The notes beneath the pieces are model-generated. The model was not told the DNA's origin. It ran no database searches and saw only the letters and a program-made list of their open reading frames with translations. From sequence record PZ452583.1: a DNA stretch of 64,000 bases. One strand, 5' to 3'. Below are positions 1 to 64,000 of the stretch, in pieces. The position numbers and the translations under genes are program-made. Position 1 is the stretch's first letter. Every line of letters begins with the position of its first letter. Source of the stretch: a phage.

Positions 1-32
1 AATATATTAAAGCATATTAAAGAGGATTAAAA

Positions 33-2012
33 ATGACTTTATTATCTCCGGGCATTGAGCTCAAAGAAACTACGGTTCAAAGCACCGTGGTTAATAACTC
101 TACTGGTACAGCAGCTTTGGCCGGTAAATTCCAGTGGGGTCCTGCTTTTCAGATTAAACAGGTTACAAATGAAGTAGATTTAGTTAATACTTTTGGTCAA
201 CCAACCGCTGAAACTGCTGACTATTTTATGTCTGCGATGAATTTCTTACAGTACGGAAATGACTTACGAGTAGTTCGTGCTGTTGATAGAGATACCGCTA
301 AAAACTCATCTCCGATTGCTGGTAATATTGAATACACAATTTCTACCCCAGGTAGTAACTATGCAGTTGGAGATAAAATCACGGTCAAATATGTTTCAGA
401 TGATATTGAAACTGAAGGTAAAATTACTGAAGTAGACGCAGATGGAAAAATTAAGAAAATTAATATTCCTACTGCAAAAATTATCGCTAAAGCTAAAGAA
501 GTCGGTGAATACCCAACATTAGGTTCTAACTGGACTGCAGAAATTTCTTCGTCTTCCTCTGGTTTAGCCGCAGTAATAACTCTTGGAAAAATTATTACTG
601 ATTCTGGTATTTTATTAGCTGAAATTGAAAATGCTGAAGCTGCTATGACAGCGGTTGACTTTCAAGCAAATCTCGAAAAATACGGAATTCCAGGAGTAGT
701 AGCTCTTTATCCAGGCGAATTAGGCGATAAAATTGAAATTGAAATCGTATCTAAAGCTGACTATGCAAAAGGAGCTTCTGCATTACTCCCAATTTATCCA
801 GGTGGTGGTACTCGTGCATCTACTGCTAAAGCAGTGTTTGGATATGGACCACAAACTGATTCACAGTACGCTATTATAGTTCGTCGTAATGATGCTATTG
901 TTCAAAGTGTTGTTCTTTCAACTAAGCGTGGTGAAAAAGATATTTACGATAGTAACATCTATATCGATGACTTTTTCGCAAAAGGTGGTTCAGAATATAT
1001 TTTTGCAACTGCACAAAACTGGCCAGAAGGCTTCTCTGGAATTTTAACTCTGTCTGGTGGATTATCATCAAATGCTGAAGTAACAGCAGGAGATTTGATG
1101 GAAGCTTGGGATTTCTTTGCTGATCGCGAATCTGTAGATGTTCAACTGTTTATTGCGGGTTCTTGTGCCGGTGAATCTTTAGAAACAGCATCTACTGTCC
1201 AAAAACACGTCGTTTCAATTGGGGATGCTCGTCAAGATTGCTTAGTATTGTGCTCACCACCACGTGAAACTGTAGTTGGAATTCCTGTAACTCGTGCAGT
1301 AGATAATTTAGTTAACTGGAGAACTGCGGCAGGTTCATACACTGATAATAACTTTAATATCAGTTCAACCTATGCAGCAATCGATGGCAACTACAAATAT
1401 CAGTATGACAAATATAATGATGTGAATCGTTGGGTTCCATTAGCAGCTGATATTGCTGGTTTATGCGCGAGAACCGATAACGTTTCTCAGACTTGGATGT
1501 CTCCAGCTGGTTATAATCGTGGCCAGATTCTTAACGTTATTAAACTTGCTATTGAAACTCGCCAGGCTCAGCGCGACCGTTTATACCAAGAAGCTATCAA
1601 CCCGGTAACTGGTACAGGTGGTGATGGTTACGTATTGTATGGTGATAAAACAGCTACTTCTGTTCCTTCTCCGTTTGATCGTATTAACGTTCGTCGTCTG
1701 TTTAATATGTTGAAAACGAACATCGGACGTAGTTCAAAATATCGTTTGTTCGAATTAAACAATGCGTTTACTCGTTCATCATTCCGCACAGAAACTGCCC
1801 AGTACTTACAGGGAATTAAAGCTCTCGGTGGAATTTATGAATATCGTGTAGTTTGCGATACAACAAATAACACTCCGTCAGTAATTGATAGAAATGAGTT
1901 TGTTGCAACATTCTACATCCAACCGGCGCGCAGTATAAATTATATTACTTTGAATTTCGTCGCAACTGCTACTGGCGCAGATTTCGATGAGTTAACTGGT
2001 CTTGCAGGTTAA
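33..2012 (+). CDS. 18: tail sheath protein gp18
   Basis: 659-aa ORF recognisable as T4 gp18 over full length; SD AAAGAGGA upstream of ATG. Confidence 0.95.
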   Translation: MTLLSPGIELKETTVQSTVVNNSTGTAALAGKFQWGPAFQIKQVTNEVDLVNTFGQPTAETADYFMSAMNFLQYGNDLRVVRAVDRDTAKNSSPIAGNIEYTISTPGSNYAVGDKITVKYVSDDIETEGKITEVDADGKIKKINIPTAKIIAKAKEVGEYPTLGSNWTAEISSSSSGLAAVITLGKIITDSGILLAEIENAEAAMTAVDFQANLEKYGIPGVVALYPGELGDKIEIEIVSKADYAKGASALLPIYPGGGTRASTAKAVFGYGPQTDSQYAIIVRRNDAIVQSVVLSTKRGEKDIYDSNIYIDDFFAKGGSEYIFATAQNWPEGFSGILTLSGGLSSNAEVTAGDLMEAWDFFADRESVDVQLFIAGSCAGESLETASTVQKHVVSIGDARQDCLVLCSPPRETVVGIPVTRAVDNLVNWRTAAGSYTDNNFNISSTYAAIDGNYKYQYDKYNDVNRWVPLAADIAGLCARTDNVSQTWMSPAGYNRGQILNVIKLAIETRQAQRDRLYQEAINPVTGTGGDGYVLYGDKTATSVPSPFDRINVRRLFNMLKTNIGRSSKYRLFELNNAFTRSSFRTETAQYLQGIKALGGIYEYRVVCDTTNNTPSVIDRNEFVATFYIQPARSINYITLNFVATATGADFDELTGLAG

Positions 2013-2028
2013 TACGGTGCATTCTAAA

Positions 2029-2046
2029 GGCCTGTTTCGGCAGGCC
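2029..2046 (+). terminator. hairpin after gene 18 (GGCCTG-TTTCGG-CAGGCC)
   Basis: perfect 6-bp GC stem; no strong U-run, so possibly an RNA-stability or partial terminator. Confidence 0.35.
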
Positions 2047-2047
2047 A

Positions 2048-2055
2048 TATAAATA
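2048..2055 (+). promoter_or_regulatory. late promoter (TATAAATA) upstream of gene 19
   Basis: exact TATAAATA. Confidence 0.6.
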
Positions 2056-2106
2056 CACTATATCCTTAATTCTTTAATTCTATATGCCCTAGGTTAAACA
2101 TAGGGA

Positions 2107-2114
2107 TATAAATA
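2107..2114 (+). promoter_or_regulatory. late promoter (TATAAATA) for gene 19
   Basis: exact TATAAATA 15 nt upstream of ATG. Confidence 0.7.
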
Positions 2115-2128
2115 CTACAGAGGCTAAT

Positions 2129-2620
2129 ATGTTTGTAGATGATGTAACACGAGCGTTTGAATCTGGTGATTTTGCTCGACCTAACTTATTCCAAGTAGAA
2201 ATTTCTTATCTTGGACAAAATTTTACGTTCCAATGTAAAGCCACTGCTTTACCAGCTGGTATTGTAGAAAAAATTCCAGTCGGATTTATGAACCGTAAAA
2301 TTAACGTGGCAGGCGATCGTACATTCGATGACTGGACTGTTACAGTAATGAACGATGAAGCTCATGATGCTCGCCAGAAGTTTGTTGATTGGCAAAGCAT
2401 TGCTGCAGGACAAGGAAACGAAATTACTGGTGGAAAACCTGCAGAGTATAAAAAGAGCGCTATCGTTCGTCAATATGCTCGTGACGCTAAAACAGTAACA
2501 AAAGAAATTGAAATTAAAGGTCTGTGGCCTACTAACGTGGGTGAACTTCAATTAGATTGGGATTCAAACAATGAAATTCAAACCTTTGAAGTAACTCTTG
2601 CTCTCGATTATTGGGAATAA
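2129..2620 (+). CDS. 19: tail tube protein gp19
   Basis: 163-aa ORF, T4 gp19-like; two TATAAATA late promoters upstream. Confidence 0.95.
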   Translation: MFVDDVTRAFESGDFARPNLFQVEISYLGQNFTFQCKATALPAGIVEKIPVGFMNRKINVAGDRTFDDWTVTVMNDEAHDARQKFVDWQSIAAGQGNEITGGKPAEYKKSAIVRQYARDAKTVTKEIEIKGLWPTNVGELQLDWDSNNEIQTFEVTLALDYWE

Positions 2621-2652
2621 AATGAATGGGGAGAAATCCCCATCCTGCTTAA

Positions 2653-4277
<1,625 letters not shown>

Positions 4278-4278
<1 letters not shown>

Positions 4279-4517
4279 TGGAAGGTTTAATTGAAGCTAT
4301 TAAATCAAACGACCTCGTAGCCGCTCGTAAATTATTTGCTGAAGCCATGGCTGCAAGAACGACTGATTTAATTAAAGAAGAAAAAATCGCTATCGCTCGT
4401 AATTTCTTAATCGAAGGTGAAGAACCTGATGACGAGGATGATGACGAAGACGAAGATAGTGATGATAAAGACGACAAAAAAGACAAAGACTCTGACGAAG
4501 ACGAGGATGATGAATAA
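4278..4517 (+). CDS. 67: prohead core protein gp67
   Basis: 79-aa ORF with poly-acidic DE-rich C-terminus, start overlaps gene 20 stop; position and composition match T4 gp67. Confidence 0.85.
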
Positions 4518-4942
4518 TGCTTCTGATCCCTGAAACTCATGAATTAGTTCTCGAGAATGTCGAAGCACTTATTCCTGAAGCACAGGGTCGCTTTGACGAA
4601 TTGTCTTCTGCTTTAAATAAAGACGATATAAATACAATTGTCGAGAATATGCTTGATGATGAAACTGATTTAGCGGTTGCATTAGCTTCTATTAATGAAA
4701 ATATGCCGTTAAATGAATTTATCGTTAAACATGTTTCTGCCCGTGGTGAAATTACTCGCACTAAAGATCGCAAAACCCGCGAACGTAATGCATTTCAAAC
4801 TACCGGGTTGTCTAAAGCAAAACGTAGACAAATTGCTCGTAAAGCTACCAAAACGAAGATTGCCAATCCAGCAGGTCAATCTCGTGCTCAGCGTAAGCGT
4901 AAAAAAGCTCTTAAACGCCGTAAAGCATTAGGATTAAGCTAA
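4517..4942 (+). CDS. 68: prohead core protein gp68
   Basis: 141-aa ORF with basic C-terminus, ATGA-type coupling to neighbours; synteny with T4 gene 68. Confidence 0.85.
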
Positions 4943-5580
4943 TGAATGAACCCCAATTGCTAATTGAAACTTGGGGTCAACCTGGCGAAATTATTGATGG
5001 CGTGCCAATGCTTGAATCCCATGATGGGAAAGACTTAGGTTTAAAACCTGGTTTATACATCGAAGGAATATTCATGCAAGCAGAAGTCGTCAATAGAAAT
5101 AAACGTCTTTATCCAAAACGTATATTAGAAAAAGCGGTAAAAGACTATATTAATGAGCAAGTTTTAACTAAACAAGCTCTCGGAGAATTAAATCATCCTC
5201 CACGCGCTAATGTTGACCCGATGCAAGCCGCTATCATTATAGAAGATATGTGGTGGAAAGGAAATGACGTATACGGACGAGCTCGTGTTATTGAAGGTGA
5301 CCATGGTCCTGGAGATAAATTAGCAGCTAATATTCGTGCCGGATGGATTCCAGGAGTTTCTTCTCGTGGATTAGGTTCATTGACTGACACAAATAAAGGT
5401 TATCGTATCGTAAACGAAGGATTCAAATTAACTGTAGGTGTTGATGCAGTATGGGGTCCAAGTGCTCCAGATGCATGGGTAACTCCTAAGGAAATTACCG
5501 AATCACAGACGGCGGAAGCCGATACAAGTGCCGATGACGCCTATATGGCTCTCGCAGAGGCCATGAAAAAAGCGTTATAA
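4942..5580 (+). CDS. 21: prohead core protease gp21
   Basis: 212-aa ORF, T4 gp21-like sequence and length. Confidence 0.93.
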   Translation: MNEPQLLIETWGQPGEIIDGVPMLESHDGKDLGLKPGLYIEGIFMQAEVVNRNKRLYPKRILEKAVKDYINEQVLTKQALGELNHPPRANVDPMQAAIIIEDMWWKGNDVYGRARVIEGDHGPGDKLAANIRAGWIPGVSSRGLGSLTDTNKGYRIVNEGFKLTVGVDAVWGPSAPDAWVTPKEITESQTAEADTSADDAYMALAEAMKKAL

Positions 5581-5583
5581 ATA
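5576..5583 (+). promoter_or_regulatory. late promoter for gene 22
   Basis: exact TATAAATA overlapping gene 21 stop. Confidence 0.65.
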
Positions 5584-5610
5584 TTATTATCTAAACAACA
5601 GGACTACAAA

Positions 5611-6420
5611 ATGCTTAAAGAACAACTGATTGCCGAAGCGCAGAAAATTGATGCTTCCGTTGCTCTTGATAGTATTTTCGAATCAGTTAATATTTCTCCG
5701 GAAGCAAAAGAAACTTTCGGCACTGTATTCGAAGCTACCGTCAAGCAGCACGCCGTTAAATTAGCTGAATCTCATATCGCTAAAATTGCTGAAAAAGCAG
5801 AAGAAGAAGTAGAAAAAAATAAAGAAGAAGCAGAAGAAAAAGCTGAGAAGAAAATCGCTGAGCAAGCTTCTAAATTCCTTGACCATCTTGCAAAAGAATG
5901 GCTCACTGAAAATAAATTAGCAGTAGATAAAGGTATCAAAGCCGAACTGTTTGAATCCATGCTTGGTGGATTGAAAGAGCTCTTCGTTGAACACAACGTT
6001 GTTGTTCCAGAAGAATCAGTTGATGTTGTAGCTGAAATGGAAGAAGAACTGCAAGAACATAAAGAAGAATCAGCTCGTCTGTTCGAAGAACTCAATAAGC
6101 GTGACGCATATATCAATTATGTGCAGCGTGAAGTGGCATTGAGCGAAAGTACTAAAGATCTGACTGAGTCTCAAAAAGAAAAAGTCTCTGCTCTGGTCGA
6201 AGGTATTGATTATTCAGATGCATTCTCAAGCAAATTGAGTGCCATCGTAGAAATGGTGAAGAAATCTAATAAAGATGAAAGCACTATTACTGAGAGTATA
6301 AATACTCCTGATACTGAAGCAGCCGGACTGAATTTCGTCACTGAAGCTGTAGAAGATAAATCTGCACAAGGTGCAGAAGATATTGTAAGTGTATATGCGA
6401 AAGTCGCATCTCGTTTCTAA
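5611..6420 (+). CDS. 22: prohead core scaffold protein gp22
   Basis: 269-aa highly charged coiled-coil-type ORF; late promoter TATAAATA at 5576-5583. Confidence 0.9.
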   Translation: MLKEQLIAEAQKIDASVALDSIFESVNISPEAKETFGTVFEATVKQHAVKLAESHIAKIAEKAEEEVEKNKEEAEEKAEKKIAEQASKFLDHLAKEWLTENKLAVDKGIKAELFESMLGGLKELFVEHNVVVPEESVDVVAEMEEELQEHKEESARLFEELNKRDAYINYVQREVALSESTKDLTESQKEKVSALVEGIDYSDAFSSKLSAIVEMVKKSNKDESTITESINTPDTEAAGLNFVTEAVEDKSAQGAEDIVSVYAKVASRF

Positions 6421-6438
6421 TTTTAAAGGTTAACACAA

Positions 6439-8004
6439 ATGACTATCAAAACTAAAGCTGAACTTTTGAACAAATGGAAGCCATTACTGGAAGGTGAAGG
6501 TTTACCGGAAATTGCTAATAGCAAACAAGCGATTATCGCTAAAATCTTTGAAAACCAGGAAAAAGATTTCCAGACAGCTCCGGAATATAAAGACGAAAAA
6601 ATTGCTCAGGCATTCGGTTCTTTCTTAACAGAAGCTGAAATCGGTGGTGACCACGGTTACAATGCTACCAACATCGCTGCAGGTCAGACTTCTGGCGCAG
6701 TAACTCAGATTGGCCCAGCTGTTATGGGTATGGTACGTCGTGCTATTCCTAACCTGATTGCTTTCGATATTTGCGGTGTTCAGCCGATGAACAGCCCGAC
6801 TGGTCAAGTATTCGCACTTCGTGCGGTATATGGTAAAGACCCAATCGCTTCCGGCGCTAAAGAAGCATTCCACCCAATGTATGGTCCAGATGCAATGTTC
6901 TCTGGTCAGGGTGCTGCTAAGAAATTCCCAGCTCTGGCTGCTAGTACTGAAACTGTTGTAGGTGATATCTATACTCACTTCTTCCAGGAAACCGGTACTG
7001 TATATCTGCAAGCTTCAGCTGTTGTGACAATTGATTCTAGTGCAAATGATGCAGCTAAATTAGATGCTGAAATTAAGAAACAAATGGAAGCAGGTGTACT
7101 GGTAGAAATCGCTGAAGGTATGGCTACTTCTATCGCTGAACTTCAGGAAGGTTTCAACGGTTCTACCGATAACCCATGGAATGAAATGGGCTTCCGTATC
7201 GATAAACAAGTTATTGAAGCTAAATCTCGCCAGCTGAAAGCTGCTTACTCTATCGAATTAGCACAAGACCTCCGCGCTGTTCATGGTATGGATGCTGATG
7301 CTGAACTGTCTGGTATTCTGGCTACAGAAATTATGCTGGAAATCAACCGCGAAGTTGTTGATTGGATTAACTACTCAGCGCAGGTTGGTAAATCTGGTAT
7401 GACCCTGACTCCGGGTTCTAAAGCTGGTGTATTTGACTTCCAGGATCCAATTGATATTCGTGGTGCTCGCTGGGCAGGTGAATCCTTTAAAGCTCTGTTG
7501 TTCCAGATTGACAAAGAAGCAGTTGAAATTGCTCGTCAGACCGGTCGTGGTGAAGGTAACTTCATTATCGCTTCCCGTAACGTAGTTAACGTTCTGGCTT
7601 CAGTTGATACCGGCATTTCTTATGCTGCACAGGGTCTGGCTACTGGCTTTAACACTGATACTACCAAGTCAGTATTTGCTGGTGTTCTGGGTGGTAAATA
7701 CCGTGTATATATCGACCAGTATGCTAAACAGGATTATTTCACTGTAGGTTATAAAGGTCCGAACGAAATGGATGCTGGTATTTACTATGCTCCATATGTA
7801 GCTCTGACTCCGCTGCGTGGTTCCGATCCGAAGAACTTCCAACCAGTAATGGGATTCAAAACTCGTTACGGTATCGGTATCAACCCATTTGCAGAATCCG
7901 CTGCTCAGGCTCCGGCTTCTCGCATCCAGAGCGGTATGCCTTCTATTCTGAACAGCCTTGGTAAGAACGCTTACTTCCGCCGTGTATATGTTAAAGGTAT
8001 CTAA
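6439..8004 (+). CDS. 23: major capsid protein gp23
   Basis: 521-aa ORF, unmistakable T4 gp23 homolog (MTIKTKAELLNKWKPLLEGEG...); strong terminator downstream. Confidence 0.97.
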   Translation: MTIKTKAELLNKWKPLLEGEGLPEIANSKQAIIAKIFENQEKDFQTAPEYKDEKIAQAFGSFLTEAEIGGDHGYNATNIAAGQTSGAVTQIGPAVMGMVRRAIPNLIAFDICGVQPMNSPTGQVFALRAVYGKDPIASGAKEAFHPMYGPDAMFSGQGAAKKFPALAASTETVVGDIYTHFFQETGTVYLQASAVVTIDSSANDAAKLDAEIKKQMEAGVLVEIAEGMATSIAELQEGFNGSTDNPWNEMGFRIDKQVIEAKSRQLKAAYSIELAQDLRAVHGMDADAELSGILATEIMLEINREVVDWINYSAQVGKSGMTLTPGSKAGVFDFQDPIDIRGARWAGESFKALLFQIDKEAVEIARQTGRGEGNFIIASRNVVNVLASVDTGISYAAQGLATGFNTDTTKSVFAGVLGGKYRVYIDQYAKQDYFTVGYKGPNEMDAGIYYAPYVALTPLRGSDPKNFQPVMGFKTRYGIGINPFAESAAQAPASRIQSGMPSILNSLGKNAYFRRVYVKGI

Positions 8005-8019
8005 TCTTTGACGATTTAA

Positions 8020-8050
8020 GGGACCTTCGGGTCCCTTTAGTTGTTTTTAT
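8020..8050 (+). terminator. rho-independent terminator after gene 23
   Basis: GGGACC-TTCG-GGTCCC then TTTAGTTGTTTTTAT. Confidence 0.75.
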
Positions 8051-8052
8051 GG

Positions 8053-8060
8053 TATAAATA
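8053..8060 (+). promoter_or_regulatory. late promoter for gene 24
   Basis: exact TATAAATA following the gene 23 terminator. Confidence 0.7.
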
Positions 8061-8087
8061 AATCATATAAACTGAAAGGAAAGCGCA

Positions 8088-9371
8088 ATGGCTAAAATCA
8101 ACGAACTTCTGCGCGAATCAACCACAACGAATAGCAACTCAATCGGTCGCCCAAATCTCGTTGCTTTGACTCGCGCTACCACTAAATTAATATATTCTGA
8201 CATTGTAGCAACGCAAAGAACTAATCAACCTGTTGCTGCTTTTTATGGTATCAAATACCTTAACCCAGACAATGAATTTACATTTAAAACTGGTGCTACT
8301 TATGCTGGCGAAGCTGGATATGTAGACCGAGAACAAATCACAGAATTAACAGAAGAGTCTAAATTAACTCTCAATAAAGGCGATTTATTCAAATATAATA
8401 ATATCGTTTATAAAGTATTAGAAGATACACCATTTGCTGATATTGAAGAAAGTGATTTAGAATTAGCTCTTCAGATTGCAATTGTTCTTTTAAAGGTTCG
8501 TCTATTTTCTGACGCAGCGTCAACAAGCAAATTTGAAAGCTCTGATAGTGAAATTGCGGATGCTAGATTCCAGATTAATAAATGGCAAACCGCAGTTAAA
8601 TCTCGTAAACTTAAAACTGGCATCACAGTTGAATTAGCACAAGATTTAGAAGCAAATGGATTCGATGCTCCTAATTTCTTGGAAGATTTGCTTGCAACTG
8701 AAATGGCAGATGAAATCAATAAAGATATTCTGCAGTCTTTGATTACAGTATCAAAACGTTATAAAGTTACAGGAATTACTGACACTGGATTCATTGATTT
8801 GAGTTATGCATCTGCACCTGAAGCTGGTCGTTCATTATACCGAATGGTATGTGAAATGGTTTCGCATATCCAAAAAGAATCAACTTATACAGCAACGTTT
8901 TGTGTTGCTTCAGCTCGTGCCGCTGCGATTCTTGCTGCATCAGGTTGGTTAAAACATAAACCAGAAGATGATAAATATCTTTCACAAAATGCCTATGGGT
9001 TCTTAGCTAATGGTTTACCGCTTTATTGCGATACTAACAGCCCATTAGATTATGTAATCGTTGGCGTAGTAGAAAATATCGGTGAAAAAGAAATTGTTGG
9101 ATCAATTTTCTATGCTCCGTATACAGAAGGTCTCGACTTAGATGACCCTGAACATGTAGGTGCATTTAAAGTTGTTGTTGATCCAGAAAGCTTGCAACCG
9201 TCTATCGGTTTATTAGTTAGATATGCTTTATCTGCAAATCCTTACACCGTAGCAAAAGATGAAAAAGAAGCAAGAGTAATTGATGGTGGAGACATGGATA
9301 AAATGGCGGGTCGTTCAGATTTGTCTGTTTTATTAGGTGTTAAGCTACCAAAAATTATCATTGATGAATAA
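8088..9371 (+). CDS. 24: capsid vertex protein gp24
   Basis: 427-aa ORF, gp23 paralog in T4 position; late promoter 8053-8060. Confidence 0.95.
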   Translation: MAKINELLRESTTTNSNSIGRPNLVALTRATTKLIYSDIVATQRTNQPVAAFYGIKYLNPDNEFTFKTGATYAGEAGYVDREQITELTEESKLTLNKGDLFKYNNIVYKVLEDTPFADIEESDLELALQIAIVLLKVRLFSDAASTSKFESSDSEIADARFQINKWQTAVKSRKLKTGITVELAQDLEANGFDAPNFLEDLLATEMADEINKDILQSLITVSKRYKVTGITDTGFIDLSYASAPEAGRSLYRMVCEMVSHIQKESTYTATFCVASARAAAILAASGWLKHKPEDDKYLSQNAYGFLANGLPLYCDTNSPLDYVIVGVVENIGEKEIVGSIFYAPYTEGLDLDDPEHVGAFKVVVDPESLQPSIGLLVRYALSANPYTVAKDEKEARVIDGGDMDKMAGRSDLSVLLGVKLPKIIIDE

Positions 9372-9377
9372 AACAAA

Positions 9378-9402
9378 GGGACCTTTCGGTCCCTTTTTAT
9401 TT
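9378..9402. terminator. bidirectional terminator between gene 24 and rnlB
   Basis: GGGACC-TTTC-GGTCCC flanked by T-runs on both strands. Confidence 0.7.
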
Positions 9403-10405
9403 AGCTCACCAATTCAATCCAAGCCGGACGAAGTACATCTTGTACCATTTTAACTAATTCCTTTTTAATCAAAGAAGGATTATCCGCTTGAGTTAGAGTA
9501 ATACCTTCACGAGAAGTTTCTTCCAAAATATCTTGAACAGTTAGTCCCATCACCTTTCCAAAATCTTTTGGACCAATTTCGCCAATTTTAGAAATAACGT
9601 TATTTACTCGGTTTAGTGTAACGTAACAAGCTAAAATTCCCACCAATTTGTTATCAGCTTCTGACAGTTCAACTTTAGCTTTAATAGGCTTATCAGACTT
9701 TTTCTTTTCACTAAATTTAGAATTCTTGCATTTGATAGCTACACGATTGCGATTAGGCAGCCAAGAAGGATAACAAGGTTTCAATACATATCCTTCAGCG
9801 GTAAATACTTCGCCTTTGGCTTCAGCTTTCCAAACACATTTGTTAGCGTCAATTAAACCTGCATTATCTACGGTAAAATTATAAGACGGAACAACAGAAT
9901 CCAAATCATTTGGAAGTTTAATAAGATCTTCAAATTTACCACGACCCAAAAGTGGAGCGATTTTAAACCCAAATGAATTACAAAACGATTCCATCATGTA
10001 ATCATCAACATAAGTTACATCGCCACTTTCTGTAGTGACAATAATGTCAAATACATAAAAATCTTTATCGCCATAATCAACATTCTTCTGAATGCCAGGT
10101 CCAGCGAATTCGCCAAAGACTTGATAAGATACAACCGCTGAAGTTTCCATAATATCTTGTACTGCTTTAATGGAATCAGCGTAATTCTTTAGAATAATTT
10201 CATACCCAAAGAAATCTTCAGCAGGAAGAATCGGTCCAGTACGTTTAGCGCAAGTTACTTTATCACGCTCAATAATCAAAGAAAAGTTTGTTCCATGAAT
10301 TTTTTCACGAGCTACCCATTCGCCGCCAGTCAATCCCAAGCTATAAAGTTTTTCAATAAATTTAGAGTTGTAATGATTTTCAAGACTGCTATACTTTTTA
10401 AACAT
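9401..10405 (-). CDS. rnlB: RNA ligase 2 (Rnl2)
   Basis: 334-aa ORF with nucleotidyltransferase motif KIHGTN; T4 rnlB position after gene 24. Confidence 0.9.
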
Positions 10406-10414
10406 AATTAATCC

Positions 10415-10693
10415 TCAAAATGTAATTTCTAACCAATCACCATCACGCTGATCACTATTGACTTTAAAATTAAATCCTTCTTTTCTCAGCCAATCACCAA
10501 TTTCTTCAGTAATCAGTTTATCGCGAGCAGTACAATAATAACTAAAATATGTTTTACCTTGTTCAGCTGCTTTATTAGCAAGTTCTGAAAAATCTTTAAT
10601 AAAACACTCTAGCTTAAACTGTTTACTTTTTAATGCTTTTTCACGTAATTGATTAGCAAAAGATTCATTTTCATAAAGATCATACTGTTCCAT
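10415..10693 (-). CDS. hypothetical protein (T4 24.2 position)
   Basis: 92-aa ORF, synteny only. Confidence 0.55.
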   Translation of the reverse strand: MEQYDLYENESFANQLREKALKSKQFKLECFIKDFSELANKAAEQGKTYFSYYCTARDKLITEEIGDWLRKEGFNFKVNSDQRDGDWLEITF

Positions 10694-10895
10694 TTTTCAC
10701 CTTTTTATTAATATGTCTTTTTCTATAGACAACTTTTTCTCGAGTCTCAAATTTATTCTTAGCAGTCATAGCTCGAGCCCATAATACAGCCACTTCTTTC
10801 GCCTGTAAGTTTAATTCACGAGCAATTTCAATGAATGACTTTCCAGACTCATGAAGAGTAAACACCACAACCTCAGTTCTCATAATCAATCTCAT
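10680..10895 (-). CDS. hypothetical small basic protein (T4 24.3 position)
   Basis: 71-aa ORF overlapping downstream ORF; synteny only. Confidence 0.5.
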   Translation of the reverse strand: MRLIMRTEVVVFTLHESGKSFIEIARELNLQAKEVAVLWARAMTAKNKFETREKVVYRKRHINKKVKNGTV

Positions 10896-10954
10896 GTTAT
10901 CGAGTTGGTGCCATTATATACACCATTTTCTGATTGTGTTTTGTGTGCTTTCAA

Positions 10955-10978
10955 AATGAAAAAAGGGGCCGAAGCCCC
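10955..10978 (-). terminator. terminator downstream of hoc
   Basis: GGGGC-CGAA-GCCCC then minus-strand TTTTTTCATTTT. Confidence 0.6.
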
Positions 10979-10984
10979 TTATGA

Positions 10985-12115
10985 TTATGGATAGGTATAG
11001 ATGATACCAGTTTCTAAAGCAGTTTTGTGAATGATGTATCCATTACGCGATTCTTGAACATCAACTTCTGGATAATCTTTCATCATTTTCTGAAGAGTGT
11101 AACGATGCAAGTAGTACTTACTATCTGGATCATCAGTTTTCCAATCTTTACCTTCTTCGGTCATTTTTTGGATTTCATCCATAACCCACCAACCACACCA
11201 GATGTAAGCTGAAGTACGATGTGGAAGAGGATGAACATAAGGTAATTCACCTTCTGGTTCTGGAGCAACTTTATCAGTTACCTGAACTTGACCTTCTGCT
11301 GTAATAGTTTTGCTATCATAATCAGTAGCAGTAACAATTGCAGTAACTTCAATAGTTTGACTTCCAATAGATGAGGTATCAACGGTATATACATTAGTTG
11401 ACCCTTCTACAGGAGAAGAATCTTTCTTCCATGAATACGCAATTTGCGCTTCTTCTGGAGCATCAGTGACATTAGCGGTAAATGTAGCCGAAGCATCTTG
11501 TTGAACGTTAATAGAAGGAGGAGTCAATGTAACCTGTGGATTCATTGTCTTCTTATTAACCGTTAATGATACTTCATTCGAAGTAACTTCTTTTGCGTCA
11601 TAATCTGTTGCGGTTACTTGAGCCACACACTTGATTTTTTTAACTCCGCTTGTAGTAGGAGTGTAATTGAATGTAGCAGAAGTTGCTTCGCCCACAGGAG
11701 AACCGTCAACGTGCCATTGATACGTAGCAGATGCACCTGATGGCTGCGAAGCTAAAGCAGCAGTAAATTCAACTGGGGTTCCGATTACTCCAGCAGCGGG
11801 GCTATCAGGAGTTACTGCCAAGGTAGTTGTCTGTGTCTTGTTTTGAACTGTAATAGTTGTACTAATTTCAGCTGTTTCAGCTTCAGAATCAGGAATAGTA
11901 TTTGTTGCAACTACCTTAATAGTCTTTTGACCGGCAGGTCCTTTTAATACATAATCAAAAGTTGCTGCTGATCCTTCTTGGGGAGCATCATCTACACTCC
12001 AAGCATAGGTAATAGTTCCACCTCCAGTTTCACCACTGGGTGTAGCAGTAAACTGCTTGGTTTCATCAATAACCCCTGTTGGTGTTTTAGGAGTTATATC
12101 AACTGTAAAAGCCAT
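10985..12115 (-). CDS. hoc: highly immunogenic outer capsid protein Hoc
   Basis: 376-aa ORF with repeated Ig-like Thr/Val-rich modules and conserved C-terminal capsid-binding region; T4 Hoc length. Confidence 0.9.
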   Translation of the reverse strand: MAFTVDITPKTPTGVIDETKQFTATPSGETGGGTITYAWSVDDAPQEGSAATFDYVLKGPAGQKTIKVVATNTIPDSEAETAEISTTITVQNKTQTTTLAVTPDSPAAGVIGTPVEFTAALASQPSGASATYQWHVDGSPVGEATSATFNYTPTTSGVKKIKCVAQVTATDYDAKEVTSNEVSLTVNKKTMNPQVTLTPPSINVQQDASATFTANVTDAPEEAQIAYSWKKDSSPVEGSTNVYTVDTSSIGSQTIEVTAIVTATDYDSKTITAEGQVQVTDKVAPEPEGELPYVHPLPHRTSAYIWCGWWVMDEIQKMTEEGKDWKTDDPDSKYYLHRYTLQKMMKDYPEVDVQESRNGYIIHKTALETGIIYTYP

Positions 12116-12124
12116 AAGTTATCC

Positions 12125-12805
12125 TTATTTTAATGTTACGAAAGAAGAATTGCGTGTTTCACGAATTAGAACTGATCCGTCGCGGTTAATGTAATAAATT
12201 AAGCTAAATAAAGTTTGGTGTGCTGACGCATGTTCAAAACTAGTTGGGTGAGATTTCCAATCAGGAGTTTCAGCAATCCATTGATAAATCCACCAAGGAA
12301 CAGTGCAGAATCCTGGATTTTTTCCAATCAGCTGAAGATTCGGGCTAAAGTTTTCCGGAAGAGTAAATACAGACGGCTTTTCAGATTCAATAATCTCAGC
12401 TACAGCTTGTTCGAATTTTTCTTCAACAAAAGGAGTGTCTTCAATCAAAACATCAGTATTTTCAGGAATTTTATCCGTTTCTACTACTTCAATTTTAATG
12501 TCAGATTTAACTGGAGAATCAATCAGAAGTGCTGCTTCTGGATTGACTTCTTCATCGTCATATTTTAATCCCTCTGCGGCATCAGCAGCATCAATTAAGT
12601 CTTTAATAGATAACCCATCAGTCTCTGGCATAGGTTCACTAGCGAGCTTCTGGAGGGCTTCTTCAATATCAACAACGATATTATCAAAAGATTTATTCTT
12701 TTTGACCTTTATACCAAACTGTTCAGCATATTCAGCTAATTTAGCTTTAGCTTCTTTATTATCATCAAGAGCCTTCAGCTCTGCAATATAATCTTTATCT
12801 ATCAT
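12125..12805 (-). CDS. inh: prohead protease inhibitor Inh
   Basis: 226-aa ORF in T4 inh position between hoc and uvsW. Confidence 0.75.
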   Translation of the reverse strand: MIDKDYIAELKALDDNKEAKAKLAEYAEQFGIKVKKNKSFDNIVVDIEEALQKLASEPMPETDGLSIKDLIDAADAAEGLKYDDEEVNPEAALLIDSPVKSDIKIEVVETDKIPENTDVLIEDTPFVEEKFEQAVAEIIESEKPSVFTLPENFSPNLQLIGKNPGFCTVPWWIYQWIAETPDWKSHPTSFEHASAHQTLFSLIYYINRDGSVLIRETRNSSFVTLK

Positions 12806-12818
12806 AATATTTCCTCAG

Positions 12819-12826
12819 TATAAATA
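12819..12826 (+). promoter_or_regulatory. late promoter for uvsW
   Basis: exact TATAAATA about 30 nt upstream of start. Confidence 0.6.
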
Positions 12827-12855
12827 TAGATATATTTATTACATGGTATTTAGAC

Positions 12856-14367
12856 ATGACTGACATTAAAGTACATTTTTATGATTTTAGTCACGTGAGA
12901 ATTGATTGTGAAGAAAGTACATTTCATGAACTCCGTGATTTCTTTAGCTTTGAAGCTGATGGGTATCGTTTTAATCCGAAGTACAAATATGGCCACTGGG
13001 ATGGACGAATCCGTCTTTTAGATTATAATCGACTTCTTCCATTCGGCTTAGTCGGGCAAATTAAAAAGTTCTGTGATAACTTTGGCTATAAAGCCTGGAT
13101 TGACCCGCAAATTAACGAAAAAGAAGAATTATCAAGAAAAGATTTTGATGAATGGCTTTCTAAATTAGAAATCTATTCAGGAAATAAAAGAATTGAACCA
13201 CACTGGTATCAAAAAGATGCAGTGTTCGAAGGATTAGTTAATCGTCGTAGAATTCTTAATCTTCCAACATCTGCAGGTAAATCTTTAATTCAAGCTTTGC
13301 TTGCGCGATATTATTTGGAAAATTATGAAGGTAAAATTCTTATCATTGTTCCAACAACTGCTCTGACAACTCAGATGGCTGATGACTTCGTTGACTATCG
13401 TTTATTCAGTCATGCAATGATAAAGAAAATTGGTGGCGGAGCATCAAAAGATGATAAATATAAAAATGATGCACCAGTCGTTGTTGGTACATGGCAAACT
13501 GTAGTAAAACAACCAAAAGAATGGTTCTCACAGTTTGGAATGATGATGAATGATGAATGCCATCTTGCTACAGGAAAAAGTATTTCATCTATCATATCAG
13601 GTTTAAATAACTGCATGTTCAAATTTGGTCTATCTGGTTCATTACGTGATGGCAAAGCCAATATCATGCAGTATGTTGGAATGTTTGGTGAAATATTTAA
13701 GCCAGTAACGACTTCTAAGTTAATGGAAGATGGACAAGTAACTGAGCTAAAAATTAATAGTATTTTTCTTCGCTATCCCGATGAGTTCACTACTAAATTA
13801 AAGGGAAAAACTTATCAAGAAGAAATAAAAATTATTACGGGGCTTAGTAAAAGAAATAAATGGATCGCTAAATTAGCTATTAAGCTTGCGCAAAAAGATG
13901 AAAACGCTTTTGTCATGTTTAAACATGTATCACATGGTAAAGCTATTTTCGATTTAATTAAAAATGAATACGATAAAGTTTATTACGTATCAGGGGAAGT
14001 TGATACCGAAACCCGCAATATAATGAAAACCTTAGCTGAAAATGGTAAAGGAATAATTATAGTAGCTAGTTATGGTGTATTTTCTACTGGTATTTCAGTT
14101 AAAAATCTGCATCACGTTGTTTTAGCGCACGGTGTTAAATCAAAAATCATTGTATTACAAACAATCGGTCGTGTATTACGTAAGCATGGTTCTAAGACAA
14201 TAGCAACCGTCTGGGACCTCATAGATGATTGTGGCGTTAAGCCAAAATCTGCTAATACGAAAAAGAAATATGTTCATTTGAACTATCTTTTAAAACACGG
14301 CATTGATCGTATTCAGCGCTACGCAGATGAAAAATTCAATTACGTAATGAAAACAGTTAATTTATAA
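12856..14367 (+). CDS. uvsW: UvsW RNA-DNA and DNA-DNA helicase
   Basis: 503-aa ORF with SF2 helicase motifs (Walker A region PTSAGKS, DECH box); late promoter 12819-12826. Confidence 0.95.
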   Translation: MTDIKVHFYDFSHVRIDCEESTFHELRDFFSFEADGYRFNPKYKYGHWDGRIRLLDYNRLLPFGLVGQIKKFCDNFGYKAWIDPQINEKEELSRKDFDEWLSKLEIYSGNKRIEPHWYQKDAVFEGLVNRRRILNLPTSAGKSLIQALLARYYLENYEGKILIIVPTTALTTQMADDFVDYRLFSHAMIKKIGGGASKDDKYKNDAPVVVGTWQTVVKQPKEWFSQFGMMMNDECHLATGKSISSIISGLNNCMFKFGLSGSLRDGKANIMQYVGMFGEIFKPVTTSKLMEDGQVTELKINSIFLRYPDEFTTKLKGKTYQEEIKIITGLSKRNKWIAKLAIKLAQKDENAFVMFKHVSHGKAIFDLIKNEYDKVYYVSGEVDTETRNIMKTLAENGKGIIIVASYGVFSTGISVKNLHHVVLAHGVKSKIIVLQTIGRVLRKHGSKTIATVWDLIDDCGVKPKSANTKKKYVHLNYLLKHGIDRIQRYADEKFNYVMKTVNL

Positions 14368-14392
14368 GGGCTTCGGCCCTTTGGAGAAAAAG

Positions 14393-14623
14393 ATGTTACT
14401 AGAATTTAAACAATTTCTTTATGAAGCTTCTATTGATGAATTTATGGGTAAAATTGCCTCTTGTCAAACATTAGAAGGTTTAGAAGAACTTGAAGCTTAT
14501 TATAAGAAAAGAGTTAAAGAAACTGAATTAAAAGATACTGATGACATCTCAGTCAGAGATGCTTTGGCAGGAAAAAGAGCTGAATTAGAAGATTCAGACG
14601 ATGAAGTAGAAGAAAGCTTTTAA
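14393..14623 (+). CDS. uvsW.1: UvsW.1 small acidic protein
   Basis: 76 aa from ATG 14393 with SD GGAG (ORF track begins at a TTG at 14381); separated from uvsW by a stop codon and a hairpin. Confidence 0.8.
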   Translation: MLLEFKQFLYEASIDEFMGKIASCQTLEGLEELEAYYKKRVKETELKDTDDISVRDALAGKRAELEDSDDEVEESF

Positions 14624-14655
14624 ATTAAAAAAGGCCCAACCAAAAAGGAAGGGCC
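14624..14655 (-). terminator. terminator at the end of the uvsY transcription unit
   Basis: GGCCC...GGGCC hairpin then minus-strand TTTTTTAATTT. Confidence 0.45.
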
Positions 14656-14678
14656 AAAACTATAGACTAAAGGTCACA

Positions 14679-14846
14679 CTATAGCAAAAGTTGTGTTTCA
14701 TTTAATTGTTCTTCCGAACTTTCTGAAACTGGTAGTTCTTTAATGTAATTATAGCAAGGCCCAGGATGTACAGGACCTTTGTCTGTTTCAACAACCAATG
14801 CAGAATCGATTGGAGTTTTACAGACAACACAAATCTTATCTGACAT
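14679..14846 (-). CDS. small Cys-rich protein (T4 uvsY.-2 position)
   Basis: 55-aa ORF below ORF-track cutoff, found by manual translation (MSDKICVVCKTPIDS...); SD AGAGGAGA 7 nt upstream; CxxC...C motif. Confidence 0.6.
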   Translation of the reverse strand: MSDKICVVCKTPIDSALVVETDKGPVHPGPCYNYIKELPVSESSEEQLNETQLLL

Positions 14847-14871
14847 GATTGTCTCCTCTGAATTATATATC

Positions 14872-14879
14872 TATTTATA
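14872..14879 (-). promoter_or_regulatory. candidate late promoter for the uvsY.-2-position ORF
   Basis: TATAAATA on minus strand inside the 3' end of the upstream ORF. Confidence 0.4.
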
Positions 14880-15099
14880 CAACTCTCATATGCATATCAA
14901 TGCCCATATCTTTAGAATAAAAATATTCATCAAGATATCCGGCAAATTTTCCTTTAATATAAAGGACATCTTCACCACACGGGTGGTCGGCCAGGATACG
15001 AATATCCTGACGCTTAAGATTATGCTTTTTCATTAAGAATTGAATTTCCGTTTCAAATTCTTCTTCATAATTAAAAGCATCATCAATGCTATATCTCAT
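14875..15099 (-). CDS. hypothetical protein (T4 uvsY.-1 position)
   Basis: 74-aa ORF translationally coupled to uvsY. Confidence 0.65.
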   Translation of the reverse strand: MRYSIDDAFNYEEEFETEIQFLMKKHNLKRQDIRILADHPCGEDVLYIKGKFAGYLDEYFYSKDMGIDMHMRVV

Positions 15100-15512
15100 T
15101 ATTTTCCAGCCTCAAATGCCCGCATGTCTTGAATATGCTTAATAGCAAATCCGCGTGATTTGATAGCATCAAGAGCTCCGCTACAGAAATCCAATAAAAT
15201 CCCCCAATACTGTAACGAGGTATCAACCTTTAAAACATCCTTATCAGCTGATAGAACTGTTTTCATTTCTGATTTCTCGTAACGATCCATACTAAATTCA
15301 TCACCATCTCCTCGTCCCGAGTAGTAGTCTAATTTAGCTTTAAGGGCAACTTTTTTCTGTGCATCAATTCTAAGCATTTCCTTTTTAATACTTGAATGCT
15401 TATTAAGCCATTTACTATATAACATCACATTATTAGCTGCTTCATACTGTAATTTAGTCGAATCTATAAACACATCTTTCTTCAATTCTTCTTGAAGATC
15501 TTCTAATCTCAT
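15099..15512 (-). CDS. uvsY: recombination mediator UvsY
   Basis: 137-aa ORF, T4 UvsY length and sequence; MotA-box middle promoter upstream. Confidence 0.9.
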   Translation of the reverse strand: MRLEDLQEELKKDVFIDSTKLQYEAANNVMLYSKWLNKHSSIKKEMLRIDAQKKVALKAKLDYYSGRGDGDEFSMDRYEKSEMKTVLSADKDVLKVDTSLQYWGILLDFCSGALDAIKSRGFAIKHIQDMRAFEAGK

Positions 15513-15552
15513 ATTGTTCTCTATTCAATTGTTATTGGATGGACTTAGATTC

Positions 15553-15578
15553 ATTATACCACGTTTATACGTGAAGCA
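15553..15578 (-). promoter_or_regulatory. MotA-dependent middle promoter for uvsY
   Basis: minus strand ATGCTTCA (MotA box), 13-nt spacer, then TATAAT. Confidence 0.45.
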
Positions 15579-15977
15579 TTATACTCTATTACTGGAAGCC
15601 AGTTGTAGTTTTATCTGCTCAATATCATCAGGGTTATCGATGACTGAAAAGCGTATTTCTACTATCAAAGTATAATCATCATAAACCGGTATTACATTAA
15701 CTGCTAATTTATCAATACGTGGCTCATAGTTTCTTACTGCGCTTTCGATATTACGCTCAACCGTGTCAGCAGTAAGAGGAGTCATATTCTCAAAAAGTTG
15801 GTCAGATAAATCGCATCCAAATTCAGGGTCAAACGGTCTTGAACCTTTTCTTGTTGTAATAATTCCTAAAAGACTATTTTTAATTGACCTTAATCCAAGT
15901 GATCTTGAAACGTCTTTGTTCCAATCCATTTTCATCTCTGGGTCAATATCAGAATAAAGCTTATTAATATTTGCCAT
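15579..15977 (-). CDS. 25: baseplate wedge protein gp25
   Basis: 132-aa ORF, T4 gp25-like (lysozyme-like fold family). Confidence 0.92.
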   Translation of the reverse strand: MANINKLYSDIDPEMKMDWNKDVSRSLGLRSIKNSLLGIITTRKGSRPFDPEFGCDLSDQLFENMTPLTADTVERNIESAVRNYEPRIDKLAVNVIPVYDDYTLIVEIRFSVIDNPDDIEQIKLQLASSNRV

Positions 15978-16603
15978 TACAATAGCTCAAAGAATTCTTT
16001 GAGTCCTCTTATTACATGAGCGTGAGTTTTTCCACACTCTGGACACTTAATTGGAACAGCCAAATAAACAGTAGGCTTTAAAAGCATATCTTTTATAGCT
16101 ACAATATCTGACTCTGTGATGATAGAATATAAATCTTCCAATTCTTTTTCATTTAAGTCTTCAACTGGAATGCTTTCACCGTTAGCATGAATCGTTTCTA
16201 TACATGATACTATCATGCGGGCTATATTTTTATCATCAAAAATTTTAGGGTAATGGAATTTAATTTTAATGTCACCCAGTGTATACCAGAGGTCTTCTGG
16301 TGCATCTATTTGTGTATGTAATAGATTTATATGGGTTGGTATTTCAGTTCCACAGGTGCACTTCCAAAAGTTTTCGTGATTAACTTCACCAAGAGAATGC
16401 GCCCATAAATGAATCAGTAATAGTTCTGATTCTTGGCGGTTTAAATCTTTTGCATTTGTACAGTCTTTGATTAGCTTTTTAACAATCTCTTCTACTGAAC
16501 CATTCTTTTTAGCAGTAATAAGTTCTAGATATTCTTTAAGAGTAAATGCGCGACAGTTGATTATTTTAGAACCAACTCTCACATCAAATTTGTATTCATA
16601 CAT
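15977..16603 (-). CDS. 26: baseplate hub protein gp26
   Basis: 208-aa ORF coupled to gene 25; late promoter on minus strand just upstream. Confidence 0.9.
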
Positions 16604-16618
16604 ATTTAGCTCCTTTAT

Positions 16619-16626
16619 TTATCATA
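16619..16626 (-). promoter_or_regulatory. late promoter for genes 26-25 (divergent, overlapping the gene 51 promoter)
   Basis: TATAAATA on minus strand; SD AAGGAG and gene 26 ATG directly downstream. Confidence 0.65.
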
Positions 16627-16630
16627 TTTA
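16623..16630 (+). promoter_or_regulatory. late promoter for gene 51
   Basis: exact TATAAATA. Confidence 0.7.
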
Positions 16631-16653
16631 TAAATAGAATAAAAGGAGCATCT

Positions 16654-17406
16654 ATGGCAAACATTATTCGTTGTAAATTACCAGATGGTGTTCATCGTTT
16701 TAAACCATTTACGGTAGAAGATTATCGAGATTTTTTGTTAGTTCGAAACGATATAGAACATCGGTCACCACAAGAACAAAAAGAAGTAATTGCTGATTTA
16801 ATTGCTGATTATTTTGGAGACTATCCAAAGACTTGGCAACCATTTATATTTTTGCAGGTATTTGTAGGGTCAATAGGTAAAACTAAAGTACCAGTCACAT
16901 TCATATGTCCAAAATGTAAAAAAGAAAAGACAGTTCCATTTGAAATATATCAAAAAGAATTAAAGGAACCTATTTTTGATGTAGCTAATGTTAAAATTAA
17001 ATTAAATTTTCCTTCTGAGTTTTATGAAAATAAAGCAAAGATGATTACTGAAAATATTCATTCTGTTCAAGTCGATGAAATGTGGTATGATTGGAAGGAA
17101 ATTAGTGAATCAAGTCAAATAGAACTTGTTGACGCCATCGAGATAGAAACATTAGAAAAAATTCTCGATGCAATGAATCCTATTAATTTAACATTGCACA
17201 TGTCGTGTTGTGATAAGTACATTAAAAAATACACTGATATAGTAGATGTGTTTAAGCTATTAGTTAATCCAGATGAGATATTTACTTTTTATCAAATTAA
17301 TCACACGCTTGTAAAAAGTAATTATAGCTTAAATTCAATAATGAAAATGATTCCTGCCGAGCGCGGATTCGTATTAAAACTGATTGAGAAGGATAAACAT
17401 CAATGA
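16654..17406 (+). CDS. 51: baseplate hub assembly catalyst gp51
   Basis: 250-aa ORF divergent from gene 26; late promoter 16623-16630. Confidence 0.9.
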
Positions 17407-18575
17407 GTATGTTACAACGTCCTGGATATCCAAATCTCAGCGTTAAATTATTTGAGAGTTATGACGCTTGGAGTAATAATAGATTTGTTGAATTAGCTGC
17501 TACTATTACCACATTAACTATGCGTGACTCTCTTTATGGTCGAAATGAAGGAATGCTACAATTTTATGATTCTAAAAACATTCATACAAAAATGGATGGA
17601 AATGAAATAATTCAGATTTCTGTAGCTAATGCAAACGATATTAATAATGTTAAAACCCGAATTTATGGATGCAAGCATTTTTCCGTGTCAGTAGATTCAA
17701 AAGGCGATAACATCATTGCTATTGAATTAGGAACTATTCATTCTATAGAAAATCTTAAATTTGGTAGACCATTTTTCCCTGATGCCGGTGAATCTATAAA
17801 GGAAATGCTTGGCGTAATTTATCAAGATCGTACATTATTAACTCCAGCGATAAATGCTATTAATGCTTATGTTCCTGATATTCCATGGACTAGCACATTT
17901 GAAAACTATTTGTCATATGTAAGAGAAGTTGCTCTAGCGGTAGGAAGCGATAAGTTCGTATTTGTATGGCAAGACATCATGGGAGTTAACATGATGGACT
18001 ATGATATGATGATAAATCAAGAACCATATCCAATGATTGTAGGTGAGCCAACTTTAATAGGTCAATTCGTCCAAGAATTGAAATATCCATTAGCATATGA
18101 TTTTGTTTGGTTGACTAAATCAAACCCGCATAAACGCGATCCAATGAAAAATGCTACTATCTATGCTCATTCATTTTTAGATTCTTCATTACCAATGATT
18201 ACTACAGGAAAGGGTGAAAACTCTATTGTAGTGTCAAGGTCAGGTGCTTATTCTGAAATGACTTATAGAAATGGATATGAAGAAGCTATTCGTCTTCAGA
18301 CTATGGCGCAGTATGATGGTTACGCTAAATGTTCTACTGTCGGTAATTTTAACTTGACTCCTGGCGTTAAAATTATTTTTAATGATAGTAAAAACCAATT
18401 TAAAACAGAATTTTACGTTGATGAAGTTATTCACGAATTATCAAATAATAATTCCGTAACTCATCTTTATATGTTCACTAATGCAACGAAACTGGAAACA
18501 ATCGACCCAGTTAAGGTTAAAAATGAATTTAAAACTGATACTACCACTGAAGAAAGTAGTTCTTCCGATAAGTAA
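17403..18575 (+). CDS. 27: baseplate hub protein gp27
   Basis: 390-aa ORF, T4 gp27-like. Confidence 0.93.
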
Positions 18576-19056
18576 TAAAGAAGTTTCTATTCCTAAGATG
18601 GGTCTTAAACATTATAACATTTTAAAAGATGTTAAAGGTCCTGATGAAAATTTAAAGCTTCTTATTGATTCTATTTGTCCAAATTTATCACCGGCAGAAG
18701 TTGATTTCGTTTCTATTCATTTGCTAGAATTTAATGGAAAGATTAAATCTCGTAAAGAAATAGATGGTTATACTTATGATATTAATGACGTTTATGTATG
18801 CCAAAGATTGGAATTTCAATACCAAGGAAATACATTTTATTTTAGACCGCCTGGAAAATTTGAACAATTTTTAACTGTGAGCGATATGTTATCCAAATGC
18901 TTGCTTAAGGTCAATGATGAAGTTAAAGAAATTAATTTTCTTGAGATGCCAGCATTTGTTTTAAAATGGGCAAATGATATTTCTACAACTTTAGCAATTC
19001 CTGGCCCTAATGGTCCAATAACCGGAATTGGCAATATTATTGGATTATTTGAATGA
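18523..19056 (+). CDS. 28: baseplate hub distal protein gp28
   Basis: ORF track 18481-19056; internal ATG at 18523 gives a 177-aa T4 gp28-length product; overlaps the end of gene 27. Confidence 0.8.
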
Positions 19057-20825
19057 AAAAGCCACAAGAAATGCAAACGATGCGTAGAAAAGTTATTTCA
19101 GATAATAAACCAACACAGGAAGCGGCTAAATCCGCTTCTAATACTTTATCTGGTCTTAATGACATTTCTACAAAATTAGATGATGCTCAAGCTGCCTCTG
19201 AATTAATAGCTCAGACTGTTGAAGAAAAATCAAATGAAATAGTTGGAGCAATTGATAACGTTGAAAGCGCAGTAAGTGATACTACTGCCGGTTCTGAGTT
19301 AATTGCTGAAACTGTTGAAATTGGAAACAATATTAATAAAGAAATCGGTGAATCGCTCGGAAGCAAATTAGATAAATTAACAAGTTTACTGGAACAAAAA
19401 ATTCAGACAGCTGGAATTCAGCAAACTGGAACGAGTTTAGCAGTAGTCGAAAATGCTATTCCTGTTAAAGTCGTCGAGGATGATACAGCTGAATCTGTGG
19501 GTCCTTTATTACCGGCTCCTGAAGCAGTTAATAATGATCCTGATGCTGATTTTTTCCCTACTCCTCAGCCAATTGAACCAAAACAAGAGTCTCCAGAAGA
19601 GAAGCAAAAAAGAGACGCATTTAACTTAAAAATATCTAATGCATTAGATAAATTAACAAAGACAGTTGATTTCGGATTTAAGAAATCTATTTCAATTACT
19701 GATAAAATATCTAGCATGCTATTTAAGTATACCGTCAGTGCTGCTATTGAAGCTGCTAAAATGGTTGCATTGATAATGGCTGTTGTTATTGGAATAGACC
19801 TGCTGATGGTTCATTTTAAATACTGGTCAGATAAATTTTCAAAAGCCTGGGATTTATTTAGCACTGATTTTAAAACTTTCTCAAGCGAAACAGGAACTTG
19901 GGGTCCTTTATTACAAAGCATCTTTGAATCTATTGATGAAATTAAAAAGTTCTGGGAAGCTGGAGATTGGGGCGGATTAACAGTAGCTATTGTTGAAGGG
20001 CTTGGAAGTGTTCTTTATAATTTAGGAGAGCTTATTCAATTAGGTATGGCTAAATTATCTGCAGCAATTCTTCGAGTCATTCCTGGCATGAAGGATACTG
20101 CTGATGAAGTAGAAGGAAGAGCATTAGAAAATTTCCAAAATTCTACTGGAGCATCTCTTAATAAAGAAGACCAAGAAAAAGTAGCAAATTATCAAGATAA
20201 ACGAATGAATGATGATCTTGGCCCAATAGCAAAAGGATTAGACAAAATTGCGAACTGGAAAACTCGTGCATCTAACTGGATTCGTGGTGTAGATAATAAA
20301 GAAGCATTGACTACTGACGAAGAACGTGCAGCAGAAGAAGAAAAATTAAAACAGCTTTCACCGGAAGAAAGAAAAAATGCTTTAATGAAAGCTAATGAAG
20401 CTCGTGCTGCGATGATTCGTTTTGAAAAATACGCTGATTCAGCTGATATGAGCAAAGACTCGACAGTTAAATCAATTGAAGCTGCTCATGAAGACCTTAA
20501 AAAACGAATGAATGATCCGGATTTAAATAATTCACCAGCAGTTAAAAAAGAACTTGCTTCTAGATTTGCTAAAATTGATGCCACTTATCAAGAGCTCAAG
20601 AAAAATCAACCTGAAGCAAAACCTGAAACTTCTGCTAAATCACCAGAAGCAAAACAGGTCCAGGTGATTGAAAAGAACAAAGCACAACAAGCTCCTGTTC
20701 AACAAGCATCTCCTTCAATCAATAATACTAATAATGTTATTAAGAAAAATACTGTCGTTCATAATATGACACCTGTCACAAGCACAACTGCTCCTGGTGT
20801 ATTTGGTGCGACGGGAGTTAATTAA
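19053..20825 (+). CDS. 29: tail tape measure / baseplate hub protein gp29
   Basis: 590-aa ORF, T4 gp29 length and character. Confidence 0.92.
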   Translation: MKKPQEMQTMRRKVISDNKPTQEAAKSASNTLSGLNDISTKLDDAQAASELIAQTVEEKSNEIVGAIDNVESAVSDTTAGSELIAETVEIGNNINKEIGESLGSKLDKLTSLLEQKIQTAGIQQTGTSLAVVENAIPVKVVEDDTAESVGPLLPAPEAVNNDPDADFFPTPQPIEPKQESPEEKQKRDAFNLKISNALDKLTKTVDFGFKKSISITDKISSMLFKYTVSAAIEAAKMVALIMAVVIGIDLLMVHFKYWSDKFSKAWDLFSTDFKTFSSETGTWGPLLQSIFESIDEIKKFWEAGDWGGLTVAIVEGLGSVLYNLGELIQLGMAKLSAAILRVIPGMKDTADEVEGRALENFQNSTGASLNKEDQEKVANYQDKRMNDDLGPIAKGLDKIANWKTRASNWIRGVDNKEALTTDEERAAEEEKLKQLSPEERKNALMKANEARAAMIRFEKYADSADMSKDSTVKSIEAAHEDLKKRMNDPDLNNSPAVKKELASRFAKIDATYQELKKNQPEAKPETSAKSPEAKQVQVIEKNKAQQAPVQQASPSINNTNNVIKKNTVVHNMTPVTSTTAPGVFGATGVN

Positions 20826-20833
20826 GGAATAAT

Positions 20834-21928
20834 ATGGCAATTGTTAAAGAAATAACTGCTGATTTAATTAAAAAGTCCGGTGAAACAATTTCAGCCGGAC
20901 AGAGTACTAAATCAGAAGTAGGAACTAAAACATACACAGCCCAGTTTCCAACTGGGCGTGCTAGTGGTAATGACACTACAGGGGACTTCCAGGTAACAGA
21001 TCTATATAAGAATGGATTATTATTTACTGCATACAATATGTCATCTAGGGATTCTGGAAGTCTTAGAACGATGAGATCTAACTACTCTTCTTCATCTTCG
21101 AGTATTTTACGTACAGCCAGAAACACTATCAGTAATACAGTATCAAAACTATCAAATGGACTAATATCAGATAATAATTCAGGAACAATAAGTAAAGTTC
21201 CTGTTGCAAATATTCTTTTACCTAGATCTAAATCTGACGTCGATACGTCATCACATAGATTTAATGATGTTCAAGATAGTCTTATTACAAAAGGCGGAGG
21301 TACTGCTACTGGTGTGCTAAGTAATATGGCTTCAACTGCAGTATTTGGTGCGCTTGAAAGTATAACACAAGGAATAATGGCTGATAATAATGAACAGATC
21401 TATACAACAGCTAGAAGTATGTATGGCGGTGCTGAAAATAGAACAAAAGTGTTCACCTGGGATTTGACTCCGCGCTCAACAGAAGATTTAATGGCTATTA
21501 TTAATATCTATCAGTATTTTAACTATTTTTCTTACGGTGAAACTGGTAAATCTCAATATGCTGCTGAAATAAAAGGATATTTAGATGAGTGGTATCGTTC
21601 TACATTTATTGAACCATTAACGCCAGAAGACGCGATTAAAAACAAGACGTTATTTGAAAAAATGACATCGAGTTTAACGAACGTTCTTGTAGTTTCAAAC
21701 CCGACAATTTGGATGGTGAAAAACTTTGGTGCAACTTCTAAATTTGATGGAAAGACTGAAGTATTCGGTCCATGCCAAATACAGAGTATTAGATTTGATA
21801 AAACACCAAATGGTAACTTTAATGGATTAGCTATTGCTCCTAACCTTCCAAGTTCTTTTACACTCGAGATTACTATGAGAGAGATTATTACGTTAAACCG
21901 TGCTTCTTTATATACGGGGACTTTCTAA
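20834..21928 (+). CDS. 48: baseplate tail tube cap gp48
   Basis: 364-aa ORF, T4 gp48-like. Confidence 0.92.
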   Translation: MAIVKEITADLIKKSGETISAGQSTKSEVGTKTYTAQFPTGRASGNDTTGDFQVTDLYKNGLLFTAYNMSSRDSGSLRTMRSNYSSSSSSILRTARNTISNTVSKLSNGLISDNNSGTISKVPVANILLPRSKSDVDTSSHRFNDVQDSLITKGGGTATGVLSNMASTAVFGALESITQGIMADNNEQIYTTARSMYGGAENRTKVFTWDLTPRSTEDLMAIINIYQYFNYFSYGETGKSQYAAEIKGYLDEWYRSTFIEPLTPEDAIKNKTLFEKMTSSLTNVLVVSNPTIWMVKNFGATSKFDGKTEVFGPCQIQSIRFDKTPNGNFNGLAIAPNLPSSFTLEITMREIITLNRASLYTGTF

Positions 21929-22893
21929 TGTATTCTTTAGAGGAATTTAATAATCAAGCAATAAACGCAGACTTCCAACGTAATAATATGTTCAGCTGTG
22001 TTTTTGCTACAACTCCATCAACTAAAAGCTCATCGTTAATAAGCTCAATTAGTAACTTTGCTTATAATAACTTGGGTCTAAATTCAGATTGGTTGGGATT
22101 AACTCAAGGTGATATTAATCAGGGAATTACCACGCTAATTACCGCTGGAACACAAAAACTAATAAGAAAATCGGGAGTCAGTAAATATCTTATTGGCGCT
22201 ATGAGTCAGCGTACTGTCCAGAGTTTATTAGGCTCATTTACAGTTGGTACATATTTAATTGACTTCTTTAACATGGCATATAACTCATCTGGATTGATGA
22301 TATATTCTGTAAAAATGCCAGAAAATAGATTATCTTATGAAACTGACTGGAACTATAACTCTCCTAATATTCGTATAACTGGAAGAGAATTAGACCCTTT
22401 GGTTATTTCATTCAGAATGGATTCAGAAGCTTGTAACTATCGTGCAATGCAAGACTGGGTTAACGCTGTTCAAGACCCAGTAACTGGATTGCGTGCTTTG
22501 CCGCAAGATGTCGAGGCAGATATTCAGGTTAATCTTCATTCTCGCAATGGATTGCCTCATACTGCGGTGATGTTCACTGGCTGTATTCCAATATCTGTGA
22601 GTGCTCCTGAGTTATCGTATGATGGAGATAACCAAATAACTACATTTGATGTTACTTTCGCTTATAGAGTCATGCAGGCTGGAGCAGTTGATAGACAAGC
22701 TGCCCTTGAATGGCTTGAATCTGCTACTATAAATGGTATTCAAAGCGTTCTCGGAAATAGTGGAGGTGTTACTGGACTATCTAATTCGCTTTCACGACTT
22801 AGTAGATTAGGGGGAACTGCAGGAAGCATTTCAAATATTAATACTATGACAGGAATTGTCAATTCGCAAAGTAAAATATTAGGAGCAATATAA
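21928..22893 (+). CDS. 54: baseplate tail tube initiator gp54
   Basis: 321-aa ORF, T4 gp54-like; bidirectional terminator downstream. Confidence 0.92.
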   Translation: MYSLEEFNNQAINADFQRNNMFSCVFATTPSTKSSSLISSISNFAYNNLGLNSDWLGLTQGDINQGITTLITAGTQKLIRKSGVSKYLIGAMSQRTVQSLLGSFTVGTYLIDFFNMAYNSSGLMIYSVKMPENRLSYETDWNYNSPNIRITGRELDPLVISFRMDSEACNYRAMQDWVNAVQDPVTGLRALPQDVEADIQVNLHSRNGLPHTAVMFTGCIPISVSAPELSYDGDNQITTFDVTFAYRVMQAGAVDRQAALEWLESATINGIQSVLGNSGGVTGLSNSLSRLSRLGGTAGSISNINTMTGIVNSQSKILGAI

Positions 22894-22897
22894 CAAT

Positions 22898-22927
22898 GGG
22901 GACCTTTCGGTCCCCATATTTTTATTT
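22898..22927. terminator. bidirectional terminator after gene 54
   Basis: GGGGACC-TTTC-GGTCCCC then ATATTTTTATTT. Confidence 0.7.
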
Positions 22928-23212
22928 ACGGAATGAAATAAAAGCAGCAACTGAAGCAACTAAACTGTCTTCAATATAAACTTCAATTTTTACCGGAGCT
23001 TCTGACTCAAATTTACCTGTTACTACACCCTGAAAAATACTTTCAGTCTGTTCTGGCTTTGAAAAATTTTCAGAAGGAAAAATTCCGAACTTTTTATCTG
23101 TTCCAAAAATTTTGATAAATTCATCGTAAACTGCTTCATTAAAAGCATTATCAGCAGGAATAACGCCTTCAACTACAAGTTCTTGACCTAAAAAGCGCAA
23201 AGAAGATTTCAT
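22922..23212 (-). CDS. hypothetical protein (alt-proximal small ORF)
   Basis: 96-aa ORF with SD GAGGAA and early-promoter cassette upstream. Confidence 0.55.
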   Translation of the reverse strand: MKSSLRFLGQELVVEGVIPADNAFNEAVYDEFIKIFGTDKKFGIFPSENFSKPEQTESIFQGVVTGKFESEAPVKIEVYIEDSLVASVAAFISFRK

Positions 23213-23219
23213 TTTGTGT

Positions 23220-23273
23220 TCCTCATGTTATGTCAGTAAGACTACTATAACACAACACGAGGGACTTGTAAAC
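23220..23273 (-). repeat. 54-bp early promoter cassette, copy A
   Basis: 53 of 54 nt identical to 38546-38599. Confidence 0.8.
23244..23272 (-). promoter_or_regulatory. early promoter (TTTACA-17-TATAGT) within 54-bp repeat copy A
   Basis: T4 early-type GTTTAC -35 and TATAGT -10, followed by SD GAGGAA. Confidence 0.6.
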
Positions 23274-25330
23274 TACATTTTGAACTTTTTAGACATTCCG
23301 TTGATGTTAACCAAAGAAGCTAAGATTTGAGAAACTTCGTTTTCCTCTTCTTTTGATTCTTCTACAAGGAATTGATTAAATCCAGCCATTGGACGAACTT
23401 CACCAGTTTCCATTAGATGGTCGCCATCATATACTGATTCTTCTAATTGTTCAGAAGGAGGAACGATTGTACCTTCGATTAGATACTTGTTATAAGCAGT
23501 TTCTTTCATAAAGTAAGTACTTACTTTATTAATCTTCAGTAAAATTCCACGTGGTAGAATAACTTCAGCTTCTGATGGAAATCCTGATAAATGACCTGGA
23601 ACGATAACTTTTATTCGCTCAGCTCCTTTAATTACCATACCCACGCTAGTTTCAGCATCTTCATTAGCATATGTAGAATGACTACCCATATGCATCAAAT
23701 CTTCTGCATCAACGGAACCTTCTCCTTCGCCAGAAAATACTGCACCGGAATCATCTAGAGCCATATAGTTTTTACCATGCTCACCGAAGATATTTGGTTT
23801 AAGTGATGTCGATACGAAGTTCTTGAAATAGAACATTTTATTTTCAATATTGTGACGCAAAGTTTTAAAGGTAACTTCTTGTCCACGGTAAAGTGTAGTT
23901 CCTGGAGGAAGAACTGAACCTTTAGCGAATGCAGAATCCAGCGTCTCAATATGTTTAATAGCTCGTTCCATATATTCTTCACGGGTAGAATCTGGTTTAC
24001 CCAAAAGGAACGAGTTCATTTCAACATATGAATCTGCGCAATAATCTTCAATTACGTCAGATTCAGCCTGAGTTAATCCTTTTGGAGTTACTTCAGTACT
24101 TGCATATTCATATGCCTGAGCGGCAGATTCATTAATCAATTTATAAATGCCATTCATGACAAATTGAATAATAGCTGTCTTTTCATCTGGCGTAGCTTTA
24201 GAACCTTTAACTAAATCATTGATAATTTTCTTAATAACATCAAAGCTATTAGAAATATTAATGTCAGCAAGATCGCTTAAAATTTTATCAGTTTTATAAT
24301 CAAAGAATTCTTTATTCTTTAAATATTCTTGAGAACCTTGATATGTTATATCGCTCTGCAACTTGATAGATGGATCACGTAAACGCGCATGGGCTAATGC
24401 AATATGATTTCGGAAGTTTTCTAGTTCATAATCGTTAGATTTAAAACGAGAAGCACTTCTCATACCACCGATAGCTCCTTTGCCGAAGTTTGAACCAATC
24501 TGAATAACGCCAGAGTTCATTGGTCCTTCTGCTTTATATACCGGAACTTTGGATTCAAACTCTTGATATTTCTTAGCAGCGAAGCTATCACCCTGAAGTG
24601 AAGCATCAACAGTAGAATATTGAGCTTGTGCTGCTAATCGACGACTAATTTTAGTTTTCTGAATAACAGCTTGGTCCGTGCGCTTATCATTTTCTAAAGC
24701 AATAGAAGCAGCAACTGCGACAGCTTTAGGAACAGCATTACCTGTTTTAACGTCTACATAAACATCACCAACCTTTGATTCAACTTTTGTGAATAACTCA
24801 GTTGAAATAGGAGGTACACCTGGAATGTCTTCTAAATTGGCATTTTTACGGTAAACCATAATATATGCGTACTTTTTATCATAATCCCAGATTTCCTTTA
24901 AAAGAACATATCGACCTGCTCCTTTAGTACGTACTAAACGGTCAGCAATAACTTGCATTTGACGAGCAGCGCCATTTGTTTTACTCTTTAGTACGCGGAA
25001 TAAGCATGCATCAATTTTATACTGTTTCATTGTTTGAAGAGCAGTATCAAAAACAGCATTAATGACGCCAATTGGATTTCCACCCAAGTTTTTAAGCTTA
25101 ACTAATGATAGTTTCTCATTAACACCTATCATTACGATATGCATCATTTTGTCGCCTGGCTTAACGTTTTTATTCGTATCACCGCCAGAGGTGTATGTAC
25201 AAAATCTAAATCCAGGGAGAACGCTTTCTTCACCGGCTTGAATAGCAAAAATTTGTGGTATTTTATGCTTAGGATTTAAGTTAACAACCGGCGCCGAAGC
25301 GCCGTCAAATAATTCTGTAATAAGTTCCAT
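23273..25330 (-). CDS. Alt-like ADP-ribosyltransferase, paralog 1
   Basis: 685-aa ORF; N-terminus MELITELFD...; ART R-S-ExE signature (YRGQ, FVSTSL, EAEVILPRG); paralogous to the adjacent upstream gene. Confidence 0.85.
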   Translation of the reverse strand: MELITELFDGASAPVVNLNPKHKIPQIFAIQAGEESVLPGFRFCTYTSGGDTNKNVKPGDKMMHIVMIGVNEKLSLVKLKNLGGNPIGVINAVFDTALQTMKQYKIDACLFRVLKSKTNGAARQMQVIADRLVRTKGAGRYVLLKEIWDYDKKYAYIMVYRKNANLEDIPGVPPISTELFTKVESKVGDVYVDVKTGNAVPKAVAVAASIALENDKRTDQAVIQKTKISRRLAAQAQYSTVDASLQGDSFAAKKYQEFESKVPVYKAEGPMNSGVIQIGSNFGKGAIGGMRSASRFKSNDYELENFRNHIALAHARLRDPSIKLQSDITYQGSQEYLKNKEFFDYKTDKILSDLADINISNSFDVIKKIINDLVKGSKATPDEKTAIIQFVMNGIYKLINESAAQAYEYASTEVTPKGLTQAESDVIEDYCADSYVEMNSFLLGKPDSTREEYMERAIKHIETLDSAFAKGSVLPPGTTLYRGQEVTFKTLRHNIENKMFYFKNFVSTSLKPNIFGEHGKNYMALDDSGAVFSGEGEGSVDAEDLMHMGSHSTYANEDAETSVGMVIKGAERIKVIVPGHLSGFPSEAEVILPRGILLKINKVSTYFMKETAYNKYLIEGTIVPPSEQLEESVYDGDHLMETGEVRPMAGFNQFLVEESKEEENEVSQILASLVNINGMSKKFKM

Positions 25331-25333
25331 GAT

Positions 25334-27427
25334 TTATCCTTGAACGAACTTGTAAGGCATGTTTGTAATATCTATGCAAGACGCAATAATTCCAAGAGAT
25401 GATTCTACTTTCTGTTTAACATTTGATGAAACAAATGATGCAAAGTCAACTCTGTCTTCTATTTCAATATCACCTGTCATTGCAACCAATTCACCAGTTT
25501 CCATTAAATGGTCTCCGTCATAGATTACCGATTCGGTGAGTTCTTCGGTGGTCATAACTTCAGCTTGAATGAGTTTTGTATTATTAGACGTGGTTCCGTC
25601 ATTATTAGAAGCATCAGTTATTTTATTAACTTTGACCATCAATCCGCGCGGTAGAATAACTTCAGCTTCTGTTGCTATTCCGAGACTTCCTGGATATACA
25701 ACATTAACTTTATGAGCTCCATCAATTGCCCATCCTATTTGAACTTTAACGTATTCAGGATTTTCTTTATACGCTCTTATTTCGTTTGGATTAATAGTTA
25801 TTCCTTCTTCATTTTTATCAACTGTCAATTCATTACGAGTTTCTGGTTCTAAAAGACCAATACCAGCATGTGTAATTCCAAAACGTCCAAAAATGATAGG
25901 AGTTAAAGAAGTAGATACAAAATTTCTGAAATAGAACACTTTATTTTTAACTAGTGCTTCGTATATAGGAGCAGTCATACTTTGAGCACGATAAACTGTG
26001 ATGCCTTCCGGTATGCGGTCACCATTTTCAAAAGCTGAATCTAAGTTATTTATAGCAGATTCAATTTCTTTTTCACTCATTACATCATATCGTTCTGGAT
26101 TGTAACGACCTAAAAGAAGATTATTAATGTCAGTATATCCTGAACCGCAATATTCTCTAATGCCACGCTTTTGTGATGGAGTATATTTAGAACCATCGCG
26201 GGCAATAGTAATATCAATCATTGGACCAGCACCAATTCCAGAAAAACTGTAAATCATTCGTTTGAGGAATTTAGTTTTTGCTACGTTCCAGGAATTTTTA
26301 GTTATTTCTTCCCAGACTTCATCTGGTTGTCCTTTACGATTTTTATTATGATTAGCAAGCCATTTATCTTTATAATCTTCAAAGAATTGATTTACAGCTG
26401 CTGCGTATTTCTCTAAACATTTTATTGAAGTAGTTGGTTCATTTTTAATTGCATTAAAAATTACTTCTTTAATTTTTTCTGAAACTTCACCGACTTGACT
26501 CATTGGAAAGAATTTATAATCATAGTGAAGTTCATCTGCCGTTCCTTCAGCAATAATTTTTGCTGCCTTTGTTTTAGAAGCTAATGAATTAATTCCAATT
26601 TTCATTTCTTCTGCTTCGGGAATTAAAGGTGCAGTAGCTGGTTTATTAAAATTAGCTGCTGTAGATTCATACTTCTGGAATAATTCACTTTCAAATCTAG
26701 AAGATTCCAATGATTGACTTTGCGCAATTGCTCTACGGGAAATTTTAACTTTAACGATTACAGCTTGGTCAGAACGTTTATCATTTTCTTGCGCAATAGA
26801 TGCTGCAATTGCCTCATTTTTAGTTACTTGGGCTCCAGTATCTTTATTGATATAAACATCGCCGACTTTCGATTCAACTTTAGTAAAGAGCTCGGTACTA
26901 ATTTCCGGAACTCCTGGAATGTCTTCTAGTGATACATTTTTGCGATGTATAAGAATATATGCATACTTTTTATCATAATCCCAGAGTTCCTTAAGAAGGA
27001 CGTATCTACCACCTGAACGACTACGGATAAGTCTATCAGCAATAACTTGAATTTGTCGAGCTTGGCCAGCAGTTTTAGACTTAAGAATACGAAGCATACA
27101 AGCATCAATTTTATATTGACGCATTGTTTGCATTGCAACAGTAAAAACTGAATTGATATAATTAATCGGGCTTGGACCAAGACCTTTTAATTTAGCAATT
27201 GAACCTTTAGCAGTTAATGTAAAAGGAACAATATGCATCATTTTATCGCCCATCTTTAAATCGCGATTAGTATCACCTCCAGATGTATAGGTACATAAAC
27301 GAAAGCCTGGTTGTTCAATTGCATCATCAACATGAACTGAAAAAATTTGTGGTATTTTCTTCTTTGGATTTAAGTTTGTAATCGGAAGAGTAGTATCTTC
27401 GTCAAATAATTCTGTAATGAGTTCCAT
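25334..27427 (-). CDS. alt: Alt ADP-ribosyltransferase (internal head protein), paralog 2
   Basis: 697-698 aa (two adjacent ATGs at 27430 and 27427); ART signature YRAQ, FVSTSL, EAEVILPRG; late promoter TATAAATA upstream. Confidence 0.88.
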   Translation of the reverse strand: MELITELFDEDTTLPITNLNPKKKIPQIFSVHVDDAIEQPGFRLCTYTSGGDTNRDLKMGDKMMHIVPFTLTAKGSIAKLKGLGPSPINYINSVFTVAMQTMRQYKIDACMLRILKSKTAGQARQIQVIADRLIRSRSGGRYVLLKELWDYDKKYAYILIHRKNVSLEDIPGVPEISTELFTKVESKVGDVYINKDTGAQVTKNEAIAASIAQENDKRSDQAVIVKVKISRRAIAQSQSLESSRFESELFQKYESTAANFNKPATAPLIPEAEEMKIGINSLASKTKAAKIIAEGTADELHYDYKFFPMSQVGEVSEKIKEVIFNAIKNEPTTSIKCLEKYAAAVNQFFEDYKDKWLANHNKNRKGQPDEVWEEITKNSWNVAKTKFLKRMIYSFSGIGAGPMIDITIARDGSKYTPSQKRGIREYCGSGYTDINNLLLGRYNPERYDVMSEKEIESAINNLDSAFENGDRIPEGITVYRAQSMTAPIYEALVKNKVFYFRNFVSTSLTPIIFGRFGITHAGIGLLEPETRNELTVDKNEEGITINPNEIRAYKENPEYVKVQIGWAIDGAHKVNVVYPGSLGIATEAEVILPRGLMVKVNKITDASNNDGTTSNNTKLIQAEVMTTEELTESVIYDGDHLMETGELVAMTGDIEIEDRVDFASFVSSNVKQKVESSLGIIASCIDITNMPYKFVQG

Positions 27428-27450
27428 CATATCCTCTCTAGTGTTTATTC

Positions 27451-27458
27451 TATTTATA
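27451..27458 (-). promoter_or_regulatory. late promoter for alt
   Basis: TATAAATA on minus strand between a hairpin and the alt SD GAGAGGA. Confidence 0.6.
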
Positions 27459-27463
27459 AAATT

Positions 27464-27480
27464 AAAGGCCCGAAGGCCTT
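27464..27480 (-). terminator. hairpin upstream of the alt late promoter
   Basis: AAAGGCC-CGAA-GGCCTTT. Confidence 0.45.
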
Positions 27481-27668
27481 TAATAATCTATTGGTAATAG
27501 AGTACGATATATTTCAAACTTTGGACCTTTTTCATAAGCATCAAAAGTTTCTGTGAATTTATTATAAGCATATGCATCTATAAATTCAATCATGATTTGC
27601 GATACAGAAGTAGAAACATCTCCACCTTCTTTTTGAGCCACGACAATTGTTTCTAAGTAAGCTTTCAT
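27480..27668 (-). CDS. hypothetical protein
   Basis: 62-aa ORF coupled to gene 30 stop. Confidence 0.5.
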   Translation of the reverse strand: MKAYLETIVVAQKEGGDVSTSVSQIMIEFIDAYAYNKFTETFDAYEKGPKFEIYRTLLPIDY

Positions 27669-29128
27669 AAACCAGTTACCTCATGAAAATCGCCAAATAC
27701 ATCTTCGAACGTATTAGCTTTAGTTTTATCTTCACGTAAACGAATCGCAATTGGAAGAAATAATTTAACGTAATCGGTGCGGCCATCAGATTTTAACCAA
27801 CCGTTGCATTCGCACTCTAGAATTTTTCCAATATAATAATTTTGGTTTTCCATAATGCGAGTACGGTCAAGTTCATGCGATTTTACACCGGCTTTATCTT
27901 TTAAGCCTGAACCAGCATTTACTTTAATTTTTCCACACTCTGACTCAAGAATAAATCCACCCGCTTTAGTAGGGTCTTTACGGTGAGGATAAATTCCTAC
28001 AATTTTTAAATCAACATCAATTACTTCTTTAAATTTATAAAGATTTTTTGAACGAGCATTTTCCCATAATCCATCGATATTTTTGAGAATAATACCTTCA
28101 AGACCTTGGTCAATATACTTTTTGTAAATTACCTTAGCTTCATCTAGGTTATTTACTACTTGGTTTTCAATTAAAATTACTTTATCATAGCCTGATGTCA
28201 TTTGTTCTAGTTTAGAAAAACGTACATCATATTTTAAACGAAACGCTGGAAGACAATATATTTCTACTAATGGAACATAGTCCCAGACCTGAAACTTCAT
28301 GCATTGTGCTTCTTTTTCAGAAATGGTTCCCTTTAAAGATTTATTAGCGATTCCATTAGAAGTAGTACGTGATTCAGCTACTTCAGCGAATTCTTTAGCT
28401 TTACTAATTTCAGGATAAGCATCAAAAAGAAAATCTAGGCCTTCTGGTTCATTTTCAACTTGCTCATGGTATACCAATTCGCCATCAATTAACACACCTT
28501 CTGGATGAATCTGGCGAGCTTCTGCAGTCATTTTGATTAACTCTTCCTTGAGAAGATCTAATCCTAGATATTCATTACCAGCTCGTGATAAAAGACGAAC
28601 ATCATCTAATTCATCACCTCTGACTTCAGCAAAGCACCGAGCTCCATCAGCTTTTAACTGGGCAAAAGCTGGAAATTTGATATTCTTATTAATGCCTTTT
28701 TCATCATAAGAACTTGCAAGCATTTGAGGTTGTTCAGGAATTAAACCTGGCCAAACTTTGTTTGCAATAGATACTGAAGCACCGCATTCAAGGTCTCGCA
28801 TCATCACACGACGCAAAACTTCAACATCATCTTTTTTACCGTCAGTAATATATCCAGTTAATTCCTCAATTGCCGCATTTCCAGTCAATTTCCGAGTAGC
28901 TAACGTTAATTCAATGAAGTCAAGCATATCGGTAAGAGTCAACATTCCAAAACTCTGGGTAGCAATACCCGGTTTAGGCCATTTCTTGATATAATACTGT
29001 AACCCGCGAGAATAAGTCAGACGATATACTCGTTTAAGCAATTCATTATCTTTGTTCTTTTCAAGAATTGCTTGCTTCTGCTTAGTTGAACCAATAGATG
29101 CTATTTCGTTCAGAATTTTAAGAATCAT
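27665..29128 (-). CDS. 30: ATP-dependent DNA ligase gp30
   Basis: 487-aa ORF with adenylation motif KADGAR; T4 DNA ligase length. Confidence 0.95.
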   Translation of the reverse strand: MILKILNEIASIGSTKQKQAILEKNKDNELLKRVYRLTYSRGLQYYIKKWPKPGIATQSFGMLTLTDMLDFIELTLATRKLTGNAAIEELTGYITDGKKDDVEVLRRVMMRDLECGASVSIANKVWPGLIPEQPQMLASSYDEKGINKNIKFPAFAQLKADGARCFAEVRGDELDDVRLLSRAGNEYLGLDLLKEELIKMTAEARQIHPEGVLIDGELVYHEQVENEPEGLDFLFDAYPEISKAKEFAEVAESRTTSNGIANKSLKGTISEKEAQCMKFQVWDYVPLVEIYCLPAFRLKYDVRFSKLEQMTSGYDKVILIENQVVNNLDEAKVIYKKYIDQGLEGIILKNIDGLWENARSKNLYKFKEVIDVDLKIVGIYPHRKDPTKAGGFILESECGKIKVNAGSGLKDKAGVKSHELDRTRIMENQNYYIGKILECECNGWLKSDGRTDYVKLFLPIAIRLREDKTKANTFEDVFGDFHEVTGL

Positions 29129-29394
29129 TGTTCATCCTTTAGAGTTTGGTTTACAGCTCTATTATAAATCAATTCATCATTAAGCTCAGTCAAAGACCTG
29201 TGGTACGTGGTTCTAACTTTATTTCCTTGCATCCAGTGCTTGACGTAAATGAAACCTTGCTCTACACATTTTTTAAAAATTCGTTCGTCTTTTTGAGCTC
29301 GGAATTCTGGATTGCATCTAAAAAATTGATTTACGTGACCGTAATCACGTGTAGTATTACCTTCATTTTCATAAATAGTGTGAACGACAAACAT
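29125..29394 (-). CDS. hypothetical protein (30.1 position)
   Basis: 89-aa ORF, coupled. Confidence 0.55.
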   Translation of the reverse strand: MFVVHTIYENEGNTTRDYGHVNQFFRCNPEFRAQKDERIFKKCVEQGFIYVKHWMQGNKVRTTYHRSLTELNDELIYNRAVNQTLKDEQ

Positions 29395-30233
29395 TAGAAT
29401 GCTCCTTGGAAAATATTATCACCACTAGTAGGTCTATTATACAAATACTCTATGCCACCAGGTTTAATATAGTTCCATGTCTGAAACGGATGTGTCTGAT
29501 ATGGATGATATAGATGATTATAAGGATTAAATCCAGGAGTTCTCCAGGTAGTATTCCAAGGAAAAGAATCATTTTTAATCATCTTTTCAATTACATCTTT
29601 TATAACTTTTTCACTATCAAAACTTTCTTTATTTTCCTTCGATGGAAAAAGCTTATTCTCTACATCATTCCATGTATAAACTCGCTGAGCGGTTTTTGGA
29701 ATACTGTCACGCTCCCCTCGAGCCATCCAATAAACAGGAACATTTAATATTTCACTCGCGTGATCGCAGTGGTGAGCGAGATCGTCAATATAACAAATTA
29801 CGTTATATTTCTCTTTTGCCTTTTTGAACAACTCTTCTTTTGAAGAATCATGACCACACATCAATACTTCTGAGAAAGCACCAGGAAAAAGAGCATTCAA
29901 ATTAAATTGACGATTCAGCAGAGCGTCAATAGAATCACCCAATGCTGTAACAGCTACAAAATTATAATCTTCTTTTAATTTGTTAATTACACACAGGGCA
30001 TCTTTATATGGAGACAAGTAACGAATAAAATCTGAACGATTATACTTTTCGATTAATTTAACACCGAGTTCTTCATCGCAATTAAAGAGCTTACCAGGAG
30101 AAATAAATTTTTCGTCCTGAATCATTTTTAAAATATGTTCTAATGGAAGATTATATTTTTGGGCAAAATAAGGAAGGCCTGATTGCCAGCTTAAACATAC
30201 CCCGTCAATATCAGTCAAAATAGTAGGCTTCAT
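29394..30233 (-). CDS. hypothetical protein, possible HAD-like hydrolase (30.2 position)
   Basis: 279-aa ORF; N-terminal ILTDIDGV resembles HAD motif I. Confidence 0.6.
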   Translation of the reverse strand: MKPTILTDIDGVCLSWQSGLPYFAQKYNLPLEHILKMIQDEKFISPGKLFNCDEELGVKLIEKYNRSDFIRYLSPYKDALCVINKLKEDYNFVAVTALGDSIDALLNRQFNLNALFPGAFSEVLMCGHDSSKEELFKKAKEKYNVICYIDDLAHHCDHASEILNVPVYWMARGERDSIPKTAQRVYTWNDVENKLFPSKENKESFDSEKVIKDVIEKMIKNDSFPWNTTWRTPGFNPYNHLYHPYQTHPFQTWNYIKPGGIEYLYNRPTSGDNIFQGAF

Positions 30234-30694
30234 AGAGAGTCTCTTAATAGGTTTAACACATCAATAAATTCAGCTTCGGTTAGTATTGTATCATCTTTTG
30301 TTAGACCACTAGCCATGCTGTGCTTCAAAACTTTTCCTTTCGAGGCTTGTAATGCATCACGAAAACCCTTGTTTTGAATCGCTGCTTCAAAATATGCATT
30401 TGTGTATAATTCTTTCCACGCTGGGGAGTATCTTGAAAACGGAACTCCAAGCCAGAAGAGGGTCCCACGGTCCTGAGCTCTAGCATAAGACCTTCCAGTT
30501 TGTTGGGCGGCAAGCCCAGATAACCCAAATACACGACGTTGTTGTTCAACATTTTTCACCTTGCATCCTTGGAGGAATCCTTCGAGACCTCCAAATTGAA
30601 TACCATCCATGACGAAAGGCCATTGGGCGAAATTACTTAATGCGCATGATGGCCATCTAAAATTGCTTCTAATCTCTAACTCAGACATTTTCAA
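30230..30694 (-). CDS. NADAR (YbiA/DUF1768-like) domain protein (30.3 position)
   Basis: 154-aa ORF with the pattern SNFA.WP...DG..F...E...Q..K characteristic of the YbiA/NADAR family. Confidence 0.6.
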   Translation of the reverse strand: MKMSELEIRSNFRWPSCALSNFAQWPFVMDGIQFGGLEGFLQGCKVKNVEQQRRVFGLSGLAAQQTGRSYARAQDRGTLFWLGVPFSRYSPAWKELYTNAYFEAAIQNKGFRDALQASKGKVLKHSMASGLTKDDTILTEAEFIDVLNLLRDSL

Positions 30695-30887
30695 TACTTA
30701 TAATTTCAACATCAGCCCAATGACCATAGCAAGGAAGACGAAATTCAACTGGCCAGTTAGGGTCCTTTTCTAATATAATAGACTTAACTTGTGGTTCTTC
30801 ATGTTCATCAGTATATGGATTTTTATCTGTTACTTTATATGTGACCTTAATGTACTGAATTCCAAAAATCTTATTAATTATATTCAT
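30681..30887 (-). CDS. hypothetical protein
   Basis: 68-aa ORF in the coupled 30.x array. Confidence 0.5.
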   Translation of the reverse strand: MNIINKIFGIQYIKVTYKVTDKNPYTDEHEEPQVKSIILEKDPNWPVEFRLPCYGHWADVEIISIENV

Positions 30888-31081
30888 ACTAATTCCTTTA
30901 ATCCGTAAATAGGAGATAATTCATCACCCATACGAAGGTCTTCATTTCCATCTACCCAGGAAACAATATAAGCCTCTTTTATTTGAATACCACTCCATTT
31001 AAATGGAGGTAGAACCTTAGAAATTAATCCAGGTATACCAACTCCCTTTAATTCAACAGTTTGACCTAAAAAGAATTTCAT
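30884..31081 (-). CDS. hypothetical protein
   Basis: 65-aa ORF, ATGA-coupled. Confidence 0.5.
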   Translation of the reverse strand: MKFFLGQTVELKGVGIPGLISKVLPPFKWSGIQIKEAYIVSWVDGNEDLRMGDELSPIYGLKELV

Positions 31082-31368
31082 TAGAACCTCATCTGAAAAC
31101 CGTGCGATTTAACATTACCGCCGCCAATATCAGAAATGTTAATTTCACGCGCAATTGAAGGGTCAATGTCAATTTCGCGATTGAGTTTAGTGATAGCTAA
31201 AGTATCACGCCCATTTACAGTACGGAATTCTAAAGGACAAACCACATCAACGTAATTTTTAATCGATTCACTGGTAGGTTGCAAATGAGCAGGAAGGTCT
31301 TTAGGCGCCTTTGAGAAAACCACTTCACAGAAATTTTTACGGGTATCAAAATAAGTAGTCATAAACAT
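31081..31368 (-). CDS. hypothetical protein
   Basis: 95-aa ORF; SD GAGGAAAA upstream. Confidence 0.55.
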   Translation of the reverse strand: MFMTTYFDTRKNFCEVVFSKAPKDLPAHLQPTSESIKNYVDVVCPLEFRTVNGRDTLAITKLNREIDIDPSIAREINISDIGGGNVKSHGFQMRF

Positions 31369-31385
31369 AGTATTTTCCTCAGTAA

Positions 31386-31399
31386 GGGGCCGAAGCCCC
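31386..31399. terminator. GC hairpin between 30.x ORFs
   Basis: GGGGC-CGAA-GCCCC; the U-run is on the plus strand only. Confidence 0.4.
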
Positions 31400-31409
31400 T
31401 CATTTTATT

Positions 31410-31775
31410 TTAAATATCAAATTCGTTAAGAACTACATCAAAGATTGCTTCAAGATGCTCAGGTTTAGCTCTGTTACTCAGAATATGACGAATCCAAGTT
31501 TTAACCAAAAGCTTGCGATTAACGCCATTCCAGCAAGGATGAGTCCCTAAATCGCGTTCACGGAAATCATCATCCAGAGCGATTTTAAAGTTGGAACCTT
31601 CCATCGTGATTGAAACCGTGATGCCATTTTCAAATCGCATATAAACGTAGTTAGGAGTCATATACTGTTCAATTTCGCATACTGATCCATTTTGATGTTT
31701 CCAGAGGCAAATAGTATCAATAGAACCTGCAATACCATTAGAAACATATTTACGTTCAAAGTTAATGTAGTTCAT
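31410..31775 (-). CDS. hypothetical protein
   Basis: ORF track 31410-31838; ATG at 31775 with SD GGAG lies downstream of the early promoter, giving a 121-aa product. Confidence 0.55.
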   Translation of the reverse strand: MNYINFERKYVSNGIAGSIDTICLWKHQNGSVCEIEQYMTPNYVYMRFENGITVSITMEGSNFKIALDDDFRERDLGTHPCWNGVNRKLLVKTWIRHILSNRAKPEHLEAIFDVVLNEFDI

Positions 31776-31816
31776 TTTATTCTCCAGGTGTTTAAGTTGT
31801 TTGTTGGTACAGGTAT

Positions 31817-31844
31817 ATAATATCATATCCTGTACCAAAGTAAA
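31817..31844 (-). promoter_or_regulatory. early promoter (GTTTAC...TATTAT) with -10 inside an inverted repeat
   Basis: minus strand TTTACT-16-TATTAT; flanked by GGTACAGG / CCTGTACC. Confidence 0.5.
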
Positions 31845-31849
31845 CTATT

Positions 31850-32218
31850 TTATGCAACTTTAATCCAATTATCTAAATTTAATTCACCTTTGGCTTTCAT
31901 TTTTTCAATCAAGAGGTCAGCGGTAATACGACCATTTTGATACCACGTGACATCTTCAGAGTAACCAGTTTCTTTATCTTCATAAGTCTCACAGCGAATT
32001 TTACCAAGAATCAAAGTTTTTAATTCGTATGTATCTCCAGTAAAAAAGTTAGTTAACATTATTTTCCAAGAGAAATCATCAGAAGGACCTTCAGGAGTCA
32101 TACAATCTACAAATTCAAATTGTTCTTTATATAAATGCCACTGAAGTTCTTTAGTTTCGATAGCTTTATAGCCGTCGTGATCTTTACCTTTGATGTATGA
32201 GTTAAGATTGATTTTCAT
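31850..32218 (-). CDS. hypothetical protein
   Basis: 122-aa ORF with SD AAGGAG and early promoter upstream. Confidence 0.55.
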   Translation of the reverse strand: MKINLNSYIKGKDHDGYKAIETKELQWHLYKEQFEFVDCMTPEGPSDDFSWKIMLTNFFTGDTYELKTLILGKIRCETYEDKETGYSEDVTWYQNGRITADLLIEKMKAKGELNLDNWIKVA

Positions 32219-32245
32219 TTTATTCTCCTTTGTTTGTGTAAGATA

Positions 32246-32274
32246 ATACTATCACAAAGGAACCATACTGTAAA
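32246..32274 (-). promoter_or_regulatory. early promoter (TTTACA-17-TAGTAT)
   Basis: minus strand; flanked by inverted repeat CCTTTGT / ACAAAGG; SD AAGGAG downstream. Confidence 0.45.
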
Positions 32275-32289
32275 CAACTTTGTGCAATC

Positions 32290-32323
32290 TTTGGAAAATA
32301 AAAAAGGACTCCCGAAGGAGTCC
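32290..32323 (-). terminator. rho-independent terminator after the small basic ORF
   Basis: GGACTCC-TTCG-GGAGTCC then TTTTTTATTTT on minus strand. Confidence 0.65.
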
Positions 32324-32328
32324 TCAAC

Positions 32329-32505
32329 TTATGCTTTCTGCTTACCAAAACGAGAAGCATCATCTCGAAGAACCGCACGTGCTCGGCGCATGATCTTCTC
32401 AACAGTTTGATTGATACGAGAGTTCGACCCGCGCTTGTAACCAGCGCGTTTAGAATCACCAACTTTCTTTTCAACTGCTTTCTTTGCTTTAGCTTGTTTT
32501 GCCAT
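32329..32505 (-). CDS. small basic protein (30.9 position)
   Basis: 58 aa from the internal ATG (MAKQAKAKK..., Lys/Arg-rich); alternative start at 32547; terminator downstream. Confidence 0.45.
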   Translation of the reverse strand: MAKQAKAKKAVEKKVGDSKRAGYKRGSNSRINQTVEKIMRRARAVLRDDASRFGKQKA

Positions 32506-32748
32506 TATAAATTCTCTTTTAAATGAAAATGCAGGACTTATTGGCATTGCCTGCGCAAGCCCTCAAGGGGAACATAGGTTTTGAATATTTACCGACAGGA
32601 TAACCATAAACCCGTCATCATTCACATTCAAGAGGTACACCATAAAACTGCCGGGGTCTTAAAACTATAATGATTCGCAAATCATTAATCAGACAGTTCG
32701 ATGGCTCCTCGATTTTAGCTCACACTAAGGCAGTGAATCTCCAATAAA

Positions 32749-32997
32749 TTACTTCAATGTTACCACAAAGTGACGAACTGCTTTTCGTGCAGCAGAAGCC
32801 AGAGGCTTGGCATATTTAAGTTCATCTTTTTCCTGAAGCTCAGCAGCTAATGCAGTTTGAGCAGGATTTAGATGTTTGAAATAACGCAGGATTTCAAGAG
32901 CTTCGGCTTCAACATCAATAGATGCGCCATAGTTTTCGTGACCATTATTCCATGCGTTTCGTTGCAGTTCAAGAGCGTGTTGTAATTGTTTAATCAT
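32749..32997 (-). CDS. rIII: lysis inhibition accessory protein rIII
   Basis: 82-aa ORF, T4 rIII length and sequence character. Confidence 0.88.
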   Translation of the reverse strand: MIKQLQHALELQRNAWNNGHENYGASIDVEAEALEILRYFKHLNPAQTALAAELQEKDELKYAKPLASAARKAVRHFVVTLK

Positions 32998-33144
32998 TTA
33001 AAAATTCTCGTTAGAGATTAAAACTCGGTAGTCACGTTCTTCTGAATTTCATCTTCTTTCGACAGATCTCTCAGTTGTAGACTACCACATAGAATTGTTC
33101 GGTTAACTTATTATTCCGACACCCAATTCATATTATTATTTATA

Positions 33145-33480
33145 TCACTTATAAAGACACGGAATAGCTTTATAGTGACAGGTAACGAATTTTTGTTTAA
33201 TTTCTTTTGGCTGCTTAAGACCCAGAGCTACAAAAGGATGCGGAACGTTTCGAATTTGACCAACTGGAAGAGAAGTCAAATCACCAACTTCGCAGAAACC
33301 TTCAGGAACATCAGGACCAACAGAGTGAACTACACACAGTTCAGGAACTTCACCTTGAACACGTTTACCGATAATAAGTCCTGATTCTGTAACTTCTTCA
33401 TCACCGGCTTGTGCAGGTTCAGAAACTAAAATAACATATTCACCGACAGCACGAATTGGTAGCTGTTGTACTTCAGACAT
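33145..33480 (-). CDS. 31: co-chaperonin gp31 (GroES analog for capsid folding)
   Basis: 111-aa ORF, T4 gp31-like. Confidence 0.93.
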
Positions 33481-33536
33481 CGTTTTTCCTTTTTGTTAAC
33501 AGATGAATTAATAATAACAAATAATTCTTAAAGCAT

Positions 33537-33845
33537 TTATTTACCAATAAATTGAAGCAAATGCTCAACTTTCATACCATTAACAGAAATCAATTTGTCA
33601 ATAGAAAAACCTCGCCATGCACCAAGCTCAACATCAAACACTGGAATCATGTCAGTAGATTCTTTCCGAGTAGATTCAGTCAATTTACCAGTTTGCATGG
33701 TTGGCATAAAGTCAGCATCGCGAGTACCTTTCATAGTACGAATAGTACCATCAGACTTTTCAAAAACTACGTTTGAAATACCCATGGACAATTTAGTTTT
33801 CAAAATTTCACGAATTGCCACTTTCTGTTCAGTTGTCAGTTTCAT
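33537..33845 (-). CDS. hypothetical protein (31.1 position)
   Basis: 102-aa ORF. Confidence 0.55.
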   Translation of the reverse strand: MKLTTEQKVAIREILKTKLSMGISNVVFEKSDGTIRTMKGTRDADFMPTMQTGKLTESTRKESTDMIPVFDVELGAWRGFSIDKLISVNGMKVEHLLQFIGK

Positions 33846-34082
33846 TTATTTACCTATTACAGTTTTAATATGAGTTGTTCCACGTTCTTTAAGGGTGGAA
33901 AGTAATTTTTGGCATTTTTCTAAATCAGATTTCCAACTATATGGTCTATCAATACTAGTCCAATCAGTTTTATAATACTGTTTCCATTTAGAGAAAAAAT
34001 ATTTCTTATACTCTACAGCAAACGAGATGTTCTCGTTAGAATAAGAACTAATTGCTGTAAGCTTTACCAAACGAAATTTCAT
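33846..34082 (-). CDS. hypothetical protein (31.2 position)
   Basis: 78-aa ORF. Confidence 0.5.
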   Translation of the reverse strand: MKFRLVKLTAISSYSNENISFAVEYKKYFFSKWKQYYKTDWTSIDRPYSWKSDLEKCQKLLSTLKERGTTHIKTVIGK

Positions 34083-34663
34083 TATTCACCACAGAATTCG
34101 TTGATATTTTCCCAGTTTAACTTATTCAAGTTTTTCTTAGGAACATTAAACACTTCAATACCTGCATTTCGCAGAATATCATCCCAACCAGGTTTATTTT
34201 TATCGTATGTTTCGCAATAAACCAGCTTTTTAATACCAGATTGAGCTATCGCTTTTGCACAATCTGGACAAGGAGAAAGTGTTACATACATAGTAGCACC
34301 TTCAATAGAAGAACCATTTCGTGCAGCAAATAAAATTGCATTTAGTTCAGCATGAATTTCATTTTTAGATGACCATTCCGAGTGAGCACTACGATGTTCT
34401 TTTGCCAAGACAAAACGATCAGTTGAACCAAATGATACACATTCGGGCTTATGACCTTGGATGATAGTATGTTTAGGTTTATTCAGCAACCAACCTTGCT
34501 CGGCGGCATAATCACAACAGTTCACACCACCAGCAGGTGAACCATTATATCCGGTAGAAATAATACGTCCATTCTTTTCAATTACTGCTCCTACCTTCCA
34601 GGAGCAACATTTTGATTCTTGTGATACTAAATATGCAATTTGAAGTACTGTACTCGCTTTCAT
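34082..34663 (-). CDS. cd: dCMP deaminase
   Basis: 193-aa ORF with zinc-binding deaminase motifs HAE...PCxxC. Confidence 0.92.
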   Translation of the reverse strand: MKASTVLQIAYLVSQESKCCSWKVGAVIEKNGRIISTGYNGSPAGGVNCCDYAAEQGWLLNKPKHTIIQGHKPECVSFGSTDRFVLAKEHRSAHSEWSSKNEIHAELNAILFAARNGSSIEGATMYVTLSPCPDCAKAIAQSGIKKLVYCETYDKNKPGWDDILRNAGIEVFNVPKKNLNKLNWENINEFCGE

Positions 34664-34998
34664 TTCATAATCACCAAATAAGCAGATTTAGCAGTTTCAA
34701 CACGATAAATTTCGTGACGAAGTTTAGTTATACTTTTAATAACAGAACTAATTATATTCTGCCCATCTTTAAAGCGGTTTTTCTTATCAATAAAAATTGC
34801 GCCAACCATCTTTTTGTGAAGCTCAACTGGATACTTCGTCACAATAATAGCATCATATACGGAAGGATGAATACTATTCACCAGAGTGTCATTCATTAAA
34901 GTTATTCTAATGAACTGAGCTGTTTCAGAGTCAAGCGCTCTATGATCGCCAGTATCATTTTCAAGACAATTATCAATTATATCAGTTAAATTCATCAT
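34660..34998 (-). CDS. hypothetical protein (cd.1 position)
   Basis: 112-aa ORF. Confidence 0.55.
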   Translation of the reverse strand: MMNLTDIIDNCLENDTGDHRALDSETAQFIRITLMNDTLVNSIHPSVYDAIIVTKYPVELHKKMVGAIFIDKKNRFKDGQNIISSVIKSITKLRHEIYRVETAKSAYLVIMK

Positions 34999-35234
34999 AG
35001 TACGCCATACACCCTTTGTGCTTCAACTAATCCATCAAAATCCAATTTGAGATGTGTTATTTGATCACCATCACCTGGATTCACAATTACTAATACTGAA
35101 CGAGGAGTTTCGGTAATAACACGAACTGATGTTTCAGGAAATCGTTCAGAAACCTTATTTACCAATTCCTGTGCAAATAGCTTAACTTTTTCTTGGAATT
35201 CTTTAACAGTAATCGGTTTTTCACTTAGCAGCAT
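34995..35234 (-). CDS. hypothetical protein (cd.2 position)
   Basis: 79-aa ORF; SD GAGGAA and early promoter upstream. Confidence 0.55.
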   Translation of the reverse strand: MLLSEKPITVKEFQEKVKLFAQELVNKVSERFPETSVRVITETPRSVLVIVNPGDGDQITHLKLDFDGLVEAQRVYGVL

Positions 35235-35263
35235 TTTGTTTTCCTCATTTGTTTGGTAGAGCT

Positions 35264-35292
35264 ATAATATCACAACTCTACCATAAAGTAAA
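35264..35292 (-). promoter_or_regulatory. early promoter (TTTACT-17-TATTAT) with -10 inside an inverted repeat
   Basis: flanked by GGTAGAG / CTCTACC. Confidence 0.5.
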
Positions 35293-35295
35293 CTA

Positions 35296-35601
35296 TTAAA
35301 TTGCTTTGAATTCTGCTGTCTGCGATTCAAAACGAATATCGCCTTTGATAACTAGCTCAGCATCAAGACCGAATACAACAATGATATGCGCGGAACCTGG
35401 ATACAACGTAATTGCAATAGAATCCACCTGGTCTGGAAGCAAAGTGTTCAATACATGAGTCACTTGAGCATGGATTCGAAGCTCGGCTGCGTTATCAAGC
35501 TTTTCAAACATGTTATTAGCGATAATTTGGCTAAACACTACTTCTACGATTTTAGAGTAAGTCGGAAACATATTTACCTCACATAATTTTCTTCGAGCCA
35601 A
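35296..35601 (-). CDS. hypothetical protein (cd.3 position)
   Basis: 101-aa ORF. Confidence 0.55.
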   Translation of the reverse strand: MARRKLCEVNMFPTYSKIVEVVFSQIIANNMFEKLDNAAELRIHAQVTHVLNTLLPDQVDSIAITLYPGSAHIIVVFGLDAELVIKGDIRFESQTAEFKAI

Positions 35602-35774
35602 TCAATAACATCCAAAGCGTTATCAAAAGTTGAACCATCTACTTTGTCTTCTGTTTCATAATCAAGAACATCTAAACCTACTCTTCCATTAACAATAGGC
35701 CATAAACAAAACAGGTATTTCTTTTCTTTTTCAATTTTATCACAAAGACGATAAATCTTTTCTAGATTATTCAT
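35574..35774 (-). CDS. hypothetical protein (cd.4 position)
   Basis: 66-aa ORF. Confidence 0.5.
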   Translation of the reverse strand: MNNLEKIYRLCDKIEKEKKYLFCLWPIVNGRVGLDVLDYETEDKVDGSTFDNALDVIDWLEENYVR

Positions 35775-35963
35775 AAGTTTTCCACGGTAAAGGCAGTTTA
35801 GTTTTCTTTACTGTTAGTTCAACATCGGGATTCTTTTCTCTTAATTTAAGACATTCCTCCCAAGCTCTGATTTCACTAGTGAAAACACAAAATTGACCAT
35901 TACTAGTACCAACTAAACCGCTATTTACAATAACAATAGCCCAAGTTTCATGATGCAAAGCCA

Positions 35964-35964
<1 letters not shown>
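35767..35964 (-). CDS. hypothetical protein (cd.5 position)
   Basis: 65-aa ORF. Confidence 0.5.
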
Positions 35965-37167
<1,203 letters not shown>

Positions 37168-37171
<4 letters not shown>

Positions 37172-37398
37172 TTATTTTTCTCAACCAATGATTGAATATA
37201 ATCATGTAGGTCTTTAGATGCTTTACCCCACTTATTTTGGTATTCATTTTTAAGATTAGCACGTGATTGAGCTAATAAAACATCATTAGTTGGAGGTAAA
37301 GATTCTAACCGCTGAATCTGGCGTCCATAAATCATTGCAGCCATCTCGGATTCATAAATCAATCCTTTGAGATGTTCAAATTGATGCCACGAAATCAT
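37168..37398 (-). CDS. hypothetical protein
   Basis: 76-aa ORF. Confidence 0.5.
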
Positions 37399-37694
37399 TT
37401 ACATTTATCCTCTTTTAACTCTTGACGATAATAACATATCATAGTTTTCTGGTCATGTACATATCGTTTTACATCATTAAGCCAAATACGAAATTCCTGG
37501 GAATCTTCAAATGGCATACCGACCCAAGCTTTACCATCGATAACTTTAACTTGCCAAGATAGTTTAGCTTCGTCATATGACTTTATTTGCACAGGCCAAT
37601 TGGGATGAACTGTTTCTTTCTTTACTTCTAGAGGCTTTGTAGAACAACCAACTAGAAGACCAATAGATAATATTACTGCTAATAGTTTAATCAT
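37395..37694 (-). CDS. pseT.2: outer-membrane spanin (o-spanin, Rz1-like lipoprotein)
   Basis: 99-aa ORF with signal peptide and lipobox LVGC; immediately downstream of a TM/coiled-coil protein; matches the T4 pseT.2 and pseT.3 spanin arrangement as I recall it. Confidence 0.65.
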   Translation of the reverse strand: MIKLLAVILSIGLLVGCSTKPLEVKKETVHPNWPVQIKSYDEAKLSWQVKVIDGKAWVGMPFEDSQEFRIWLNDVKRYVHDQKTMICYYRQELKEDKCK

Positions 37695-38044
37695 TTAGAA
37701 AGGTCCTGGATGTCTTCTGCGAACTTGTTGAAGGAGTTGTTGATTTGTTTTTCAACCAATCCTGGCTTATGAGCCACCACATCCGCCTTCTTTGCGTCTT
37801 TGCGCAGCTTTTCATTTTCACGCTCAATAGCAGCAATTGCCTCACGATTTTTATTATTCATCGCATCAATATAATTATACTGAATTCGCAAATTATTTAA
37901 TGCTAAAGCGTTTTCATTGGCCGTTTTTGTAATTTCTACAACAGACGTTTCTAATCTTTCAATTTTATTTTTTAAAATTAAAGAAGTTCCGCCCAATGCA
38001 ATTACAATTAATAACAAGCCTGCTGTCGTATTACTTAATTGCAT
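37691..38044 (-). CDS. pseT.3: inner-membrane spanin (i-spanin, Rz-like)
   Basis: 117-aa ORF: N-terminal transmembrane helix followed by charged coiled-coil periplasmic domain. Confidence 0.65.
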   Translation of the reverse strand: MQLSNTTAGLLLIVIALGGTSLILKNKIERLETSVVEITKTANENALALNNLRIQYNYIDAMNNKNREAIAAIERENEKLRKDAKKADVVAHKPGLVEKQINNSFNKFAEDIQDLSK

Positions 38045-38541
38045 AAAGTTTTAATAACCTCTATAATATCGTCTTGAGAAAGACCGTTAATTAAAATATG
38101 ATGTTCAGCCGGAGATTTAGAAATTTTAAAGCATGCCTCAACATCTTCTGCCATATCCGATGCACTACGATTTGGATTACTAATTCCAAGACGATGCTTT
38201 CCAGTCAAAGGATTAACGATGATATAGCATTTGCAGCTATTGATATGAACATTAGGCTGAGTCTGATTAATGAACACTTCGCAATCATACTTAGCGAGTT
38301 GATTTTCTAAAAAGACTTTCATCTCTTCAACCGCATCAGGAAGCATATCACGGGCTTGCTCAAGACGACGATTTCGATATTCTTTAATGGTCGTTTTCCG
38401 CTTGACTTGCTTAGCTAAATCTTTCTTAAGATCGGTGATATATCCAACTCGACGATTTCCTTTGAATACAGAAATCCCATCTGTAGTATCACCGTATGCT
38501 TCAACGACCATTTCAGTAGTAATAAGCTGCAAATCCATCAT
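38035..38541 (-). CDS. alc: Alc transcription terminator for cytosine-containing DNA
   Basis: 168-aa ORF in T4 alc position; early promoter cassette upstream. Confidence 0.75.
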   Translation of the reverse strand: MMDLQLITTEMVVEAYGDTTDGISVFKGNRRVGYITDLKKDLAKQVKRKTTIKEYRNRRLEQARDMLPDAVEEMKVFLENQLAKYDCEVFINQTQPNVHINSCKCYIIVNPLTGKHRLGISNPNRSASDMAEDVEACFKISKSPAEHHILINGLSQDDIIEVIKTLCN

Positions 38542-38545
38542 AAAG

Positions 38546-38599
38546 TCCTCATGTTATGTTAGTAAGACTACTATAACACAACACGAGGGACTTGTAAAC
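38546..38599 (-). repeat. 54-bp early promoter cassette, copy B
   Basis: 53 of 54 nt identical to 23220-23273. Confidence 0.8.
38570..38598 (-). promoter_or_regulatory. early promoter within 54-bp repeat copy B (upstream of alc)
   Basis: identical promoter sequence to copy A. Confidence 0.6.
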
Positions 38600-38602
38600 A
38601 GC

Positions 38603-40190
<1,588 letters not shown>

Positions 40191-40198
40191 AATAAAAT

Positions 40199-40212
40199 GG
40201 GCCTTGCGGCCC
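40199..40212 (-). promoter_or_regulatory. hairpin between nrdB stop and denA start
   Basis: GGGCC-TTGC-GGCCC lying between an AAGGAG and the denA ATG. Confidence 0.4.
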
Positions 40213-40217
40213 ACTCC

Positions 40218-41396
40218 TTAAAAGTATTTTTTAAAACTCATCATAACTTTATCATCAACATCATTATCAATCTGTGCTACAAGGTAAGATGACAGTTCTA
40301 CTTCTTGCGGTGCAGATTGAACATTATCAGAATTAAGATATTCACGAATCCAAGGATATGGATGTTTAACCGGAGCATCGGTAATTGGGCATGGAAGACC
40401 GCACTGTTTCATACGAGATACAGTTAAGTAATCAATAAAGCTCCACATGCTATTTGTATTTAATCCAGGAACATCACCATCTTTAAATAAATGAACTGCC
40501 CAATCTTTTTCTTGGCGGTTAACTTCCATGAAAATATCAACTGCTTCTTGTTCACACTCTTTGGCAATTTTAACCCATTCATCACCATCAGTGCCAAGTT
40601 GAAGTTGACGAATAATATATTGTGTACCTTTAAGATGAAGCTGCTCATCACGTGCAATGAACTTCATAATCTTGGCATTACCTTCCATGATTTCCATGTT
40701 TTTATGGAAGTTAAAGGTACATGCGAAAGATACATAAAAACGAATAGCTTCCAATGCATTGATTACATGCAAACAGAGGTAAAGAGATTTCATTAGCTCA
40801 CGCTTCCAATATGTCTCATGCTCTATGGCATCTTCAATAACGTCTTCGTCTGCATTAATTTCTTTTTGGTATTCGATATCAGCTTTAGCGTTTTCCCAAT
40901 AACGAGTTTTAATCAGAACATCATCATAATAACGTCCAATAGATTCAGCACGTTTCATAATAGCTTCATCTAATACAATTTCATCAAATACCTTCGATGG
41001 ATCAGTATAAAGATTTCGCATGATATGTGTATATGAACGGCTGTGAATAGTTTCACTAAAAGTCCATGTAGCAACCCATGTATCAAGACTTGGGTCTGAA
41101 ATTAACGACATAAGTACAGCAGATGGTGCACGACCCTGAATGCTATCCAAAAGTGATTGATACTTCAAGTTGTTAGTAAAAATATCTTGCTGATATTGAG
41201 GAAGCTTGTTAAATTGCGCAGCATCCATCATTAAGTTTACTTCTTCAGGACGCCAGAAAAATGACAACTGCTTTTCGGTTAAATCTTCAAAAACTTTATG
41301 ACGTTGAATATCATAACGCGCAATACCAAGACCTGAACCAAAAAACATAGGTTCTTTTAAAACATCAACTGGATTTGTATTAAAAACTGTGCTCAT
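40218..41396 (-). CDS. nrdB: ribonucleotide reductase beta subunit
   Basis: 392-aa uninterrupted ORF, class Ia R2-like; no intron. Confidence 0.95.
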   Translation of the reverse strand: MSTVFNTNPVDVLKEPMFFGSGLGIARYDIQRHKVFEDLTEKQLSFFWRPEEVNLMMDAAQFNKLPQYQQDIFTNNLKYQSLLDSIQGRAPSAVLMSLISDPSLDTWVATWTFSETIHSRSYTHIMRNLYTDPSKVFDEIVLDEAIMKRAESIGRYYDDVLIKTRYWENAKADIEYQKEINADEDVIEDAIEHETYWKRELMKSLYLCLHVINALEAIRFYVSFACTFNFHKNMEIMEGNAKIMKFIARDEQLHLKGTQYIIRQLQLGTDGDEWVKIAKECEQEAVDIFMEVNRQEKDWAVHLFKDGDVPGLNTNSMWSFIDYLTVSRMKQCGLPCPITDAPVKHPYPWIREYLNSDNVQSAPQEVELSSYLVAQIDNDVDDKVMMSFKKYF

Positions 41397-41447
41397 AAAT
41401 TTTCCGCTTAGTTAATAGTTAGTGACTCGTCCGTGAGTCAAATTATA

Positions 41448-43712
41448 TCATAATTTACAGGATGAACAATCTTCAGCTTTTGGAGTTTCTATTTCATAAT
41501 CATCAGTACCAGAACCATCGCGGGTATTATGATAATAGAAATTTTTTCCGCCAAAATACCAAAAATACAAAAGGTCATCAATCATTATTGACATTGGAAC
41601 CTTTCCTTTTGGAAAAATCTGCGGGTCATAATATGTATTCGCCGAAGCTGATTGACAAACCCATTTCAGCATAATAGCTACCTGCGTAAGATAAGGTTTA
41701 TTACCTTTCTTAGCTAATTTCCATGTATAATCATAGAGGTCTATGTTATGCTCAATATTGGGCACGACTTGATTAAAGGAGCCCTCTTTTGATTCTTTAA
41801 CAGAGACTGGTCCACGTGGAGGCTCGATACCGTTTGTACTGTTAGAAACTTGGGAAGATGACTCACATGGCATAAGTGCTGATAATGTGCTATTACGGAT
41901 GCCAAAGAGCTTAAGGTCTTCCCGCAGCGCCGACCAGTCACAAACGTATTTTGGAGCTGCGATTTGGTCAATCTTTTTATTGTACCAGTCGATAGGTAAT
42001 TCGCCTCGAGACCAACGAGTGTCTGAATAATATTCGCAAGGTCCTTTTTCTTTGGCGAGCTTAATGGATGCTTTAATGAGTCCATACTGTAATCTCTCAA
42101 ATAGTTCATGTGTTAAATCGTTAGCATCTTCATAAGAAGCAAAGTTACTTGCCAGCCAAGCTGCATAGTTGGTAACACCTACACCGAGGTTACGACGCTT
42201 TTTAGCTTTTTCTGCTTCAGGAACTGGATATCCTTGGTAATCCAATAGATTATCAAGAGCACGAACTTGAACTTCTGCCAATTCATTAATTTTATCTTGG
42301 TCTTGCCAGTCAAAATTATCTAGTACGAATGCAGAGAGAGTACACAATCCAATTTCAGCATCAGAACTATTCACATCATTTGTTGGAATAGCAATTTCAC
42401 AGCACAAGTTACTCTGACGAATAGGTGCCTTTTCACGAATAAACGGAGTGTAGTTATTCGTATTATCAATGAACTGCACATAAATCCTTGCTGTTCCTGA
42501 ACGTTCAGTCATGAGCAATTCAAATAGTTCACGGGCTTTAATACGCTTTTTACGAATATTAGGGTCTTTTTCTGCTGCTTCGTATAATTCACGGAAACGG
42601 TCTTGGTCTTTAAAATAAGAATAATAAAGCTCGCCACCCATTTCGTGTGGACTGAACAAAGTAATGTAATCGTTCTTTCCGAATCGTTCCATCATCAAAT
42701 CATTCAGCTGAACACCATAATCCATATGACGAATGCGGTTTTCTTCTACGCCTTTGTTATTTTTCAAAACGAGAAGATTTTCAACTTCCAAATGCCAAAT
42801 AGGATAATAAGCAGTAGCAGCGCCGCCACGAATTCCACCCTGTGAACATGATTTAACAGCAGTCTGAAAATGTTTCCAAAAAGGAATAACACCAGTATGG
42901 CGTACTTCACCCATGCCAATCTTAGAACCTTCGGCACGAATCATACCAACGTTAATACCAATTCCAGCACGTTTAGAGATATATTCAACAATTGAAGCGG
43001 AAGCCTTATTGATAGACTTCAATGAATCACCTGCCTCAATAACAACACATGAACTAAACTGCCGAGTTGGAGTACGGCAACCAGCCATAATAGGAGTTGG
43101 CAATGAAATTTGTCGAGTAGATACTGCTTCATAAAAACGGATAACATGTTTTAATCTATCAACAGGTTCATCTTGATGCAGTGCCATTCCAATAGTCATA
43201 AATGCAAACTGTGGAGTTTCATAAATTTGACCAGTGGTTTTATCTTTAACTAAATATTTTTCTTTTAATTGCATCGCCCCGGAATAAGTAAATTCCATAT
43301 CCCGCTCGTGCTTAATTTTTGATTCTAAAAATGTAATTTCTTCTGCTGAATATTTTGACAATAATTCAGAGTCATATTTACCTGCATTTACACAGTAAGA
43401 AATATGGTCAATAAATGAACGTGGTTCATACTGTCCATAAACATGCTTACGAAGAGCAAACATTAAACAGCGTGCAGCTACATATTGATAATCAGGCTCT
43501 TCAACCGAAATAGAATTCGCAGCGGCTTTAATGACAATAGTCTGAATATCATCAGTTGTCATTCCATCACGGAGATAAGATTTAATATTTTCATATAATT
43601 CATAAGGATCTACTGATGTTCCCTCAGCTGCCCAAGATAAAACTTTAATAATTTTTTGTGGGTCAAAGCTCTGAGAAACACCACTACTTTTGATAACATT
43701 AATTAATTGCAT
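41448..43712 (-). CDS. nrdA: ribonucleotide reductase alpha subunit
   Basis: 754-aa ORF, class Ia R1 with ATP-cone N-terminus and C-terminal CxxC tail. Confidence 0.95.
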   Translation of the reverse strand: MQLINVIKSSGVSQSFDPQKIIKVLSWAAEGTSVDPYELYENIKSYLRDGMTTDDIQTIVIKAAANSISVEEPDYQYVAARCLMFALRKHVYGQYEPRSFIDHISYCVNAGKYDSELLSKYSAEEITFLESKIKHERDMEFTYSGAMQLKEKYLVKDKTTGQIYETPQFAFMTIGMALHQDEPVDRLKHVIRFYEAVSTRQISLPTPIMAGCRTPTRQFSSCVVIEAGDSLKSINKASASIVEYISKRAGIGINVGMIRAEGSKIGMGEVRHTGVIPFWKHFQTAVKSCSQGGIRGGAATAYYPIWHLEVENLLVLKNNKGVEENRIRHMDYGVQLNDLMMERFGKNDYITLFSPHEMGGELYYSYFKDQDRFRELYEAAEKDPNIRKKRIKARELFELLMTERSGTARIYVQFIDNTNNYTPFIREKAPIRQSNLCCEIAIPTNDVNSSDAEIGLCTLSAFVLDNFDWQDQDKINELAEVQVRALDNLLDYQGYPVPEAEKAKKRRNLGVGVTNYAAWLASNFASYEDANDLTHELFERLQYGLIKASIKLAKEKGPCEYYSDTRWSRGELPIDWYNKKIDQIAAPKYVCDWSALREDLKLFGIRNSTLSALMPCESSSQVSNSTNGIEPPRGPVSVKESKEGSFNQVVPNIEHNIDLYDYTWKLAKKGNKPYLTQVAIMLKWVCQSASANTYYDPQIFPKGKVPMSIMIDDLLYFWYFGGKNFYYHNTRDGSGTDDYEIETPKAEDCSSCKL

Positions 43713-44029
43713 AAGTCCTCAACTTGAAAATCGTCTTTAAACAATCGGTTAACTATATGAGCTATTATATCACCATGACACGGCTTTGGTTTACATGTGC
43801 ATCCTAGTCTCATTCCACGTAAAGGCTCTAAATGTGCTTTAGTTATTTCTCCGGATTTAATTCGACGTATAAAATCTTTTTTGAATAATTCAATGGCAGC
43901 CTCCCGGCTGCCAGCATCTTTACCGACGTAATTTCCCCAAAATGTACCACGGTGAATATTAACATCAAAGTCGGATTTATATTTATTCACTACCCGGCAT
44001 AGACGGCCCGCGCGGTTGTAGATGTTCAT
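43703..44029 (-). CDS. hypothetical Cys/His-motif protein (nrdA.1 position)
   Basis: 108-aa ORF with [11 protein letters not shown] motif. Confidence 0.55.
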
Positions 44030-44258
44030 ATTGTTCTTCCGTTAAAACAGTAATATCGTAGTAACAGTCAGAAGAAGTTTTAACTGTGGAAATTTTATTA
44101 TCAAAATACTCACGAGTCATTTTATGAGTATAGTATTTTTTACCATAAATGGTAATAGGCTGTTCTGGTCCTGGAACTTCTAACTCGCTTGGGTTAGGAA
44201 GTGTAAAAAGAACAACGCCAGAAGTATCTTTAAATCGTAAAATCATATATCCTCGCAA
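43983..44258 (-). CDS. hypothetical protein (nrdA.2 position)
   Basis: 91-aa ORF overlapping downstream ORF by 47 nt; start uncertain. Confidence 0.45.
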
Positions 44259-44266
44259 TAATAAAA

Positions 44267-45127
44267 TTACACCGCCATTTTTCCTTTAATTGGCGGATGA
44301 GATACATAGTTGTTAAGAACAAAATTATGAGGCTTTGCAAATTGACTCAACCAAAATACCTGCGATTCTGTGTCCCATTCATCAAATTCATCTGGAAATT
44401 TTAATTGTAATTCGCATAAATCCATAGGTTCACGACGTAAAATTTCTTTACATTGTTCTACGTGATTCATATAGATATGAGTATTACCACCAGAAAATAT
44501 CAAATCTCCAGGAATAAGATTACACATTTTAGCTACAATATGAACTAACGTAGCATATGATGCAATATTAAATGGAAGACCGAGGAAAACATCTACCGAA
44601 CGTTGATACCACTGCAAATCTAAATAGCCATTACGCACATTAAACTGATAGAACATATGACAAGGCGGTAATGCCATATATTTAAGTTCAGCTGGATTCC
44701 ACGCAGAAACAATTTGACGCCTATCATTTGGCAGTTTTTTAATACGATCAATAACTTCTATAATTTGATCTACACCGCCAAAATCACGCCACTGTTTTCC
44801 ATAAATTGGACCAAGTTCACCGCTATGGTATCCTAAATCTTTTGCTTGATTTTCGTAATTTTCATCCCAGACTGTTTTGCCTTGAATTAATGAATCATGT
44901 TGAATTAATCGCAAATCATTGACATTTGTGCTTCCTGATAAAAACCATATTAGCTCAGCAATGCATGCATTCCAGGCGAGCTTCTTAGTTGTTACTGCAG
45001 GAAAACCTTTAGTTAAATCCCATCGTAATTTAGTACCGAACAAAGCAATTGTTCCTGTGCCTGTTCGATCATCGGTTTCATAGCCATTTTCAAAAATGTC
45101 TTTAATTAAATCTTGGTATTGTTTCAT
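44267..45127 (-). CDS. td: thymidylate synthase
   Basis: 286-aa uninterrupted ORF with active-site LPPCH; no intron. Confidence 0.95.
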
Positions 45128-45172
45128 TTAGTACCTTATATAAATTATAATACATTTTATGAAGCTGAATAA

Positions 45173-45520
45173 TCAATACGGTTTAGCATCAAATTTTCTC
45201 TCAATTTCAGGTGTGAAATATAATTCTTTACCGCGTTTGGAAAAGCGACCAATAATATGATAATTATTCTCATCAAACGTGATATTACCAATATCCATAG
45301 CTTTCAACCAAATATCGATATTTCTATCCAGCTTTATGTCAAAATTCCAATACGGAGAACTATTACCGAAAATACTACAAGCGGATTCAGTGAAACAGCT
45401 ACTATAAATCTTATCTTTAGGAACTACTAATTGATAGACACCTTTAATAAACTGAGGACCTTGCCATTTTGGCTGTTTCTCATCTTTTTCTAATAGAATA
45501 GGGTAATAATTAAAATTCAT
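45173..45520 (-). CDS. hypothetical protein inserted between frd and td
   Basis: 115-aa ORF with its own start and stop; no motif I recognise. Confidence 0.6.
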   Translation of the reverse strand: MNFNYYPILLEKDEKQPKWQGPQFIKGVYQLVVPKDKIYSSCFTESACSIFGNSSPYWNFDIKLDRNIDIWLKAMDIGNITFDENNYHIIGRFSKRGKELYFTPEIERKFDAKPY

Positions 45521-45539
45521 ATTTCCGCCGCGCGTTATT

Positions 45540-46362
<823 letters not shown>

Positions 46363-46378
<16 letters not shown>

Positions 46379-46722
46379 TGAAAGGGGCCAGAAGCAAATC
46401 CGCTATCTTTAATCATTTTAACTAAAGTTACCATTCCTCTGTTAACTGCTTGTGCAATTTCATCAAAAACTTCATCACTATCACCATAAAGATCGCTAAA
46501 AAGTTCTAACACGTTCTTCTGAACTTTTAATTTACAGCCAACAAATTCGCCTACAGTAAATTCGTTTCCACCAATTCCAGCGTAAAACGTAATTACACCA
46601 GTTAACTGTCTTTCACTAGAACATAGGTCGTGTGATAAATTAATATAAGCCGTCCCGGATGCAGTTTTAAGTTGGCAACGAATATTTACTCGAGCAATTC
46701 CAGCTACACGAATGTCAGACAT
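46363..46722 (-). CDS. hypothetical protein (frd.2 position)
   Basis: 119-aa ORF. Confidence 0.55.
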
Positions 46723-46732
46723 AATATTTTCC

Positions 46733-46975
46733 TCAAACAGACTTTTTCACAATTTTCCAATCAGCTTTAAACTGCTCGACGTCAGAATGGTAAATCCAGA
46801 ATCCTGCGCTTTCTCCATCCTCATAAAGAGGGCATCTATCACATTCATCTTCCCATCCCATATCACGCAAAAGATGTTCAGCTTTTTCAACAAGTTCAGA
46901 ATCTTTACCGATGATATTAAAATACCATTTACCTCTAACTTCCGAATCTTTGATGCTCTGACGTTGTAATCTCAT
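46733..46975 (-). CDS. hypothetical protein (frd.3 position)
   Basis: 80-aa ORF. Confidence 0.5.
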   Translation of the reverse strand: MRLQRQSIKDSEVRGKWYFNIIGKDSELVEKAEHLLRDMGWEDECDRCPLYEDGESAGFWIYHSDVEQFKADWKIVKKSV

Positions 46976-47033
46976 TTTATTCTCCTCAAGTTGATAAGGC
47001 TATAGTATCATTACCATAGCCTGATGTAAACAT

Positions 47034-47294
47034 TTATTTTTGAATTTTATCGAGCCACTTACCAAGCTTAATCATTTCTTTAGTAGCCTTTTCCATACTT
47101 CTGAACTTAACCAATAGAGGATAGGTATCGACACCCATAACTAAACTGGTTACAAGACTGTGTTCACCCACAAGCCATAATGAATACGTTTGAATATCGA
47201 GTCCGTAATTTCTGTCTTTATGGACCCGTACACCCATCACTTCAAATTTCTCACTAGCTTTTTCTACCGCATCCAGGAAATCATCTTTAGTCAT
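47034..47294 (-). CDS. hypothetical protein
   Basis: ORF track 47034-47336; ATG at 47294 with SD AAGG immediately after the upstream stop gives 86 aa. Confidence 0.45.
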   Translation of the reverse strand: MTKDDFLDAVEKASEKFEVMGVRVHKDRNYGLDIQTYSLWLVGEHSLVTSLVMGVDTYPLLVKFRSMEKATKEMIKLGKWLDKIQK

Positions 47295-47295
47295 A

Positions 47296-47682
47296 TTAGG
47301 CCTTAAAAGTTTTTCGCAAAAGTTCAATGATTTCATCTACATTGTTTTCATCAACAATGCAGTGAATTTTTGTTACGTCATAAACCTTGTCTTCGACTTT
47401 ATCTTCTTCAGAAGTTGGTTCTTTATATTCGCGGAAACAATAAAACTCTTCTTCACTAAGTTCAAAATAATCATCACCCATACCATCATCATTATAGATT
47501 TCACCGTTAGCACAAATGATTTCGGTTACATAATCAAAGCCATCTAAACTTAATATTGATTTAACTTCAAACCAACCACCATTTTCTTGAATGATGCCGA
47601 CCATATTAGCATTTGATGAACTAATATCAATGAAAGATTTAATACGGTGTGGATTTAACTCATATTTTTTGCCGATTTCCAT
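47296..47682 (-). CDS. hypothetical protein
   Basis: ORF track 47296-47697; second ATG at 47682 has SD GAGGAAAA (ATGAGGAAAATCAAAATG). Confidence 0.5.
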   Translation of the reverse strand: MEIGKKYELNPHRIKSFIDISSSNANMVGIIQENGGWFEVKSILSLDGFDYVTEIICANGEIYNDDGMGDDYFELSEEEFYCFREYKEPTSEEDKVEDKVYDVTKIHCIVDENNVDEIIELLRKTFKA

Positions 47683-47703
47683 TTTGATTTTCCTCATTTT
47701 AAT

Positions 47704-47721
47704 AGGGGCTTAATAGCCCCT
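47704..47721 (-). terminator. hairpin between small early ORFs
   Basis: AGGGGC-TTAATA-GCCCCT. Confidence 0.4.
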
Positions 47722-47727
47722 TGATAA

Positions 47728-47955
47728 TTATTGTTCAATCAGTCCCATGTAAAATTCTGCGTCTTCAGAATCCATGCCATCACAATATTCATTAGCCATA
47801 AAGCGGGTGAGGTCTTCAAGAGGACCTTCAACAACAATTTGAATACTCCAAAATTTAGAATCTTGCACACTTGTGATACTAAGTTCAGGATAACGATTAC
47901 GAATAATCTCTTCAATATATTCAAAATCAACAATGTCAATATCAACTTTAGCCAT
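47728..47955 (-). CDS. hypothetical acidic protein
   Basis: ORF track 47728-48018; ATG 47955 has SD AAAGAGGAAA and follows a predicted early promoter, giving about 75 aa. Confidence 0.5.
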
Positions 47956-47998
47956 ATTATTTTCCTCTTTAATCATCAGCAGTATTGCCGATAGTTGT

Positions 47999-48027
47999 AT
48001 AGTACCATGGAAGGACAAGGATGTAAA
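47999..48027 (-). promoter_or_regulatory. candidate early promoter (TTTACA-17-TACTAT)
   Basis: lies just downstream of the gene 32 terminator and upstream of the 47955 start. Confidence 0.4.
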
Positions 48028-48039
48028 CCGTTTTGTGAA

Positions 48040-48078
48040 AAAAATTTTTGAAATAAAAAGGGGACCTCTAGGGTCCCC
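48040..48078 (-). terminator. rho-independent terminator of gene 32
   Basis: GGGGACC-TCTA-GGGTCCCC then minus-strand TTTTTATTTCAAAAATTTTTTT. Confidence 0.75.
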
Positions 48079-48100
48079 AATTAATTAGTAATATAATCTA

Positions 48101-49009
48101 TTAAAGGTCATTCAAAAGGTCATCCAGGTCCGTGTCATCAGCACTAGATGAACTACCAGAGCTTGAGCTCATAAAATCATCTTCAGTTTTTGTATTGAAG
48201 TCATCAACATTGAATGCATCCAAATCATCAGCAACTTTATCAGCTTTCTTAGCAGCAGTTGCAGCAGCACCGCCCATCACAGCAGTTCCCATAACTTGAC
48301 CGAATTTAGTGCTCAGTTCTTCAAACGATTTGAATTTATCTTTAGAAGTCATTTCAGAAAGGTCAACCATTTGTTCGAACAGTTCTTTCTGGAAAGATTC
48401 ATCGTCAATGTTTGGAATCGCAGATTGATTCAGGAATTTAGATTCATCGTAGTTACTAAATCCAGAAACTTGTTTAACTTTCAGTACAAAGTTAGCACCT
48501 TCCCACGGACAAGTTACATCAACCGGAGTTTCACCCATTTCAACATCAACTGCAATCATTGCGTTGATTTTATCCCAGATTTTCTTACCGAAACGGTATT
48601 TAAATACTTTACCTTCATTTTCTGGAGCAGCTGGGTCTTTTACTACAAGAATGTTAGCCCAGTAAGAAGTTTTACGTTTAACAAGACTGTACTCTTTATT
48701 GTCAGTGTTGTACAAATCATTTTTACTGATGTACTGACATACTGGACAAGAATCGTAATCACCGTGGGTAGATGAGCAATTTTCGATATACCATTTACCG
48801 TTTTTCTTGAAACCGTGATTTACAAGAATTGCGAATGGTGCTTGTTCATCATTTTTAGACGGAAGAAAACGAATTACTGCTTGACCGTTACCCGCATTGT
48901 CGAGTTTCAGTTTCCACTCGCCTTTATCTTCAGAAGAAAAACCACCTTTATTTCCAGCCAATTTAGCCATTTGTGCAGCGAGTTCAGCAGTAGATTTACG
49001 TTTAAACAT
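48101..49009 (-). CDS. 32: single-stranded DNA-binding protein gp32
   Basis: 302-aa ORF, unmistakable gp32 ([17 protein letters not shown]..., zinc site [14 protein letters not shown], acidic C-terminal tail). Confidence 0.96.
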
Positions 49010-49092
49010 TTTTATTTCCTTTTTAATTTAATTAACAGTTGGTGCTATGACGATGTATGACCTCATAGCTGGTCAGTGAGATAATTATAATC
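49010..49092 (-). promoter_or_regulatory. gene 32 leader / autogenous translational operator
   Basis: AU-rich unstructured tract GTTAATTAAATTAAAAAGGAAATAAAA immediately before the ATG, preceded by a GC-containing structured region. Confidence 0.6.
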
Positions 49093-49100
49093 TATTTATA
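49093..49100 (-). promoter_or_regulatory. late promoter upstream of gene 32
   Basis: TATAAATA on minus strand in the 32 leader. Confidence 0.55.
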
Positions 49101-49108
49101 ATAAGCAA

Positions 49109-49762
49109 TTAATACTTACAAGATTTCACAGTTTCAATAAAAACTTTTTTAGCTTCCTGTGAATCAATATTTAAAATTTTTCTATAAGCCTTTAATTTTA
49201 TAGAATAATTATTCCAGACTAAATTATCAGTCTGTTCATCATGTTTATCAATTATATTTAAAAACGAATCAAGCAAGATAAACGTCTCAAACGAAATTAT
49301 ATTTGATTGAAGTAGTTTAAAAATATAACTTGATTGAACTTTTGGATTATACTCAAAAATTTCTTTAAAAGCAGAAACTTCAACTTTTTTACTAAAATAA
49401 TAAATGTTGCGAATATCTTCTTCAAACTTAAATTTAATTTGCTTTAAGCGTCCGATATATTCACGATAAAACACAAGTGCATCAGCGTCAGAGATGTCAC
49501 CAATCCAAGCATCTTGGTTAGCAACCAAATTACTTATAAAGATTAAAGCAAGTTCCTTTAATTTATATTTTTCTGATAACTTCTGGAAAAAATACTTATC
49601 CCTTCGCTTTTGATAAGCGGCATCAGACACCCGCATGCACCAATTATACTTAATAACATCATACTTTCCATTCATATGTTGTTTTATCATTAAGTATAAT
49701 TTATAAACTGATTTACCATCAATATATCTTTCACCACCAGCAGGCATGCGGAGTTTAATCAT
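49109..49762 (-). CDS. 59: helicase loader gp59
   Basis: 217-aa ORF, T4 gp59 length, basic. Confidence 0.9.
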   Translation of the reverse strand: MIKLRMPAGGERYIDGKSVYKLYLMIKQHMNGKYDVIKYNWCMRVSDAAYQKRRDKYFFQKLSEKYKLKELALIFISNLVANQDAWIGDISDADALVFYREYIGRLKQIKFKFEEDIRNIYYFSKKVEVSAFKEIFEYNPKVQSSYIFKLLQSNIISFETFILLDSFLNIIDKHDEQTDNLVWNNYSIKLKAYRKILNIDSQEAKKVFIETVKSCKY

Positions 49763-50097
49763 AGTAGAAAATCTAATGTATTAGTTTTTTCACAACGAAC
49801 AACAGAAGGACGTAAAAGATTTTCGTCAATGGCTTCTGACTGAATTTTTTCAATTATACCCGAAGGAATAAATTTAGCAAATTGAGTTTCAGGAATAGAA
49901 TTTTCTTCCAAGAATGCTGTCGTAGCTTCAAGATAACTCATTCCAAACTCTTCTACCATTTTTTCAATAATAAATCCATTTTCTTGACGATCAAGAAGCT
50001 TTGCGATTTCATCTTTTTCCTTTTTAAGGGAAAGTTCTTTTTCTGAAAGCCCGGCCTCATCGACCGGGCGAATATCATTTAGAGAAAACTGTGTCAT
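49759..50097 (-). CDS. 33: late transcription co-activator gp33
   Basis: 112 aa from ATG 50097 (MTQFSLNDIRPV...); ORF track begins at a TTG. Confidence 0.85.
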   Translation of the reverse strand: MTQFSLNDIRPVDEAGLSEKELSLKKEKDEIAKLLDRQENGFIIEKMVEEFGMSYLEATTAFLEENSIPETQFAKFIPSGIIEKIQSEAIDENLLRPSVVRCEKTNTLDFLL

Positions 50098-50344
50098 AAA
50101 GTTCAACTACCTCTTCAGTTTCAGCTTCAAACACATCACGGTTATCTTTATGATACAAAGCTAATAGACGATTAAACATCTTACCATCAACGCCAAGTTC
50201 ATCTTTAGCACGAATTCGAATATCTTTAATCAGTTCATTATAACCGGAAATTTTCAGTTTATGATCAGATGCTTCTTTAATAAATTTAGCCAAGTCTTCG
50301 CCGTGGATAGCTTCATCAAATTCAACCATTTCTTTTTTAGCCAT
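50075..50344 (-). CDS. dsbA: dsDNA-binding protein DsbA
   Basis: 89-aa ORF in T4 dsbA position between rnh and 33. Confidence 0.8.
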   Translation of the reverse strand: MAKKEMVEFDEAIHGEDLAKFIKEASDHKLKISGYNELIKDIRIRAKDELGVDGKMFNRLLALYHKDNRDVFEAETEEVVELYDTVFSK

Positions 50345-50352
50345 TATTCACC

Positions 50353-51270
50353 TCAAAATTCATTAATGCTATTAGTTAATTTAGAAAGACCCGCTTTTAC
50401 AAAATATGAATAAATTTTGCCACGCGGTGGTAATTTATATGAATTATAGTAATTCACAATGTTTGAAGCAATATTATCAGGAATATAATCAAAATCAATT
50501 AGAACTAAATTTTCTTTATAACGATTATATTCAGATTCTGTGAGAAGCACCTTAGCTTGCTCACGGTCATTAGCAATAGCTTCAACGATTGAAGTTTTCA
50601 TTGAAGGAGTTCGTTCACCTTCAACTTTGGTAAACCAAAAGTCAGATCGTACTTTAACTGAAGCAACGTTATCCTTTTTGTCACCCTTAAGGATTTTAGT
50701 CATACAGTCAATTTCAGCAGAACCGCTTTTAATTTTAACCCATTTCTTATGCATCGGCGACCATTGCTTAACATTTGGATATTTGTGAAGTTGAGTAAAG
50801 TCACCATCCGATGAAATGATTAAAATCTTGTGTCCTTCTAAAGAGAACTTTTTAACAAGAACAGCAATGTGGTCATCTGCTTCATACTTATCAATATCCA
50901 TAACAATGTATGGCATATAAGCTTTCAATTCATCTATAACTTTATGGCTGGATTCAAAATAACCTTCCCAGTCCCAAGTAGATTCTTCTCGTGCTTTTCC
51001 ACGGTTTTTCTTATAATAATACGCGAAATCACGACGCCAGTATCCAGATTTCGCGTTATCAATACACAGTACAATTTTAGTGTATCCAAGAGTTTTTGCT
51101 TTTTTGACATTAAACTTAATTGAGTTCAATATCAAATGACGAACCATTGATAAATTAATTTTTTCTTTATCTGGGAAGTTTACTAAAGCAGTTGAAAGCG
51201 CAATTTGACTAAAGTCAATAAAGCAAATTCCTTCTTTATAATCTTCATCCAACATCATTTCTAAATCCAT
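50353..51270 (-). CDS. rnh: RNase H / 5'-3' exonuclease
   Basis: 305 aa from ATG 51270 (MDLEMMLDEDYKEG...) with SD GAGG; FEN-family acidic residues. Confidence 0.9.
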   Translation of the reverse strand: MDLEMMLDEDYKEGICFIDFSQIALSTALVNFPDKEKINLSMVRHLILNSIKFNVKKAKTLGYTKIVLCIDNAKSGYWRRDFAYYYKKNRGKAREESTWDWEGYFESSHKVIDELKAYMPYIVMDIDKYEADDHIAVLVKKFSLEGHKILIISSDGDFTQLHKYPNVKQWSPMHKKWVKIKSGSAEIDCMTKILKGDKKDNVASVKVRSDFWFTKVEGERTPSMKTSIVEAIANDREQAKVLLTESEYNRYKENLVLIDFDYIPDNIASNIVNYYNSYKLPPRGKIYSYFVKAGLSKLTNSINEF

Positions 51271-51332
51271 ATGAACCTCGTTCAATTAGTGAGATTTCTA
51301 TTATATACCATCCAAATCTTAAAGTAAACAAG

Positions 51333-51340
51333 TATAAATA
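51333..51340 (+). promoter_or_regulatory. late promoter for gene 34
   Basis: exact TATAAATA. Confidence 0.7.
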
Positions 51341-51374
51341 CTTATTATTGAAAACACAATAGGAGCCCGGGAGA

Positions 51375-54300
51375 ATGGCCGAGATTAAAAGAAAGTTCAG
51401 AGCAGAAGATGGTCTGGACGCAGGTGGTGATAAAATAATCAACGTAGCTTTAGCTGATCGTACCGTAGGAACTGACGGTGTTAACGTTGATTACTTAATT
51501 CAAGAAAACACAGTTCAACAATATGATCCAACTCGTGGATATTTAAAAGATTTTGTAATCATTTATGATAACCGCTTTTGGGCTGCTATAAATGATATTC
51601 CAAAACCAGCAGGAGCTTTTAATAGCGGACGCTGGAGAGCATTACGTACAGATGCTAACTGGATTACGGTTTCATCTGGTTCATATCAATTAAAATCTGG
51701 TGAAGCAATTTCGGTTAACACTGCAGCTGGAAATGACATTACGTTTACTTTACCGTCTTCTCCAATTGATGGTGATACTATCATTCTCCAAGATATTGGA
51801 GGAAAACCTGGAGTTAACCAAGTTTTAATTGTAGCTCCAGTGCAAAGTATTGTAAACTTTAGAGGTGAACAGGTACGTTCAGTACTAATGACTCATCCAA
51901 AGTCACAGCTAGTTTTAATTTTTAGTAATCGTCTGTGGCAAATGTATGTTGCTGATTATAGTAGAGAAGCTGTAATTGTAACACCAGCGAATACTTATCA
52001 AGCGCAATCAAATGATTTTATCGTACGTAGATTTACTTCTGCTGCACCAATTAATGTTAAACTTCCAAGATTTGCTAATCATGGCGATATTATTAATTTC
52101 GTTGATTTAGATAAACTGAATCCACTTTATCATACAATTGTTACTACATACGATGAAACGACTTCAGTACAAGAAGTTGGAACTCATTCCATTGAAGGCC
52201 GTACATCAATTGACGGTTTCTTGATGTTTGATGATAATGAGAAATTGTGGAGATTGTTTGACGGGGATAGTAAAGCGCGTTTACGCATTATAACGACTAA
52301 TTCTAATATTCGTCCAAACGAAGAAGTTATGGTATTTGGTGCGAATAACGGAACAACCCAAACAATTGAGCTTCAGCTTCCAACTAATATTTCTGTTGGT
52401 GATACTGTTAAAATTTCCATGAATTACATGAGAAAAGGACAAACAGTTAAAATCAAAGCTGCCGGTGAAGATAAAATTGCTTCTTCAGTTCAATTACTGC
52501 AATTCCCAAAACGCTCAGAATATCCGCCTGAAGCTGAATGGGTTACAGTCCAAGAATTAGTTTTTAACGGTGAAACTAATTATGTTCCAGTTTTACAACT
52601 TGCTTATATTGAAGATTCTGATGGAAAATATTGGGTTGTACAGCAAAACGTTCCAACTGTCGAAAGAGTAGATTCTTTAAATGATTCTACTAGAGCAAGA
52701 TTAGGCGTAATTGCTTTAGCTACACAAGCTCAAGCTAACGTCGATTTAGAAAATTCTCCACAAAAAGAATTAGCAATTACTCCAGAAACATTAGCTAACC
52801 GTACTGCTACTGAAACTCGTAGAGGTATTGCAAGAATAGCAACTACTGCTCAAGTGAATCAGAACACCACATTCTCTTTTGCTGATGATATTATCATCAC
52901 TCCTAAAAAGCTGAATGAAAGAACTGCTACAGAAACTCGCAGAGGTGTTGCAGAAATTGCTACTCAGCAAGAAACAAACGCAGGAACAGATGATACAACC
53001 ATCATTACTCCTAAAAAGCTTCAAGCTCGTCAAGGTTCTGAATCATTATCTGGTATTGTAACTTTTGTATCTACTGCAGGTGCTACTCCAGCTTCTAGCC
53101 GTGAATTAAATGGTACGAATGTTTATAATAAAAACACTAATAATTTAGTTGTTTCGCCAAAAGCTTTGGATCAGTATAAAGCTACTCCAACACAGCAAGG
53201 TGCAGTAATTTTAGCAGTTGAAAGTGAAGTAATTGCTGGTCAAAGTCAAGAAGGATGGGCAAATGCTGTTGTAACGCCAGAAACGTTACATAAAAAGACA
53301 TCAACTGATGCAAGAATTGGTTTAATTGAAATTGCTACGCAAAGTGAAGTTAATACAGGAACTGATTATACTCGTGCAGTCACTCCTAAAACTTTAAATG
53401 ACCGTAGAGCAACTGAAAGTTTAAGTGGTATAGCTGAAATTGCTACACAAGTTGAATTCGACGCAGGCGTCGACGATACTCGTATCTCTACACCATTAAA
53501 AATTAAAACCAGATTTAATAGTACTGATCGTACTTCTGTTGTTGCTCTATCTGGATTAGTTGAATCAGGAACTCTCTGGGACCATTATACCCTTAATATT
53601 CTTGAAGCAAATGAGACGCAACGTGGTACACTTCGTGTAGCTACACAAGTTGAAGCTGCTGCAGGAACATTAGATAATGTTTTAATAACTCCTAAAAAGC
53701 TTTTAGGTACTAAATCTACCGAATCGCAAGAAGGTGTTATTAAAGTTGCAACTCAGTCTGAAACTGTGACTGGAACGTCAGCGAACACTGCTGTATCTCC
53801 AAAAAATTTAAAATGGATTGTGCAGAGTGAACCTACTTGGGCAGCTACTACTGCAATAAGAGGTTTTGTTAAAACTTCATCTGGTTCAATTACATTCGTT
53901 GGTAATGATACAGTCGGTTCTACCCAAGATTTAGAACTGTATGAGAAAAATAGCTATGCGGTATCACCATATGAATTAAACCGTGTATTAGCAAATTATT
54001 TGCCATTAAAAGCAAAAGCTGCTGATACAAATTTATTGGATGGTCTAGATTCATCTCAGTTCATTCGTAGGGATATCGCACAGACGGTTAATGGTTCACT
54101 AACCTTAACCCAACAAACGAATCTGAGTGCCCCTCTTGTATCATCTAGTACTGCTACGTTTGGTGGATCAGTTTCGGCAAATAGTACATTAACTATTTCT
54201 AATACTGGAACGGCAACTCGTCTGATTTTTGAGAAAGGACCTCAAACTGGAACTAACCCAGCACAGACGATGACTATCAGAGTTTGGGGAAATCAGTTTG

Positions 54301-55244
54301 GTGGCGGATCAGATACAACGCGTTCTACTGTATTTGAAGTTGGTGATGAAACATCTAATCACTTTTATTCTCAACGTAATAAAGATGGGAATATAACGTT
54401 TAGCATTAATGGTACTGTGATGCCAATAAATGTTAACGCTTCAGGCACGTTAAATGCGAATGGCGTTGCAACATTCGGTCGTTCAGTTACAGCCAACGGT
54501 GAATTCATTAGCAAGTCTGCAAATGCTTTCAGAGCAATTAGTGGTGATTACGGATTCTTTATTCGCAATGATGCTGCTAATACCTATTTTATGCTCACTG
54601 CATCCGGTGATCAGACTGGCGGATTTAATGGATTACGTCCTTTGTCTATTAATAATGCATCTGGCCAAGTAACGATTGGTGAAAGCTTAATCATTGCCAA
54701 AGGTGCTACTATAAATTCTGGTGGTTTAACTGTTAACTCGAGAATTCGTTCTCAAGGTACTAAAACATCTGACTTATATACCCGTGCGCCAACATCTGAT
54801 ACTGTAGGATTCTGGTCAATTGATATTAACGATTCAGCCACTTATAACCAGTTCCCGGGTTATTTTAAAATGGTTGAAAAAACTAATGAAGTGACTGGAC
54901 TTCCGTACTTAGAACGTGGCGAAGAAGTTAAATCTCCTGGTACACTGACACAGTTTGGTAACACACTTGATTCGCTTTACCAAGATTGGATTACTTATCC
55001 AACGACACCAGAAGCGCGTACCACTCGCTGGACACGTACATGGCAGAAAACCAAAAACTCTTGGTCAAGTTTTGTTCAGGTATTTGACGGAGGTAACCCT
55101 CCTCAACCATCTGATATCGGTGCTTTACCATCTGATAATGCTACAATGGGGAATCTTACTATTCGTGATTTCTTACGAATTGGTAATGTTCGCATTATTC
55201 CTGACCCAGTGAATAAAACTGTTAAATTTGAATGGGTTGAATAA
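51375..55244 (+). CDS. 34: long tail fibre proximal subunit gp34
   Basis: 1289-aa ORF, T4 gp34 length; late promoter 51333-51340. Confidence 0.95.
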   Translation: MAEIKRKFRAEDGLDAGGDKIINVALADRTVGTDGVNVDYLIQENTVQQYDPTRGYLKDFVIIYDNRFWAAINDIPKPAGAFNSGRWRALRTDANWITVSSGSYQLKSGEAISVNTAAGNDITFTLPSSPIDGDTIILQDIGGKPGVNQVLIVAPVQSIVNFRGEQVRSVLMTHPKSQLVLIFSNRLWQMYVADYSREAVIVTPANTYQAQSNDFIVRRFTSAAPINVKLPRFANHGDIINFVDLDKLNPLYHTIVTTYDETTSVQEVGTHSIEGRTSIDGFLMFDDNEKLWRLFDGDSKARLRIITTNSNIRPNEEVMVFGANNGTTQTIELQLPTNISVGDTVKISMNYMRKGQTVKIKAAGEDKIASSVQLLQFPKRSEYPPEAEWVTVQELVFNGETNYVPVLQLAYIEDSDGKYWVVQQNVPTVERVDSLNDSTRARLGVIALATQAQANVDLENSPQKELAITPETLANRTATETRRGIARIATTAQVNQNTTFSFADDIIITPKKLNERTATETRRGVAEIATQQETNAGTDDTTIITPKKLQARQGSESLSGIVTFVSTAGATPASSRELNGTNVYNKNTNNLVVSPKALDQYKATPTQQGAVILAVESEVIAGQSQEGWANAVVTPETLHKKTSTDARIGLIEIATQSEVNTGTDYTRAVTPKTLNDRRATESLSGIAEIATQVEFDAGVDDTRISTPLKIKTRFNSTDRTSVVALSGLVESGTLWDHYTLNILEANETQRGTLRVATQVEAAAGTLDNVLITPKKLLGTKSTESQEGVIKVATQSETVTGTSANTAVSPKNLKWIVQSEPTWAATTAIRGFVKTSSGSITFVGNDTVGSTQDLELYEKNSYAVSPYELNRVLANYLPLKAKAADTNLLDGLDSSQFIRRDIAQTVNGSLTLTQQTNLSAPLVSSSTATFGGSVSANSTLTISNTGTATRLIFEKGPQTGTNPAQTMTIRVWGNQFGGGSDTTRSTVFEVGDETSNHFYSQRNKDGNITFSINGTVMPINVNASGTLNANGVATFGRSVTANGEFISKSANAFRAISGDYGFFIRNDAANTYFMLTASGDQTGGFNGLRPLSINNASGQVTIGESLIIAKGATINSGGLTVNSRIRSQGTKTSDLYTRAPTSDTVGFWSIDINDSATYNQFPGYFKMVEKTNEVTGLPYLERGEEVKSPGTLTQFGNTLDSLYQDWITYPTTPEARTTRWTRTWQKTKNSWSSFVQVFDGGNPPQPSDIGALPSDNATMGNLTIRDFLRIGNVRIIPDPVNKTVKFEWVE

Positions 55245-55252
55245 GAGGTATT

Positions 55253-56368
55253 ATGGAAAAATTTATGGCAGAGTTTGGACAAGGATATGTCCAAACGCCA
55301 TTTTTATCGGAAAGCAATTCAGTAAGATATAAAATAAGCATAGCGGGTTCTTGCCCGCTTTCTACAGCAGGACCATACGTTAAATTTCAGGATAATCCTG
55401 TAGGAAGTCAAACATTTAGCGCAGGCCTTCATTTAAGAGTTTTTGACCCTTCCACCGGAGCGTTAGTTGATAGTAAATCATATGCTTTTTCGACTTCAAA
55501 TGATACTACATCAGCTGCTTTTGCTAGCTTCATGAATTCTTTGACAAATAACAGAATTGTTGCTATATTAACTAACGGAAAGGTTAATTTTCCTCCTGAA
55601 GTAGTATCTTGGTTAAGAACAGCAGGAACGTCTGCTTTTCCATCTGACTCTGTATTGTCAAGATTCGACGTATCATATGCTGCTTTTTATACTTCTTCTA
55701 AAAGAGCTATTGCATTAGAGCATGTTAAACTGAGTAATAGAAAAAGCACAGATGATTATCAAACTATTTTAGATGTTGTATTTGACAGTTTAGAAGACGT
55801 CGGAGCTACCGGGTTTCCAAGAAGAACGTATGAAAGCGTTGAGCAATTTATGTCAGCGGTTGGTGGAACTAATAACGAAATTGCAAGATTACCAACTTCA
55901 GCTGCTATAAGTAAACTCTCTGATTATAATTTAATTCCTGGTGACGTTCTTTATCTTAAAGCCCAGTTATATGCCGATGCTGATTTACTTGCGCTTGGAA
56001 CTACAAATATATCTATCCGTTTTTATAATGCATCTAATGGATATATTTCCTCGACACAAGCTGAGTTTACTGGACAGGCTGGGTCTTGGGAATTAAAGGA
56101 AGACTATGTAGTTGTTCCAGAAAATGCAGTTGGATTTACGATATATGCACAGAGAACTGCTCAAGCGGGACAAGGCGGTATGCGAAATTTAAGCTTTTCT
56201 GAAGTATCAAGAAATGGCGGCATTTCAAAACCTGCTGAATTTGGCGTCAATGGTATTCGTGTTAATTATATCTGTGAATCTGCTTCACCTCCGGATATAA
56301 TGGTACTTCCTACGCAAGCATCGTCTAAAACTGGTAAAGTGTTTGGGCAAGAATTTAGAGAAGTATAA
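55253..56368 (+). CDS. 35: long tail fibre hinge (knee) protein gp35
   Basis: 371-aa ORF, T4 gp35-like. Confidence 0.9.
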   Translation: MEKFMAEFGQGYVQTPFLSESNSVRYKISIAGSCPLSTAGPYVKFQDNPVGSQTFSAGLHLRVFDPSTGALVDSKSYAFSTSNDTTSAAFASFMNSLTNNRIVAILTNGKVNFPPEVVSWLRTAGTSAFPSDSVLSRFDVSYAAFYTSSKRAIALEHVKLSNRKSTDDYQTILDVVFDSLEDVGATGFPRRTYESVEQFMSAVGGTNNEIARLPTSAAISKLSDYNLIPGDVLYLKAQLYADADLLALGTTNISIRFYNASNGYISSTQAEFTGQAGSWELKEDYVVVPENAVGFTIYAQRTAQAGQGGMRNLSFSEVSRNGGISKPAEFGVNGIRVNYICESASPPDIMVLPTQASSKTGKVFGQEFREV

Positions 56369-56373
56369 ATTGA

Positions 56374-56400
56374 GGGAGCCTTCGGGTTCCCTTTTTCTTT
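56374..56400 (+). terminator. rho-independent terminator after gene 35
   Basis: GGGAGCC-TTCG-GGTTCCC then TTTTTCTTT. Confidence 0.75.
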
Positions 56401-56407
56401 ATAAATA
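56400..56407 (+). promoter_or_regulatory. late promoter for gene 36
   Basis: exact TATAAATA right after the gene 35 terminator. Confidence 0.7.
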
Positions 56408-56430
56408 CTATTAAAATAAAGGGGCATACA

Positions 56431-57096
56431 ATGGCTGATTTAAAAGTAGGTTCAACAACCGGAGGCTCTGTCATTTGGCATCAAGGAAATTTTCCATTGA
56501 ATCCAGCCGGTGACGATGTACTCTATAAATCATTTAAAATATATTCAGAATATAATAAACCACAGGCAGCTGATAACGATTTCGTTTCTAAAGCTAATGG
56601 TGGTACTTATGCATCAAAGGTAACATTTAACGGCGGCGTCCAAGTCCCGTATGCTGTAAACAACACAAACCCATGCGGTATTTATCCAGGTAACGGTGAT
56701 AATGCTACTTTTGCTGTAGCAAATATTGATATTGTTTCGTGGAATGGTATTGGTTTTAAATCATCGCAAGGTTCAGCAGCCCGAACTGTTGTAATTAATG
56801 CACGTAATGGTGATATTAATACAAAAGGTGTTGTGTCTGCGGCAGGTCAAGTAAGAAGTGATGCAGCTGCTCCTATAGCAGCGAATGACCTTACTAGAAA
56901 GGACTATGTTGATGGAGCAATAAATACTGTTACAGCAAATGCGAACTCTAGAGTGTTGCGTTCTGGCGACACTATGATAGGTAATTTAACCGCGCCAAAC
57001 TTTTTCTCACAGAATCCTGCGTCTCAACCTTCACATGTTCCACGATTTGACCAAATCGTAATTAAGGATTCTGTTCAAGATTTCGGCTATTATTAA
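56431..57096 (+). CDS. 36: long tail fibre distal connector gp36
   Basis: 221-aa ORF; late promoter 56400-56407. Confidence 0.9.
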   Translation: MADLKVGSTTGGSVIWHQGNFPLNPAGDDVLYKSFKIYSEYNKPQAADNDFVSKANGGTYASKVTFNGGVQVPYAVNNTNPCGIYPGNGDNATFAVANIDIVSWNGIGFKSSQGSAARTVVINARNGDINTKGVVSAAGQVRSDAAAPIAANDLTRKDYVDGAINTVTANANSRVLRSGDTMIGNLTAPNFFSQNPASQPSHVPRFDQIVIKDSVQDFGYY

Positions 57097-57104
57097 GAGG
57101 ACTT

Positions 57105-60100
57105 ATGGCTACTTTAAAACAAATACAATTTAAAAGAAGCAAAACTGCAGGTCAACGTCCTGCTGCTTCAGTATTAGCCGAAGGTGAATTGGCTATAAAC
57201 TTAAAAGACCGTACTCTTTTTACTAAAGATGACTCGGGAAATATTATTGATTTAAGCATTACCGCTGGCGGTAATATTAGTGGAAATATCACTCAAACTG
57301 GCGATTATACACAGACTGGAAAATTTAATTTAATTGGTCCGCAAATTGTAGCAAGCGGTGGATATATTGAGTTTAATTATCGTACTACTGGAAGTGGGGC
57401 TTGGTCCGGTCAACACACTGCAAAAGCTCCAATTTTTGTAGATTTAAGCTCAGCTACTTCCACATCTGAATATAATCCTATAATTAAACAGCGCTTTAAA
57501 GATGGAACTTTTTCATTAGGTACTTTAGTTTCTGAAGGTTCGTTGAAGATTCATTATATTGATGAAACTGGTCAATCTAAATATTGGACATTTGCGCGCT
57601 CAGGTAATTTTCAAGTTGATTCTGGTAATTTATTAGTATCTGGTGGGTATTTAGTCGCTCAGAGTAATATTGAAACAAGAACAGGTTCTTTGATTGGTCC
57701 ATCTGTTGTAACTAAAAATATTTCATTTGATACGAAAGCGTTTGGACAATACGATTCGCAGTCATTAGTTCAATATGTTTATCCTGGAACTGGTGAAACA
57801 AACGGAATTAATTACCTTCGTAAATTCCGTGCAAAATCTGGTGGTACGATTTATCATGAATTAGCTTCTGCACAAACCGGAAAAAGTGATGAACTGTCTT
57901 GGTGGACCGGTAATACAGCCGTTAATAAACAAATGGGCCTTCGCAATGATGGGTCTTTAGTGTTGCGACGCTCACTCGCAATTGGTACAATTACAACAGA
58001 TGAAAACATTAATAATTACGGCTCCACTGGAGCAATGGGTGAATGCTATATAGTCATTGGAGATGCCGCAACTGGTGTATCATATAAAAGATCTGGTGTA
58101 TATGATTTAGTTGCTAATGGTCTTTCTATCGCGTCTATTACTCCTGACAGTTTCCGTAGTACTCGTAAAGCATTATTTGGACGTTCAGAAGACCAAGGCG
58201 GAACATGGAATATGCCTGGAACGAACGCTGCGCTTTTATCAGTTCAAACACAAGCTGATGGAAACTCTGCCGGTGATGGTCAAACCCACATTGGATATAA
58301 TTCTGGCGGTAAAATGAATCATTATTTTCGTGGTACTGGTCAGATGAATATCAATACCCAACAAGGTATGGAAATTAATCCAGGACTGTTGAAACTAACA
58401 ACCGGTACAAACAATGTAATGTTCTATGCTGATGGCGGTATTACATCTGTTAAGCAGCTTTCAATTTATAACGGCGTATATTTAGCAGCCAATAATTCTA
58501 CTGCTGGGCTAACATTCGCTCCAACTACTACAATTGATGGTACTAAGCAAATTTTGTGGGAAGGTGGTAAGCGTGCTGGTCAGAATAAAAGCTATGTAAC
58601 TGTTAAAGCGTGGGGTAATTCATTTAACGCATCTGGCGATCGTAATCGTGAAACAGTTTTTGAAGTAGCTGACGGACAAGGTTATTATTTTTATTCCCAA
58701 CGCGTAGCCCCAAGCGGCTCAGAAACTACTGGTCCTGTTGTAACCCAGTTTGCTGGAGCTGTTAATGCTAGAGGAAGTATTATTACTGACGGAAGTTTTA
58801 AAGTTAATGGATTAAGCACTTTAGTCGGTAATGTTACCATGTCTAATGGTTTGTTTGTCCAAGGTGGTTCTTCTATTACTGGACAAGTTAAAATCGGCGG
58901 AACTGCAGATGCATTAAGAATTTGGAATGCTGAATACGGGGCTATTTTCCGTCGTTCTGAAGATAAGCTTTATATTATTCCAACTCCGCAGAATGCTGGT
59001 GAATCAGGTGGTATTTCTAATTTACGTCCGTTCTATATTACATTAAGTACTGGTAAAGTTTCCATGGTTCATGATGTAGATATCGGCGGCGGTAGATTTA
59101 AAGTAGAAGTGGCTGGAACTACGGCTGGTCAACGTATTATAGTTAATGCAGCGAGCGATGCTATTAGAATAAATGCTCCAACACAAGAGTCTTCTAACTT
59201 CATTCAAGGACGTAAGGCTGATGTGAATAAATGGTATTTGGGTATTGGCGATGGCGGCAACGTCGTTCGTATGCACAGCTACACATATTCACATGGTATT
59301 GCATTAAATTCTGATTCTGTCGATATTACTAAGCCTCTTAAAGTCGGAAACGCCCAACTAGGAACTGACGGTAATATTACCAATGGTTCAGGAAACTTTG
59401 CCAACTTAAATACCACGTTAAATCGTAAAGTTAATTCTGGATTTATTACTTATGGAGCAACCTCTGGATGGTATAAGTTTGCAACAGTAACAATGCCACA
59501 ATCCACTTCGACAGTCTTCTTTAAAATAGTTGGAGGTTCTGGATTTAATAGCGGATTATTCACACAATGTAATATTGCTGAAATTGTTTTACGTACTAGT
59601 AATGAAAGACCTGCTGACTTAAATGCTGCATTATACACAAGAACAATTGGAGCTGCATTTAAAGATATTGCAGTTAATAACGTCTCTGGAGATACATATG
59701 ACATTTATGTTTCTGCTGGAACATATTGTAATCAATTAGCTTGTGAGTGGTCATGTACCGAAAATGCTACTGTTAGTGTTATTGGTATTAACTCATCTAC
59801 ACAATCACCTGTAGATGCTCTTCCAGATACAGCAGTTAACGGTCAAGTTGCTAATGTTCTTAATAACTTAGTTGATCGCGGTAAAGTTAAGCGTTATGAA
59901 GCCGATTCTGAAATAGCTATTAATAACCAAACCGGTATTCGTATCAGAAGCAACAGCGATAAAACTGGTTCTGTTGCTACAATGCTACGAAATGATGGCG
60001 GTAGTTTTTATATTCTGTTTACAGATAAAAATGCCACCGATGGCGCAGCAACTGTTAATGGTGATTGGAATAGTAAACGTCCTTTCGCAATTAACTTAAC

Positions 60101-60866
60101 AACCGGCGAAGTGATGATGAATAACGGCATAGCTGTTCGCAGCGCTGCTTTATTCTATAATAGCATAAACGTCAAAGATAATGGTTCTATTAACTTTGAT
60201 AAATCAGGCGCTAACCCGAGAAATATGAGAATATTTCATGCTGGCGATGCTTCTCGCGGTAACCGTATTGAAATTGCCGATGAAACTAACTATATTGCTT
60301 ACTTTGAAAAAACACCAGGTGGAGCTAATCGCTTTGTAGTAAATAATGCTACTGTAGCTGGTGTTAATCAAATGAATTCATTTGGTATTAACATCAATAA
60401 CGCACTTGGTGGAAATAGTATAGCGTTTGGCGATAATGACACTGGTATTAAGCAAAATGGCGATGGATTATTAGACATATATGCGAATGGTGTACAGACT
60501 TTCCGTTTCCAAAACGGTGATTTGTACTCATACAAAAATATAAATGCTCCAAACGTTTATATTCGTTCTGATATTCGTTTAAAATCTAACTTCAAACCTA
60601 TCGAAAATGCACTTGATAAAGTTGAAAAACTTAACGGTGTCATTTACGATAAAGCTGAATATATCGGTGGAGAGGCAATTGAAACTGAAGCGGGTATTGT
60701 GGCTCAAACGTTACAAGACGTTTTACCAGAAGCTGTCCGTGAAACAGAAGACAGTAAGGGTAATAAAATACTCACTGTTTCTTCTCAAGCCCAGATTGCT
60801 CTTCTGGTTGAAGCTGTGAAAACACTTTCTGCTCGTGTAAAAGAACTTGAATCTAAACTTATGTAA
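57105..60866 (+). CDS. 37: long tail fibre distal subunit gp37 with C-terminal intramolecular chaperone domain
   Basis: 1253-aa ORF; N-terminus is the conserved gp36-binding region; C-terminal about 100 aa (SDIRLKSNF...ARVKELESKLM) resembles autoproteolytic intramolecular chaperone domains. Confidence 0.92.
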   Translation: MATLKQIQFKRSKTAGQRPAASVLAEGELAINLKDRTLFTKDDSGNIIDLSITAGGNISGNITQTGDYTQTGKFNLIGPQIVASGGYIEFNYRTTGSGAWSGQHTAKAPIFVDLSSATSTSEYNPIIKQRFKDGTFSLGTLVSEGSLKIHYIDETGQSKYWTFARSGNFQVDSGNLLVSGGYLVAQSNIETRTGSLIGPSVVTKNISFDTKAFGQYDSQSLVQYVYPGTGETNGINYLRKFRAKSGGTIYHELASAQTGKSDELSWWTGNTAVNKQMGLRNDGSLVLRRSLAIGTITTDENINNYGSTGAMGECYIVIGDAATGVSYKRSGVYDLVANGLSIASITPDSFRSTRKALFGRSEDQGGTWNMPGTNAALLSVQTQADGNSAGDGQTHIGYNSGGKMNHYFRGTGQMNINTQQGMEINPGLLKLTTGTNNVMFYADGGITSVKQLSIYNGVYLAANNSTAGLTFAPTTTIDGTKQILWEGGKRAGQNKSYVTVKAWGNSFNASGDRNRETVFEVADGQGYYFYSQRVAPSGSETTGPVVTQFAGAVNARGSIITDGSFKVNGLSTLVGNVTMSNGLFVQGGSSITGQVKIGGTADALRIWNAEYGAIFRRSEDKLYIIPTPQNAGESGGISNLRPFYITLSTGKVSMVHDVDIGGGRFKVEVAGTTAGQRIIVNAASDAIRINAPTQESSNFIQGRKADVNKWYLGIGDGGNVVRMHSYTYSHGIALNSDSVDITKPLKVGNAQLGTDGNITNGSGNFANLNTTLNRKVNSGFITYGATSGWYKFATVTMPQSTSTVFFKIVGGSGFNSGLFTQCNIAEIVLRTSNERPADLNAALYTRTIGAAFKDIAVNNVSGDTYDIYVSAGTYCNQLACEWSCTENATVSVIGINSSTQSPVDALPDTAVNGQVANVLNNLVDRGKVKRYEADSEIAINNQTGIRIRSNSDKTGSVATMLRNDGGSFYILFTDKNATDGAATVNGDWNSKRPFAINLTTGEVMMNNGIAVRSAALFYNSINVKDNGSINFDKSGANPRNMRIFHAGDASRGNRIEIADETNYIAYFEKTPGGANRFVVNNATVAGVNQMNSFGININNALGGNSIAFGDNDTGIKQNGDGLLDIYANGVQTFRFQNGDLYSYKNINAPNVYIRSDIRLKSNFKPIENALDKVEKLNGVIYDKAEYIGGEAIETEAGIVAQTLQDVLPEAVRETEDSKGNKILTVSSQAQIALLVEAVKTLSARVKELESKLM

Positions 60867-60867
60867 A

Positions 60868-60885
60868 AGAGGGCTTCGGCCCTCT
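60868..60885 (+). terminator. hairpin between genes 37 and 38
   Basis: AGAGGGC-TTCG-GCCCTCT directly before the gene 38 SD AAGGA; weak U-tract. Confidence 0.45.
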
Positions 60886-60896
60886 AAGGATTTTTA

Positions 60897-61682
60897 ATGG
60901 CAATTGTAGGTGTTCCTGGCTGGATTGGTGAATCTGCCGTGAATGAAACTGGACAACGCTGGATGGATGCTGCAATGAAAGCAGTTCGCGTTTCAGTTCC
61001 TGGCTGGATGAGCTCAATGGCTGGACAATCTAAAGAAGTATATTACAGCATTGGTGCTAGCAATTCTTATAATAAAGACACGTTAATAAACTGGATAAAA
61101 GCCCAAGGAAGCACTCCTGTTGTTATTACTATTACAGGAAATATTGTTTCTCAATCTACTGGTGTTCCATGCTTAGATTTTCCTAGCTCATTAACTAATG
61201 CATACGTGACACTTAATATCAATTCAGGCGTGCATGTTTGGGGCCGTGGCGGGAATGGCGGAAATAACTCTGCCGGTGGAGCAGGAGGAACTGCAATAAA
61301 TAATGGAATTGGAACTAGATTGCGTATTAATAACAATGGTGTTATCGCAGGAGGCGGTGGCGGAGGCGGTGGCGGATACTACTCTCCTTTTTCACAAATG
61401 AAATTGACTTTTGGCGGAGGAGGCGGTCGTCCATTTGGTGCTGCTGGCGGGTCTGCTAATATGGAACAAGGAGCTACTGCTGGTACTATTTCTGCACCTG
61501 GTAAAGGGTCTGTCAATGGTATCTATAATGGCGGGAATGGTGGTGATGCCGGAGCTGCAGGAGGTAAATGTAATATTCGTGGTCAAGGATCAGAATATAA
61601 CGGTGGTGCTGCGGGTAAAGCTGTTACTGGTAATGCTCCAACTTGGACTAAAGTTGGCACAATATATGGTTCAAGAGTATAA
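60897..61682 (+). CDS. 38: receptor-recognising tail fibre adhesin gp38 (T2/T6 type)
   Basis: 261-aa ORF with conserved N-terminal gp37-attachment region and C-terminal glycine-rich motifs separated by variable segments. Confidence 0.85.
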   Translation: MAIVGVPGWIGESAVNETGQRWMDAAMKAVRVSVPGWMSSMAGQSKEVYYSIGASNSYNKDTLINWIKAQGSTPVVITITGNIVSQSTGVPCLDFPSSLTNAYVTLNINSGVHVWGRGGNGGNNSAGGAGGTAINNGIGTRLRINNNGVIAGGGGGGGGGYYSPFSQMKLTFGGGGGRPFGAAGGSANMEQGATAGTISAPGKGSVNGIYNGGNGGDAGAAGGKCNIRGQGSEYNGGAAGKAVTGNAPTWTKVGTIYGSRV

Positions 61683-61714
61683 TTTTTGAATAAATATCCT
61701 TAAAAGGAGGGTCT

Positions 61715-62371
61715 ATGGCAGCACCTAGAATATCATTTTCGCCCTCTGATATTCTATTTGGTGTTCTAGATCGCTTGTTCAAAGATAACGCTACCGGGAA
61801 AGTTCTTGCTTCCCGGGTAGCTGTCGTAATTCTTTTATTTATGATGGCGATTGTTTGGTATAGGGGAGATAGTTTCTTTGAGTACTATAAGCAATCAAAG
61901 TATGAAACATACAGTGAAATTATTGAAAAGGAAAGAAATGCACGCTTTGAATCTGTCGCCCTGGAACAACTCCAGATAGTTCATATATCATCTGAGGCAG
62001 ACTTTAGTGCGGTGTATTCTTTCCGCCCTAAAAACTTAAACTATTTTGTTGATATTATAGCATATGAAGGGAAATTACCTTCAACAATAAGTGAAAAATC
62101 ACTTGGAGGATATCCTGTTGATAAAACTATGGATGAATATGCGGTTCATTTAAATGGACGTCATTATTATTCCGATTCAAAATTTGCTTTTTTACCAACT
62201 AAAAAGCCTACTCCCGAAATAAACTACATGTACAGTTGTCCATATTTTAATTTGGATAATATCTATGCTGGAACGATAACCATGTACTGGTATAGAAATG
62301 ATCATATAAGTAATGACCGCCTTGAATCAATATGTGCTCAGGCGGCCAGAATATTAGGAAGGGCTAAATAA
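61715..62371 (+). CDS. t: holin T
   Basis: 218-aa ORF, T4 T holin-like (N-terminal TM helix, large periplasmic domain). Confidence 0.92.
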   Translation: MAAPRISFSPSDILFGVLDRLFKDNATGKVLASRVAVVILLFMMAIVWYRGDSFFEYYKQSKYETYSEIIEKERNARFESVALEQLQIVHISSEADFSAVYSFRPKNLNYFVDIIAYEGKLPSTISEKSLGGYPVDKTMDEYAVHLNGRHYYSDSKFAFLPTKKPTPEINYMYSCPYFNLDNIYAGTITMYWYRNDHISNDRLESICAQAARILGRAK

Positions 62372-62644
62372 TTATTTGTTCGTATACATCTCTAGATATC
62401 GATATACACCCTCAAAACCCTCGTTGAATTCGTCGATGAGGGTTTTCTTATCTTCTTGAGTTAATTCAGAAACAATTTTACGGAATGAATTCTGATTTAA
62501 TTTTCTACCTTCATGCGTTACTCCAATCTCATTCAGAAATGCAATAAAATTAGCACGATTCTCAACAATATCTTCTCTGGAAAATTTAATCAAAATAGAC
62601 GCAACAGTAATAATTTCACGAACTGTATCAATGTTTTTATTCAT
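62372..62644 (-). CDS. asiA: anti-sigma70 factor AsiA
   Basis: 90-aa ORF, AsiA-like sequence; early promoter upstream. Confidence 0.92.
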   Translation of the reverse strand: MNKNIDTVREIITVASILIKFSREDIVENRANFIAFLNEIGVTHEGRKLNQNSFRKIVSELTQEDKKTLIDEFNEGFEGVYRYLEMYTNK

Positions 62645-62675
62645 TAACTATACCACTCAATTAGTTGACTTTGTT

Positions 62676-62704
62676 ATAATATCATCAGACGCTTGATTTG
62701 TAAA
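62676..62704 (-). promoter_or_regulatory. early promoter for asiA (TTTACA-17-TATTAT)
   Basis: minus strand GTTTACA...TATTAT about 30 nt upstream of asiA ATG. Confidence 0.55.
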
Positions 62705-62805
62705 CTGGTCTGTGTTATTTTCTTCAAAAATTTTTTCTACGAATTCCTTGAACGACTTACGTTCCTGAGCTACATTATGCTCGATTACTTTTTCAAGATT
62801 ATGAC

Positions 62806-63084
62806 TCATTCGAAATAATCTTCAATTTCATAATCATAGACATAAATCATTATAGTTTTTAATACATCATCAATACTTTTTCCTGGAGCTGGAATTACGT
62901 AAAAATATCCTGCTTTTGAGAGGTCTTTATAAGTTCCAATCAAGAAATCATTATTCTCAAGATGTAGTTCTTCAACTAATTCATTAACAATTGAGTGGTA
63001 TAAATTTGGTAGAAACTTATATAGCTTTTCTAGAATATCAATTTTGATTGTGTATTGAACCACGGACTGAGAATCAATAATCAT
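62806..63084 (-). CDS. arn: anti-restriction protein Arn (putative)
   Basis: 92-aa acidic ORF in the position adjacent to asiA. Confidence 0.7.
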   Translation of the reverse strand: MIIDSQSVVQYTIKIDILEKLYKFLPNLYHSIVNELVEELHLENNDFLIGTYKDLSKAGYFYVIPAPGKSIDDVLKTIMIYVYDYEIEDYFE

Positions 63085-63167
63085 AGACCTTCCCCTTATG
63101 TTTCTGTTTGCGATTAGATTCTTTAAACGCTTTCTTCTTATCTTTATGAACAGAAGCTTTATTAAAA

Positions 63168-63386
63168 TTATGCTTTGCGACTAAATTGTTCATAGTGCTG
63201 AATTACCTCTCTCAAACATTTGCATGTGAATGAAAACTTTTTAGCTACACCACATTCAAATATATGTTCTCTTAAATCGCGTGTATCCGTATATCCCATC
63301 TCAACAATAAAATGCCGTATTAGATTTTTATCTTTATCATTGAGAGAATTAAAATAATCAGATTTTGAATTAATTTCTCTGGCCAA
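63168..63386 (-). CDS. hypothetical protein
   Basis: 72-aa ORF with four Cys. Confidence 0.45.
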   Translation of the reverse strand: MAREINSKSDYFNSLNDKDKNLIRHFIVEMGYTDTRDLREHIFECGVAKKFSFTCKCLREVIQHYEQFSRKA

Positions 63387-63666
63387 ATTGAATCACCTTC
63401 AGTTGACGTTTTAGCTCTTTTATCATCTCTTCGTTCATCGCAATATAAAGATCGCGTAAAGCAGGTTTTAGCATGTCATTTATTATAGAACTAAATGGAC
63501 ATACATAATCTTTTCCTACAAGCTTTTTGGTGAATTCCATATCGCAGAACTTAAATCCCGGCTCATTGGTATAAATTCCCCAATTAGTTGACATCATTTT
63601 ATTAGCATATTCCAGTGCCTGGATTTGATTCATAATTCCATCGATTTGAAACTTTTTAATATTCAT
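63370..63666 (-). CDS. hypothetical protein
   Basis: 98-aa ORF. Confidence 0.5.
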   Translation of the reverse strand: MNIKKFQIDGIMNQIQALEYANKMMSTNWGIYTNEPGFKFCDMEFTKKLVGKDYVCPFSSIINDMLKPALRDLYIAMNEEMIKELKRQLKVIQFGQRN

Positions 63667-64000
63667 TAGTAAAGGTCCTCAGAGTAAAGTTCTTTTTCAC
63701 TACCACCACGTTCAATACGTACTTGTCCAGCGTAAGTTGCAATAATCATTGCTTCTTCGCGAGTCCAATAATTACTATATTGGTCAATAAACCCTTGGTC
63801 ATCATCACAAACTTGTTGAGTAACTAATTGAGGTTTAACTACATCTAAAACTTCTGCCATATCTTTAGAATAATGACGAGCACCTGGAATAATAAGAGTT
63901 CGTCCATCTTTTAATTTAAAACGGTTGGCTGCACAGACAATTCGTCGTTGATACTTTTGGTTTTCATCCCAATATGCAGTCTGCCAACAGATTTCAGGAA
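63666..64000 (-). CDS. hypothetical protein, 5'-truncated by window edge
   Basis: Reading frame stays open from the window end (…[27 protein letters not shown]…) to the stop at 63666; ORF-track start at 63860 is an internal Met. Confidence 0.5.

Follow-up and report, generated by a model that had tools for sequence, protein, structure and literature searches.

The final part of the DNA analysed here, positions 63168-64000 of a 64,000-nucleotide stretch of phage DNA (that whole stretch being termed the window), is almost certainly the promoter-distal half of the T-even arn operon--that is, the same DNA as is found in T4--with motA lying beyond position 64000. On the minus strand this interval holds three open reading frames (ORFs), namely arn.1, arn.2 and the 3' two-thirds of arn.3. 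Judged by their sequences, these are ordinary and already known T-even genes in their usual place, with nothing extra and nothing replaced. That none of the three is a chance reading frame follows from the fact that each matches a phage protein family (PHROG E = 7e-39 for Arn.1, 2.6e-50 for Arn.2 and 2.1e-73 for Arn.3). Features of the region are listed in Table 1.

Table 1. Coding and regulatory features of the arn region, in window coordinates unless another locus is named
Feature	Position	Strand	Description
asiA	62372-62644	-	downstream of arn
asiA.1	62657-62809	-	from annotations of relatives; downstream of arn
arn	62806..63084	-	DNA-mimic McrBC inhibitor; Pfam DM_Arn (PF22134)
DUF7230 ORF (RB32ORF249c)	63074..63193	-	39 aa, very basic, MNNLVAKHNFNKASVHKDKKKAFKESNRKQKHKGKVYDY; overlaps arn.1 at the 3' end and arn at the 5' end of those genes
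arn.1, long form	63168..63386	-	72 aa; TTG start (63384-63386); three Cys
GCAUU motif	63311..63315	-	intact; 11 nt upstream of the internal arn.1 ATG; within the 72-aa frame
ArcZ pairing site	63373..63382	-	arn.2 +285 to +294; codons 2-5 of the long form of arn.1; reads CCAGAGAAAT
Shine-Dalgarno-like AAGGTG	63394..63399	-	7 nt upstream of the arn.1 TTG, inside the arn.2 3' end
arn.2	63370..63666	-	98 aa; ATG start, sharing one base with the arn.3 stop (TAATG)
arn.3, 3' part	63666..64000	-	codons 44-153 of a 153-aa protein, plus stop; the first 43 codons are past the window end
Arn.3 N-terminal two-helix module	JLBYU22 locus (L002) 5236-5328	-	JLBYU22 arn.3 codons 1-31; window-equivalent ~64035-64127

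Gene order around arn and the position of motA

A megablast search with positions 62300-64000 against 50,697 phage records matched 618 Tequatrovirus-type records, in 483 of which 80% or more of the query falls within a single match, with a top identity of 98.9%. The annotated order in RB18, JLBYU22 and T4 is asiA, asiA.1, arn, (39-aa ORF), arn.1, arn.2, arn.3, arn.4, motA, motA.1, 52, where the parentheses denote that annotation of the 39-aa ORF is optional. Read leftward along the minus strand, the window presents arn.3 (its 5' end lying past the window), arn.2, arn.1, the 39-aa DUF7230 ORF, arn, asiA.1 and asiA, while past position 64000 one would encounter the rest of arn.3, followed by arn.4, motA, motA.1 and gene 52. 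Packing within the arn block is tight, with gene overlaps of 1-26 nt; arn is the final gene of the arn transcript.

In position, order, strand and overlaps, the genes agree with those of T4. When the DNA of the window is aligned with that of T4 and RB18 from arn through arn.2, no gaps arise and the mean column identity is 98%, and the proteins encoded here are 95-98% identical to those of T4 (Arn.3, 98% over T4 residues 44-152; Arn.2, 95% over residues 1-98; Arn, 97%), AsiA being 100% identical. The window phage differs from T4 in that its Arn.2 is of the RB18-type variant and carries a private Gly97Arg substitution, and in that arn.1 is read here as 72 aa, as against 43 aa in the T4 annotation. 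Arn.2 matches PHROG 1844, the family of T4 Arn.2 (precomputed Pfam PF26819), over 97 of its 98 positions; its gene, flanked by arn.3 and arn.1 on the strand that carries motA and asiA, is annotated as arn.2 in RB18 and T4. The arn.3 frame that ends at 63666 is open to base 63998--that is, for 110 codons with no upstream stop--and is a true partial ORF; a 64-aa entry in the ORF list corresponds only to an internal ATG of this frame. Its translation is 99% identical to a 153-aa cluster (P0001), and the family, to which full-length JLBYU22 Arn.3 was assigned with the E-value given above, is PHROG 839, that of T4 Arn.3 (precomputed Pfam PF26092); the gene is annotated as arn.3 in RB18 and T4.

The initial annotation correctly described three ORFs here--of 72 aa (Cys-containing), of 98 aa and a partial one of over 110 aa--and correctly noted that none of them resembles MotA, the 211-aa middle-transcription activator of T4. 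No ORF of the interval contains a MotA Pfam domain, and T4 MotA, Arn.4 and gp52 are unmatched anywhere in the 64-kb window, the best E being 0.14 (tblastn with T4 MotA). What MotA shares with the interval is its neighborhood only, motA being located upstream of arn.3 with one gene in between; its sequence is similar to no ORF of the interval or of the window. Where that annotation went astray was in the T4 gene order, which it gave as t, asiA, arn, motA.1, motA, 52, whereas the T4 annotation gives t, asiA, asiA.1, arn, arn.1, arn.2, arn.3, arn.4, motA, motA.1, 52. That order omitted asiA.1 and arn.1-arn.4 and interchanged motA and motA.1; hence motA was expected directly after arn, whereas in T4 arn.1-arn.4 intervene and motA.1 comes only after motA. 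That motA seems to be absent is due to this mistaken order combined with the placement of the window's edge.

Two alternatives had been offered for that absence: either genes had been added or replaced, or motA lay beyond the window. The second holds, inasmuch as database matches identify arn.1-arn.3 as conserved, standard T-even genes and motA begins approximately 465 nt beyond position 64000 in the closest relatives. Mapping coordinates past the window from JLBYU22, where locus base 5201 corresponds to window base 64000, predicts the arn.3 start at ~64127, arn.4 at ~64124-64453 and motA at ~64464-65099. The first alternative--for example, a cassette swapped by recombination into the place where motA should be--has next to no probability. 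It would account for the dissimilarity of the three ORFs to MotA, as seen with both Pfam and tblastn; hypervariable accessory segments do occur in T-even genomes, and the Arn.3 N-terminus varies strongly among close relatives. T4, however, has the same three genes at the same place, the window aligns with it at 98% DNA identity without insertions or deletions, and each of 13 related loci has motA directly upstream of arn.4/arn.3 (the loci come from three annotated phage records and from ten contigs of IMG/VR, three of the latter being Merlin-like, with Arn.2 only 62-65% identical); moreover, the expectation that motA abuts arn rested on the mistaken gene order. This stretch has the gene content that is canonical for T-even phages, and the motA gap was a false alarm.

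Two observations concern neighboring or related gene arrangements. The tail-fiber genes of this phage are of the T2/K3 type, with a 261-aa gp38 adhesin containing glycine-rich motifs (60897-61682, plus strand) and a 1253-aa gp37 (57105-60866, plus strand); this type is unlike that of T4, whose own gp38 is a chaperone, though the adjoining arn region is T4-like. In Merlin-like phages, a 90-aa ORF lies between the arn.3 and arn.2 homologues (locus L012, 3729-4001) and ends in YELEDYF, like the Arn C-terminus, and thus the Merlin-like operon may contain an Arn-like gene at a different position.

The extent of arn.1 and the 39-aa ORF

Within T4 RefSeq (NC_000866), arn.1, which sits between arn.2 and arn, comprises only the final 43 codons of the frame considered here (132 nt, from the ATG at 63299). 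The patterns of variation among genomes nevertheless argue that arn.1 encodes a 72-aa protein, in which case its coding sequence would begin 14 nt before the arn.2 stop codon. Across codons 1-29 in 11 genomes, 8 codons vary when read in the arn.1 frame and every one of them is synonymous (one such position being an arginine codon that appears as CGG, CGA or AGA), whereas either of the alternative frames has 9 variable codons, of which 1 is synonymous; the same test applied to arn as a control gave 20 of 27 in frame and 4 of 27 and 2 of 27 out of frame. By this reading, the 'intergenic region' of 70 nt that separates arn.2 from the annotated arn.1 of T4 is coding, with window positions 63300-63386 corresponding to the first 29 codons of arn.1. 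The 72-aa translation from the window is identical to that from T4 DNA. PHROG 4452 spans Arn.1 residues 1-71, and the short form is represented by PHROG 6212 (E = 8.6e-36). Homologues of Arn.1 are 62-74 aa long and 36-79% identical, with alignments that start at residues 1-7.

It is quite unlikely that arn.1 is instead a 43-aa protein only and that the 70 nt before its ATG form an intergenic stretch with a regulatory, non-coding role. That reading agrees with the T4 annotation, with the existence of a 43-aa family (PHROG 6212), with the lack of annotation for this stretch in RB18 and with the finding that deleting or mutating the stretch alters transcript stability in T2 (bioRxiv 10.64898/2026.06.19.733364); the long form, in addition, requires a TTG start. 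Yet that TTG is preceded, at a distance of 7 nt, by a good AAGGTG; the 72-aa frame is open in 11 of 11 genomes; homologues of 65-74 aa that are just 36-64% identical align from their N-terminal residues; and the synonymous pattern described above is confined to one frame. Coding and RNA-level regulation, moreover, can coexist. The 72-aa form of arn.1 is the one adopted here.

A 39-aa ORF that the initial annotation did not mention extends across the start of the interval. It matches Pfam DUF7230 (E = 1.2e-11) and PHROG 1359 (E = 5e-23), and 3 of its 4 variable codons are synonymous in frame, versus none in the other frames. The ORF is annotated in RB18 and JLBYU22 but absent from the T4 RefSeq annotation despite the same DNA, and it is conserved out to Merlin-like phages (homologue at L012 4468-4584). 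The evidence thus favors correcting the T4 reference by extending arn.1 from 43 to 72 aa and by adding the 39-aa DUF7230 ORF.

Predicted folds and roles of Arn.1-Arn.3

Arn.1 may be a small helix-turn-helix-like protein, as is suggested by distant sequence matches. An exhaustive HMMER search with Arn.1 yielded 13 representatives, some of which are long proteins composed of I-HmuI_NUMOD-like helix-turn-helix repeats; using phmmer, Arn.1 residues 13-56 match one such repeat protein with an E of 5.8e-8 summed over four stretches. The corresponding hhalign comparison of Arn.1 with alignments of the NUMOD-like repeats is weak (11% probability), and Arn.1 has no direct match to the Pfam NUMOD modules (I-HmuI_NUMOD-like and NUMOD1).

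For Arn.2, the AlphaFold2 (AF2) model is a helical hairpin (helices 3-26 and 60-94; pLDDT 84.5); the protein is thus predicted to be an antiparallel helical hairpin of ~95 residues and most likely acts as a protein-binding adaptor. At residues 59-64 (63474-63491), Arn.2 reads SSIINDM here and in RB18, and SSPVNGM in T4 and most homologues; P61 and G64 are nearly invariant in the family, so that SSIINDM represents a variant of one sub-lineage at sites that are otherwise conserved.

The Arn.3 core (residues 44-153) is modeled as a compact alpha/beta domain with an invariant Arg-His, an invariant Gln-Gly-Phe and a C-terminal SEDLY. All of the invariant columns of a 74-sequence Arn.3 alignment (the RH, QGF, R and SEDLY motifs) are present in the window's translation. 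This core family is found across many unrelated phages; a search for a solved structural relative of the core gave no match. PDB sequence searches with Arn.1, Arn.2 and Arn.3 likewise returned nothing significant, and NCBIfam and Pfam profile searches of the three proteins returned no matches.

UniRef and PHROG names on homologues of Arn.1, Arn.2 and Arn.3 call these proteins anti-restriction nucleases like Arn, and many database entries repeat this. That they are such nucleases is highly improbable: DM_Arn is matched by the true arn ORF only (E = 7e-53), with nothing for Arn.1-Arn.3 at E ≤ 1, the predicted folds are unlike each other (a helical hairpin for Arn.2 and a novel alpha/beta domain for Arn.3), and a preprint on T2 calls the functions of Arn.1-Arn.3 unknown (bioRxiv 10.64898/2026.06.19.733364). 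Most likely the label derives from the locus prefix 'arn.'. The same preprint describes the functions of Arn.1 to Arn.4 as unknown, possibly counter-defence (bioRxiv 10.64898/2026.06.19.733364). For Arn.1, Arn.2 and Arn.3, the most likely role is a non-essential one in host takeover or counter-defence, co-expressed with Arn. Arn.2 and Arn.3 are of interest as proteins that are conserved, highly expressed and encoded beside an anti-restriction gene.

A further resemblance involves the part of Arn.3 that lies outside of the window. In relatives, Arn.3 begins with ~30 residues that match the start (positions 1-31) of the PADLOC profile PD-T4-9_B, with an E of 9e-9 for the JLBYU22-type allele and of 3e-3 for the T4-type allele; the part of Arn.3 within the window does not match this profile. 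PD-T4-9 is the CmdTAC defence system (PMC9519451), and we infer that PD-T4-9_B corresponds to the antitoxin CmdA. CmdA has been described as an N-terminal helix pair with a disordered tail behind it (PMC11618068). In the Arn.3 model, the same ~30 residues likewise fold into two helices. Beyond these helices the two proteins differ: the CmdA tail is a disordered, chaperone-addiction tail with an LAA degron, whereas Arn.3 has instead a folded 110-aa C-terminal domain ending in SEDLY; and the CmdA gene is flanked by genes for an ART toxin and a SecB-like protein, whereas the neighbors of arn.3 are arn.4 and arn.2. The resemblance of Arn.3 to CmdA, as judged from profile matches, is best taken as a lead rather than a classification.

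The N-terminal module of Arn.3 is hypervariable in otherwise near-identical Tequatroviruses (less than 60% identity in 365 of 811 matched records). No match turned up when E. coli genomes were searched at the DNA level with the region encoding it. A scan of GTDB genomes with the N-terminal alignment gave a single match, which was rejected as spurious; it lies inside a 351-aa ORF containing LSRETPESLAA.

ArcZ and RNase E elements at the arn.2/arn.1 junction

In T2, arn.4-arn.3-arn.2-arn.1-arn form a single abundant middle-phase transcript (Collins et al., bioRxiv 10.64898/2026.06.19.733364). At its 3' end (+285 to +294), arn.2 base-pairs with ArcZ, an sRNA of the host, and this pairing shields the transcript from cleavage by RNase E at GCAUU, a motif located 57 nt further downstream, leading to a higher output of Arn, the McrBC inhibitor (bioRxiv 10.64898/2026.06.19.733364). 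The motif, which was proposed as the RNase E site and tested by mutation, is 11 nt upstream of the annotated arn.1 ATG, and the preprint (dated June 2026) treats the 70 nt before this ATG as intergenic (bioRxiv 10.64898/2026.06.19.733364).

The window phage shares with T2 the five-gene block, the position of GCAUU and the location of the ArcZ site. It differs in that its ArcZ site has a private central G-to-A change; and, by the evidence presented above, what the preprint regards as an intergenic region is arn.1 coding sequence. If arn.1 is indeed 72 aa, then the ArcZ site coincides with arn.1 codons 2-5 and the RNase E motif falls inside of arn.1. Codons 2-5 are within the usual range for sRNA control of translation initiation.

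The ArcZ site in T4, RB18, JLBYU22 and seven IMG/VR loci reads CCAGGGAAAT, which is a perfect complement of ArcZ AUUUCCCUGG, the ArcZ seed having been verified in E. coli K-12; the site in the window reads CCAGAGAAAT, with base 63378 as the variant. In terms of the 10-nt site defined in the preprint, CCAGGGAAAU, the window has CCAGAGAAAU instead. The central G-to-A puts an A opposite a C in the 10-bp duplex, and the predicted local ArcZ duplex is -11.8 kcal/mol for the window versus -18.7 kcal/mol for T4. At the protein level, the change at 63378 is the Gly97Arg substitution in Arn.2 and is synonymous in arn.1. None of 433 phage records contains a 61-mer identical to that around the ArcZ site of the window, no IMG/VR contig contains its 37-mer, and a compensating C-to-U change in ArcZ occurs in 0 of 5415 E. 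coli genomes. The private change may be a neutral SNP, a sequencing error or a true uncoupling from ArcZ.

Other regulatory elements were sought in the same region. A scan for sigma-70 promoters over positions 62300-64000 found 8, versus 7.7 expected by chance. In JLBYU22, the transcribed strand from asiA through gene 52 contains no match to a MotA box (regular expression TGCTTtA plus a -10 element); consequently, the promoter of the arn transcript was not located. Terminator-like matches within 62300-64000 are on the non-transcribed strand, and an Rfam scan gave one sub-threshold chance match only.

It is possible, though on balance doubtful, that the arn.2/arn.1 junction functions as a compact coding-regulatory hub instead of a gene end with a spacer behind it. 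Within ~90 nt, such a hub would couple the pairing of ArcZ to the termination of arn.2, the initiation of arn.1 and the access of RNase E, and the window phage, with its private mid-duplex mismatch and with no compensating ArcZ allele in E. coli, would be a natural variant uncoupled from ArcZ control of the anti-McrBC operon. The extension of arn.1 to 72 aa would by itself place the ArcZ and RNase E elements inside coding sequence and change how the T2 mechanism should be tested.
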